Made by a program: the position numbers and the translations under genes. This document shows positions 1 to 64,000 of a DNA stretch of 64,000 bases, in pieces (position 1 is the first letter of the stretch; each line of letters opens with the position of its first letter). The notes beneath the pieces were generated by a model, which saw only the letters and a list, made by a program, of their open reading frames with translations, was not told the origin of the DNA and ran no database searches. The stretch is taken from NCBI GenBank assembly GCA_038496445.1, contig JALMLS010000564.1, forward strand, positions 186,001-250,000. The letters are read 5' to 3'. The stretch is from Trichosphaerium sp. ATCC 40318 (taxonomy: Eukaryota; Protista; Tubulinea).

Positions 1-683
1 AAAATGGTTGACATGTCACAATGCTCATTATTTGACCAGTAGTCATATAGCGGCGTACTTTTTGAGCATCGTGATTATACGCGACAGTACTACAATGTAT
101 CTTGACGCCAAGATTAGAAAAACAAAGACATCAGCGAATTGAATTATTTTAGCGCCATGTATGTAAATTAATAGCGTCAGTGATGATAACCTACATGCTT
201 TTAGCGTTATTTAATAGAATAATTCAAAGTTGGCATGTGTACACAACAGTAAAACAGTCTATTATGTTTCCCCAATGCGAGAAATACGCTCGGAAGCTCA
301 TGTGAACGCGAAAGTACTGTAAACTGACGTCAAGCATTAGAAATAGATTAACTGTGATCTCCAGGGTAAAGAAAGCCCAGTGTTTGGGACTGTACGAGTT
401 AAGGGCCTGTGTTAGTAACAACAAAAATAAAACGCGTAAATTCCGTTTTATTGGATACTATTGACGCCCTTGAACAACCACAGTCACTTCCTTGACACGT
501 CAGCTACGAAATTTGATCAAACCGTACCCAAATTAGTAGCCACAAGTTAGTAATGATCATGAGTACGACAGAAGCAGTGTAAAAGTGTGAAAACAAGAAC
601 AACGTTGAGCATACTGCAAGACGGTCAGATAGTGATGCCCTGCGTACTTGACTTATGCCAGAGTCAGTATCAACGCCTGACAT
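1..683 (-). CDS. Voltage-sensor/ion-transport-like 4-TM membrane protein; multi-exon, 3' end runs off the window
   Basis: Spliced reading: ...FYTASVVLMIITNLWLLIW...WAFFTLEITVNLFLMLDVSLQ...YFSHWGNIIDCFTVVLSSLTLLIY...FLILASRYIVVLSRIITMLK. It has an S2 E..D, an S3 W-N-x-x-D and an Arg-poor S4. Confidence 0.6.
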
Positions 684-907
684 GTGTTGAGCGCTGTGTG
701 GCGTACATTGCAATGACTTAAAACAAACAGGCTTTTAAGCAAGCTTTACAACGCTCAACAGTACTAGTTTCTGTACAGAACAAAGCTACCATTTGAAGGT
801 ATTCCCACTAGAAGAGGTTATGTACATGGTAAATAATCACGTTTTCCTCATCATTGTAGTCTACATTTATTGTCTCTTTTGTTTTTTTTTTGTTATTTTT
901 TCTTGGT

Positions 908-2743
908 TCAAAAATCTTCATCAACCATGAATTGTACTTCAAACGGACTTCCTTCTACATGCTCTCCGTCCAGTGTTACTACTACTTCAAATTCTCCAGC
1001 AGTTTTAGGCGTTGTTGTTAACAAGAAATTCCCGTTCTCTTCTCGTGACACTGCCACTTCATGACCCTAGGTTTTTGGTCAGTTGACCTTCAATTTTTTT
1101 TCTTGGACTTACTGGTATTGTAGCTTGTACATCATACTTTCCTTTTGTAACTCTATTGTAGAATTTGTCTTTAAGTATCAGCTCACCTGTCATTTGTTCC
1201 CCTGAACGCAGTTTTTGTTAATATAAACACGTGATTAGCAATAAAACGTACCAACCATGCCGCCATAGGCAAGTTCTCCATCTAACCTACACGTTGCAGC
1301 TGTTGCTTTACTAGGAGATACGTATAACTACAACATTGTCAGGTGGGAATACGAAAGAAAAATAATCAATCGTACCTGAAAGGGTGTGTCTGAGATGGAT
1401 TGTCCATCTTCAAGTACAAAGAATTCGTAGCGTCCTGTTCTCTCAATATTTAGAGTAACGACATAAGATCCATCACCATTACTCTTGACAGGTATATCTT
1501 CCAAATCCTCTTCCTTACCCTACATAAAAAATTGAGGTCTGTATCACGTGTTTCAAAAAGACAATGAAAATGAAGAATACCTTTAAAACGCCACATATTA
1601 CCGCTTCCTCCTTGTAAACCTGTTCTCCATAAAAATCTTTTGTAATGATAGTTAATCTGAATACTACACCCGCCTCTACCTTGTTGCTACCCTGGGTGTA
1701 ACATGTCAGTCATACATTGTTAAATCATGTTTTTTTAACTGTAACGTCAAGATGTCACAAAATCTGCGTTAAATGTTGTCATTTTCTTACGTATGCGTAA
1801 GCAACAATGGCTTGCACCATAAAGTCCATATCATCGAATAAAGGATCATCGTCATCATCTAAATTAATAGTAAGTAAAATGGAGGTCAAACGAACTATAT
1901 ATACAACCTTCAGCACGTTTTACGATTGGCGAATGCAAAGCAGTTGATTTTTCTTCTTGAGAGGCCAGTAAGTTCGTTGCTTTTCTGGTAGGTTCAGGAG
2001 CACTCTCAGCGCTCTCTTGTATTTGTGCTGGTTCTGAAGAACCATTCTTCGATGTGTCCTCGCTTGGAGTGTGTTTCTTTTCTACGACATCTGCCGGAGC
2101 ATCTTTAAGCATTTGTGTTGTTTCTGTAGGCTTTGGCGTTGTTGGTTTGGGCGCTCGATTCTCAACCTTTATTTTAGGTGATTCTACTTTCGTTGTCTTC
2201 GTTGTTGTCTTAACAGGCGCACCATATCTATTCACTTGGGATTTTCTTCTAAAGGCGGTGGTATTCTGCTTCTTTACAGCTGGTTGGGGACGTGTATCGC
2301 TTCCAAAGTATTTTTGATTAATCTCAGCGTCAATGCGAGCGAACTCTTCGTCAGTCATTTCTACAAAAAAGTAAATAAAATACCCTTCCACAAGGACGAT
2401 TTCAAGGTTGTGGTCGCCACGAATAAGAGTCGGTTACCTAGTCCAGGAGACTTTGGTCGAAATTTAGGTGATGTTTTTTGTCTGTATTGATTCTTTTTGG
2501 CTCGGAGCCTCTCTTTGCGTGATTGACGGTCTGTTGTTGGACTAGGACTTGGACTTGGGCTAGTTTTGGATTTTTGCTTTTGCTCTGCTAATAGTTTCGC
2601 CTTACGTGACTAAACAAACAGTTTTAGTAACGATTTAAAGAGTGTCAAAACAAATTAATAAAATTTCGCATTACAAAGCGGTTACGTACTTGAAGGAACA
2701 TTGACACGTTACGCCCAGCAGCTTGCTTTGGAGATGAAGACAT
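908..2743 (-). CDS. Filamin/ABP280-repeat protein (2 C-terminal Ig-like repeats, low-complexity S/P/K N-terminus)
   Basis: Spliced exons give NGDGSYVVTLNIERTGRYEFFV...ISDTPF and ENGNFLLTTTPKTAGEFEVVVTLDGEHVEGSPFEV, which are filamin repeat signatures. Stop TGA at 908-910. Confidence 0.8.
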
Positions 2744-2909
2744 TTTGTGTACAATCGAGCGGTTCAATTAGCTTCAAATACACAGGTTTACCTGTTGTAT
2801 ATGTTCGGGTAGGTGTGATGTAAAGTAAAGTAGTTTAAGGTTGAAAATAGTAGAATTGTTTTGAGCGTTAAATTTATTTTTGTTTTTTTTAAATTTATTT
2901 ATGCTAAAA

Positions 2910-4709
2910 TTACACCTGCAATACATGCTGTGGGTTTCTTTCCCATCGTGCTTCGTCATCTTTTTTGGGGTCTGGTTTTAGTGATAAAACAGATAACACT
3001 ATCGAACCAGCCATAATAAATACAATCAAAAATAGCGTCAAAGTGAGTGGAACCTGAAAAAAAAGAAAAAATGAGAAAAGAGGTCATCAAAGAAACAAAA
3101 ATAGCTCTAGAAGCCTTACATGGACATAACCAGATATCAGCATTTTACCACCAACAAACAATAAAATAAGAGCCAATCTAACAAAACACGTGAGAATCAC
3201 GTGATTAAAAAAAAACAACAAAAATGGCGTTTCGTCCACCAAGAACAAAAAGCCCACGTCAACGTACCCTCCTTGTAAGTACTTGAACTTGTGAACTAAA
3301 CTAGATACAGCAAAGAAAAGAGCACGTAGTCCCAAAATAGCACAAATATTTGATGTGTACATAACCTGTAAGAAGAACAGTATCAGCAATACTGATAACG
3401 ATGAAATGTTGCTGTATCGTACCAAAGCGTTATCCGTGAGAGATAAGATAGCAGGGATTGAATCCAAGGCAAAAATTGCATCCATAATCTCAACACAAAC
3501 TAATGCCATAAATAGTTTTGTAGCATAATAACCTCCAGATCCTGTTGAACTATCTGATGTCATAGGTAAAGCACCTTCTCTATATTTACTTTTCTTAACA
3601 AAGAAATGATCTTTGTGAAAGTCATCTGTGTAGGGGATATAGCGTTTGATAAAAGAAAAAACATAATGATCGCCAACTTCCTCTCTTGCATTTGCAATTT
3701 CTGAATTAAAAGCAGAGTTGGCATTCTAGAAAATTAATAATAAGTATCTACGCCTCATCAAAGGGAGAACGAGTTGACTAAGGCTTTTTTACACGGAATT
3801 CCATACAAATATTTTTACATGCAATAAAACAATTCAGCCGAGTTTCATCCGAAAAAATCTAGAGATGTTGCCAGTAGTTTAAAAGAAAAAGATGCTCAAA
3901 GTGACACTTACGAATTATTTCAAGAAATAAAATACTTTTCTGATTTTTCAGTGCTTGTTATGTCGTCTTATTACTTTTCGAAATTGCAAGAAAAAAAAAA
4001 GTAAAGAAACGTACATGATGTGAGTCTTTACCGAACTGTTCCATGATAAGTTTAACACCTGTATATACCAAAAGGCCACCGAATATAAATATAATAAAAT
4101 GCAATCTATGCAACAACTGTATACCCATAGAAATAAAAGCTGCACGCATGAGCAATGCGCCTAATAAAAATATCAAAAAAAAAACCTCATAGATGAAAGA
4201 ATGTGACACTCCACTGAGGTTGTCTAGAAAATAAAACCGCTTTGAATGCACTCACCTATAATTCCCCATTTTAATACAGGTTTTTGGAGGTTCAGAGGTA
4301 CTTGAAAGTGCTCGAAGATGACATGGAAAACAAAAATGTTATCAATCGATAAACCTTGTTGCAAGTTAACGTTAGTAATGCAGTTATATCTAGTTTGGAG
4401 TTGTTTGAGATTTTAGTGTACCTTTTTCTAGCAAGTAGCAAGCGTAATATTCCATTGCTGTTGTACCGCCGAAGTAGAAGTATAATAGTACACCAAAGGC
4501 CATAGCAAGAGCAATCCAGAAGGCGCTCATAATCAGAGCGTTTGCTACACCTGCATTTGTATTGCCATCGCGGTTGGGACCTATAAAGTACATAAATTGG
4601 CGATTTAGCGCTTGTTCACAGTACTTCTTTTTGATTTAAATATTTCTGTGTCTAGAACCAAAGAGAGTATCACGAATGCGCCGAATATTATCCAGATGAG
4701 CCACTCCAT
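2910..4709 (-). CDS. terC: TerC/Alx-family metal (Mn2+)-homeostasis membrane protein
   Basis: Spliced motifs YLLEKGLSIDNIFVF, VLKWGIIGALLMRAAFI, VEIMDAIFALDSIPAILSLT, YTSNICAILGLRALFF, LILLFVGGKML. Canonical GT-AG introns. Confidence 0.92.
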
Positions 4710-5009
4710 GTTTATTGTGGGAAGTGACTTGTAACGGTGCAAAAGCTAGCGTACAGAGCGCTAGATATGAGACTGCGTTTTACGCTGCGTTCTACGCGTG
4801 TAACAGGTGAATAAGTAACATGACTTTTCAGCCACGTAGGAAAAATATGACACTTCGGTCTTTTCCATTGCCACTGCGTGTACAACTTCGTTTAGGTGCT
4901 TTTTCAAAGGACATAGCTTTCGGGCGGTAAAATCTCACGCATGAAAAGCTCAGACGTGTAAATTAAAGCGGACAGCAATAGCCATACACCGGATATAACC
5001 AGGGTCATT

Positions 5010-6930
5010 ATGGCGTTAAAGTTACTACCAAATGAAATTGTTGTTGAAGTAGCCTGTTATTGCTCAGTTTTAGATCTATTAGCAATAACAAAGACCTCCA
5101 AGCGATTTTCATTCCTTTTAAACGTTCATGACTTGTGGGTGAAGCAAGTACAATTATATTGGCCGTACATTTATTTGAGGTATGTAAGCAATTCTTTACA
5201 CCGATTACAGCATTTACCAATTAAAATGAGCGTAGTCTAGTGGATTTGGAAGGTCATCAAGAATACCCTTCCCGATGGGACTGGACCGCAGGCGCACGCC
5301 TTCACCGAGAGTTTTTCTACCGGTTATGTCAAATTCGGGCAGATAAACTTGGTGGGCGGTACATGGCTAAAGGGTCACCAAGTTACAGTCCTTTTGACCC
5401 TTTCGTACACCAATTGGTTGAGTACAAAGAACACAATCAAGTACGCAGAAATTTGAAAAAAACAGAATTCTTTAACCTATCCTTGCGTCAAACTTTGTAT
5501 TTATCGCTTTAAAACATACTCACTGTATCGGTTGACTACCACGCAATTTTTGTTATTTGTTTTAATACCAGGGAGCTCATTTTTGGCGATCTCTTTCCTT
5601 TTTTAGTTGTCAATAATTCATTGTTTCTTATGAGCTTTCTAGGTCATGGACTTTATACGTGAGAATAGACAACATCCTCAATTACTTGGACTTGCTTTCT
5701 ATGCACTCAAGAGAATGATGTATAGAGAGGAACCTAACGTATATTTCATTGAAGCAGATCTTCTTGTCTGTACGTGATTTTAATATTTTTTTTTGGTTTT
5801 CTTCGTATCAACTCTTTGTTAAATCTTACGTTTGCTGGATAGCTGGTAATGCAGCTGTGGTTCTTGAGTTATTACAGACGTTCTCTGATAGAAGTTCAAT
5901 GATGCATGAAGCATTTGGCATGCTCGGAAACGCAGCAACACATCGTAAGCTTTTTTCAAAAAAACAAAAATTGAAGTATGAAAACTGTGTATTAACGTTT
6001 TATTTAACGCATATTTCTTCTATTTTGTGTTGGGTATCTATATTCTAACTTATACAAAGAACCAATGCGAGCATTTTTCTCCAAATCATCACTTCCTGCC
6101 ACAATAGTAAACGCCCTTAAGAAGTTCCCAAACGAACGGTTATTATTCCAAGACGCACTGTTTTGTACTAGAAATTGTATTCAAGGGAATCCAGGTACAT
6201 TATACAAAACCTGATAAAGGGTAAGAAGGCAAGTTTGCTTACCTTTCTTTTTTTTAAGCGGCTTTGAATCAATTTGTTAAACAAGGACTTATTCCTCCAT
6301 TACTTCGTACATTTGCTCATTGGAAAACACCACGTATGTGTAAAGATGCTGTTAAGATTGTTGCAGACTTGACATACTACGATGGTACGCTACATTAGCT
6401 TTTTTTTTTGATGTATTTTTTTTTTTTTTTTTGTGAAGGGAGCGAGCTAATGTCTTTGTTTCCTTGTAGAAAAATATTGTGCTATGCTTATTGAGCAATG
6501 TGTTTTTCTTGCTATAGAGAAGTACATACTAGAAACACCAAAAAGTGCGTATTTTTAAACGCCAAAATACACGAAATTTCTTCGACTTTTCAAGCGGTAA
6601 TCAACCTTTTTTTAAATGAGCGAAAACTTCATTTTATTGCCTGTGTGATAGTCCATAACCTGTCACAACTTACGTACATACCAGAAGCAGGAGAATTTGG
6701 TTCCATCAATAATACTGATTGTTTTCCTTGTAGGTGATCTCCCAATCGAAAACTTGGTCATTTCACTGTTCAACTTTAGTATAAACCTTGATCGTCAGAG
6801 ATATAAGCCAATATACTCAAAGTTATTACGTAAAGTAAAACCTAATGAGGCACCAGCTTTAGTACATTGGACAGCTTTAATGAGAAGTTATGGTTTAAGT
6901 GAAGCTGACTGGGTCAATGATGAAATGTAA
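5010..6930 (+). CDS. F-box protein with armadillo/HEAT-like helical repeats
   Basis: N-terminal LPNEIVVEVACYCSVLDLLAITKTSKRF (F-box). Downstream exons give ARM-like segments, e.g. GNAAVVLELLQTF...EAFGMLGNAA and VKQGLIPPLLRTF. Confidence 0.75.
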
Positions 6931-7379
6931 AATACTTGTACTGGTAAAAAAAAAAAGAAAGAAGATTCTTTATCAAAGCCAACTACGTTCATTATTTTAG
7001 TTCTCCCAAAACATCAATGCCAACAGTTTACAAATTGTTAGTTTTCAACATTAGTGATAGATGTTGTTGGATAACATTACGAAAAATTGATTCCTGTTCA
7101 CCATTATAATAAGAGGTTCTGTTTCAATATCTCGTTTCTGTAATTAAGCCATTTTCTGGTTTTTGAGTGAATCTAGTGATAGCATTTTGTTTCCACAGCA
7201 AAGGCCATTTTATGTACACTTCAACACTTAAATCATAAATATCAAGCTGCAATTCAAGGGAAGGCTTAGAAGCTGGGGAAAGTGTACCTCGTGTACTAGA
7301 TGTCATAACATCACTTGTTGTTATGGCTAGAATAACGCTTTTTTCAGTTTATGGATTTACTGATTGGCTGTCATGTCTA

Positions 7380-8364
7380 CGTTCATGAGATAAAGTAACA
7401 ACTCTTTTGTGTAAACCAATTGACCATCAATACCAAAAAAGGTCCAATGACATCAAAGCAGATCATGTGTATTGATACATTAAGTACAGAAGTCATAGAC
7501 TTGTTTTCGCTTCCAATCGAGATAATTTTATCTATTGTCGCTAGTAACGACCTAACATGGGAAGATTTAGCATCGTTACAACAATCAAACCATTACCTAT
7601 GCGAAATAATACAAAATAATTCAGATTACATTTATCGACATTTGTACCATCAGAAATGGGGCGAGGATGCTGAAGAAATAGAGTCTGCTGTCCATCAACA
7701 TATATCTAAAGAATTAAATTCTACGAGAGTATTACTATCTTCTTTACTGCCATCACCTGCTTATAACCTTGATGCAGTCACGTGGAAAGAAAAGTATCAA
7801 AACAGACTTGTTCCAAATATCATCGCAGAGTTGAGTTGTGACAAGAAGCATGTTCATAAAGGAGAGACAATAACATTCACGCTTAGCCTTGAGAATATTG
7901 GTAAAACATCAGAGAAAGTAAACCTTGGAACTGGAGGAAATACACAGCCAACCATTGAAAACATGTATGTTTGGAAACCTCTTATCACTGATGCTGGTAA
8001 GCTTCTCAATAACTGTAGACGAGACATTAACTTTTTCGAGTTTGGGCACCGTACTATCACATTGAATGCAGGAGACAAACATACATATGAGATACCATTA
8101 CTTTTTGACTCAGTGCCGCAAGAAAATTCGAATAGCATATTTTCACCAGAACTACCTCCTGGCGCATTGTCTCTGCAAGGTAGTTTCTATGAAGTTTTCA
8201 TCGCCTGTGATAAAACACCAAATGTATTTCCTCTTCAACTAGTCATGTATATGAAAACTTTTAAGGAGTCACAGAATGCGGTTATTTACTACTTTGGACA
8301 TGCATCAGCTGTTACAAGCAATGTTGTAAATCTTACAATGTACAAGACACCTTAATAAAACTCT
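7380..8364 (+). repeat. ~1 kb dispersed inverted duplication (partner 33359-34344)
   Basis: Homology runs from CGTTCATGAGATAAAG upstream of the ATG to AAAACTCT just past the stop in both copies. Confidence 0.95.
7447..8355 (+). CDS. Intronless F-box protein with C-terminal beta-sandwich (Ig-like) domain, copy A
   Basis: LFSLPIEIILSIV...LTWEDLASLQQSNHYL (F-box). LSCDKKHVHKGETITFTLSLENIG is a typical Ig-fold start. A near-identical copy lies at 33368-34276. Confidence 0.8.
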   Translation: MTSKQIMCIDTLSTEVIDLFSLPIEIILSIVASNDLTWEDLASLQQSNHYLCEIIQNNSDYIYRHLYHQKWGEDAEEIESAVHQHISKELNSTRVLLSSLLPSPAYNLDAVTWKEKYQNRLVPNIIAELSCDKKHVHKGETITFTLSLENIGKTSEKVNLGTGGNTQPTIENMYVWKPLITDAGKLLNNCRRDINFFEFGHRTITLNAGDKHTYEIPLLFDSVPQENSNSIFSPELPPGALSLQGSFYEVFIACDKTPNVFPLQLVMYMKTFKESQNAVIYYFGHASAVTSNVVNLTMYKTP

Positions 8365-8386
8365 AGTAACTACAAGAAAGTTGTTA

Positions 8387-9931
8387 TCATTTATTTTCTT
8401 TATTCTTTGAGTCTTTTTTTTTCTCTTCATCAGCAATCTCTTTCTCTTTTAATTTCCTCTTCCATTCTTGAATTTGTTCTGGTGTGTATCCTAATTCTCT
8501 TACAATACTTTGGCTAAGGCTTGGTTCATTACAAAATGAATGTTGTGCAACTTTGTCAACAGCTGGTGAAGGCGTTGTATTGAACTAATAATAATTAATG
8601 TTATGCTCCCCTTTAGCTCTTTGTGAATATACCTGTACTATGGGAGCACCATTCCAATTTATCTCGCTTAAAAATTTACTGGATCGACCAGCAGCACCTT
8701 ACATATTTGTTAGCTGAGGTTGGAATTTTTCTTAAATTTTTCATAAAATCAAAGCATTGATAATTGACGTACAGTCATGACCAACAACAATATACAAGTC
8801 ACATGAAGTTAATGAAGAATTTAAATCGTCTTGCATGTGCTGCTCTAATTCTTCATTAGGCCAGGTAATATTAGGTCTCTATCTTTCATTAGCAGAAGAA
8901 AAAACTTGTAATAAAAAAAAACTAACAAATCTCATGTTGCTCTCTTGATTTTGTGTACTTTGCTTGTACTAGTACACTAGCATCAAGAGTCTAATTTGAT
9001 TTGGGAGATTTTAGTACTTCATGGGTTAACTCAGACCAGAAGTGATAGCGTGACTCCCATCAGAAAAAAATGCGAAATAACATGTTTTCGAAATCAACGT
9101 ACAACTGGTTGTTTTGGTTTACAGAACCTACAAGCCGGTAGGGATTGAGTATCTATCTTAACATCTTCAACACCTTCACCAGGATCACCTTTGCCGCTCA
9201 AAGCGTCGCATATAGGATGGTCATACACTTTATAGTCAGAATGGCAATTCAAGCACTGCACCTCCCATATATTTCCACCAACCTCAATCATATTCTTTGT
9301 ACCAGCCTACCTCACATAAACAAGTTGAAAGCAGAACCATTAAACAAGAAACTTTCTTTTGATATTTGTCAACGTAACGTACTCTTGTATGAAAATTATC
9401 AGTCGCTTCAGTTACCTACAAGTTGTATTTAGCCATTGAAACAATTTTACATAATCTCATCTAGTACAAGTGTAAAGTCCTTGTCTTGTTTGTATAAATC
9501 ATCTTCTAACATTGCCATAGCGTAATGAGCGTCAGTAGGCTCAGCAGCAAGTGTCAAGTTCCTCCTTTTTTAATAGAATTAAGACTGAACTGTATGAAAC
9601 GCTGAGCTCACCTGTGATGATAGAATTCCCATACCAAGCTAGGATTGTCATTAAACGCTGCAATGTTCTCCAGGCGGCCAGACTTAAACATTGTTAGGGA
9701 CAGTTGGACGGTTTAGATACGTTAACTCACGTTATACTTTCGAAATTTGATATTTCCAGGTGTGAAGTCTATGCCACTTTCGATAGAAAGGCTAGGTCCT
9801 AGAGACAAGGTTTAATAGCCAAACCAGAAAGCGAATGTCAAAAAACAGACTAGTGTCAAAGGTAAAAGGGTACCTGTGTATATCACTGGCCTTTCAGACG
9901 CCTTTAATACATCTCTAAAGGTACCAGACAT
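8387..9931 (-). CDS. SIRT5/CobB-like sirtuin with degenerate catalytic motifs (probable pseudoenzyme)
   Basis: Spliced: IYTGPSLSIESGI...NPSLVWEFYHHRR...EPTDAHYAMA...VTEATDNFHTRAGTKNMIEVGGNIWEVQCLNC...LPACRFC...RPNITWPNE...CDLYIVVGHD...VQFNTTPS. This is colinear with class III sirtuins. Confidence 0.85.
8932..9062 (-). ncRNA. Candidate intronic box H/ACA snoRNA
   Basis: Lies in an unusually long (~220 nt) sirtuin intron, on the sense strand. Hairpin 1 (TGGGAG..CTCCCA, ACTTC-TGG..CCA-GAAGT), H box AAATCA, hairpin 2 (CTCTTGAT..ATCAAGAG, GTGTACT..AGTACAC), then ACA about 14-15 nt after the pocket. Length ~130 nt. Confidence 0.7.
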
Positions 9932-10328
9932 GGCTATCTGCGCATTTGTATAAGTAATCGTGTAAAAATATGTTAAAAGCGATTTTTAGTGCTTTTGCGC
10001 GTAGGGAATGCGTCAAGGAGCTATTTCATACTAAAATAATTAGCATTAGTGTATTTATTCGTCTGTACCCTTCTTAGTAGCCATTTGACCCATTTTGTAT
10101 ACGTAGTACGCTTGATTGTTGTAAACTACACTGATTAAGCTAAAACTGACGGAATTTTTTCAAACTTGGTCAATTTTATTGCAGTCAAGATTAAGCGATC
10201 ACGTGATGGAAAACAACATGCGCAAAGCTGCTACAGAAGTGTACGCTAACTAAAGTAATCCGCTGCGATATTTTTAAGTTTGTAAAATAGGAAACCACTG
10301 ATTATTTGGATAAGGCTTTGCCAATATT

Positions 10329-11749
10329 TTATTTGGATTCAGCTTTCTTGAATGCAGCGAAGGAATCCCTTAAATTTTGTTTGACGTCTTGTCCAGCAAA
10401 AATGTGATCAATTGCTTTTTCAGAGATTTGGAATAAATCGCTGTTGGTAAATTTGAAAGCTTTGGCTAGGTGCTCATACTCCTTTGATAGCGTAGTATTG
10501 AATACACCCATATCGTCAGTCTAAAAGAGTGAAAGTTAGTACTAGGGAGAAAGAGACGAGTATTCGCTTACAGCTAAATTCATTGGATAGTCTTCTTTAA
10601 AAAACTTTTTAAAGTTGTGGTCGTCATACCCTTTGATTTTATTAATGAAGAGAATCGTAATATGATGTTGTACCTTTACAACTCTTTGTGATGACATTAG
10701 ATGTTAAACATATTTCTAGGGGTGCCCTCAAATTCATCATTTCGTCCCAAATTTTATCATCCTTTAAAACCTTTAGTCAATCCAGATACAGCGTCTTCGT
10801 ACCAAGTAACATGCATGACCAAGTCGTTCAGGCTTGAATTTTAACATTGCAATACTTTCTTCTTGTGTATACGTTTCTGCAAAATGCAGAGTAATTGGTA
10901 GATTGGCATCACGTGCTTAACAAAATACGTAAGAAAAAAATAAGAAACGGAATGTTATTACCTTTCTGAAGCACCGGCAAAAAATCTTTAAAAGAGCCTT
11001 TCTAGTAATACATTTTAACTTATTACTATTATGGTAGTACTTACGGTAGGGTTACCAGAAAAATCAACACCAACAACACCCTTTCCTTTGTACTGTATCG
11101 CCAAGTCAACATTTTCTTCTGCAGACTCACTAGTTTTTTAACAAAATGTTAAGAAACATCATTCTTCTAAAGTCTAACTTCAAAAGACGAACATTGATTG
11201 GCTTCTATTAATACTAACAAGCAACTTGACAATGATATCAACCTTTTCTGCTTTGCACTCTTCAATGGCAGAAAGGATAGTCTCAATGTAGCTTACAAGT
11301 CTTAGCAATAAACACTGGAACAAAAAAAAATGTACCCAAGCTTTGTCATTCCTGTTTTCGCGTTGGCTCTAGGTGTAGAGCGTAGTTCGAGGTATTTTAC
11401 ATTATCGGCGGCAAAATCGCGAATTACTTCGCAAGCAATGCGGCGTATTGCTTCAAGGTTGTCTGTGATGGTATGTATCATGTCAAATAGTTCAAAACAG
11501 CTAAATGTGAAAGTGTCATTAATGAAAAGTCTTCTTTTGGTATGCTTACGCTCCTAGCTCACGTTTTGTTGGCAATTTCAAGCCTGCGCTTGTTTTTTCT
11601 TTGTGAAGTTCTACGAGCGTAGAATCACGAATAGAACCGCCCAAATGAGCATGAAGCTCCTTTATAATTGTTAAGAAGCTATTAGCACTCACGAAACGTA
11701 CAATTTTAGGTAATTTACCAACAAATTCGCTGGTATACGTTTGGGACAT
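10329..11749 (-). CDS. ADAL: Adenosine deaminase-like protein (ADAL/MAPDA, N6-methyl-AMP deaminase family)
   Basis: LPKIELHAHLGGSIR, VKYLELRSTPR, GVVGVDFSGNP, TLHFAE, FKPERLGHAC, PLEICLTSN, TDDMGVF. All introns canonical. Confidence 0.92.
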
Positions 11750-11832
11750 CAAATGACGTGTTGTATTAACAAATAAGTTAAGGTACGTCAAAATCTTTTA
11801 CACTACAAAATCAGTCATAGTCAACAATAAGC

Positions 11833-13313
11833 ATGGAAGGACAGTGGCTGTTTGAACCTATTTTCGATGACGTTCTTAACGGCATTAAAGTCGGCGAGAG
11901 CTATGTAAATGATCAATCCAAATTTCAAAAGGTACGTTGGGTAGTGTTAGTAATAAAAAGCGTATTCTCGTACCTTTCCGAGCTTTATCAGCACAAATTC
12001 AAAAAACTATGTTAAAACTTGTTTTCCGTCAAATTGGTAGCGTAAATAATATCACCACAGATAACGATAATATCCAGCGAGACTTTTGGTCGCTTGTTGG
12101 TGTTAGACGGAAAATTACAGTCCACACAAAACGATGAGCATATTTACCACGAAAGCTTAGTTCACCCTATCATGTTATCTCATCCAAACCCAAAGTCTGT
12201 ATTTATTGGTACGACTATACCAGCTCGCACAACACGTATTTAGCTACATACGCGCCTCTAACATCAATGTAGGTGGCGGCGGCGAATGCGCAACGCTTCG
12301 AGAAATTTTGAGACACAAGTCCGTAGAGGAAGTAGTGATGGTACGTTTACGATTTTTGATGCGTTTGTAATTTGTATGCGCTATTTACAAGGCCTCACGT
12401 GGTGTACACAGGTTGACATTGATGAAAAATGTGTAAAAGTTTGTATGGAACATTTAGAGTGCTATCACGAGAACTCCTTCAAAGATAAACGTGCTACGGT
12501 ATGCTATACAGAAAATTGTGAATGTTGTTTTGGTGAAGCTGGATTATCTACTGACAATAGCAACCTAGCTTATTTACGACGATGCGCGAAAATATATTGT
12601 TGAATCTGGTAAAAAGTTTGATGTGATTATCCTTGATCTTGCAGATCCTATTGAAGGTATTCTCGTTTATAAATATGATTTTTAAGGACTCACCATTATA
12701 TAAGGTGGTCCAACACAACAACTTTACACACAGGAATTTTATGAGGAGGTCAAGAAAGCTCTAAATCCAGGTGGATGCATGGTACCATTAAAGAAATTTC
12801 TTTTTTTTGAATTAAGTATTTTTTTTAGGTCACTCAATGTGGCCCAGGTGGTGAATTATCTATGATGCAAGTGTTCATACCAGTAAGACATACTATCGAA
12901 TCTGTATTTCCAAATGCACACTCGTACTCAGCATACATCCCGTCATTTGGTACATTTGTTTACCTACAATTTTTCGAAGTCTAATTATTTTATTCTAGCT
13001 GATGAATGGGCCTTTACTATGGCATTCACAGATGACAGTAAATCTCGTAAGTTATATAAATATTTATAAAAATGAAGAATACGTGGTGTATCTAATATTC
13101 CAACTAGCACTCGAGCTTACAACGTCCCAAGTTGATAAACTGATAAAAGAAAGACTTGTAGATGGCACGGTTCTAAAGTACTACGATGGTGTCACAAATA
13201 CTCGTCTATTTTCACTCCCTAAGGCACATCGCTGTGCCATAGCAAAAACCGATGATAAGTCACTCATTGTCACTAAAAATAATACTGTAAAATTGCCAGG
13301 CGGCAGTACATAA
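11833..13313 (+). CDS. Polyamine aminopropyltransferase, thermospermine-synthase (ACL5)-like
   Basis: LVLDGKLQS, YHESLVHP, VFIGGGGE, DVIILDLADPIEGGPTQQLYT, VTQCGPGG, YIPSFADEW, LKYYDG. Confidence 0.88.
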
Positions 13314-13396
13314 AGAAATTTTTCCGCTTGCGATTCTTGAAAAAGTGACTTAGTCAATTTAAAAGGCTTGAATTTCGTTTTTTACTCGCTATACGC

Positions 13397-15113
13397 ATGA
13401 ACACGCTGAGGTATTTATCTCTACGGGGCCAACGTACCCAAGTACGCTCAAAAACATCAAGACAGCGAGTTCGTGTAGTGAAGTCACTGTACAGTGCGTA
13501 TGATAGCGATGGTTATGACGGTGAATATGATAGCTTTAAACCAAAAAAACCTACAAACTCACCAAGACGCTTCGAACGACGTGGAGGTGGCTTGGAAAGC
13601 TTACTGGAAGCCCATAAACGTTCTTCAAGCAAAGAAGCGGAGGAGGAACACAAAGAGCCGGAAAACCCTCGAAAAGAGATGCCCAAACGTACGTGGTGGC
13701 ATCGGTACATGTATTCCAACGCTACGTTTTAGACAATTCTCTTGGCCATTTTCCAAAACGCGTTGAACGCACGCCAGAAATGATAAAACAAGCCCATGAA
13801 GCATTTAAGACGAATTTAAAGAAAGGGGATGCTAAACCTCTAAAATTATGGTATTTCTTGATGAAGGATTCCAGTTACAACATAGCTTTGCAAGAACTCG
13901 ATAATATAAAGTCACATGCACTACCAACAGAACGGGAATACAGTCAACTTATCACTATTGCGCCAAGTGTTCAACAAATCGAACACATACTGAAGAAAAT
14001 GTCGGTACGCAAAAAAATATCGATATTTTTTTTCAGATAGTCAGAATTCTACTCTCTAAGATAACTTATCTGTAGGATGACAATATTGAGTACTCACCAG
14101 ATACGTGGACAAATGTAATGCGTCGTTGTAGCTTTTTGAGGGCTAGCAAGGAAGGTATGCTAATTATTCAGAAATATGAACAAGATCCTGTTACTCTTTG
14201 GTCAGACTCAGTTATTCGTGCTGTTTCAAAGGGACAAATCGAAAACGCTATGAAAGATTTTTGGTGTACAAAAGCATATTCAGTAGTTCTTACGCCATAC
14301 ACATACTTAAAACTTATCAAAGAATGCGGATCAAGACAGAAATATTTTACTGTTTTGAAGGTTTTTGACTATATGATGGAGTCTAATGCGGATACTTCAT
14401 ATATAGAGTATCAAGTAGCTATTAGAAGTGCTGTAAAGATTAATGCGTGGGATAAAGCAAGTTCTATACTACTCATGGCTCAGACAAATGGAATATCATC
14501 TGAGTTTACATCTGGGTTTTATAATGATTTTATGAATGATATGCTTCGTGTTGAACGTGTAAACTTTGCTATGGTTGTATTAAGGTTGATGATTGAATGT
14601 AATAAGTGGATAACAAGTAAACACATAAGCGTACTTATATCAATACTTCAAAAGAAGAAAAAAAGTGATCTTTTGAAAGAATTGATAGAAATGTCTATGC
14701 TTATGGATACTAAGTTTGATGAGTTTGCTTGTAATAGTATATCTGCTTTTTGTAGAGACAACGAAGATATAGCTTTGGCATTAAAGTTTTGGGAGTTTGC
14801 AATGGATAAAGAAGCTACACTATCTGTATTTTCTACAACAGGTATTATTCTTACGCTTGGAAATGACATTGAAAATGTGTTTAAAGTATTCACCGATTCT
14901 ATGGTAAAAGGAGTTTGTCCTAACCCTGCATTGATACAATCTGCAATGTCCGTTATTGCTGTAGATTTGGATAAAACACTTCAAGTAGTAGAAGTTGCTC
15001 ATGGTTGTTCAGATTTACATCCTGACATTTGGACCGTTTGTTCTGAAGCTCTAGAGAATTTGAACTACCCAAAGGAGAAAATCGATAGAGCAGTTGGGCG
15101 TAAAGATACATAA
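13397..15113 (+). CDS. Pentatricopeptide-repeat-like protein, probably mitochondrion-targeted
   Basis: Arg-rich N-terminus. Repeats of ~35 aa, e.g. TPYTYLKLIKECGSRQKYFTVLKVFDYMMESN and FYNDFMNDMLRVERVNFAMVVLRLMIECN. Two introns join the ORFs. Confidence 0.7.
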
Positions 15114-15439
15114 ACAGAACTTTTAAAAAGCTGACAAGTTTTCGTTTTGTGTTCACAGAACAAGAGTTGTATATCGAAATTCATTCTGTTTCAGTTGACC
15201 GAGTAGTATATTGTAGATCGTTATTTACGAATGACGCGATTACGGTTCGAGTAACAGTAGCTAGGCAAAGTTCTTGTGTTTTTCCACGGAGCCCGAAGAC
15301 CAACTCCGATAGAATGGCGAAATTATGTCACCACGCGTATATCTACGCTTTTGCGCTTAAATACCTATTGGCTAGTACAAAAAAGTGCGACTTCCTTAAT
15401 AAAGCTTAAGCTACTCGTTGAGGTTATCACGACTGTACA

Positions 15440-18400
15440 ATGGCGCTCGTAAAGTACGTCTTTCACCTTTGTAGCTTTTTTAAGAGGTGCAGCGAATATT
15501 AACCGTACTTTTTGTAGGCAGGGTGGTAATAAGTTGTCCTACGCGCTTGCGGACATTTGTAAGACGCGACAAAAGAAGCCATCGCGTACAAGAGTCAGTA
15601 CCAAAATATTTACTACAAAAGAGAATGGTCTCAGCATTACGAGTGATAACCTGGAGCTTCTAGAAAAGGAAGGGCCGCAAGCTGGTAAATTGAAACTGAA
15701 ACTGAGCTTCTTGGAGTTGAAAAGCGTCGCGGCAACCATCAAATCATTCAAAGCGCTTACAGATTTAATATTCGAAGTAAGCGACGAAGATTCAGGCGAA
15801 GCAGTTGCAGAATTGCTAAACATTGCAAACGGTGTAGAAAACCTACTTCATATAAAAATCAGCGACTCTACGTTTGCTGACGTGACAGCTTTAACGACAC
15901 TGGTCAAAGAACACAAAATGTTATCACATCTACACATCAAAAATTGTGTTATACCACCGGCAACGGTAAGTACAATCCTCAAGGGCGTGTCAGAGTCTAC
16001 AATGTTGGCAACGTTCAAATTAATCAACGAAAAACGACAACAAGAACTTGACGCTGAAAGCGCTTCTTTACTGACAGCAATTATCCAAAACGATGGTTTA
16101 GAAGTATTAGGTGAGATTCTTATTGATTTTAATCAAAACGATAAATAACTAACTTTCCAAAAGCTATTCAAGGCTATGGCTTCGAGAAACCGAACCAAGC
16201 TAATGATATGATGGTCGCACTAAGTGATAACAGCCAATTGAAGCGTCTAAAACTTGGTAAGCTAACTTTCTTGTTTTGTAATTCGACTTTTTTCTTATTT
16301 GGGTTGTATTAATCGTTATGGCTAATTCTTGAACCTTAGTCGATTGTGCCTTATCTGGTGCACCTATAAGCAAGCTATGTGATATCATTGCGACAAATGT
16401 ATCTCCATTGATAGCCATTGACATTGGTAAAAATCCGTTGCCTGACGAGGATGTTTCTGCGTTCTTTACTGCTATGGAGACTACTCTTATTTCCTCTCTT
16501 GGATTTTCTCATATTAATATATCTTCAAAAAATCATCAAAATCTTGCTGCGTGTTTATCGAAGAACAAGACAATAAACGTCTTGGATTTAGGTACTTGAT
16601 TTTTGAAACCAACACAACGATTTCTTTCTCTACTAATACTGTTTTTAAAGGTTATTGTGGTCTTGAACCTCAGGGTGTAGCTATTGTATGCTCTGCTATC
16701 AAAGCTACCAATCAAGTACAAACTTTAAGTTTAGCTTCTAATGGCATAACAAGTGTCAAGGTAACAACCACTTCTTTGAAGGCTCAACCGAATATTCAAC
16801 TTATTTCTTTACCTAGAATGTTTTAGCAATGGTGTCACATTGTAATGCCCTGACATCTTTGAACCTAGGACATAACCCTACAACTGAAAAAGTACGACTT
16901 TACCAAACCACATTCATCTTGTTTAACTACTTCTTCTTTCTTCTCATAATTCTTTTAGACTATTATTCTTCTTGCTGCCACAATGGAAAAAAATGATACT
17001 ATACGCATCCTCAAGCTTGATGGCTGTAAAGGTGTCACACCAAAATCTAGTGCTGTACGGGGTTTTTACGCTTAGTTTGTGTCCTACGACAGTTTTTTTT
17101 CTACAGCGTTTTTGATATCTGTTATTAACGCATCTGTAGGCGATTGGAAAGATGCTTAAACGAAATAGCACAATGACAGCAATTAGTATGGAATATTTAA
17201 ATATCGAAGACGCTGGAGCAATGGCTATTGGTGATGCTTTCTTGGAGAATATCAGTATAAAAGAATTGCGCCTAAATTATTGTAAATTTGGCAAAACAGG
17301 TTTGTTTCAAGAATCACATGACACCAAAGACTAATCAGTTTTATAGGCATGCTTCACCTTATTAACGGATTATTGGCTTCGCCAGCACTTAAAAGAATAC
17401 ACCTTGAAGGATGGGCTGCACTTAACAGTGACGAGAAGCTCGCAAAAATATTAGCTGGTAAGAACAAAAACAAATTGATTTTTATGGTATGTGTACTGAT
17501 GATTGTACTGTAGATGGGACAGCTTTAAGTATAAGAGCAATATCAAAGCAATCACCTAAAAATGATGACTATAATCACATTGTACACCATGTTACTGAGT
17601 TTTACAAGATGGGTGAGTACTTGACCTTAAAATTTCTTTTTTCTGCCAACTTTTTTTTCTGTTTGATTTTTTTGTTCTTACTGGCGTTTTTAGATCCTCG
17701 TTGGAAGTTTCTTGTAGATGATGACAAAAAGGTAATTTAGGATACTCCCTTAGGGATTTTTGGATGAATCCTGATTCTTGTTGTTAGCGGTATAACATGA
17801 TTCGTCAACATATTGCAAAGCCAGCAGTTCGCTTTGTTATAACACGTGGTGTATTATATGAAACTTACTTCCATGTTGATGGTGTAGGCACATTACCAGG
17901 TACATTAGAGAACATACAACTCCTTAGCACATCTACAGTGTACCTTATTGTTGTCTTTAGGATTGAAGGGCTGTGCTTGTTGGATTCCACCAGGCAAAAA
18001 GCTTGAAGTGCCAATACGTACTAATCTATAAAGCTGGACAACTTTATTCTAACATTAGCTTGTTTAGTACAAATGATTGTTTCATCTAGTAAAGCACTTG
18101 TATCTTATGGCGTTAGTATGGCTAAGAGAGCTAAACTCTTTTATGGCAAAGTACGGCTATATATATTTCTTCTCCTTGCTTTTAAGACTCTAATCGCCTT
18201 ATAGCTTGATAAATGGTTTGATGCTACTTGCCCTACAGCAGCTTGGGTTCTATTATATGCTTGTGCGCATGAGAAATTCACTGAGTAAGTCACACAATCA
18301 CGCAAGTAAATGAAGTTTTGTTTTACGTTTTTTTTATAGAGAACGTGCACTGTGGGACTCAGTGATGCGTGATGGCATTAAGAATGCCGATGAAGAAAAG

Positions 18401-19131
18401 AAAATGGCTTGGACGTTTGTCAGTAATAAAATGTCTATACCTTACTTCAAAATGTACGGTTTCCAGGATTCTCCTGCGCAGGACTTGGGTATTGGTATGC
18501 AACGGAGAATAACATATTCCATTTAATTAACTGTTATTTCTATTCACTAGACGGCGCTCCACCTGTATGGGGTCTACTGCGCACACCAGTGGTTGAGGTA
18601 GGGAGTTATGACTCAAGCTCCAGTGAAGGCCGAGTAAATTCCTCTTCTGAGGAAGATGATACATGGAGAGACGGATTATCGCTCTCTATTAACTTATCAA
18701 AAGCACGTAAAAAGAATAGAAAATCTAAAGTGCTTCTCGCTTCTCGTCGATCAGAAACGTCCTTAAAACCTGAAAAGTCACCTAAGAAGCGTGCTAGCGG
18801 TTTCTTAGCTCGTGTTAGAGCATCATCTGCTTCTAGCCGTTCCTCTAAGAGCGCAGGACAAGGGAAGAGTACAGGAAGTACAGAGAGCTCAGGAGATGAT
18901 TCTAAGGAATCAGATGAAGAAGCAGAGCTATTAGAGATAGAAAGACGTAAAAAAGAAGCAAGAAAAAAGGGATTAGCACTTAAGAGGTCTTCAAATTCCG
19001 ACGTTAAGTCGCCTAAAAAGTCAGGAAAAAAGAAATTAAAGAAATCAAAGGCATCAACTAGCAGTAATGCTAGTTCTAGAGAAGTGTCTACAGAGGAATC
19101 TGTAGAAGATGCTAAGGCAGGGGAAAAATAA
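15440..19131 (+). CDS. RI-like leucine-rich-repeat protein fused to a GNAT-like acetyltransferase domain and a Ser/Lys-rich tail
   Basis: 28-aa LRRs (NKTINVLDLGYCGL, NSTMTAISMEYLNIEDAGAMAIGDAFLENISIKELRLNYC). C-terminal exons read GCACWIPPG...DGIKNADEEKKMAWTFVSNKMSIPYFKMYGF...DGAPPVWGLLRTP. Confidence 0.75.
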
Positions 19132-19585
19132 ACGAAGAAAAGCTTTTTTTGTGTACATAACTTCAAAAAAATAAAAACGTTCCTACTCTTCTTATTGCGT
19201 CCAAAAGATTTGGTCTTTTTGTATTGATAGTATACTCATTCGTCTAAACCAATATAGCTTGAACCTAACATGGAAAAAGTTTTCAACTTCATTGTAGCTT
19301 ATCGTAATGTTGCGCCATCTTGAGCCGTAATAAAGCCTTCTGGTATCTGTAGTAGATAACGTGAAGACGATAGTGCTGGGTTAAAACTATTTCCCATCGT
19401 GGCTTAATAGAAATAAAATAAAATAGCATCAAAGCACTCGCAACACAAGGTAAGTCACTAGTCGGTTATGTCACATGCTCTTTGTAATTCTGTCAGTTTT
19501 TATATTTGTAGTTTTTCTGTTGTAGATGAGATATTATCGCGTACATTACGCTAAAGCTTTACTAAGACTTATCTAGAGTAATACA

Positions 19586-20387
19586 ATGGGAAAGCAGACA
19601 GGAGTAAGACTTTTCGTTATTCTGCTAGGTGCAGCGCTATGTGTACGTTATTTTACCGCATACCTTCGCTCTCTCGTCCAAAATAGAATGTACCTAATGA
19701 AGAAGTCTTTTTTTTATCACGTGAATCACAAAGTTGGTTCTGCGCCTGTTGTTATTTCTGTTTGTTAGAACGTTTTTATCTAATACTATTTCTAGGGATT
19801 GGGTGTTGTTATTATGGGTCTCGCTTCAAAGCAGAGAGATGGTGCTGAAGTTTGCTGGACGGTTGGAGGCGCCAAACTCTGTGGCGAGGTAAAATCGACA
19901 AAGGCTCAGGCTGGAATTTCTTTACTTGGCTCCATTTTATGTACTTGGTTTTTTTTACAACCTAGCTTTTATCAGCTGTATTAATTATCGCCTAGGTATT
20001 GCTCTTGGCGTATTCACACTGTTAGTGGGTATCTTTAAAATGTTTAAAGGATCTATTATTGCCACAGTACGGAGAAACACCCATTTAAAGAAATAATTTC
20101 TTTCTTTCCTTTTTTTTTTTCAGCAAGGATTTCTTGTTACCTACAACTTTCTTACATTGTTTGAGTAACTTTATATGTAGTGGATTGTCTTCGCCTTCGT
20201 TTCTATGTTCTTTATTTTTGGAGCAGCTGGCGTACAAATGTATAGGTTCGCTTTAACTGATGAGTACAATGGATCAACTGATTGGTTACGTTTTGGATCT
20301 CCTGCAGAAGCAAAAGCAGAATTTGCTGCTTATGTTGTTGTACTTATTGTATCATCTCTCTCAGGCGCATTAATGATCATTGCTTAA
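19586..20387 (+). CDS. Small four-transmembrane protein (claudin/amastin-like topology), function unknown
   Basis: Four hydrophobic segments across 4 exons; first loop has a Cys pair (EVCW...KLCG). Confidence 0.6.
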
Positions 20388-20791
20388 AAAAACCAAAAAA
20401 AAGTGATAAAAATAAACTTCAGATAGAATAAAACAAAATTAACCAAGAGTTGATTAATCCAAATTTTTTTTTCGCTCGCTTTGTTCATTACTGTACAGTG
20501 TTTTAGCAAGTACAAAAAAAGTTATTTACCCGATAGCACATAATAGAAGGTATGGAAATGGTATAGGTCGTGAGTAATTACGAACTAAAAAATGTGATTG
20601 ATAAAGTAACCTCTATCGCCTAAGGAAATCATCCAAAATCAAAAACTTCTTCTGTTTTAACCATACTGTTTTTATAATCGTACCGAAGAAAATAAATGAC
20701 GTAAAACACGTTCGATAGGCTAGTACTGTGCAAGCATAAAATACAATAAACTACAAATCAATTTACTTCACCCACATGTATTCTTTAATTA

Positions 20792-22564
20792 TCAAGAAGT
20801 GGAACCACTCATTTGAAACTTATTGTAAATCAATGTTGATCCATATTTTCTGATATCATCTAAGTTACCACAACCAGCAGTGATCATTGCATTATGAAAT
20901 TCATCCCTTAGTATAGACATCACGGAGTGTGTTCCACGTTCACCATCAACAGAAAGACCCCAAACCATTGGTCTTCCTACAAGTACAGCTGAAGCACCTA
21001 AACATTTCTTAGAAAAAGCACTACCAAAGAACCTCTTTTTTCTCACCTAGAGCCAGCGCTTTGAATACATCTGTACCCCGTCTAATACCACTATCCATAA
21101 TTATTGTCATATTACTACCTTTTACGGCATCCACGATCATTGGAAGAGCTGAGGTAGATGTTAAAAAAACAGTAGTCCACGGTAAAAAAGTAGATAGACA
21201 AAAGGTGTTATTGTATTTACCAGCAATAGTTGGCAAGGTCGAATCCAAGTTTATTCTTCCTCCATGATTCGAAACAATAAGGCCGTCAAGTCCATAAGAG
21301 GCTGCTTTTGCAGCAACTGCAGCTGATACAACTCCTTTCAGAAGAATTTTCATAGACGTCAAAGAACGGAAGTAGCTTATTACAGTTAGTCAAAATTACA
21401 GCTCTGACAACCATTTTTTCAAAAGACTTTGTACCTTATCCTTTCCCAGTTGTATACTCTGTCATGACCTTGAGGGTAAATAACATTCACACCTAAGACG
21501 GAAAATAAGCAATACGATTTGGCACAAAAGTCAATAAAGATACCTAGAGGCAAATCTAGTGTCCAAACAGATGATCCAACAGCTTCTCCTGGCCTATCAA
21601 CGGTCCAAACCAAAGCATCGTAACCTTGCGCTTCAGCAAACTAAGGTAATACCATAAACATAAAGATACCTAAAGGGAACAAATGACAACACCACAAAAG
21701 TAAACCATGGTGACCAGAAAAAACAAATATAAAAGCCATCGCTTACCTTAATTACTTCTTCCATCCTCGTCTTGTTTTTTTGTAAGTATACGTTTAACCA
21801 TAATCCACCAGGAGAATTAACACCTTCATCATGCTCAGCTTTATTATAAGCATCAGCAATAACATCCAAAGGCGTAGTAGTAAAATACGATACAACCATA
21901 GGAACACCAAGTCTTTTAGCAGCTCTTGCAACCTCAACTTCTCCATCTGTACTAAAGCCCTTGAGCCTACCAATAGGTGCATAAAATATAGGGAACGACG
22001 ATTCTTTGCCTACACAGTATTCTTAGATCTTCTCGAGCTTGGTGTCGATTCACACATTTATATAAAATAAACGTGAATACGTACCAAAGATGTTTACTTT
22101 GTACTCTGGTTTGCTTATATTTGTCATTGTACGAGGTATCAAGAAGAGTCTATCAAATGCTTCCGAATTTTGCTTGTATGTCACGTGATCACCTATTTTG
22201 CCCTCCAAATAGTCCCAAGCTGGCAGTGACATTGAGCCTAAACGATAAGAAGTGGGTTTTGAGCTTTGTATTCTCGATTAAGAACAAGGCAATACAGATA
22301 AACGTGTTTACCTTGAGCAGCAACCTTATAGTCATTTACGTCATACAAAGGGACGTAAGGTTCTACAGTTTTAGTGTGGGTTGTTAATACAACAGCCAGA
22401 ACAACAATGATTATAATAGATATAGCTACTACAGCACCTACCTATTTTATAACAGTTAATTGATTGGCGCGTGTCGTCTTACTAACCGAAAGAAATAAGC
22501 GTATTTTCCGTTTGGTTTGAGCAGGCAATAGAGTCTCTGACTCGTTGTCAAGTTCTGTTAACAT
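20792..22564 (-). CDS. FMN-dependent alpha-hydroxy-acid oxidase/dehydrogenase with N-terminal signal anchor
   Basis: AWDYLEG, FYAPIG, WLNVY, WTVD, ILLKG, IVSNHGGR, MDSGIRRGTDVFKALALGA, VGRPMVWGL. Exons 1-2 add MLTELDNESETLLP...VGAVVAISIIIIVVLAVVLTT. Confidence 0.9.
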
Positions 22565-22852
22565 TTATAGGTAAGAGTGAGCTCCAGTTTTGTAAGCAAA
22601 GGACCGTATTTATGACAAAAAGTCACGTGACGTACATCAAAAAAACACTGAGTTCCAAAATGGAACAACCTCAAAAAAAAAAAGAGAAAAGGTGTACAAG
22701 TCGTTGTGATTGAGTTTGCCTTTTTTCTTTTTATTGTTACTATAAACAAAAGGCTAACTTACAAGGGCGGGTTTACAATTGCGAAAAAAAATCGCTTGGG
22801 CTTCTGATATATCCTGGTATTTTTTAATAGTATTTTACATTGTCAGATTTAA

Positions 22853-24204
22853 TTATTGACTGACCTTTCTTATGGTCTTGAGCACCTACAAATAGAAACA
22901 TAAATATTACTTCCACACAATAAACAAGATTTAAATACACATTTTAACAGAGGCACTTGGTAACACGAAGACCAAGTGACCAAAAAACAAAAATTCCAAA
23001 AAAAAAAGAAATTTCAGAAAAAAAATGGAGTTTAACGCACCTGTCGGCTTGATTTATGAATTTTGAATCCATACACGCGAGGCGCATATGAATATTTTGG
23101 AGGAGGTGGAATCAACTCTGGGTAAACCTGCAACATGAGGTGAGGGAAAGATGTCCCGAAATAAGCGCCATCAATTTCTTTAGTAGTCAAGGTATAACAA
23201 AAAGAAGTATCATTCACGCAACCTAGCTTATGCAGCAAGGCAACGCAAGGGAGAAGAATTGAAATTAAAAAAAAATTGAAGAGGATACGACAATGTTTGG
23301 AATACTTTGGGTGAAAGATATCTTCACAGCGTGGACAGTAAAGCTTTAATGTAGAGTTCCTTGGTAGATCAGACTGACCTAGAATTGGATTATTACAAGC
23401 TGAAAAACACAAAAAAGAAAAAAAAAGAAAACTTGTTCCAAAAAATGACTTGTGCATTAAAAGCCTGCTGTAGCCTTAACGTACCCACAGGGAGGACTGG
23501 TTGACCCTCACAAAACACTCTTGGGCATCTAGAGAATAAATTAGATTGAGGGCTACAGAGAGGTAGAAATGTTGGAAGAACAAAACCGAGTCGGTATTCG
23601 AAGATCTCACCTTCCAAAATCAACATTGTTGAACTTTTCTACCATCTGCTCAAGGCCACGTTGTGTGAGCGTATACCTTTGATGAATAAGACCGTATAGC
23701 ATCTCCGCGGAAGATTCAACCATCTCTGCCTGAAATATTGTTAGATACGCTTAAAATGATGCAAAAGAACTGAAAAATGCGCACTTGTTCTTCTGTAAGA
23801 TCCATTTCGGAATCGCGGTCGAGAATCAAGTCAAGTGCGTAGTCGTAATTTGGAACCATCTGAGAGAGGCCATAGAGATTAAAATCATCCTGTTTGAAGC
23901 GAGGTAAGTAAAATGTAGTGAAACGGACAAAATGCTTGGTTCTTTTTTTCTTTTTTGGCTTTGTTTCGCAATTAAATGAATGCACGACGTTCTGTTTGCT
24001 ACAAAAACGAACTAGTTGCAACATTTTTAAAATAAATGTGTTTTTTGGTTTGGAGTAGTGTAGTAAGGTACGTACTTGTATCCACCTATCGTCCACCTCT
24101 ACATAGAACTCGTTGCCCCTCAAACTGCAAAACCATGAAATCCAGCTCGTTTCTTCACTGGAGCTAACCTCTTCGTCGTCTTCTGATATATCTGGTGAAG
24201 ACAT
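22853..24204 (-). CDS. CSNK2B: Casein kinase II regulatory beta subunit
   Basis: [80 protein letters not shown]. Last exon is tentative. Confidence 0.96.
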
Positions 24205-24799
24205 GCTATACTCAGGGCCTGCGGCGATAGTCAATCAAACATTGTAAAAATGGTCGAAATAGTAACACAAACGGCTCTTTTATGTTTCCAGGACACTATA
24301 CGTGACCTTACTAAAATATAAAGTAATTTTATGCGCTACAGGGTTATTACGCAAGATCAGTGCGTATGGTACCGTACATGATCAAAAAGCGTAATAAACA
24401 CCAGCAAAAAGTATCAAATGCTGTGCACGAACGGTATAGTTATCGCAGGCGAGTTAAACGTACCACGTAATAGCTAAGGTTGTACAAGTAATGACTATGT
24501 AGCAAGATTTTGGCTGTAAAAAACTCATTTGACCCTAACGAACCGATGCACTAACAAAACAAGCCACCCTTCCTTTGTTCGGACACTTATAAAACACCGA
24601 GAACAAGCAATATAACTCACGTGTTATTTTTTTGTACACAACCTGTTTTCTGCTTCTTCCAAGCTAAGCGTTACCGCACTCGTCTCTTCTTCCTCTTTTC
24701 AGTGGTTCATTGTTTTCCACGCCGACTGCGCGCCAATACGCGCTTACTCATGAGCCTGCGTTGTAGTATTTCATTGATTTCTCAGCTTTTGTACGCAAG

Positions 24800-26338
24800 T
24801 GATTTAACCGACAAGTACCTTAGTGGAATCAACAAGTAAACTAGTATTTGTAAGGTGAAAACCAACTATTATTTGCTTGTAGCACCGTTGAATAGATTTT
24901 TTAGCCTTGTGAGTTGTAAATGTCTCTGACCAATCATAATTCGGATATGAAATCTCTAAAACAGACGGAAAGTATGTCACAATGCCGCCACCACCAGCTT
25001 CTTGTATCTGGCCTGCAGAAACCCGCTTCCAATCTAGTGGATGCTTAATACCTATCTTCTCTTCTAGCTTGGTTATCATTGGACGTATGTTATCAGGGTT
25101 TGTCCAATAGTACAGCGGTTTTTTTGCTTGAACTGTTGTGAGCAACGTCGAGTAGTAGGAGCACGCACCAAACTTATGTACTGTCCAATCGAAGTCTGCG
25201 TAGATATACCTAACCATAGTTTGAACAGAGCCGCCATAGAAGCTATTGGTTACATTAGTGAAACATTAATATGCTGCTAGCTAATTCACGCACTTTTGCA
25301 CTAATCCTGCGCCGCCAAGCCTAGACACATGTCGTACTGTAATTTTATACCAATCAGATATATCCGTGATATTTGCTTCTTGCTCGAACTAAAAGAGGGT
25401 ATTAACACAAGCAGTTAAAAATAGGGTTCTAACATAACAAATAAAAGCTTGATGGTTCTCATAACTATCCCAGTATCCTGGTGGCACTTTGTACTCTACA
25501 AAAAAATAAGTACCACTATAAGCGTATGTATGTAATAGCGACATACTAAAGCGCCATGCTTCCCATTTAAACATTGGGTAAAAGAATTGTAATGTTGCAA
25601 AAAACCCACGGTTTCTGAAGCAACTGTTATAATGGTGTAATAAAGTAAATAATGAATGTTGCCTTATGAGTTGCATTGAGTCCAATTTTATTATTTCTTG
25701 AGCTGACACGTTGTACCAATCCTCTATTTTCTTGATGCCAAGCTCTTTCTCTACCTAATAGATAATGTATCAGTACAGAGAAGGTACAAGAAACGCTTCT
25801 TTAGGTACCTCGCATAAAACAATGTACTGATTAGACATGTCACTCCAGAAATCTGTATTTGCTTTACTGTATCAGCAATTACAACACGTGAACAACGTAC
25901 AGAACCTGCGCAACTGCCAGTCATATTCTGGTCTCAGAGAAGTGATCATGACGCGTATGGATTGGTTATAGTACCTACAGTATTTTTTTAAGTGATTGAG
26001 TTAAAACGTGTCACAAACACTCACGCAAATAGCCCAAAACCCTTTGCTGCCATTATTCTATCTGACGTAATAGTGTACCAATCCTCCGCACATTTTACAC
26101 GCATGTCACGCTCTAGCTTGAAGAAAATCGTTATTTCATTAGAAATAGGCAGGTTTGAGCGCAGACAGTTAATGATTTTGTTATTGGCGCTCGTTTGAGT
26201 AATTTTGGTTGTATTTACCTTTTCAAGGTACAATCTGCGATTGACAGGTTCTAAAAAGAATCCCCAAGGCATGCGCTTATTGTTAGGCTTTCTTTTTCGT
26301 TTAATTTCCAAAAGCCGGTTCCTTCTGTACCGCGCCAT
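24800..26338 (-). CDS. Protein with four ~65-70 aa Trp-rich repeats (W-x..-LG-I-x-x-x-DW-x..-GG-x-G-x..-YP-x-x-x-W); function unknown
   Basis: Repeats: ERDMRVKCAEDWYTIT..GFGLF..RPEYDW; EKELGIKKIEDWYNVS..FYPMFKW; ITDISDWYKIT..LGGAGLV..YADFDW; EEKIGIKHPLDWKRVS..AGGGGIV..YPNYDW. 3' end uncertain. Confidence 0.7.
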
Positions 26339-26514
26339 AAACACCGTACTACACACAGCAGAATACGCCACTCAGAACCACAATAATGCAAAACAGCCGA
26401 AAACTGAGATAAATAAATCGTAGAGTCAAACTAGTTCAATCAACTCAATCAAAACAAACAAACGCGGCAGGCCATCTTATTTTATTTACATAATATAATA
26501 CAGGGCGCGGACCC

Positions 26515-29500
26515 ATGGCGCTACGGGTTCTTTTCATAGCGTACTTCCTTATCTTATGTGTACACTCGCAATTTACACCTATTGCGTCGTTTCCAGAAAA
26601 CAGAGTTGGTTCGTTTGCTTTTACAACAGGTACAAGTGTACGTTTAATCTCCATTTCATAATTTCACGTGCTCGCTACCGTTAATCACGTGATCATACTA
26701 TTTGTTAACATTTGCGGTTTTTTTGGTAGCTATTTGTGCGTTTTGTAATTTATACTTTGTCGTTTAGGGACTGGTTTGTCAAGGAGCTGTACCACCTTCT
26801 TTGGATCCACCTGTTACTTGTTATGAGCTCGATACCTCAAATGATTCATTTGTGTCTACACCAATTGCTTCACTTCCAGGCGATAGAGGTATTCGTGGCG
26901 GAGCATCTTTTATAATTGGAGATACACTATACTACGGAACTGGCTATGGTGGCGAAGATGGAGGGCTGGTAAGTTTAAAAATTGTAAAGTGATTTTGATT
27001 TCTGGTAGACTAGAGAATTCCACTTATATAATATTACTGCCGATAGCTGGAAAAGGTCAGCATCACTCTTCCCTGGAGGGGGTAGGACTGGAGCTACAGC
27101 ATTTGTGCTTGAGTTCGGCGCTTACGTTGGCTACGGTAATTTTATTTTTTTGACATTGCTTCATGATTTTTATTCTTTCGAAAAGGTACTCCAGAAAATG
27201 GCTCAATACCGTTCAAAGATTTTTATTGGTACCACTATGTTACTGACATATGGTCTACTATTTCAAGCCCTCCTGGACCAGGTCGTACTAATTGCATATC
27301 AGTGGTACACGACGGAAAAGCGTACGAACACAATATATTTTTTTTCTTACTTCAGTGAAGATACATTTACGGTGGTACATCAAAACCAGCTACAGAACAA
27401 GGCTTACTCGTATACAATGGAGTATCTTTCAATCTTATATCTAGTGAGGCTCTCAGTCCCAATACTATTTCTGGATTTGGCTTTGTTTTAAGAGATCTGC
27501 CCATCATTGGAATATACGCTGATTCAAATACTGCTGAGTTTTACTTAATTGAGAACGACCGATTAGTTAAAACTACTGCAACGATAAGCTCTCAATATAA
27601 TATAGCTAATGCTGTTTCTTTTGTTCAAAACGATACAGTGTATTTCGGAAGTGGGTTTAACAAGAATGGCACAGAATCGTCATGGTGGAAAATTAGCTAT
27701 CAAACATTCCAGACTTTTTTACCATCACCTACAGCGATTCTACCAACAGCGACAGTACCTACAATGACACCTACAGTGGTAACACCTTCAACAGTGACAC
27801 CTGCGGTACCAACAGCACCAACAGCTGAAAGTCCAACAGTAACTCCAACAGTAACTCCAACAGTAACTCCAACAGCATCTGATTCGTCTGATTCTCTATT
27901 TGAACAAAGTGTTGCTGTTGGCGATTCATTCGATTTTATGATAGCATGTACGCAAATATTACTTGGAAATTGAATTAATTCGGTTGTTTTTAACAAACGT
28001 CACTCCTTCTTTTCTGAGGTTTATGCTAATGATCACTTTCTTTTTTAGTACACAACACTGGTCTTATAATTGTTCAAGACTCCTACGCTGTGAATGAAGA
28101 TGATATGTTTGATGAGTTTAAAACCTTATCAACACTCTCATGGGAGTGTGACGGAGGCACAGGTACAAAAACCACGATAATTGGGGTTTTTTCGCTTACA
28201 ATTGAAGTAAAAAAAAAACAAGTACTGACAAAATATAGGAAGATGTAATTTCACGTTTAGAGCGGATGGAGAGTTATTTACACCTGATAACAAATATGAA
28301 GTTTTCATAGTATTCAACATAACGAGTGGTCCAGTGACAGTGAACGAATTATATTATTTCGAAGCGGAAATTGATTTCCCAACTCCTACGGATAACGTTG
28401 GAGGAAATTCAGGTTCGTGAGTTGTTACAGGTTTTATTTTAAAAAAACTAGGAGGTCTTGAGTGGTACTTGTGGCTGGTTATCGCTGTTGCAGTTATACT
28501 TGTCATTGTTATAATCATATTCTTCATATGGAATAGACGAAATACAAATAGAGTGAATAAATTAAAAAAACGTATCAACACTCCAGCTGACGATAGTTTT
28601 GGTACTACAAATACTACAACTTATGAGATGTTTGATAGAAGTTGGCGTGGTACGTTTCATTTTTATTTAATAAAGATTGTACAGGCTTACCCTTCCAATT
28701 GGCACACTAGATATTTCTAGAGGAGTAAGGAGTAATCTTATTCATGGTAATGATCTTAAAATTGGAAGACAACTCGGTACTGTTTTACAGAAAATAAAAA
28801 AAAGATATTTATATCTGTATCAGGTGTTGGCTCCTTTGGGACAGTTAATTTGGCTGAATATAAAGGAAAGAAAGTTGCGGTGAAGTCTTATAATAATAGT
28901 GGTACAATGGAGAGCAGGGAAACCTTCTTGCAAGAAGTGGAGGTGAACATGAGCCTTGACAGTCATCCACATATTGTTAAAATGATCGGGTTATGTTTAC
29001 GTCGAGGTCAGCCTATACTAGTCCTAGAATATATGGCGGGAGGGTCCCTTTACGATCATGTGATTGCTTTAAATAGGCCATTGAAGGAATCTGAACTATG
29101 CGACTTTTGTATAGGCACTGCTAAAGGCATGATATTCTTGCATAGCAACAATGTTGTTCATAGGTACTTAACACTTTCTTTTTTTCATACGTAAATTTTT
29201 TATCACGTGACTTACGTATTTCTTTAACAATGTAGGGATTTGGCAGCAAGAAATGTACGCAAACTCTTTAAATAACACTACTTCGTATTAATTTTTTTTT
29301 CAGGTTTTGGTACGCATAGGACTCATTTGGGTTTTTTTTACCTTCCTTTGTGTTTTTTGTGAGATCTTACTTCTGATAGCTGGATAACGACCATAATCCA
29401 AAAATAAGCGATTTTGGAATGTCGAGGTAATAAATATTTTAGATTGTATCATTAATAACTTCCAGGGAAATCCTCAATGGTCATAGCGCTCAATCTACAG

Positions 29501-29932
29501 TTACTGTCGTAGGTCCACTACGGTGAGAAAAAAACAGGAATTTATTAAACCATTGACAAGTTATTTTGTAGATGGATGGCTCCTGAAAATATAAGTAGAA
29601 TTTATAGTCCTAATAGCGATGTACGTGAATTCAGTATTTATTTATTTCAAAACGAAAACCACTCAAAAATTGCCTAGATTTGGTCGTATGGCGTTTTCCT
29701 TTGGGAATTGTTTCACAGAAAGACGCCTCATGCTGATATTACAAGTATTTTTGACCTTGCCTTACAAATAAGAGACAACGGAATGACACCAGATATAGAA
29801 GAATCACTAGTACCAGAAAAATGGGCAGAGCTAATGTCATTATGTTGGGCGTTTGTTCCCAAAGATAGAATACAATTTTCAGACATAATTACATTCATAC
29901 AAGAAGAATGTAAAGGAGATGCGCTGGGATAG
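26515..29932 (+). CDS. Receptor tyrosine kinase: signal peptide, Kelch beta-propeller, PT-rich stalk, TM, kinase
   Basis: Signal peptide MALRVLFIAYFLILCVHS; Kelch repeats (FPGGGRTGATAFVLEFGAYVGYG); TM WYLWLVIAVAVILVIVIIIFFIW; GVGSFGTV, VAVK, HRDLAARNVLL, ISDFGMSR, GPLRWMAPE, SDIWSYGVFLWE. Confidence 0.9.
27832..27875 (+). repeat. Coding 12-nt tandem repeat (TCCAACAGTAAC)x3.7 encoding the PTVT mucin-like stalk
   Basis: Directly visible perfect tandem repeat within the receptor kinase. Confidence 0.9.
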
Positions 29933-30116
29933 TAAAATGTAAAATATAGTAACAATAAAAAAAAGTAACCTTTGAGATATCAAAAAGCATATGTGGTCGA
30001 ACAAGAACGGAAACACAGAGTGGGTTTTTAAAAATACAATTTTTTTTTTACTTTTTTTTACAAACTATTTTACATGTGGTTTGGTGATTGCTATTTACAT
30101 TTTGTGGTGGGTTGTT

Positions 30117-30821
30117 TTAATCTCTGTTTTCTTTACGCCATTCTAAGACCATAGATACAAGGAAATCATCTTGTCTTAGAGAACATCCTGTCTGTTGTAA
30201 TAACTCTAGCATATCAGACGTATGAGCAAGAAGAGATTTGCGAGCATGCTCCTTGTCATTGATCAACGCGTAGTTGAAGCATTTTTCAACTAAGGTTAAA
30301 TCCAAATCATCGCTTAACACGCTTAAGAGTTTCTGTTCGGCGATGGCAAAGCGATAGCGAACTACAAGGTCCAAGAAATCAACGAGGAAAGATAGCGTGA
30401 TCTTCTCGGTTTTGTTTAGCTTCATAACGCAAAGGTCTTCTAGCGTTCCTCGAGGGAAGTATGCCATATCAAATAGGTTGTGGTGAAGCAAGTAGAAGAG
30501 GTTTTGTAGAATACAATTCTTCGCGACTAGTCTCAAATTCCTCGCGTTGATAAGATTTGCTGTTTTATATGTGTCTACGCAATTAGAAGCGTCTGTCATG
30601 TCGCATAGCTTTTGAGAAACGATTTCAAGTAATGAAGGTATTTTCGTCGTTAAAATAGCCGGAGTAAAGCCATTCTCCAATGCTTGTAGTTTAAGAGCCA
30701 GTTGGCGATCACTTTCTTCTTGTTCCTTTGTAGCTTCTATTTTACGTTTTTTAGCTGATTTAGGGCTTAAGGATGGTGTCCAAGTTCTTTTGTATCCGAC
30801 ACGTTGTACACTTAGTGTCAT
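30117..30821 (-). CDS. Intronless ubiquitin-adaptor-like protein (NLS, UIM-like, BC-box-like, BACK-like helices)
   Basis: AKKRK; EQEESDRQLALKLQALE (UIM-like); IPSLLEIVSQKL (BC-box-like); NCVDTYKTANLINARNLRLVAKNCILQN (BACK-like). Confidence 0.6.
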   Translation of the reverse strand: MTLSVQRVGYKRTWTPSLSPKSAKKRKIEATKEQEESDRQLALKLQALENGFTPAILTTKIPSLLEIVSQKLCDMTDASNCVDTYKTANLINARNLRLVAKNCILQNLFYLLHHNLFDMAYFPRGTLEDLCVMKLNKTEKITLSFLVDFLDLVVRYRFAIAEQKLLSVLSDDLDLTLVEKCFNYALINDKEHARKSLLAHTSDMLELLQQTGCSLRQDDFLVSMVLEWRKENRD

Positions 30822-30966
30822 ATTGGTGATTATGAGCTGTAGAAAAGGCAAAGAAAACAGTAAAAATCAGTGAACGAGGAACGCTCGATCCGAAAAGTTC
30901 GAAAAGATTCTGAGATTTCTCCGTTACTATTTTGTTGAAAAGCAAGTTGGTAAACACAATCGATCT

Positions 30967-31726
30967 ATGAGTGCTATAGGAAAACGTAAAATAACGTCTA
31001 CAAGCGATGATCGCCCTGTTAAACGCGTAAAAACATCTCTACAGTTCTATTCAAAGAGTAAAGACCATAAAGCGCGCCAATTGAGTAATTTTTGGCCTTC
31101 TCCTATTACAATAGATAAATTGACGTATCCTACGGTAGAACACTATTTCCAGAGCCAGAAGTTCGCTTGGAAGTACCCTAATTTTGCTAAACGCTTTGTC
31201 AAAGGAGATCCAAAGGTATGTTTTTGTAAACTCACGTGCTTTTGTACTAAAAAGTCGTGCAAGTTCATTGGAGAAGATCCTGCCGTAGCCAAGAGTGCTG
31301 GGAGTAGAGGTGGAAAATGGGCAAAGAAGCTGCGACCTGCAGAAGTAACTCTAGATCCAAAATGGTCGACAGTACGTGTTGAAGCAATGGTTACAGCTCT
31401 GGAGGTGCGTTTGTGATTACACTGCTGCGCACTTACAAACCGACCCAGGCCAAGTTCACACAGATTCCTGAGTTGAAAGATTATTTGCTAAGCACAGGTG
31501 ATAAGTACTTGGAACATTTCGAAAGGAGTGCTGGGTTTTGGGGTACAAAGACATTAAAGAAAACAGGTTAGTTTATTGTTTTTTTCTTTTGTTGCAAATA
31601 TTATTCTCAGTGGCTAATCTTAAACAAGGTGAGGTTATCGGTGATAATACCTTAGGTAAAATATTAATGAAGCTGAGGGAATGGCTTACTACTGAGCAGG
31701 ATGAGCCGTTTGTGTACTGCAAGTGA
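30967..31726 (+). CDS. NADAR (YbiA/DUF1768) family N-glycosidase-like protein
   Basis: LSNFWPSPITID..YPTVEHYFQSQKF, AKFTQIPELKDYLLSTG, FWG, GDNTLGKILMKLR. Confidence 0.88.
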
Positions 31727-32132
31727 ACAATCATCAATAAAAATAATTAGTTTGCTAAAAGGTTTCGCAATCTTGTATGCATCTTGCAGAGATGTTAATG
31801 CAACTGATTTCTCCATATCCCCTTTTGCGCAAGCCCTTAAAAAACATTGAGCTTGCCGAACATTTGCACTTGTTGTCGTTTACGATAAACAAGAACTCAC
31901 GTGCACTTCTTAAATTAATACTAGATCCAGCGTATTGAATGAATCTCCACATCTTTACAAACATTACTGAACGGTATTTAAACAATGCTTGTAACTTAAA
32001 TCTGTAGTATAAGTGTACACAACATATTTTATTTGATTTATTGTTTTGTAGTATTGACTTAGTTTTTTTTTGGGTCAAATAAAAGTTTGCCCGAAAATAA
32101 CCCAAGTAACAACTTACACTAAAGCTCAAGCA

Positions 32133-33330
32133 ATGAAGCTCTTCTTATTTATTAACTTTTCGATACTGATTTTGCAGGTACCTACACGTTACATATGTTT
32201 TACTTTTTCCCTATCACTACAAGCCTGAACACGTTTTTACATTGTTTCCGCGTCAAATGTACTTTTGATCGTACGATCACTTTCTGAAAGAGTTTTAAAA
32301 TACTCGCTTAGAACCTCTTATTTTCGTTCATTCTCGAGCGAGGGCGTTCATTTTGTATGAACACGTGTTATGCGCCGTAAAAATGGTAGCCTGTATTTTA
32401 ATTTAATTAGATTGATCCCATTGTGGAAATGGTAATGTTTCAATGACTGTCTTTAGGTAACGAACTCAGTTAGTCAGATTCAGTTTCCTGTGACTGGCGT
32501 TCAAGTCGACAAAGACAAACTAGACGACTATTCAGATTGGACGCCTTGTGGAGACCCTTCTTGGAGCCAATTACCAGGACAAGCGAGTCCTCCATGCGAT
32601 ACAGGACCACTTACAATGATTTTAATGGGTTGCGCCAAGAGCAACGGTGACCTGATCGTGTATGGTACACAACTTTAACTTACTAGCTGAATCATTCTTA
32701 TTAACCTGACTGTTGCTTTCAAGCGATTGGAGACTCAACAGTGATATCACAGAAACAAACAAGTACAACAAAGGCAATGAACTTTGTAAATGGCGTATAC
32801 TGGTATCACACATCAATCCGTATTGGCTTTTCTGCTATAGAAAAAATTAAATTGGATTCATTGTTTTGTGAGACTGAAACAGAAAGGAGATCAGAGAGGC
32901 ACTGCTATAATACGAACCAACTCAGTTTTTCGTAACCACTTAAATAAATTAAATAATGCAACAAAACTTACTCATGCTTAGGTGTGGTAGAACCATAAAC
33001 TCTTCTGAAGGATGGAAAAATATAATACTTCAAAAAGTACCACCTCCACCCCCAACGACAATACAACCAACCACTCTACCTCCTACAACACAGTCACCAA
33101 CAACATCATTTCCAGCAACTACAGATGCGCCAACAACATTGGCACCAGTAACTCCAACTGAGGCATCTACTACCATGTCACCGACTACTTTAGAGCCAGT
33201 TAGTAGTACCCCAACTCCTTCAACGTCATCACCAGTAGCACCTGCACGTGCAGTAACTTCAAATTCAGTTGGATTTTCAGGAACAGTTAGTTTTTTTGCT
33301 GTGCTGTGCTTTATTATAAATACATTGTAG
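32133..33330 (+). CDS. Secreted/GPI-anchored cell-surface protein with a Pro/Thr/Ser mucin stalk
   Basis: Signal peptide MKLFLLLTFSILILQ; Cys-containing middle exons; PTT-rich region; hydrophobic C-terminus SNSVGFSGTVSFFAVLCFIINTL. Internal exon borders unresolved. Confidence 0.65.
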
Positions 33331-33367
33331 CTGTATGTTTTCTCAACATTATAATAAAAGAGTTTTT

Positions 33368-34276
33368 TTAAGGTGTCTTGTACATTGTAAGATTTACAAC
33401 ATTGCTTGTAACAGCTGATGCATGTCCTAAGTAGTAAATAACCGTCTTCTGTGACTCCTTAAAAGTTTTCATATACATGACTAGTTGAAGAGGAAATACA
33501 TTTGGTGTTTTATCACAGGCGATGAAAACTTCATAGAAACTACCTTGCAGAGACAATGCGCCAGGAGGTAGTTCTGGTGAAAATATGCTATTTGAATTTT
33601 CTTGCAGCATTGAGTCAAAAAGTAATGGTATCTCATATGTATGTTTGTCTCCTGCATTCAATGTGATAGTACAGTGCTCAAACTCGAAAAAGTTAATGTC
33701 TCGTCTACAGTTATTGAGAAGCTTACCAGCATCAGTGATAAGAGGTTTCCAAACATACATGTTTTCAATGGTTGGCTGTGTATTTCCTCCAGTTCCAAGG
33801 TTTACTTTCTCTGATGTTTTACCAATATTCTCAAGGCTAAGCGTGAATGTTATTGTCTCTCCTTTATGAACATGCTTCTTGTCACAACTCAATTCTGCGA
33901 TGATATTTGGAACAAGTTTGTTTCGATACTTTTCTTTCCACGTGACTGCATCAAGGTTATAAGCAGGTGATGGCAGTAAAGAAGATAGTAATACTCTCGT
34001 ATAATTTAATTCTTTATATATATGTTGATGTATAGCGGACTCTATTTCTTCAGCATCCTCGCCCCATTTCTGATGGTACAAATGTCGATAAATGTAATCT
34101 GAATTATTTTGTATTATTTCGCATAGGTAATGGTTTGATTGTTGTAACGATGCTAAATCTTCCCATGTTAGGTCGTTACTAGCCACAATAGATAAAATTA
34201 TCTCGATTGGAAGCGAAAACAAGCCTATGACTTCTGTACTTGATGTGTCAATACACGTGATCTGATTTGATGTCAT
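33368..34276 (-). CDS. Intronless F-box protein, copy B (inverted paralog of 7447-8355)
   Basis: 302 aa; about 22 nt differences from copy A by hand comparison. Confidence 0.8.
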   Translation of the reverse strand: MTSNQITCIDTSSTEVIGLFSLPIEIILSIVASNDLTWEDLASLQQSNHYLCEIIQNNSDYIYRHLYHQKWGEDAEEIESAIHQHIYKELNYTRVLLSSLLPSPAYNLDAVTWKEKYRNKLVPNIIAELSCDKKHVHKGETITFTLSLENIGKTSEKVNLGTGGNTQPTIENMYVWKPLITDAGKLLNNCRRDINFFEFEHCTITLNAGDKHTYEIPLLFDSMLQENSNSIFSPELPPGALSLQGSFYEVFIACDKTPNVFPLQLVMYMKTFKESQKTVIYYLGHASAVTSNVVNLTMYKTP

Positions 34277-34337
34277 TGGACCTTTTTTTGGTTTTGATGG
34301 TCAATTGGTTTACACAAAAGAGTTGTTACTTTATCTC

Positions 34338-35339
34338 ATGAACGCGGACAAACAAGTAGCCAAGGATTTTAAAGAGCTTTACACTTTGGTATCTCCTACA
34401 ACCGATATTCCCCCAAGCTATGGTGTAAACAGTAAAATTATATTCTCTCAAATGAAGTGCGTATGTGAGAACATTAAAATACTGGGCGAATGCATTGATT
34501 ATGAGTACATAAAGCAACTATCTTCGTTCCAGCAGAAATTACGCCAAACGCCCATAATTGACGATATTTTCGCTCTGCGCTATGTCTCACAACTAAGAGA
34601 CTGTTCTAAAATAACACAGACTGTTTTGAGACTTTGTATACCCTACGAATACTCTAAATACGAATGGTACTCACGTAGGATACCTCATCAAGAATGTAAG
34701 GCGGCTCTAGCTTCTCTACCGATCATATCAAATGGGCAAAACATCAAACAAAAATCATCAATTGTACAATGTATACCAACACTCAGAGATCTGTGTTGCT
34801 CTAAAATGGCAGTCTCAGGGTCAGATATAAGCAGTCTTCCTTCAGAGTGCCAAAGAGATATAGCTTTTGCTCATGTTATTTCAGAGCTAAGAGGAGATTC
34901 ATTTGGTTCTGGTAAGATAGCAATAAGACTTATTCTTTGGTGTACAAGTGAATTAGATTTTTTGAAAGGTAGTTGTTTTGAGGATACATCAATTGCTGAG
35001 CAATTTATTGAAACGTCAATGATATACAATGTTCATGGTCAAATGATCATTGAGTTTGTAGAAAGATGGTGTAAGGATATATTGAGCTCTAATGTATCAA
35101 AAATACCTTATAGGTATAGACTTGATGGAGAGACAAATCATCCAATGGTTTCATGTGTACCTAGCTTATTTATTGTATGTGCAATTTTTTTATTTTCACG
35201 TGTTGAAATATTGGGATGGCTTGAAAGATATGAACCTGGATCTAGAATTAAGGCTTATAAGAATCGTCATGTTCTAGATATATCTGAAGATAATATTGAT
35301 GAAGTGGACATATCCAGAATGGCTTTAAAGTGGATTTAA
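34338..35339 (+). CDS. Intronless protein with an internal BC-box/SOCS-box-like motif
   Basis: Long uninterrupted ORF. IPTLRDLCCSKM...ISSLPSECQRDI matches the BC-box plus cullin-box pattern. Confidence 0.6.
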   Translation: MNADKQVAKDFKELYTLVSPTTDIPPSYGVNSKIIFSQMKCVCENIKILGECIDYEYIKQLSSFQQKLRQTPIIDDIFALRYVSQLRDCSKITQTVLRLCIPYEYSKYEWYSRRIPHQECKAALASLPIISNGQNIKQKSSIVQCIPTLRDLCCSKMAVSGSDISSLPSECQRDIAFAHVISELRGDSFGSGKIAIRLILWCTSELDFLKGSCFEDTSIAEQFIETSMIYNVHGQMIIEFVERWCKDILSSNVSKIPYRYRLDGETNHPMVSCVPSLFIVCAIFLFSRVEILGWLERYEPGSRIKAYKNRHVLDISEDNIDEVDISRMALKWI

Positions 35340-36332
35340 AAAGACTGAATGAACTGACTTAAGTCTTGGGTATAATGACTTGTGTTTGCGAAAAAAAAAC
35401 ATTGTTGACAACCAGGTTGTAAAATATGTGCGTATCACTGTTCCTTGACATTAAAAGTTACATTAAAAAAGGGTGATTGAGTTGCTGCGGATGTCTCACT
35501 CTGGTTTTCTTTTTCTAAAGAAGAGTGTATTTAACATAACCGAGAGGTTGAGTTCAGCATACTTCTTCAGTACAAGGAATTTTTCGTTCTTCCTTTGTAC
35601 TGATTCCATTTGTTTAGTTGTAGCTGTATATCATCACGCAATCGCAACATGGGAGCACCCGAACAAGGAATTTATTGACAAATTATAAGTAGTTTATTGT
35701 GAATGAACTTAAATAAAGGTGACCAACTAAGGGTTTGTACGGTTAGAGCGATTTTTCTTATTGTTTTTTGCTCAAAGTTTAGTAGGCCGTAGTTCAATTT
35801 TCACACTACTTTTGTTTTGCACTTTCCTCATTCTTTAAAACCACGGTCATTGTTAAGAGTCAATCTGAACAAGAAAAAAATAAACGGTGGTTTGTTTATA
35901 ATTAGTATACAGACCCATTGAGTGCGGATCGCCTTTGCTTCCGACAATTTTCAGAACAGCAGAAAACTCACTACTTTTTGGTTCTCAATAAAGAGTAGCC
36001 CGCTCAAGCTATCTAACAGCGCTCTGAATGTTAAAAAATATTGTATGAAATCTATGGATCGCTGTAAAAAGCCGATTAAGCATTGTTCGTTGTGTATGCG
36101 TTTAACCTAGCTGAAATACCTACTAACCTATGTCTAATATAAGGATATGTTGGTTTTCGGTTTTAAAACGACACGGGAGCGGGCGTGACGGAGATTACAT
36201 AAATAAAAAGTTCACGCATGTTTGTATCAGATTCACTGAACGTTAAAGAAATTTTGCTTCTTGCCAATCCATCACGAAGGTCACGATCAAATCAAATCAA
36301 ATAAACCAAACAACAATAACAACTAATCAACA

Positions 36333-38681
36333 ATGAGCATTGAAACATTCCGAAAAAACTTTACAGGACGTCAAAAGTGAGACTAAAAAAAAAAGCTTGT
36401 GACAACTTTTTTTTAATAAGTTGTGTAGGAGTATTGATGACTACCTTGAGAAAGGCAACGCTAGAAGCGCAAAATCGTCTTTGGATGGTGTCCTAAGAAC
36501 TATAAAGCGCACTGAGCCGAAATTACAATCTCCAGAAGGCAAAGTACGGTCACACGCACTCTCACAAGATTTCTAACTCCTACCGTTAGGCTTTTCTTGA
36601 AGAACAAGCTCAATATGTGGAACACGTCAAAGCCAGAATTGCAGAGATAGAAGCCTTCGCTGAGGCTAAGGATCTTATACGTAAGCTGCAATACAACAAG
36701 AGATATGGACAAAGATGTACGTTTTGACATCTATTTCTGTTATGCCCATTAATTTGTTTGTTAGATCTGGACGAAGGCAATACAAGCAGATTAGAGACTT
36801 CTGTTTCGCTTATAGAAAAGGACTTGGCCCCATTGAAAGAAAAATTTGCGGATAACAGTACCGCAAAGCCAGTGATTGAAGAAATGAATAGCTTTCTTTC
36901 AGCAGCTGCAAAAGCACTCGGCAAGGAAGAACCGCTAGGTAACTCACACGTTTATACTCGCATTCATATTAATTATGACCCTTAGATGTACCTTCACAGA
37001 CAGTCTCTCGAGTATCTAATACTCCTAAACCAGTTCCTGGAGTAGCAAAAAATACACCCCTTCCGAAAAAAGATTCGAGCGATGAAGGAGTTCCTGAATA
37101 CATCTTAACTACTATGACCTCCAAGACTCGTGATATAGAAGAAGGGCTTCAAAAAGACGATGGTGGAAGAGCGGCTAAATCCGCTCTTAGCTTCTTTAAC
37201 ATGAAACTAAGAACATACCGTAAGAAACTTACAACACCTTCTGGCATTGCATACGTCCAAGGTTTGGACGACTTTGCAAAAACCGCTGAGACTAAGATTA
37301 AAACAATGTCACGTGAGTACGAAATAAAGAATGACTTACGACGCAACTTGGAGGGTCAAATCAAAAACTGTCACAGATGTACGCATGAACTCAGTTCGAA
37401 AAAAACGATACAATATAACTCATTCTAACTTTCAACAAGGGATTGATGACAAAAACCCTGATAAAATGGAGCAAGCAGCAAAAGACATGAAACGAGCTCT
37501 TGAACCAATGACAAAGAAGTATAGCAATGAGCCTCTTGCGAAGGAAACTTTTGAACGCGCGAACAAAGCGCTAAAAATCATAGAAGTTGAAATGGAACCT
37601 TTGAGAAGAAGCACGTTATACAAAGTGTTGTTTTTTTTCTAACTTGGTTTTAGAGTATCGTGTGGATTACCTTGTGGATAGCAATGAAAGTAATCTGGAG
37701 ATGGTAGAAAGGCGTGTTGGTCAAAAGAACAGTCACGATGCGTTGAGACACAAACGATATATGACAGAAGCTGTAGAGGAATTACAAGTACGTCATCTTT
37801 GTCATCAAACCTACTTTGGCTCCTGGTAACATGTTTTAGGCGAAGTACCTCGATTTACCAAAAGCAAAGGCTTTCGTTGATAAAGTTCTTGCTGCTTACA
37901 GTAAGCTTGATGCTCTTCTATCAAGTATAAAAGCACAGGATGCCGAATGGAAAGCTGAAGAAAAAAGACGTGACCAACCAGATTGAAAAAGAAGAACAAC
38001 TACGCGAACAAGAACGAAGACAATACCAAGCACAGCGCGAAGTTGAACAAGCCCAACAAGCTAAAGACGCCGAAGAGGCTCAGCGAGCTCAAATGGAAAT
38101 GATTGATCGTATCAGAAAGGAAGAGCAAGAAAAAACCAGACTTCGTAGACTTCAAAGGGTACATCCAAAACAGTTTCTTACTTTTTTCTTACTCCGAATA
38201 GGCTAAAGAAGCAAAAGACAAACCAAAGGGCAAGGAGCTATGGATATGGCCTTTACGTGATGGATGCCCACGTGGTTGGGTTATAGATTCTACGAAACCT
38301 CAAGAAGTCAGAAAAGCTGATACAGGAGCAATATATGAGTTTGGAGCAGATTTTATTCGTGATAAGCGTTCTGGATACGTTTTCAAGCTTAGTCAATATG
38401 ATGGAGATAACGTTATAAACCCACCAAACACCCTTGTTAACTATAAGGTATGTAAACCTAAACTAAAGACAAGAAAACCGCTCTAACTCACAATTTAGGT
38501 AAAATACAACTCTGAATATGCATGGCCTTCAACTGATTCTAAATCAGGAGGATATCGTTTGAATGGCACTACATGGGAACCTTATACTGGAATAAGTAAA
38601 TGGCAAACCAAGTTCAGATGGGATAAAGGATTCCCACTTCATGTCGCAGTCTTTATCATTACGCATGCACACTATTTATAA
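36333..38681 (+). CDS. Unknown protein: repeated helical bundles, E/Q/R coiled coil, aromatic beta-rich C-terminal domain
   Basis: Internal repeat (IDDYLEKGNARSAKSSL..KLQSPEG vs IEEGLQKDDGGRAAKSAL..KLTTPSG). Exons join in frame, including one GC-AG intron. Confidence 0.7.
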
Positions 38682-38830
38682 AACGCAAAGTTTCGACTGC
38701 AAACACTTTAATTAGAGTATAAATAATTTATAATAAAACACTTAGTTATCTTATACTGCAGTAATTGAATCACTAATCCATTTCATACAATACACGTGTC
38801 AAAAAAAAAAAAAAAGCATTTCATTGAGTG

Positions 38831-40290
38831 CTATGTTTTTCTGATTCCGTTGAGTAATCTAAGAGAAAAAGTTAGTGTATTCGTTTAATATTGTGTACTT
38901 TAATAAATGACGTACTTTATATCTTGAAGGCTACTAATTTCAGTTTGTACACGTTCTGATACACCAAACATTTCCTTTGAAAATGCAAAGAGATCTTCTT
39001 CTACTTCTTCTTCTGGCTCTTGCCAATAGCCTTCATCATCCCAATATCCACCTTTTTCTGTCTCTTCCTCTTCAACAATAGGCCACAATTGCTTTAGCAT
39101 GACTTGGTCATTGAACACAGCCAGTACTTCACTCTCCTGTATACAAACATTACTATAATACTTTCATACAAAAAAACCAGTAGCTACTGTTTCCAGTTGC
39201 TTACCTTCCAGTCTGATAATGTGGGACACCATCTGGAATTTACTTCAAGCGTTTTGTATGCTATACGCTAGCAAGATGTAAGCTACACGTTGAAATTAAG
39301 TGTGAATCGTACATCACCAGGTTGAAGCTTACGATCCATAGCTGGATACTTGTCGTAGTCATATTCATCTACATCATTCTTCGGACTTCCGTTAGTTGCG
39401 TTATTTGCGTCTAAGCGTAATTAGTTTTCAAGGTATGTACCTTATAAAAAGCGTACTGTTTTGCTCGTTGGGTTTGTGTAGTTGTTTAGCTTGTTCCTTG
39501 TCTTCCATGGGTTTATTTACAGGTTTTTTGGATATTATATTATCTGTAGCAGCTTTGATGTTGCCACTACCAATAGGCGGTACTACTATTATAGCGGTAT
39601 CTTTTGTCTTTGTGTTTAATGCCTTTTTTGGACTTTTCTCCTTTGTCACGTGTTTTCTTTGACTCACAGCGGCTTTTGGTTTCGGCGTGCTCTCAGGCTG
39701 TTTTCTATGATTTTCCTTTGTTGATTTCTTTCTACTTGCTGTGATCTTGGCTTTCTTTGCTGGTTTTTTTGTAGACTTTTCCTTCTTTTCTCGTTTCTCT
39801 TTTTTTCTTTTTTTGCTTTTTCCTCTTTCGTGGACGTTCTTCATTTTCAGTAACGGTCGCTTTTCTTTTCTTGCTTTTAGGTTTAATGTATTCTTTATCA
39901 CTCTTTTGAACTCTACGAACTGGTTAGAGTAAAGTTTAAGGTTGACAGGTGTCATGCAAGTGTTTAGGTTGCCAATGTGATAAAAAGTATTAACGCACGT
40001 TATAACATCACCTGCATGCAAGATGTGAGCGGTAGGATGACTTGGAAGTAAAGCATAGCCATCCAACTCCAATAATAATGCTGTATTTAATTTATAAACC
40101 TTGTTCAACTCATACTACGCGTATTAAGTATGAATTGAGCCGTTTTGAGTTTTATTGAAACGACATGCATTAAACGTACCACCAAGTCGGCTATTGTGAT
40201 TAATTTGCTCGTATCAACAAGATACCATAGCCTATTGGGTTCTATATTGAAGTCATCTTCAAATCGCAAGCGAATACGTAAAAAAGACAT
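38831..40290 (-). CDS. COIL: Coilin (Cajal body scaffold)
   Basis: N-terminal domain LRIRLRF..WYLVD..TIADL..LELDGYALLP..IL..GDVI; Lys-rich middle; Tudor-like C-terminus DYDKYP..LQPGDRIAYKTLEVNSRWCPTLSDWK. Confidence 0.82.
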
Positions 40291-40463
40291 GCCACACCTG
40301 GAAGGGTGCAAGAAGTTACAACAAGCACAATCAAAGCATCTTCAAGGAAAATCATTGACTTTTAATCACTATCAAGCTGCAATGAAAAAAACTGCATCAA
40401 AGCCTTGGTCGGGAATTGTTTTTTACATCTGTATTTATTTTCAAAAGAAGTACAGCACTGTTA

Positions 40464-42280
<1,817 letters not shown>

Positions 42281-42624
42281 TGTGTTATCCTGTATGAAGT
42301 TTTTTTTCTAGCGTAACTGCTCAGTCAACTGTGAGTCAATTGTCATCTCTTGAAACATTGCACCTTAGCTTCGTGGTTTCTGCGTTAGATAGTCGATAGC
42401 GTAGTAGCTAGCGAAATACTTTACAATGGGCCGTATTAAAACAGTTAAACTACGAACGGCGGGATTCTCAGCAGCAGGCTTGCGCTCAAACTGGTACTGC
42501 GCTAGTGTAAAGACCAAATGAGCGGTTTAGTAGTACTTTGGCTATATTACACATAACGGTCGCGTTTTGCGACTCTACAACTTTTTCTATGTTACACTAT
42601 TGAATGCTACACGTGACGTATGAT

Positions 42625-44700
42625 TCAAGGCATCAACTTTGATGTGTAGGACACACTTTGCATCTCTGGTGTGAAGTTTTGGCAAGTGAGCCATACGCCA
42701 ACATTTCTCCGCTTGGCTTCTACTTGTAGTACAGGCTTTGTTAGATCTATAGTACCAGCCACGTTTGTCACACGTTGTGGTGGACCGCTTTTAGCATTGC
42801 TAGGTCCTGCGAACTGGTGCCTAAAGCAACGTTAACCAGTGGAGAGGAATCAAAGCTATTCTACAAAATTGATGAATTGTTGTCTAAATGGCGCACCAGT
42901 TGAATTGCATGTTACACCGCCGAGGATAAACCGGTTTTGGTCTTGGTGGCATAATAACAGGGTTGCTAGGAACAGCAGGTAGTAAACCGCTTTGTGTTCG
43001 TTTACGTGGGTTTACAAGACGAAGAAACGATGCTAAATCAATGTCCTATTAACGAGGCTTAGAAAAACGTGATCGTGTAGTAGTTTTGTTTTGTAACGTA
43101 CACTGGTGTCTAGATTGAGCGTTGAAACTGATGGCAACATCATGACGTCACGGCATTCACGTACGCCAGGCTTTACTTTTTTATGGTTGTACTTCTTCGC
43201 GTGGCGCTTTTTGGTTCGGGTGAAGGTGAAACCTTGATGGAAAATGAGTGAGTACTTCTGACGAAGAGAAAGAAATTCATAAACTAGGCAAGAGCTTGCG
43301 TCTATGGTTCGAGTAATAACAACACGTGGAGTAGTTCCACAAGAGATTAATGCTTCGTCACGTGATAAACAACGCAACATTAATCTCAGTAGCTGAAACA
43401 GTGGTTTTGTTTGTTTTTTCGTACAGTGTCGGTGATTTTGTGGACAAACATCGGAGGAGCAGCAACACTCTCCAAGACCTTTATTATGTGAGTACCGAAG
43501 CATTGCGGAAAGAGGTGAATTAAAAAAGCGGAGTCAAATAAGTTTGGTCATCTTTTTTTTTTTTTTCTGCCACAAGAGATTTTTCGTAAAATTGAAAAAA
43601 CGGCCGACAAACTTTTTGTTGCTTGTTTCTGTGGTTGGTGACCAACATTGATGTGTATAATTAACGTACACACTGGACAACGCCAACTTGCATCGTTGTA
43701 AACCTCGCGAAATTGTTGCTGAAGGTGATTCGTCTGAAAAAAAGTGTAAGCACAACTAGCGACCCGATTCAAAACAACATCTTTATCGTACAATGCAGTT
43801 AAAGCAATACACATTCTGACAGTGCTGATGAAAACCGTTTTAGAATAAAGACGAACGAAGTTGTACTTGTTTCAAAAGACATCATTCAAAAAACTCTTAC
43901 CTTACCTAAAGAAAACATAAGTGAGATTACAAATCTCGGGGCTGTGGGAAAATGCCATAAGGTCACGTTTTTTTTTGTTTTTTTGTGCTTTTTTTTTCAT
44001 AAAGTTGTTCAAAAATTCTCCTTTAAAAAATACTTTGTGATAACGTTGGGACTTTCTCAATGTATTGTGAGTATGGGTAATTAATAAAAACCAGTGAACA
44101 ATAAAGGTGGAACCGAACTTTACGAATGTTTTGCGTTCCTAACCTTTAGAGATCGACTGAAGGTGTCATTAAGACCCATCAAACAAAAAAAACCCATAAA
44201 GTACAATAATTAATTAAAAAAAACCGAAGGGGCGAACAACCTCTTTTCTATGGGTTACGTACAGCTTGTATATGGTACAGTTCGTTTCCTCCGACGGTTC
44301 CTAAGCACGTTATTTGGTTTTAAGTCCAAAAACAAAGGCCACAAAAAATTTCCAGTGGAAATAATTGTTCACTCTATTTTACTATTGGGGGAGCCTTATT
44401 GTCTTACCTTGATATTCTACAGATGTGACAGCTACAAGGGCGTCATTTAGAATACTTTAAAATCAGTAATAGGGACGTACCAAAGGTTACTATTACCAAA
44501 CATGAGTATACGATAGTGGTGTTTCAAACTTGTGACGATGAGAGGCGTTGGTTACCTGATGTGTAATAATTTCCACTGCTTTAATTTTCCTCAATGAGAA
44601 TTAATTGAATTGTTACACAGCGTACCACACTGTCCCGTTGGTACCTTACAGCTGTTGCGCTTCGATATTCTTTACGTAGACTCATTGTGATCAACTGCAT
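42625..44700 (-). CDS. Zinc-finger protein of the zf-4CXXC_R1 (CDCA7-like) type, assembled from very short exons
   Basis: Spliced: SNLCCHICRISRNRRRKRTVPYTSCKHCQNVYCFNCITNHLQQQFREVYNDASWRCPVCLGECCCSSDVCPQNHRHCFTFTRTKKRH. All junctions are GT-AG and in phase. Termini tentative. Confidence 0.72.
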
Positions 44701-47395
44701 AGCGTGCAGTTTTTAGTGAGATGGTTCCCTCACTCATTTTCACTCTTTAACACGGTATAAGGCGTTCCGGTAGTGCAAACCTGTACACAATCGTACGTTT
44801 CGTAAGGTGCTTTCCGTTTTACTTGTTAAAACAGTCATGCTTGCTATCACGTGCGTCGCAAGTAACTACAAGCGTTGTGTATGATATTTTGTGCGTTTGG
44901 CCATATCCTATTGTGTCAAAGCGCATGGCGTTGTACGGTTTGTTTCGCGTAGTGTAACTCTTAGTAATGGTAGCGGTGCTAGTTAGAGTGATTCGGGGTA
45001 AATCATTGTGCGCACTACTGCCATAAAACTGTAATTTCCACACGTGATTGGCAATTTCAAAAAAAGACGTTTAAATATCACTGAGTTTTAAACCGCATAA
45101 GTGTAGGAGAAGTAGTTTTTGTACACAATGTCTGGTACATTAGTAACACTAAACAAACCATTAGCGATAAACACAACGGTTTTTACCGATTACACTTTCA
45201 GGTATTCGGTAACAGTCGCCGTACAAAAATATGTACCGTTTTTTTTGTGGCACCATTCAATTTCGTTTTGGTACTGTCAATCTCGCCTAAACTGAGCTTT
45301 TTATCCCTTGTGGTGATGCACACGGTATGGAGAAAGTGTCTAGCGCACATATATCCGTGTTTCTAGCGCTTAACTGGCGCTAGTTGAAAGGAAGCGATAG
45401 TACAAGCTGAAGAGTCTCGTGATTGTTTAACAGACGTCTACAGTTTTTGTTTAGATCCACAGCAATTATGGCGATGGCAGTCCTTGCAGGCATGCCGTGC
45501 AGTTTATATTAAAATCCTGAGACAATTACGGCTTTGTTTATATGACGTAATGGCGTTCGCCTTGTGTTACGCTTTTTGGTGACATTGAGTGAGTGACATC
45601 AAGCTTAGTGAGTAGGGCGCTCCTTCTAAAACTGTACGCAGTTTATGCACCTCGGTACACCACATGTACAGCATCAAACTGACCTTTTTTTTACCTTATC
45701 CTCTTTATAGGCGTTTTGAATCACGTGATAAACAGATTGCGTCCGGGTTGGTAAACATACTATTTCCCATTGTACTTTGTATTGTATACGCTAAACCTTA
45801 TATGAAAAGAGCGATTATGATAACGTTTGTCGAACAATTTATTCCACTACGTTGCCTACATAGTGCTTACTTACTAAATGTAATACACCACGCGTAGTTA
45901 GGCAAGATTGAAAAAAAGCTGGAGCAGAAAACAAATGGGATCGAAATTTTTCCTCATCTGCGACAAGTGATTGCCGTTTTTCCGCTTGCAAATAGTAGCG
46001 AAGAAAACAAACTATCTAGTTTATGGGTGAACAGTGCGTTTAGTTTAAACCTTTAATACAAGTCACTCTAAAACATCTTTAAACCAAGAAGGGAATAACC
46101 AGAAAGAATAACCGACCACAATCCTGTTCTGCCAAAAATCACGTGATCATGTATTACTAGGTACTGCAATCTGCTGCCTACGTAATCATAAGAATCGGTT
46201 CTTGAAACAGACAAAAAAAATACAAATTAGTAAAAAGATGATTGCGACCGTTAGGATAAGATACATACCAGACTGTGGTATCGCAAGTTGCTATTGAATA
46301 GTACTGTACTACTTTTGTTCCACTATTGTAAACTCCAGTCAAGTGTTAACTAACTACTTTCCAACTATCACTTCCTTTGCTATGGTATAGAATGCGTTCC
46401 GTCCGAACTGTCTGTGATGCTAGCGCCAAGCGACATAGGCACTTGTTTGGCAAGAGCCAATAGAAAAATGAGATTTATACTGTTCCATACCATTGCAAAC
46501 TTGAAGCCTTTTGAATAAAAGCGTTAGTCTTGTGGTTATACATGCGCTGAAACTTACGTATTATGGCCATTACAGCTGCTAGTATGAGCGTACAAAATCA
46601 AGTATTGTTAAAATCAATATGGTAGCGTATTCGCTATCAATCCTCTTGGAAATAACTTTGGAACCATAAGTTTATGCATAAATAAAACAACAAAGTTCTA
46701 CTTACTTGTGCGTTCCTCATTGAATCGTGTTAAAATACCAACCTAAGTGTGGTATTAATAGGTAGTATTTTATAGTAAGTATTGCTGTTACTTAGTTTTT
46801 AGAGAAGACACAAACAGTTTTCAAGTATGTACAAGCACTATTTTGGGTGTAAAAACAATTTGTAAAGCTGTTGCCACGCGCACATTAATGTACTCTGTGT
46901 GACATGTGATAACACACTCCAGACCATTGTATAATCAAATAATAATACATTACTTGTACTACCTGAACGTGGATCGCGGTTGTTGTCTAGCTTTACTTAA
47001 CTAAACTTGTTAAGTGCTAACGTTTGGTATTGACATGTTTGAGTGGTACAAAAGTGACTGGCAAGGGCGTGTCAGCTTATACTAGTGTAAGAATCTTGGA
47101 GTTCGGTATGCTAACTGGTGCACGTGTGCAGTTTAAAGGTATTTAATAAGGAGCTTTGATTGGCTGTTCAAGTAACTCGGTCACTTTGCTGCTAAAGCGA
47201 GAAAACTGACGTTTACATCAACGGCTTGTATGAGTGATAACGTCAGAAGCATGAGAAATCGAGTGCGTTGTTTCAAGGAAGAGTAGCGGTGCTATCAGAA
47301 AATGCGTTAAATTTCTTTACGTGAATAGCTTCTCGTTAAGGCATCAGTAGAAACTGAATACACTCACAGGTAAACAATTCATTACTAGACAAGCT

Positions 47396-49733
47396 ATGGA
47401 TTATTTATACACGGCATTATATGCCTTTACGTTTATTATGGTACTTGTTGGTACTGTGGCCACCCAAGTATTCCATGTATCCCCTTCAAGAGTAAAGGAG
47501 CTGCTGAAGCGCTATTACAAAAAAAAACCAGGAGGCCAACTCCGACGCTCGAGATCTGTGCTTCTAAGTTCTTCTACGCTCGAACAGAATCCATTTCTAC
47601 GATTACAACCGCGAAAAAAAATGTCTACCGTCTATCGAGTGTTCAAGGTACCCAAACGCTTACAATATATTTAAAACAATCTTTTAACCGCTCTCAACGC
47701 CCATCTAAATCTAACGTCCAAAAAGGGAGTAGTTGGTTACGGTATACTGTTGCCGATACGCGCTGTATTGACAGTACTGCTTATGGGCCTTACTGTGTTG
47801 GTAGTATCGGTGCGCTATTATTACATGACCTTAGATCACTTTGTACTTGCTCTAGCGCCTCAGTGCGCGCAACAACATAAAAAAACCTTGCGTAAACGAC
47901 ATTTTCAACTCATAAAATCTAGCTATCTATGTGGGGCGTAAAACGTGGCTCAAAGCCTACTGCAATGCGTAGCTTCCTCATTTCTATTGTCGCACTTATT
48001 GCTCGTATTCTTCTGTTTGTTTGCGGCTTTTACTACATTGATGTCGTTAAACCAAAGTCTAAGGAGACTTCTAAACCAGTACGTAAACTTGTAGATCTAC
48101 TTGTTGCACATAACGTCTCATTTGTTAACACGGTTTTTATCAGGCGCCTATTGTCATTGGCAATCATACAAGCTTAGTTGATGCAATTGTCATGTTCTAT
48201 TTATTTGATCCTGCTTGTTTTGTATCTCGTATTGAGAACCTAAAGCTTCCAGTCGTTGGTACTATACTTCAAGCAACACAAGCCATTCTTGTTGATAGAA
48301 CAAACAAGAACTCCAAAAAGGTACAAAAAGTTTGAAATGTCCCAAAAAAAAAGTCATAACAATCAAGCAGGATGCTTTGGAGAAAATAAAATCTCGTGCT
48401 TTGGATGCGGTTGAAGATAAGAGAGTAGCAAAAGTTGTATTATTCCCAGGTACGTTCCACTAGTATGTTGATGATTACAAGCTAATAAGTTGGTGTAGAA
48501 GGAACAACTACAAATGGAACTGCTTTAATTAACTTCAAAGTTGGCGCTTTTGTTCCAGGTAACTAGCTAGTGGTTTCATCCTGAAAGATGTTAATTATTT
48601 TCATAGCTGTACCAGTTCAACCTGTTCTCATACAGTATCCGTTTGACTACACAGATATATCATGGAGTTGTGATGTATCACTGGCAGCAACCATGTTTGC
48701 TATGTATGGACAGTTTTCTAACTCGCTTAAAGTGACAATTCTTCCGCCTTATGTACAGCAACCACTCTAGAGAAAAAGTTCTCATGTATTTTCTGTAGGT
48801 ACCAAGTGAAGAAGAGAAGATGGATCCTAGTCTATACGCTAGTAATGTGAGAGCACTTATGGCATCCAAACTAGATCGACCTTTGACTGAGCACAGCATG
48901 GGTATGTACAGAATACGTTCACTATTTTTGATTAAATTACTCTTTAGAGGACGCACTTCTATGTGCAGAAGCATCAAAACTGCATATGCAAAATAGTACT
49001 GAAGAGATTCACATGGCTGAAATAAGGAAACTGTATAATCTTGGAGTTAGAGATGTCAAAGGACTTATCAAGTACGCTAACACCATCTTTGATTGTATGA
49101 GTTCATTGGTTAATGTTTTATGTTATTAGACGTTTTGCAAAGTTTGATACAGACAAAGATGGTGTACTATCCGTATCTGAGTTTTCTGAAATGTTTGGTC
49201 TGCCTGTTAATGATCACACTAAAGAGCTCTTTTCATTGTTTGAAACAGATGCTCTTGGCATAAGTATGGTTTTTTGCTTTACTCACGTTTGTCTGTCTCT
49301 TTGGATTCTTACCCCTTTTCTGTAGACTTCAAACAGTTTATTGTTGGTATGTCTTTGCTTGATAAAGAGAAGACACATGATGATATCATTGAGTACTGCT
49401 TTGAATTATTTAAGAATCAAACAGATGATGGCAAAGATTGTGTTTCAGCAGCTGACTTGGAAGCTTACATGAGTGCTGTATTCCCTGGTATATCCGATAA
49501 ACAAATGCGCGAGCTATTTTCACAAATGGATCTTGACAGTGACGGCGAAATCAGCAGAGGTACAGTACAAAAACATGATTTTCCAAAAAGGTTATTCTTG
49601 TATTAATGGTCTTTTCTTAGATGAATTCTTCACGTTTGCAAGGAGTAACCCTTATTACATTAAACTTGTAGATAATATTATACGTAAAAAGGGTCTTGAT
49701 ATCTCTCAACCAACACTTCCAGCTACTTCTTGA
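47396..49733 (+). CDS. LPCAT: Lysophosphatidylcholine acyltransferase (LPCAT1/2-type) with C-terminal EF-hands
   Basis: GNHTSLVD (HxxxxD), ILVDR, LFPEGTTTNG, FKVGAFVP, PVQPVLIQYP; EF-hands DTDKDGVLSVSEF and DLDSDGEISRDEF. Confidence 0.92.
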
Positions 49734-49871
49734 ATGTACATAGAAATATAATAAAAAAAGTTAAAATAGCAACTAGAATTATTATTCCAACGGACTGAGA
49801 TACAGAATTTTTTTTTCTTTATTATTCTTATACAACACAATCTTATTCTGTTGCTGTCTTTCTTCCCTCTC

Positions 49872-51149
49872 TCAGTTACTTTTTGCCAATACTATTCCTT
49901 TTTCGTCAAGTGCTTCCTGTACACTCTCACCTTTAAACACAATAAGATTAGGACAAGCTTTTGCAATATTTCTTAATCCTTGTGGTGACTTTCCAGATAA
50001 ATACCCCACGTCAAGATACTTCATTGTAGGACAAGATATACCTTCAAGCTTCATACCAGTAAATATAGCAGTACAACCGCTTACAATTTCCATACGTTCT
50101 AAAGGTAACTGAAACAATAGTCTAAAAGCATCATCTCCTCCACTTTGATCAATATGGATATACTTCAACTTCTTGCAATGAGTGAATAGAGCTTGTGCGA
50201 ACTCCCTCTCAAGTGTGCCCATCTCTAAACCACGTACATTGCAAGAGTAAGGTAGTTTAATAAAAGGAATAGACTCAAGATTTGGCATACGAGGAAGAAA
50301 CCAAGAAGCAACAACGTCATGGTTTGTTGGCCTTTTTGATTGATTAAAAGGGCATCGGAGGCTGAAAACTCGCAAGTTATGGAATACAGGACAAGAACTC
50401 AAAGGTTCAGCTTTCTCTGTATTTGTAAAAAGAGGTTGATGCCCTCTCCAGTGTTTTAAGCTTCCGTTGTTTCGCCACCCAACATGTAAAATCTCTATAC
50501 CTTTCGCCATTTTTAGTATACATTTAAAAAAGGGGAAAGCATTTCCACAGCCTTGTATGTTCGCCTTTGTTAATTCAGTCAGAGGAGATTGCTTTAATAC
50601 ACTTTCTAGTGTCAGCAATTGGCTTGGAGTATGATTTACGACTTTTAGGATCTCGACAGAACGAGAAATTTTATCAAAAAGTTTCGATAACAAATTTCTC
50701 TGTTCTTCCGATACAATTCCTTTTGAAAGCTCTAGACCTACAATCTTTGAGCTCTTAGGAATATTGTCCAAAGCTTCTAGGACATCCTTTGCTCTTCCTG
50801 AGTCCGTTGTTAAGGAAATTGATCTATCAGTGTATTCACTGAGCGAGTCTAACTGCAACGGCATCTCGTTTTTAAATTCCAATTGGAATAGCGGTTTGAC
50901 TTTCAAATTGTCTAGCCATGTCTTAGATACGCGACATCCTACAGCTCGGGTGGCTAGGGATAGGTACGGTCGGAGTAGGAAGACTGCAAGTGGTTGTGAA
51001 AAGCAAGACTCTCTAAAATTAGCTAGTTAGTATTCCGTCTACGTTTTATACGCGCTTTTCGCGCTAAAAAGCGTTTTAGTGACAATTGTGTAGGATGGTG
51101 TATTGTTAGAATCAAAGTGCGACAGTGCTTACGTTTCAGTGCTTGTCAT
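49872..51149 (-). CDS. F-box/LRR-like protein
   Basis: Upstream of the listed ORF the frame continues FLLRPYLSLATRAVGCRVSKTW (F-box-like end). LRR-like segments FHNLRVFSL, CKKLKYIHI, CPTMKYLDV, ACPNL. Short 5' exons inferred. Confidence 0.65.
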
Positions 51150-51277
51150 CGAGAACGCGTTCTTGTATGTCTGTGTAGTGTTTTACGGTCAAAGTGATTT
51201 GACAGAAAATAGCGGAATGTCGCAAAGTTAAGCCACAAGATTCGCTTGACATCAATTAGGTACCTGAACGCTTATTT

Positions 51278-52030
51278 TTGTACCTGGGAACCATTTACGC
51301 GATGCTTAAGCTATACCAGTCCAATTGCGTTAACTTTATGGCTAAATACGTTGGTAAGCGAATGCCACTAGAACATAAGAAGGCAGTGCGTGTTTTGAGC
51401 CTTGGAAGCGGAAATGCAGCGAATGACGTGCTTTTCTCTAACGCTCTTGCTGATGAAGCCAATATCGAAGTAGCGGAGTACACCCTTAATGATATCTTAC
51501 CTTGTGAGCCTCATGTCGACTTTAAAGTGAAATCAAGCAAAGTTTCTAGGCTAACGAAGCCAATGGAATCAATTCAACTGTCTACTACACCACACATTAT
51601 GATGTTCTTTCAATCCCTTCATACAGTAGACCCAAACAAGGTATTACAATCGACTGTATTTGGAAGATATGGAGCACCTTTCTCTTTTATTGTTGAGAAC
51701 AAACAACATACATCAGCTTGTGATTACCTTGATAATTGTGTCAAACAACTTAACAGTGATCAAATATTATTTGAGAAACACGTGATTGATGATAAATTCA
51801 ATGTTGATGATATCACAGAAGAAGCTTTCAGATCACAGTTTAGTGGACAAGGTAAATTAAGTAAAGAACAAGAAAGTCATGTTGCAAAAGTTCTTGAAGA
51901 GTTCAATGAAAAGAAGTCAGATCCTAATGGAGATAAGCTTATGACATCCGCAACATTTTGTTGTTATGTTGTTGATAGAACTATTACTAATGGCCCTGTA
52001 AATCCGTTTTCAGTACAACCACCTCAATAG
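51278..52030 (+). CDS. Class I SAM-dependent methyltransferase-like protein (histamine-N-methyltransferase-like)
   Basis: VRVLSLGSGNAANDV (motif I), YTLND (motif II), IMMFFQSLHTVD (post-II). Start uncertain. Confidence 0.55.
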   Translation: MYLGTIYAMLKLYQSNCVNFMAKYVGKRMPLEHKKAVRVLSLGSGNAANDVLFSNALADEANIEVAEYTLNDILPCEPHVDFKVKSSKVSRLTKPMESIQLSTTPHIMMFFQSLHTVDPNKVLQSTVFGRYGAPFSFIVENKQHTSACDYLDNCVKQLNSDQILFEKHVIDDKFNVDDITEEAFRSQFSGQGKLSKEQESHVAKVLEEFNEKKSDPNGDKLMTSATFCCYVVDRTITNGPVNPFSVQPPQ

Positions 52031-52258
52031 TAATTCATGTACCGAAATTTTTTGAGCAATACATTAAAATCTATTGACACGAGGCTGTCAGCTAGTATGG
52101 AATAAACGTGATATTTATGAATTAAATAAATACTACTATACTTTGTGAAGGTACAATAAGAGATATCCAAGTGATGAATAAAATAGCAGACTGTAATCAG
52201 TTGAGTTGGATTTTGATTCGTAGCTGCAGTAACCTGCTTTCTTGCTTTATTACAGTTT

Positions 52259-53865
52259 TTACTTTTTCTCATTCATCAATAATGCCACTTTTTCAAATAT
52301 GTCAACACAGTCTTGAAGACTTTGTATTTCCACGTATTCATTTGGAGCATGTGCATTACCACCTTTTGGACCAAACCCACAAATACATGGTATCCCTGCT
52401 TCGTTCTAGATTGAGAAAAAAGGTATTTAGGTTTGATGAACTTTATGCTTTTCTTTGTACCAGCATGTATCCTTCATTAGCGGGTCCACATCCTTTGGCT
52501 ATACCGTCAATATCTGTGACACTTTTTAAAGCAACCTCGCAAGCGTTGACAATACGTTCATCCTTTGATATTGTAGCTGGTGGTGTATGAGATTAATAAC
52601 GCGAGCTAAGTTGGAACTACAATAGCGTACTTGCTGGGAGTTCGTTTTTGATTTTTAAGCTTCCATCAAGCCTAGGTTTAGAAAATTTGGCATTGCGTCT
52701 AGATAATACTTGTTGTATTATGGATTCCATACTTGAGATTATAAAGCTCTTATCAGACTCTGGCATGAGTCGAATATCAACCAAACCAGTTGCCTAAAAA
52801 ACATAAAAAATTAGTCTTTGTCACGTGGTAGCTTAGCTCTTTCCCCAAAATTAATCATTCTCACCTTATTAGGTACAATACTCTCAAATACTCCGGCATT
52901 AATAAGGGTCCCAGGTGTTACCGTCAAGGACAAGTCTGGAAAATCCTGGTGAAGATCTTTTGGCCATTTGAATTGTTCTATTAATAATAAAATCTCGGCT
53001 AACGCTGTTGATGCATTTGCACCACGAGTTTTTGATGCCCTAAGTAATTAAGAACGGTATTAGATAATATAATCCATACTTACCAACGAGATGATCCAGT
53101 GTGTACTGATTCGCCAGTGACAGTTATCACAAGACGAAGGAGTCCTCTTTAAAAAAAAGTTCAAAAAATTTGTATTTCTTATTTTTTTTTCATGCTAGTA
53201 CCTGTGCCCAATAGTTATGTTGTAGTCAGGATAAGCGTAAATTGCTGCTTGCGCCGAATCTAGAACTCCTATGTCCAGTAGGTGTCTTAACCCAATCTCA
53301 GAACAAGCGCCGCTTTCTTCATCAGCAACACAAGCTAAAGCGACAGAACCTATTTCTTTGTTATTTTCTTTGCAGCTCAAAATGGGTTTTCGTCAATCTC
53401 CAAGACTTACAATCTTTCAATCGCGACATAGCGTGTAACGCGCATACAAGACCACCCTTATTATCGCAAGTGCTAGAATAGAGTAAAATGACATCTGGCA
53501 TACAAAAACTTGATTGCCTCTTACCCTCGTCCATACATGTTGCCTTCGCGTATAGTGGGCACCAGAGGTGGAGAAACCCAGCCGTCATTTGTGTAACCGA
53601 CAGTATCAACATGTGCCACAAAAAGGACGGCAATAGGCCCTTCACCGCAAGTAACAAGTAGATTAGGCCTTTTGGGGTCCTTTGCTGTAAATGTCATTTA
53701 AAAAGGCGAAAATGGTTGCCCAGTACCGTAACATTGCGTTTTTAAGCCAAGGGAAGTGGCAAGCTCTATTATTTTGTCTACACAAGCTTTTTCTGAATCC
53801 CTACCGTTAACTGACGCAATAGCCACCAAAGCTTTCAAATCGTCAACTAGACGCGCGTTTTCCAT
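52259..53865 (-). CDS. M20 family metallo-hydrolase (ArgE/DapE-like)
   Basis: RPNLL, AHVDTV, MYGRGTCDNKGG, VADEESG, IGHRGLLR, SIVPNKA..VDIR, GFGPKGGNAHAPNEYV. Confidence 0.9.
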
Positions 53866-54144
53866 CGTGTACAATTGAATTACGTGAAGAAGCGTGAAAC
53901 TTAGATGAGCACAAGATGACCAATTTTCGTTCTCCTTGCGTCTTAACCAAAAACAGCACTTCGCCAAAGCTGCCCCTAAAAGCACGGATAACTCATAGAG
54001 CACTGTAGATGAAGTAGGCTCTTACAGGACTTTGTGAACTAGGATAAACATCACGTGTTAAAAAAAAGTAAAACGGCGAATGGTTTTTAGTCAAAATACG
54101 TCACGTGAAAAAACGTTTGGTACTCATTCTTATTCCACTTAATA

Positions 54145-57100
54145 ATGGCGGAAGTGCCTGGTGCAGGAGCACCTGGCGCAGGAGCTACAATAGACAGGAT
54201 TACTGTAAAAGTACAAATGGTAGGCAGTAACAAGCTAAAGAGGTTTGTTGCGCACTCTGGGATGGCTTTTGGCGAATTTGAAGAGAAAATTGCTCTTTCT
54301 TTATCATTAGAACCTGCGAATGTATCTAGGATAACTTATTTTGATGAAACTGATGAAGAATTTGATATTGACAACCAACAAGGTGAAGTGGCGTGCCGTA
54401 AAAACAAAAGTTTCACAATAAAAATCAACCAATTTAGTTCAACTTTACTAAAAATACTTATTGATCTATTTTTCACGTGGATTTAGACCTCAGCGAAGCA
54501 TTCCTATTTTCAAATGAAGAGAACGAAGGAAGATTGCGTGTTAAAGTTGCCGTTAATAATAGCAATTCACCTGAAATAACTCAGTCAATCTCACCGCCAA
54601 GCGAAGAATCGTCAAAATCTCCTCCTTTAACGTGTTTACCTTCTCCAGAGCATTCACCTCCTCCAGCAAGAAAAGCAAGTCGTCGTGTACTAGGTACGCC
54701 GAAAAAAAAACCACACGTGATTTTTGTGTACTCACGTGTTGCCCAGAATTTACAACAGAAACTCGTGGAGGATTTTCCTTGTACAAGTCTAGAATGTCGT
54801 CTATTGCACCAAGTTCAAATTCATTAATGCGAAAATCTCCTTTCGGGCTTCGGTCTCACAGAACAAGAACGAAATCAGCTGCACCAAGAACCACCTCACC
54901 CGCTCAAAGAACTTCAAGAAGTATTGAGTTTAAAGCGTCTGTACAAGTGAGATTGAAGAATAACAATACAAGAAAAATACTTGAAGTGATGGGCATATAC
55001 GACTTTAGCGACCTTATAATTATAAAGAAACTAGGTCAAGGCGCTTATGGAAGTGTTTCGATGGCAAAATGGTCATCCAGAAGTACGTAAATCGTAAATT
55101 GTTTTCAAAGTCTAAATCAGTTGTTAAAACACTTCAGATCAGATTATTGCTCTCAAAAAACTTCAAGTTGGTAAAATGATTCAACAAGCAATTGGGCGTC
55201 AAGAATTTAAATTATTTGAGGAAGAATTATCCGTATTTAGGTAACAAACACAATCACAAGGAATTCCTTGAGCCAAATTCCTTTTATGTGTTTCTGACTT
55301 TTTTTCGTTCTTTTCAAGAACTCTTGATCATCCTTTCGTTATTAAATTCCTTGGTATTTCCTTCGACGCCTTGTACCCGTATTTAATGATGGAATATATG
55401 CCAGGAGGTACAACCTTTCTCCTTCTCCGAGGATCCAATTAACTCTAAGAAAAAAGGGACTTTAAGCGAGCTATACATTACAGGTGATAAAGATGAACAT
55501 CTCCCTTTCTCAGAGAGTGTTCGTATTGCCATACAAGTGGCTAAAGGGATGATGTACCTTCACTCACTCGGTATAATACATAGGTACACAACGAACAGTA
55601 GCAACTAGTTGTTTTCTAAACTGGTTTGTAGAGATTTGCATTCTGGGAATATTCTTGCACGTGAACTGTATTAATGTTGATTTTAATTTAAATATAGCTT
55701 GATGGGGAACGCAATGCAAGAATATCTGACTTTGGGCTAAGCAGATTGAGCACTGGCGACTTGTGCGTTCCTTTTATACTTTACTTGATTTTTTACTTCT
55801 ATTGACTTTTATTGACTCTGTATGACTAGGTTGCGTTCAAGGACTACAGGACATAAAGGATATATAGCGCCAGAATCAATAAAAAGAGATCAACAAGGCT
55901 TACACGTGTTTTCAACAAAAGGAGATGTCTTCTCATTCTCGTTACTTATGTGGGAAATGACGTCAAGGAAGTTTGCCCTGGCGGCTTGGGGAGGAGATAT
56001 TGTGGCTTGGTGTAGTAATGTACACATCACTACTTCACTTTTATTTCTTCCCTTGGATTGGATGCAGTTTAATTGATTGCTATTACTTAGATTGCAAAAG
56101 GAGAAAGGCCACCTACGCCAAAGAAATGGCATGTCCGATGGGTTGCAATAATGAAGCAATGTTGGCATCAAGATCCACATGGACGCCCTACTTTTGAACA
56201 TGTCAAAGGAATGCTAAAAAGTACGCTATTATATTCGAATTAGTGTTGATCTTCTGTAGTGGTTCAAACGCAAAAACCAAAAGAGATTTCGTCGTACAGA
56301 GGACACTTTCGAGAAAGTAAGGAAGAATATCACCTTTCTCAGTTTTTTCGTAACATTTCTGGTTTCTTTAGTTTCTCTTGCCCCTATGTCTCCGCTACCC
56401 AGCAAAAGGATGCCAACAAGAAAAGGGAGTATTCGTGCTAACAGAAAGGATAGTAGTCGTAAACCACCAAGACATACACTATCGATAAAAAATGCAATGA
56501 ATTATCGTAAATTCTTACCTGCTGACTTTCCTAACTCTTTAATTTATTTACCATCAAGATGTGAGTTGAACAAAAAGAAAAAACTAGGTACGTCCCCCAT
56601 ACACCTACAAAAACAAAAATCAACACTTGGTGTTGAAACAAGACGCCTAAGGCGATTCCAATGTAAGAAACTGATTTCACTAAAAAAAAAACGCGTGATA
56701 GCGAGCTATTTTGGTACAGATGTTTATCGAGGGAAGTTATCTGATTTATCAGTTACCTGCATTGTTAAGAAGGACATATCAGAATCTGAATTTGCTTCTG
56801 AAGTTGCTATAATGTGCGTCAGCATTTTTTTTATAATTGTTTCATTGATTGGATGTATTTAGAAATGCACTGTCAGAACATCCTCATATTGCTCAATTTT
56901 ATGGTGTGTGGGTGGCAGATAACCCCATTTTAATACTAGAACCAACAAAGAGTATGTGAGTTATATAGAAGTATTTCTAACTCTCATAAAGGATGTCTTG
57001 AAGATTACTTGATTTGGCTAAATGTTAGAACAGACAATGTTGTAGTAAGAAGTATCCTTAACAAGCTTACTTTTTGCCAAATCTCGTATGTGAAAGTCCT

Positions 57101-58090
57101 TAACTGTAATTATATCTGGCCACTAGTATAGCATGCGCAATGAAGCACCTACATGACAACTCACTGGCACGTTACTTCGAACAAGAAAAAATCAGAAAAA
57201 ACAACTTATTAATCTACTATTAGATACATCGTTATCTAACAAATAAAACAATTCTGGTTAGTAAAAACTGAAAAAAGAAAATAAGTAACGGCAAAAACAC
57301 TAACGCATAGTTTTTTAAATAGGTTGATAGCTCAGGAGAGGCAAAGATAGCAGATTTTGGTATGATCACGTGACAAAAGGAATACCCATTTAACTTACGT
57401 ATTAAGGTCACGCAACCAAAATGGATGATACTGAGCCAGCAGTAACAGATCCTGAATTTAATAATGGTACGTATTTATTAGAAACTTCTCTTTTTTGAAA
57501 AAACTGTAACACATTGGTTTTTTTTAGTTCCAATTGCACGGTGGTTACCTCCTGAGAGTACGGTGATAATAACTTATGATAAGTCATGTTGATTTTATTT
57601 ACGATAGGTCTTGGTGCCATTAAATTCTTCTCAAAGCACAGTGATGTACGTTTTTGATATGTGTTAATTTGTTCTGATTATTTGTTTAGGTTTGGATGTT
57701 CGGCTGCGTTTTGTACTCAGTATGTTTCATAGCTCGCATACAATGACCTAACATAAATACAAATATAGATCACAACCCAGATGGAACCTCATCACGGTAT
57801 AGAAAACACTGAACTTGCTGTAAAAATAGCGTAAGCAAACACTTTGCCAATCTTTTGATTTGCGCCTAACTTTTCTGACAGAGACCATCAACTAACACCA
57901 ACACCGCCATCACATTGTATACCAAGTCTCAAACGCATGATGCTAAGGTGTTGGTCTCAAGAACCTGAACAAAGACCAAGTTTCACTCGGGTACAAAAAA
58001 CATGAAACATTTGGTTTTGTAAATTTTTTTTAGATGTGTCAGAAGCTTTCAAGGTACTCAAGAGCTGAAAGTAGATGTCGTGTAGCATAG
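54145..58090 (+). CDS. PB1-domain tandem kinase: active TKL-type kinase followed by a TK-like pseudokinase
   Basis: PB1 (ITVKV..RITYFDETDEEFDIDNQQDL). Kinase 1: GQGAYGSV, IALK, HRDLHSGN, DFG, YIAPE. Kinase 2: ASYFGTDV, HRYLTNKTIL, DFG, PIARWLPPE, SDVWMFG. Confidence 0.88.
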
Positions 58091-58487
58091 CTAATAGCCA
58101 ACCTCTTCATGACGTTTTTAGCACTATGTAAAAAAAAACCAATCAGCCCTCTGTCTATAATCATAAACTGTTAACCAAATGGTAGTTACACATTTTATCT
58201 TATCAAGTTTTTTATTAGTTTCTAACCAACAAAATTGTTGCCATACTCAAAAGCACTCCATCTAAAAAATGGGCAGAGATAGCGAAAATTGTTGTTACAT
58301 CGTTTAGGATGGTAGTAATTCTTTGCGTTTGTTGTTGCTTGCCGTTCTATTTTCAACCATCGTCAAATCTTCATCTACCTTACGGAGATCTACCGCTCCC
58401 TACTCGAACAACAAGAGAGCAATGTAGTGAAGAGCAATAGAGGAATTCTAATATAACCAGACTTCTTGATTACTGTGAAGTAAAAAG

Positions 58488-60425
58488 CTATCTATCATAA
58501 TAATCTGGTTTAAATGTTGTGGATTGCTAACAAGCTTGTTAATAACAACACATGGACTACTAATGTCAAGTCTAACGCACCAAAACCTTGTTATACTGAC
58601 TCACAATAAAAGAACGTCTAGTAGCCTCCCAAATACGTCCTGTATGACTCAACCAATCCCTGCAAGAATTGTCAACAAAGGTCAAGAAAAATACTCTTGA
58701 GGAGATTGAAGAACAAAAGCACTTGGTTAAAGAAGACCGTGGTTTAGAGTGTTGATCACGTACTTTTCAGAGACACTTTTTACCCAGCGAGGTATACGCA
58801 TAGAAAGTACTTTTTGTCTAAATTGATCAAGTAGAACTTGATAGTTGTCTCCAATATTAATCTAAAGATTAATAATCAGTACAACATTTAAAAAAAGTAC
58901 ATGTTCTGTTCTTGCTTTAACGAGGCTGTAAATTTACTTACTTGTGCATTGCTTGCTGGAAGAACGTAAAAATTGACATGTGCTTCACCATCTTTTTCTA
59001 GACCAGGCGGAGCCACAGATCCTTAACATTGTTAGATCAGTAAAAAACAATCTCAAAAAAAATTATTTTTATGTTGTTTTGTTTTACCTTTTCTAACAAA
59101 TGGTTGGCCCTTGTAGTATGTGTCGAGTGTTTTACGTAAAGCTTTATATTGAGAAATATTCAAATGTGATGCGGGGACCTTGTTGAATACAAAGACTACT
59201 TCTGGCCAATGTTCTGGAATAATCTTCTTCAAAGGACCTTTTTAATAAGTTAGGTAAAAACTCAAAAGTTTCTTGCAACTACCTTTCTGGGTTGTCGCCT
59301 TTTGTACATTCAGTATCGTCTGTTTCAAGTTATTAGTAATGTAGGGTAGCTATTGTGTGTACGTACTTGTACTGAAATGTCAAGAGAAGGATCTGGAAGC
59401 CCGTGTTTAAGTATCATTGATGTTTTGGTAAATTTTAGTATTTCTTCATCTATAATCCAATCTACAACTACTAGAACAACATGACATACAGCCATTGTAA
59501 ACGCAGCACTCTGTAGACACTAAATACTTAATTAAAATACGTAAATACGAGTCTACAAAAACCACAAACCTGAAGTTCGTTCAAGTTCTCATAAGAAACA
59601 ATATCTTGAGGTAAATTCGGCTCGTTTCTGACAATAGATGTCAATACTGATGGGCTATATACTGGTTGTGTATCAAGGAATATAAATCCGTCTGACTGGC
59701 GTAGGAGTTAAGGTAAAACAGCAGGCTCAAAGATGTCTTGTCGAGCTTTTTTCAAGGCCTTGAAAGAAACTTGGTACCTGTAGAGCTACATCTACACCAG
59801 CTGTTGAGTGAGTGCTTGACAGAATATGGTCCAGTGTTGAAGGAGAAAAAGGTCCGGTCCTCCCTTTGGCAAGCGTCAATTAAACTTTTCAGCACAACAA
59901 ACAGTACCTCTGCCAGAATACAAATAGTTCACTAGAGTGGTTTTACCTACGCCTTGTCTGCCTTTTTGGCTATTTAGTACAAGAATTGGTGCATCTACAA
60001 TTACCTATCACGCCTATGGCACAGAATGATGTATTTTCAGTAAATACGCCTAATTTTTCTATTAGACAAGCTGTGTGAGTGTTGGAAGGACCTTTTAGAG
60101 TTCCACCAATAAATTCGTTATGCGAGTTTATTAATTTATGTGAGGGATGGTTTCTGGTTCTAGAAGAACCAACTGTCTCGCTCTTATTGTGTAATAATAC
60201 TTTATTGGCTTTCTGTATAACTGGTCGCTGTCTAATACCCTGTATTACTGTAGGAGGCTGAGCTTGGTCCTGATAACGTTTTTTACGACGAGAATCGTTT
60301 TGGCGCATGTCTCTCATTTCATCGCGGTCACCTCGCCTACCCTTCTGAAACACACGTTTGTTGCGTGTTGCACCCGGAGAGCCTTCATTTGAGCGAGTAT
60401 TTCTCATACCTTTTGGCTGTAACAT
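58488..60425 (-). CDS. SMG9: Nonsense-mediated decay factor SMG9
   Basis: IGVIGRQGVGKTT, TAGVDV, FLDTQPVYSPSVL, ELQCLQSAAFTMAVCHVVLVVVDW, RDWLSHTGRIWEATRRS. Last exon tentative. Confidence 0.88.
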
Positions 60426-60683
60426 GCTGCAGTGTATGGTACCCTCCAGACACGTTGTGCTAAGTTACACTGTTATTATTGGTACAAATACAACAACAAT
60501 TAAGGCACAGCTTTTTTAATTGTACGTATTGTAATTGTAAAGAAACTAAGCCAACGTAACACGTACGTGTCCTATATGCGTTATTGCTCAACTAGCGCAA
60601 ATACACCTTATAAAAAGAACAACCAAACACACTTTCCGTTGAGTTGCTTATTGCGCTTAGAGCAAAATGAAACAACGGCTGTT

Positions 60684-63600
60684 ATGAGTAAAGTATGGCT
60701 AAAATCAGAAAAGCGCCCTGTGGACTCAAAACGTCATACAACCACAGGGAATATGTCAACAGTGCGTACAAAGTTGAATGGTAGTCAACCTGCTCCAGTG
60801 ATTCCCCAAAGAGCCGATTCGGTCCGTACAAAGAAACCAAGGGATCGCAAAGGCAGGAAGACACTCAAATTCAAAAGTAAAAGAGATACGCAGACTTCAA
60901 ATAATGTCAGCACAAAATGTACTCATCAATAGGGTATTCGCGTCTATTAACAGCTCACTAGATGCAAAAGCAATAAAAGAAGCAAAAAAAAGCCCAAGTA
61001 ATTCTCTTCAAGCAATAGCCGACTACAACGGAAGCCAAGCGGATGGTGACATACATTTTCAAGCTGGTGACATTATTATTTTGCTCAATAAAGTAAATGT
61101 ACGCAAAAACCCGGCAAAACAGTGACAACAATCACTAAACGCGCATTAGCACCCATGGTGGACAGGATTCGCAAATGGAGAAGTCGGTTTTTTCCCATCC
61201 AACTTTGTTATGGATGTTGCTAAGGATGAAGCGCACTCTCAAGGCCATAACGCGCAAGGTACTGCAATGTTTGATTTTTCTTGTTTGGTTTAGCGCAAAA
61301 ACGCTAGCACGCAAGTACCTTTCAACTTACACGTTTTACATAGGATACATTGGTACTGCTGTTGCTCTAACTGAGTTTCCTGGCCATTTATCGGGTGATC
61401 TCGGGTTTGAAAGTGGTGATAAACTGAAGGTTATACATGCACTTGCGGTACGGCGTAGATTTAATTACTATGAAAAAAGAAGCCAATATATATATGCGTT
61501 TATTTACCCTTTCCGGAATAGCATCCTTGGTGGTACGCTGAACTACGTGGTCGTCAAGGATTTGTACCTTCGAATTTTTTGACAGATGTTTCTTGGATCA
61601 GTGGTAAAGCACCAACGGGTATAGATACTGATGAAGGTACTGAAGTTATACCAAGACGCGATACTGTCAATGAGTATCATAAATTACGACGAACTACAGA
61701 AGTGCGACATTATAATTTTGCAGCGAGTTGTTATCCTAACATATTCACAACAGGGTCATGTAAAAGCGGAAAAAACGCTACAGAATAAGTGGATCAAAGC
61801 AAAGATTCCACTAGTTAAACCAAGAGAAGGAATAAAAATGCAAAGAGAACCCTTAAAGGTATAAACAGCTTTTCTGTTTAGCTCCATGTTTTTGGGGTTG
61901 TATTGATTCTGTCTAAATCATTCTTTAGAGGGAACTTATGAATAGTAGCAATACCAAAGTTGATCAAAGCCCTACTGACGAATGGAAACGCACCTTCCCT
62001 GCGAACAAAAACACCCGCCCAATAAATCGCCTTGATATACTTGAGTATAACCCGCGAAACGGAGATAGAGATAAACTACCACGCAGCAAGTACGTCGACT
62101 TGAAAGAAACTTTTATTTCATGTTTATTCACGTTTTTTTAGATCAGTTGAGCGTGTCCCAAGTCTCGTTCGAGCAAAGACACAATCTGAACTCGATGACG
62201 TTCTACCTCCTAGTTATCCTCCTCCACCTACACCATCTCCACAAACTCCATCAAATCTATCCCCTCATAAACCTTCAAAAAAACGTGCAGCGCCAATGTC
62301 TAGAGCTTTTTCTGTTGCTGTAATAAAATCACCTCGACAAGGAGCGAGATCAAACTCACCAAGGTTTAACAGACCAAAGAAACCCATTAGAAGACCGTCT
62401 CCTCTTGGTAGACCTAAGCCAACACGTGCTCCATCTCCAGTACCTCAACCGAGCTCATTGACAAAGGCTACAGGCGCAACTGAACTACAAAGGTAAGTTA
62501 GTACAAAAAATTGTGTTTAACCTTAACTTTCCTTGACAGGCCAGCAAGTGACCCAGCAATTAATGAAAAAGCTCAACCTAAATTCAGTAGACCAAAACCT
62601 CCAACTCCAAAAGCTAAAAGAGGGTACGTTATAACTATTGTGGTGAAAGAATTGAAAATTTTTTTATTGCACTAAATTATTTTTTTACTGACAATTCATC
62701 AAAACAGGCCGTTATCTAAGCTCAAGTTAAATACTCCAAACCGCTGTTCTTGTTTCCTGCCATTATATATGCAAGTTGGTGTTGAATCCTTCTTTACTGT
62801 ACCTATAACAGAGGAGCAAAGTATTGAGGGTATGTTCTTATGCTCATAAGTTTTTTTGGTTTTTTTTGCACTAACCCTTGTTGCCTAGATGTAACTGTTG
62901 AAGTGAAAGACAAAGGTGGTAAACTTCAAACTTACGAAGTACATTTCAGCTTTGATCTTTGTATTTTTAACACGTTGTAGGTAAAAGCTGGCCAGTCTAA
63001 GGCTTCAGTTAGAGTTGTATTTACGCCACCAAAAGAAGGATCATACTCTTTTAATATATCCGTATGTTCCCAGCTCATTGATGGATGTCCTTTCCAAATG
63101 AGCACAGATTCTGATAAAACAGAAGATATGCTTGTACAACTTGAAAGAGATCTAGCACGGTATGTAGACTCCTTACTTCAATACAATGAAGAACTCACTT
63201 AAATTTAAAGGTTGGAGCCAACTCCTGAACCTATACAGATTCAAAAGAAGCATAAAAGGATGAGTATGAGACCACTTCCATTCGCTGGTGAAGAAGGCAC
63301 GTGCAAAATTAGTTTGACCTTGGCTAACCTTTTTCTTGTATATAGATTCATCAAAGAGATCCTCTCAGAAGATTAAAAGTGGAGGAAATAATTCTGTAGC
63401 TATTACACCGCCTGTTATAAGGCGTGCTAAAGATGTTGCACCTCATACAGAAGTAATAACATCAAAGTATGTTAACACCTTGTTATCTGAAAGGCTAACA
63501 ATTTTATCTAGGCGTACTTCTCATTCACCTGAACGGCCTCTTATACTACCGTATGTAATTTTCTTGTTTAATTCAAGATACTGACTGCGATCTACATAGC

Positions 63601-64000
63601 CTACCAAAAGGAACTGAGTTATCTGACCATAAATCATGGGATATTGTTAGAGTTTGTCAGTGGTTACTTACTATTAATATGGAAAAATATATTCCTATTT
63701 TCCAACGTGAAGCAATCACTGGATCTAATCTATGTGATTTGAAAAATGATAAAGTATTACAGGAGGAACCATTCTCTATTGAGAAATGGGGTCACAGGAA
63801 CACTATCATTCATGCTATTCAAAATCTTGAAAAAAGTACGTATTTTATTTATTACAATACACTTGGTGTTGTTTTCTTACTGTTCCTTCAAGATTTAGCG
63901 CTTAAGGTATCTCCACCAAAGGTTGTTCCTTGCCCGGTTGTATCAAAAACACCCAAGAAGAAGGGTTTAGTAGGTCTATTGAGTACGTAGTGTAGTTTTG
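60684..64000 (+). CDS. Multidomain adaptor: SH3-SH3, Pro-rich region, filamin repeat, SAM; continues beyond the window
   Basis: AIADY..DIHFQAGD..HPWWTG..GFFPSNFV; ALTEF..DLGFESGD..WWYAE..GFVPSNFL; VVFTPPKEGSY..IDGCPF; WDIVRVCQWL..MEKYIPIFQREAITGSNL..GHRNTI. Confidence 0.85.

Follow-up and report, generated by a model that had tools for sequence, protein, structure and literature searches.

A transcribed FMN-dependent alpha-hydroxy-acid oxidase/dehydrogenase family protein with a predicted N-terminal membrane anchor in Trichosphaerium

Introduction

To our knowledge, and in the literature searched, the eukaryotic members of the FMN-dependent alpha-hydroxy-acid oxidase/dehydrogenase (FMN_dh) family are either soluble peroxisomal oxidases or mitochondrial flavocytochromes. 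Among eukaryotic FMN-barrel enzymes, class 2 dihydroorotate dehydrogenase (DHODH) and flavocytochrome b2, both mitochondrial, have a hydrophobic segment ahead of the barrel that serves for sorting or anchoring at the N-terminus. Many of the family members annotated as oxidases are actually dehydrogenases (PMC9670274).

The gene described here lies in a window of 64,000 nucleotides from Trichosphaerium sp. ATCC 40318 and is a real, transcribed, novel variant within this known enzyme family. An initial annotation of the window presented its product as a membrane-anchored oxidase with a lysosomal-type sorting signal. The accompanying summary of the family, limited to soluble peroxisomal enzymes and mitochondrial cytochrome b2 fusions, omits mandelate dehydrogenase, the membrane-bound L-lactate dehydrogenases and the bacterial relatives that carry twin-arginine (Tat) signals.

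Gene structure and expression

The gene occupies positions 22564..20792 on the minus strand and consists of nine exons, separated by introns that are all of the GT-AG type, which together encode a protein of 413 amino acids. The features of the locus are as follows:

22565..22626, minus strand: 5' UTR, extent according to transcript contig L001, with no upstream ATG
22487..22564, minus strand: exon 1, aa 1-26, predicted cytosolic tail (aa 1-22), then the initial four residues of the transmembrane (TM) helix
22526..22543, minus strand: ESETLL (aa 8-13), a match to [DE]xxxL[LI] located 9 residues ahead of the helix
22499..22513, minus strand: basic cluster KRKIR (aa 18-22), a positive-inside determinant that abuts the helix
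22312..22441, minus strand: exon 2, remaining part of the TM helix (aa 27-45, 22441-22385), linker TTHTKTVEPYVP (aa 46-57) and YDVNDYKVAAQ, with which the FMN_dh domain begins
22085..22237, minus strand: exon 3, N-terminal part of FMN_dh, with Tyr79 (spinach glycolate oxidase, GOX, Y24)
21747..22009, minus strand: exon 4, FMN_dh, with Gly134, Asn193 and Tyr195 (GOX Y129)
21544..21640, minus strand: exon 5, TVDRPGEAVGSS, with Asp223 (GOX D157), Arg224, Gly230 and Val233
21435..21492, minus strand: exon 6, tail end of the truncated loop 4
21221..21375, minus strand: exon 7, Lys273 (GOX K230), SNHGGR with His297 and Arg300 (GOX H254 and R257), and Ile301
21047..21148, minus strand: exon 8, DSGIRRGTD, FMN phosphate-binding
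20792..20997, minus strand: exon 9, last barrel strand and C-terminal helices, ending in FQMSGSTS followed by TGA
20747..20791, minus strand: 3' UTR, extent according to L001

All eight splice joints, including the one between exons 1 and 2 (intron 22442-22486), are seen in spliced contigs from sequencing runs of three studies (X1, X2 and X4/X5); these contigs extend 28 nt 5' of the ATG. In addition, a JGI transcript contig of 1350 nt (L001) spans 22626..20747 and includes the whole coding sequence. The start codon is directly abutted by an in-frame TAA (22567-22565, minus strand), and the anchor and the beginning of the barrel are encoded in the same exon (exon 2), with no in-frame Met. The two 5' exons that had been proposed to encode a tail with ESETLL and KRKIR and a hydrophobic anchor are both present in the spliced contigs and in L001, which confirms this part of the prediction, with a helix of 23 residues, and the exon boundaries given for them are correct save for the end of exon 2, which is at 22312 rather than 22311, a difference of one base. 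A transcription start on the 3' side of the TM exon is not what the transcripts show, as they carry exons 1 and 2. An erroneous gene model, or a TM exon that lies outside the mRNA, is likewise excluded by the joints from the three studies together with the full-length transcript contig.

A public gene prediction (P0001) is identical to the derived model apart from one residue, K396E. All Logan contigs end at 20862, 70 nt short of the stop codon; K396E, which maps to 20848, lies close to this end point without coinciding with it, and L001 crosses 20862 with K396E as the only difference. Among the sequenced strains, the gene shows six synonymous and three non-synonymous differences, and exon 1 is identical in all of them. 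The gene is under purifying selection, as indicated by the mostly synonymous differences between strains.

The catalytic domain

The assignment to the FMN-dependent oxidase/dehydrogenase family made in the initial annotation is borne out by the PF01070 (FMN_dh) profile, to which five exons each score above the gathering threshold, jointly covering profile positions 6-345 of 350; P0001 carries the same assignment as a precomputed one. In an AlphaFold2 model (pLDDT 88.4), the protein folds into a (beta/alpha)8 barrel that can be superposed on that of glycolate oxidase. Foldseek aligns the model with spinach GOX, human HAO1, mandelate oxidase and rat LCHAO at target-normalised TM-scores of 0.83-0.93, with E-values of about 1e-32 for 1GOX, HAO1 and mandelate oxidase. 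A sequence search of the PDB with the whole protein yields matches to HAO1 and GOX down to E 1e-57 at 32-35% identity; exon 4 alone, which is very divergent, finds no match in the PDB at E<=0.001.

The flavin-binding and catalytic core of the protein is intact, the carboxylate-binding arginine is lost and the lid loop is shortened. In spinach GOX numbering, we take the seven active-site residues to be Y24, Y129, D157, R164, K230, H254 and R257. A set of seven such conserved residues is described for the family (PMC8491902, for the count only). Six of these seven are retained (Tyr79, Tyr195, Asp223, Lys273, His297 and Arg300), as are all FMN phosphate- and ribityl-binding positions, and the signature SNHGGR (aa 295-300) had correctly been reported as intact. 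The alteration noted in the arginine-containing loop is also real: in TVDRPGEAVGSS (aa 221-232), the R164 column is occupied by Gly230, compared with Arg in 69 of the 74 aligned relatives. In GOX, R164 has been called invariant (PMC10153336). Its acidic partner, a conserved Asp/Glu equivalent to GOX Asp167, is replaced by Val233. Two further substitutions affect the positions of GOX Gln127 (Asn193; Gln in 74 of 74 relatives) and Ala79 (Gly134; Ala in 69 of 74). Arg224 is found in no aligned relative, and Ile301 is a one-residue insertion next to Arg300 that is peculiar to the anchored protein. The lid loop (loop 4) comprises 32 residues compared with a median of 54 and is the shortest among the 75 aligned sequences. 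Altogether, there are 15 deviations at columns that are at least 90% conserved, compared with a median of 2 in the relatives.

H2O2-forming oxidase activity, as proposed initially, is uncertain judging by the sequence: the changes R164 to Gly, of its partner to Val, Gln127 to Asn and Ala79 to Gly, as well as the truncation of loop 4, all cast doubt on it. Of ten family members that were inactive in a published screen, eight were missing one of the seven conserved residues (PMC8491902).

Relatives in sequence databases

A search of 5.8 billion protein clusters detected no relative above about 43% identity; with the whole protein as the query in a word-index search, the best local BLASTP identity is at most 40%, and identity in the MAFFT alignment reaches up to 43%. 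Residues 1-130 matched only the protein itself. A HMMER search with exon 4 gave 17 matches; only the product of this gene itself scores strongly, and there is no ortholog or close paralog among them. No relative was found in JGI metagenome contigs with six peptide patterns, and the N-terminal anchor is present in none of the 135 relatives fetched. In the ESM Atlas, both features and fold lead only to ordinary FMN_dh clusters, and the structural matches all begin at residue 49-56.

Seven bacterial homologs possess Tat signal peptides. In the phylogenetic tree, the Trichosphaerium protein is placed, weakly (SH-aLRT 93), inside a bacterial clade with Tat homologs, on a branch about 7 times longer than the median. 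The gene neighborhoods of two of these Tat-signal relatives offer no clue to function, and the literature searched for transmembrane, signal-anchored or periplasmic family members yielded nothing relevant.

Membrane anchor and orientation

The protein begins with MLTELDNESETLLPAQTKRKIR, followed by the hydrophobic stretch LFLSVGAVVAISIIIIVVLAVVL. The uninterrupted hydrophobic run comprises 23 residues (L23-L45), with a maximum Kyte-Doolittle 19-mer score of 3.35, compared with 1.5 for the next most hydrophobic segment of the protein, and is covered by a single helix (residues 15-46) in the AlphaFold2 model. The net charge is +2 in the 15 residues before the helix and -1 in the 15 residues after it, so that the type II (N-in/C-out) orientation suggested earlier is favoured by the flanking charges; with the orientation read from the positive-inside rule, the tail is taken to be cytosolic and the barrel would be luminal or extracellular.

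The endolysosomal address proposed for the protein finds nothing in its support beyond the single ESETLL match: among 100,000 shuffled versions of the 22-residue tail, 11% contain such a motif. The [DE]xxxL[LI] match does not exceed chance, and no ortholog or paralog that might share it was retrieved. The first 16 residues include four acidic and no basic ones. Peroxisomal targeting signals are not apparent at either end of the protein: the C-terminus (MSGSTS) contains no PTS1, in agreement with the absence of SKL recorded previously, and there is no PTS2 (R[LI]x5HL) near the N-terminus.

Possible functions

On balance, though not by much, it appears probable that this transcribed gene encodes a rapidly evolving FMN_dh family member, specific to its lineage, that has acquired a signal anchor and kept its core, and whose barrel faces the lumen or the cell exterior. 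The helix would be captured by SRP, delivered to the ER and inserted N-in/C-out; such type II insertion would therefore expose the flavin barrel, probably a tetramer, to the lumen or the exterior at a membrane of the secretory or endocytic system, tethered about 12 residues from the bilayer. An alpha-hydroxy compound most likely would still be oxidised via His297 and FMN. Given the missing arginine and the more accessible active site, a classical small 2-hydroxy acid held in the customary way is an improbable substrate. O2, reduced to H2O2, would be the obvious candidate electron acceptor in such a compartment. The seven bacterial homologs with Tat signals indicate that extracytoplasmic relatives exist, which is consistent with this scenario; however, the 15 deviant conserved positions and the long branch are also expected of a decaying or re-purposed protein. 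A true TM anchor combined with a probable luminal or extracellular location raises the question of how FMN is loaded in the secretory pathway, and we know of no FMN-dependent TIM-barrel enzyme that acquires FMN within the ER lumen. The exported bacterial relatives sidestep this step by using Tat, which transports proteins folded with the cofactor, and this in itself hints at a cofactor-loading problem outside the cytoplasm.

Several other explanations have to be considered against this background. Given the loss of Arg (GOX R164) and its acidic partner, Q127N, A79G, the insertion by Arg300 and the shortest loop 4, along with the 15 deviations and the very long branch, the protein could be a catalytically impaired, re-purposed one, that is, a pseudoenzyme or a membrane protein that binds flavin or some ligand. 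Such a role seems unlikely considering that six core residues are retained, together with every position that binds the FMN phosphate or ribityl group, and that the differences among strains are mostly synonymous. Furthermore, the entry for PDB 6a3t, as far as its record goes, describes mandelate oxidase R163L crystallised with an amide substrate analogue, suggesting that loss of this arginine can alter specificity without abolishing binding. It is quite unlikely that the protein is a mitochondrial inner-membrane dehydrogenase, anchored like class 2 DHODH or sorted like flavocytochrome b2, with the barrel in the intermembrane space and with quinone or cytochrome c, in place of O2, as the electron acceptor. 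The sorting of DHODH and cytochrome b2 is the only well-precedented eukaryotic route known to us for an FMN TIM barrel behind a hydrophobic N-terminal segment, and FMN is available in mitochondria. The dehydrogenase character of the membrane-bound family members (PMC9670274) and the Gly at the GOX Ala79 position point in the same direction. Nevertheless, the acidic, base-free start of the protein is unlike a matrix-targeting presequence, the extremely hydrophobic helix (3.35, 23 residues) favours SRP/ER capture, and the heme domain is absent.

The type II endolysosomal or phagosomal oxidase envisaged in the initial annotation, sorted by adaptor protein (AP) complexes via ESETLL and converting prey hydroxy acids into luminal H2O2 for NADPH-oxidase-independent killing or digestion, appears very unlikely. 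The favoured orientation fits it, and so does the location of the [DE]xxxL[LI] match 9 residues from the membrane, a spacing that is reportedly, in the compilation of Bonifacino and Traub, within the range typical of lysosomal dileucine signals. Against it stand the frequency of the motif in shuffled tails and the lack of orthologs in which to assess its conservation, as well as the absence of the carboxylate-binding Arg, changes at three more near-invariant flavin or active-site positions, and Gly at the GOX Ala79 position, as in mandelate dehydrogenase. Family members without one of the seven residues are mostly inactive as oxidases (PMC8491902), and homology is no predictor of O2 reactivity (PMC9670274). 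The hydrophobic segment could also be a cleaved signal peptide (processed, for example, after T47-H48-T49), in which case the enzyme would be soluble and luminal or secreted, and the tail motifs would be irrelevant; this we consider highly improbable. Signal-peptide h-regions typically consist of 7-15 residues, and the 22-residue n-region and 23-residue core found here are far longer, a pattern typical of signal anchors. Small residues do occupy the -3 and -1 positions (T-H-T|K) right behind the hydrophobic run, and a fungal secretome table (PMC9505667) includes one FMN_dh protein among the extracellular ones.

Returning to the signal-anchored enzyme with an extracytoplasmic barrel, its boldest version, which must be regarded as decidedly far-fetched, would have H2O2 generated independently of NADPH oxidase at the luminal face of the phagosome or lysosome or at the cell surface, from hydroxy acids of prey or algae such as glycolate and lactate, perhaps by a formerly Tat-exported bacterial periplasmic enzyme whose signal was swapped for a eukaryotic signal anchor. 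A phagosomal H2O2 generator, if real, would be a new kind of oxidative weapon in protist phagocytosis; a pseudoenzyme would exemplify the recruitment of a metabolic barrel as a membrane protein. The loss of the carboxylate-binding arginine raises the question of the substrate. Under either reading, this is a single lineage-specific gene, and therefore its wider impact is modest for now.

Relation to described flavoenzymes

The peroxisomal enzymes GOX (1GOX) and HAO1 are the best matches of the anchored protein, with which they share the FMN TIM barrel (target-normalised TM-scores 0.89-0.93, 32-35% identity) and the equivalents of Tyr24, Tyr129, Asp157, Lys230, His254 and Arg257. It differs from them by the added N-terminal tail and TM helix, the lack of PTS1 (the protein ends in STS), the replacement of Arg164 by Gly, of the Asp167 equivalent by Val, of Gln127 by Asn and of Ala79 by Gly, and a loop 4 of 32 residues (median 54).

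Bacterial (S)-mandelate dehydrogenase and the membrane-bound L-lactate dehydrogenases belong to the same family and, like the Trichosphaerium protein, are membrane-attached; G81 of mandelate dehydrogenase corresponds to the GOX Ala79 position. These dehydrogenases bind the membrane monotopically via a long insertion in loop 4 (PMC8491902, citing the mandelate dehydrogenase structure). The anchored protein, in contrast, has the shortest loop 4, and its anchor is an N-terminal TM helix. The Tat-signal homologs (P0023, P0027, P0047, P0057, P0066 and P0073) are the nearest ones by tree path length, at 38-39% identity, and are predicted to be extracytoplasmic, but they carry a cleavable twin-arginine signal rather than a eukaryotic signal anchor and, unlike the anchored protein, retain the Arg and have a loop 4 that is normal.

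Flavocytochrome b2 is a member of the same family, as indicated by the PDB sequence match; compared with this enzyme and DHODH, the anchored protein lacks a cytochrome b5 domain, its N-terminus is acidic instead of basic, and its helix is far more hydrophobic. Finally, L-amino-acid oxidases such as IL4I1 are luminal or secreted flavoenzymes of the secretory/lysosomal pathway that produce H2O2. These would be functional analogues of an endolysosomal oxidase but differ in fold and in cofactor (FAD, GR2 family) and are not homologous to the protein described here.

Gene structure and expression

The gene consists of a 1242-nt reading frame (413 codons) assembled from nine minus-strand exons, all with canonical GT-AG borders.

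Exons of the GT-AG gene model (window coordinates)
22564-22487, minus, exon 1
22441-22312, minus, exon 2
22237-22085, minus, exon 3
22009-21747, minus, exon 4
21640-21544, minus, exon 5
21492-21435, minus, exon 6
21375-21221, minus, exon 7
21148-21047, minus, exon 8
20997-20792, minus, exon 9

The exon coordinates of the initial annotation are correct overall, except for the end of exon 2, which was one base off. The N-terminus of the protein is MLTELDNESETLLPAQTKRKIR, and the 23-residue hydrophobic run directly following the N-terminal tail is LFLSVGAVVAISIIIIVVLAVVL; the best 19-residue window of this run has a Kyte-Doolittle mean of 3.35, whereas the rest of the protein reaches 1.5 at most. 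The helix is followed by a 12-residue linker and then by the FMN_dh domain, which opens with YDVNDYKVAAQ; anchor and first conserved barrel element are therefore both encoded in exon 2, which lacks an internal Met. The protein ends in FQMSGSTS.

Contigs from four public sequencing runs (X1, X2, X4 and X5; three studies), aligned to window 20600-22800, omit exactly the eight predicted introns, including the one between exons 1 and 2 (22442-22486), and a 1200-nt contig extends to 22592, 28 nt upstream of the ATG. A whole-library protein search identified a public 413-aa gene prediction (P0001) that equals the exon model with one substitution. Its source, the 1350-nt JGI transcript contig L001, aligns to 22626..20747 with all introns spliced out, a 62-nt 5' UTR and a complete 3' end of the coding sequence. 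The N-terminus is well defined because an in-frame TAA directly precedes the ATG and the UTR contains no other ATG. The gene is expressed as modelled: the run contigs, L001 and the in-frame TAA place the transmembrane exon in the mRNA and rule out a transcription start downstream of it.

The runs and L001 differ at six synonymous and three non-synonymous positions. The latter are Y55N in the linker that joins helix and barrel (T for A at 22357, common to X2, X4 and X5), K208R in X1 and K396E in L001; all remaining differences are synonymous. Random changes would, as we estimate, be non-synonymous in about three quarters of cases, so these counts point to purifying selection. The Logan contigs of X1, X4 and X5 (two studies) all stop at 20862, 70 nt before the stop codon. 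L001 runs past this point unchanged to 20747, and the K396E site (20848) is near the break, not at it; the shared end is possibly an allelic bubble.

The palindrome TCACGTGA is present in 13 copies in the window, compared with 0.74 expected from shuffles; one copy (22623-22630) coincides exactly with the 5' end of the transcript contig, another (22181-22188) is within exon 3, and 11 are elsewhere. ORF fragments at 23032-24234, minus strand, resemble the casein kinase II beta subunit (one piece is PRVYGFKIH) and would represent the neighbouring gene on the upstream side, some 400-470 nt away from the 5' end of the oxidase-like transcript. Short hydrophobic ORFs at 19926-20431, plus strand (e.g., MFFIFGAAGVQMYRF…VVVLIVSSLSGALMIIA), are oriented towards the 3' end of the gene and possibly form exons of a gene for a small membrane protein.

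Family, fold and relatives

Five of the exons match Pfam FMN_dh (PF01070) above the gathering score. By sequence, the best solved relatives are human HAO1, rat HAO2/3, and spinach and tobacco glycolate oxidases, along with 4-hydroxymandelate oxidase, mandelate dehydrogenase, lactate monooxygenase and flavocytochrome b2. The AlphaFold2 model built from a 75-sequence alignment (mean pLDDT 88.4) contains a single long helix (15-46) and a confident barrel, only the tail and loop 4 being of low confidence. Foldseek matches it to spinach glycolate oxidase (GOX), human HAO1, mandelate oxidase and rat long-chain hydroxy-acid oxidase (target-normalised TM-scores 0.83-0.93, identity 32-35%).

A word search of 5.8 billion clusters with the full protein yielded no relative above 40% local identity. 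The best matches are bacterial alpha-hydroxy-acid oxidases (named 4-hydroxymandelate oxidase in the source; Angelobacter, Cystobacter, Simplicispira), and plant glycolate oxidases reach 33-34% at most. All 135 relatives retrieved lack a hydrophobic helix at the N-terminus (Kyte-Doolittle maximum 1.6 in the first 90 residues), residues 1-130 alone match nothing besides the protein itself, a scan of metagenome contigs found no relative, and all ESM-Atlas fold matches start at residues 49-56.

Seven bacterial relatives (P0006, P0023, P0027, P0047, P0057, P0066 and P0073) open with twin-arginine motifs (RRxxL plus a hydrophobic stretch) and are accordingly predicted to leave the cytoplasm in the folded state, which makes a periplasmic location of these alpha-hydroxy-acid oxidase-like enzymes probable. 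No paper describing these Tat-signal proteins was found, and the gene neighbourhoods of two of them (e.g., L002, with a metallo-beta-lactamase fold protein, a periplasmic binding protein and a TonB-type receptor) give no clear functional hint. In a quick maximum-likelihood tree, the amoeba protein, with a very long branch of 1.94 (median 0.27), falls within a bacterial clade holding six Tat-signal proteins, apart from plant GOX. Because the SH-aLRT support of this placement is only 93, with warnings on long branches and amino-acid composition, a bacterial origin of the gene is regarded only as possible.

Predicted topology and location

The membrane anchor proposed in the initial annotation is borne out by the hydrophobic run in the transcribed N-terminus. 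The 15 residues before the helix, with KRKIR adjacent to it, carry a charge of +2 and the 15 after it -1; by the positive-inside (charge-difference) rule, the tail would be cytosolic and the barrel translocated, which makes the proposed type II orientation probable. So long and hydrophobic a segment suggests SRP/ER targeting and makes a cleaved signal peptide, with the cut after T49, the less likely alternative. The protein contains neither PTS1 nor PTS2; its barrel has one Cys and three N-x-S/T sequons (N109, N199, N324), by rough estimate no more than expected by chance.

How a barrel in the lumen would obtain its cofactor is the chief problem: to our knowledge, no FMN enzyme with a TIM barrel is loaded in the ER lumen, and those bacterial relatives that are exported go through Tat. 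This problem keeps alive a location in the mitochondrial intermembrane space, for which flavocytochrome b2 and the N-terminally anchored class 2 dihydroorotate dehydrogenase are precedents; however, four acidic and no basic residues among the first 16 speak against a mitochondrial presequence. The lysosomal address previously read from the tail motif ESETLL is unsupported: the motif, 9 residues from the helix, fits [DE]xxxL[LI], but the tail is rich in Glu, Asp and Leu, and 11% of its shuffled versions contain such a match. Phagocytosis is plausible biology for an amoeba, yet nothing in the analysis ties the protein to phagosomes or H2O2, so the suggested peroxide production likewise lacks support, and a phagosomal or lysosomal role in H2O2 killing appears improbable.

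Active site

A scripted comparison of the protein with 74 relatives (75-sequence alignment) indicates that the FMN-binding positions are kept, as are Tyr79, Tyr195, Asp223, Lys273, His297 and Arg300 (GOX Y24, Y129, D157, K230, H254 and R257). Other positions differ.

Active-site differences from the 74 relatives
230 (GOX R164): Gly; Arg in 69/74
233 (GOX D167): Val; Asp/Glu in 62/74
193 (GOX Q127): Asn; Gln in 74/74
134 (GOX A79): Gly; Ala in 69/74
224 (directly after the catalytic Asp): Arg; Arg in 0/74
301 (directly after GOX R257): inserted Ile; gap in 74/74
Loop 4: 32 residues, the shortest; median 54

Among columns at least 90% conserved, the protein deviates at 15, compared with a median of 2 for the other sequences. 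Judged from this alignment, the active site has undergone remodelling and should not be called simply intact. R164 (Fcb2 R289, human GOX R167) contacts the ligand carboxylate and has been termed invariant (PMC10153336). Of 24 family members screened in one study, 14 were active, 12 of them with all seven conserved residues; among the 10 inactive ones, 8 had lost at least one (PMC8491902). Moreover, O2 reactivity is limited to particular clades, many 'oxidases' being dehydrogenases (PMC9670274). Thus, the catalytic SNHGGR motif is intact as initially annotated, but, given the residue changes and these three published points, there is no good ground for naming the protein an oxidase that acts on ordinary hydroxy acids. 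One lead is PDB entry 6a3t, by its title the R163L variant of mandelate oxidase in complex with a 2-hydroxy amide, which hints that loss of the Arg equivalent to GOX R164 can shift specificity to non-carboxylate substrates; the unique Arg224 might partly stand in for the missing Arg.

Altogether, the gene is a lineage-specific, expressed variant of a well-known enzyme family, new in both its architecture and its active site.
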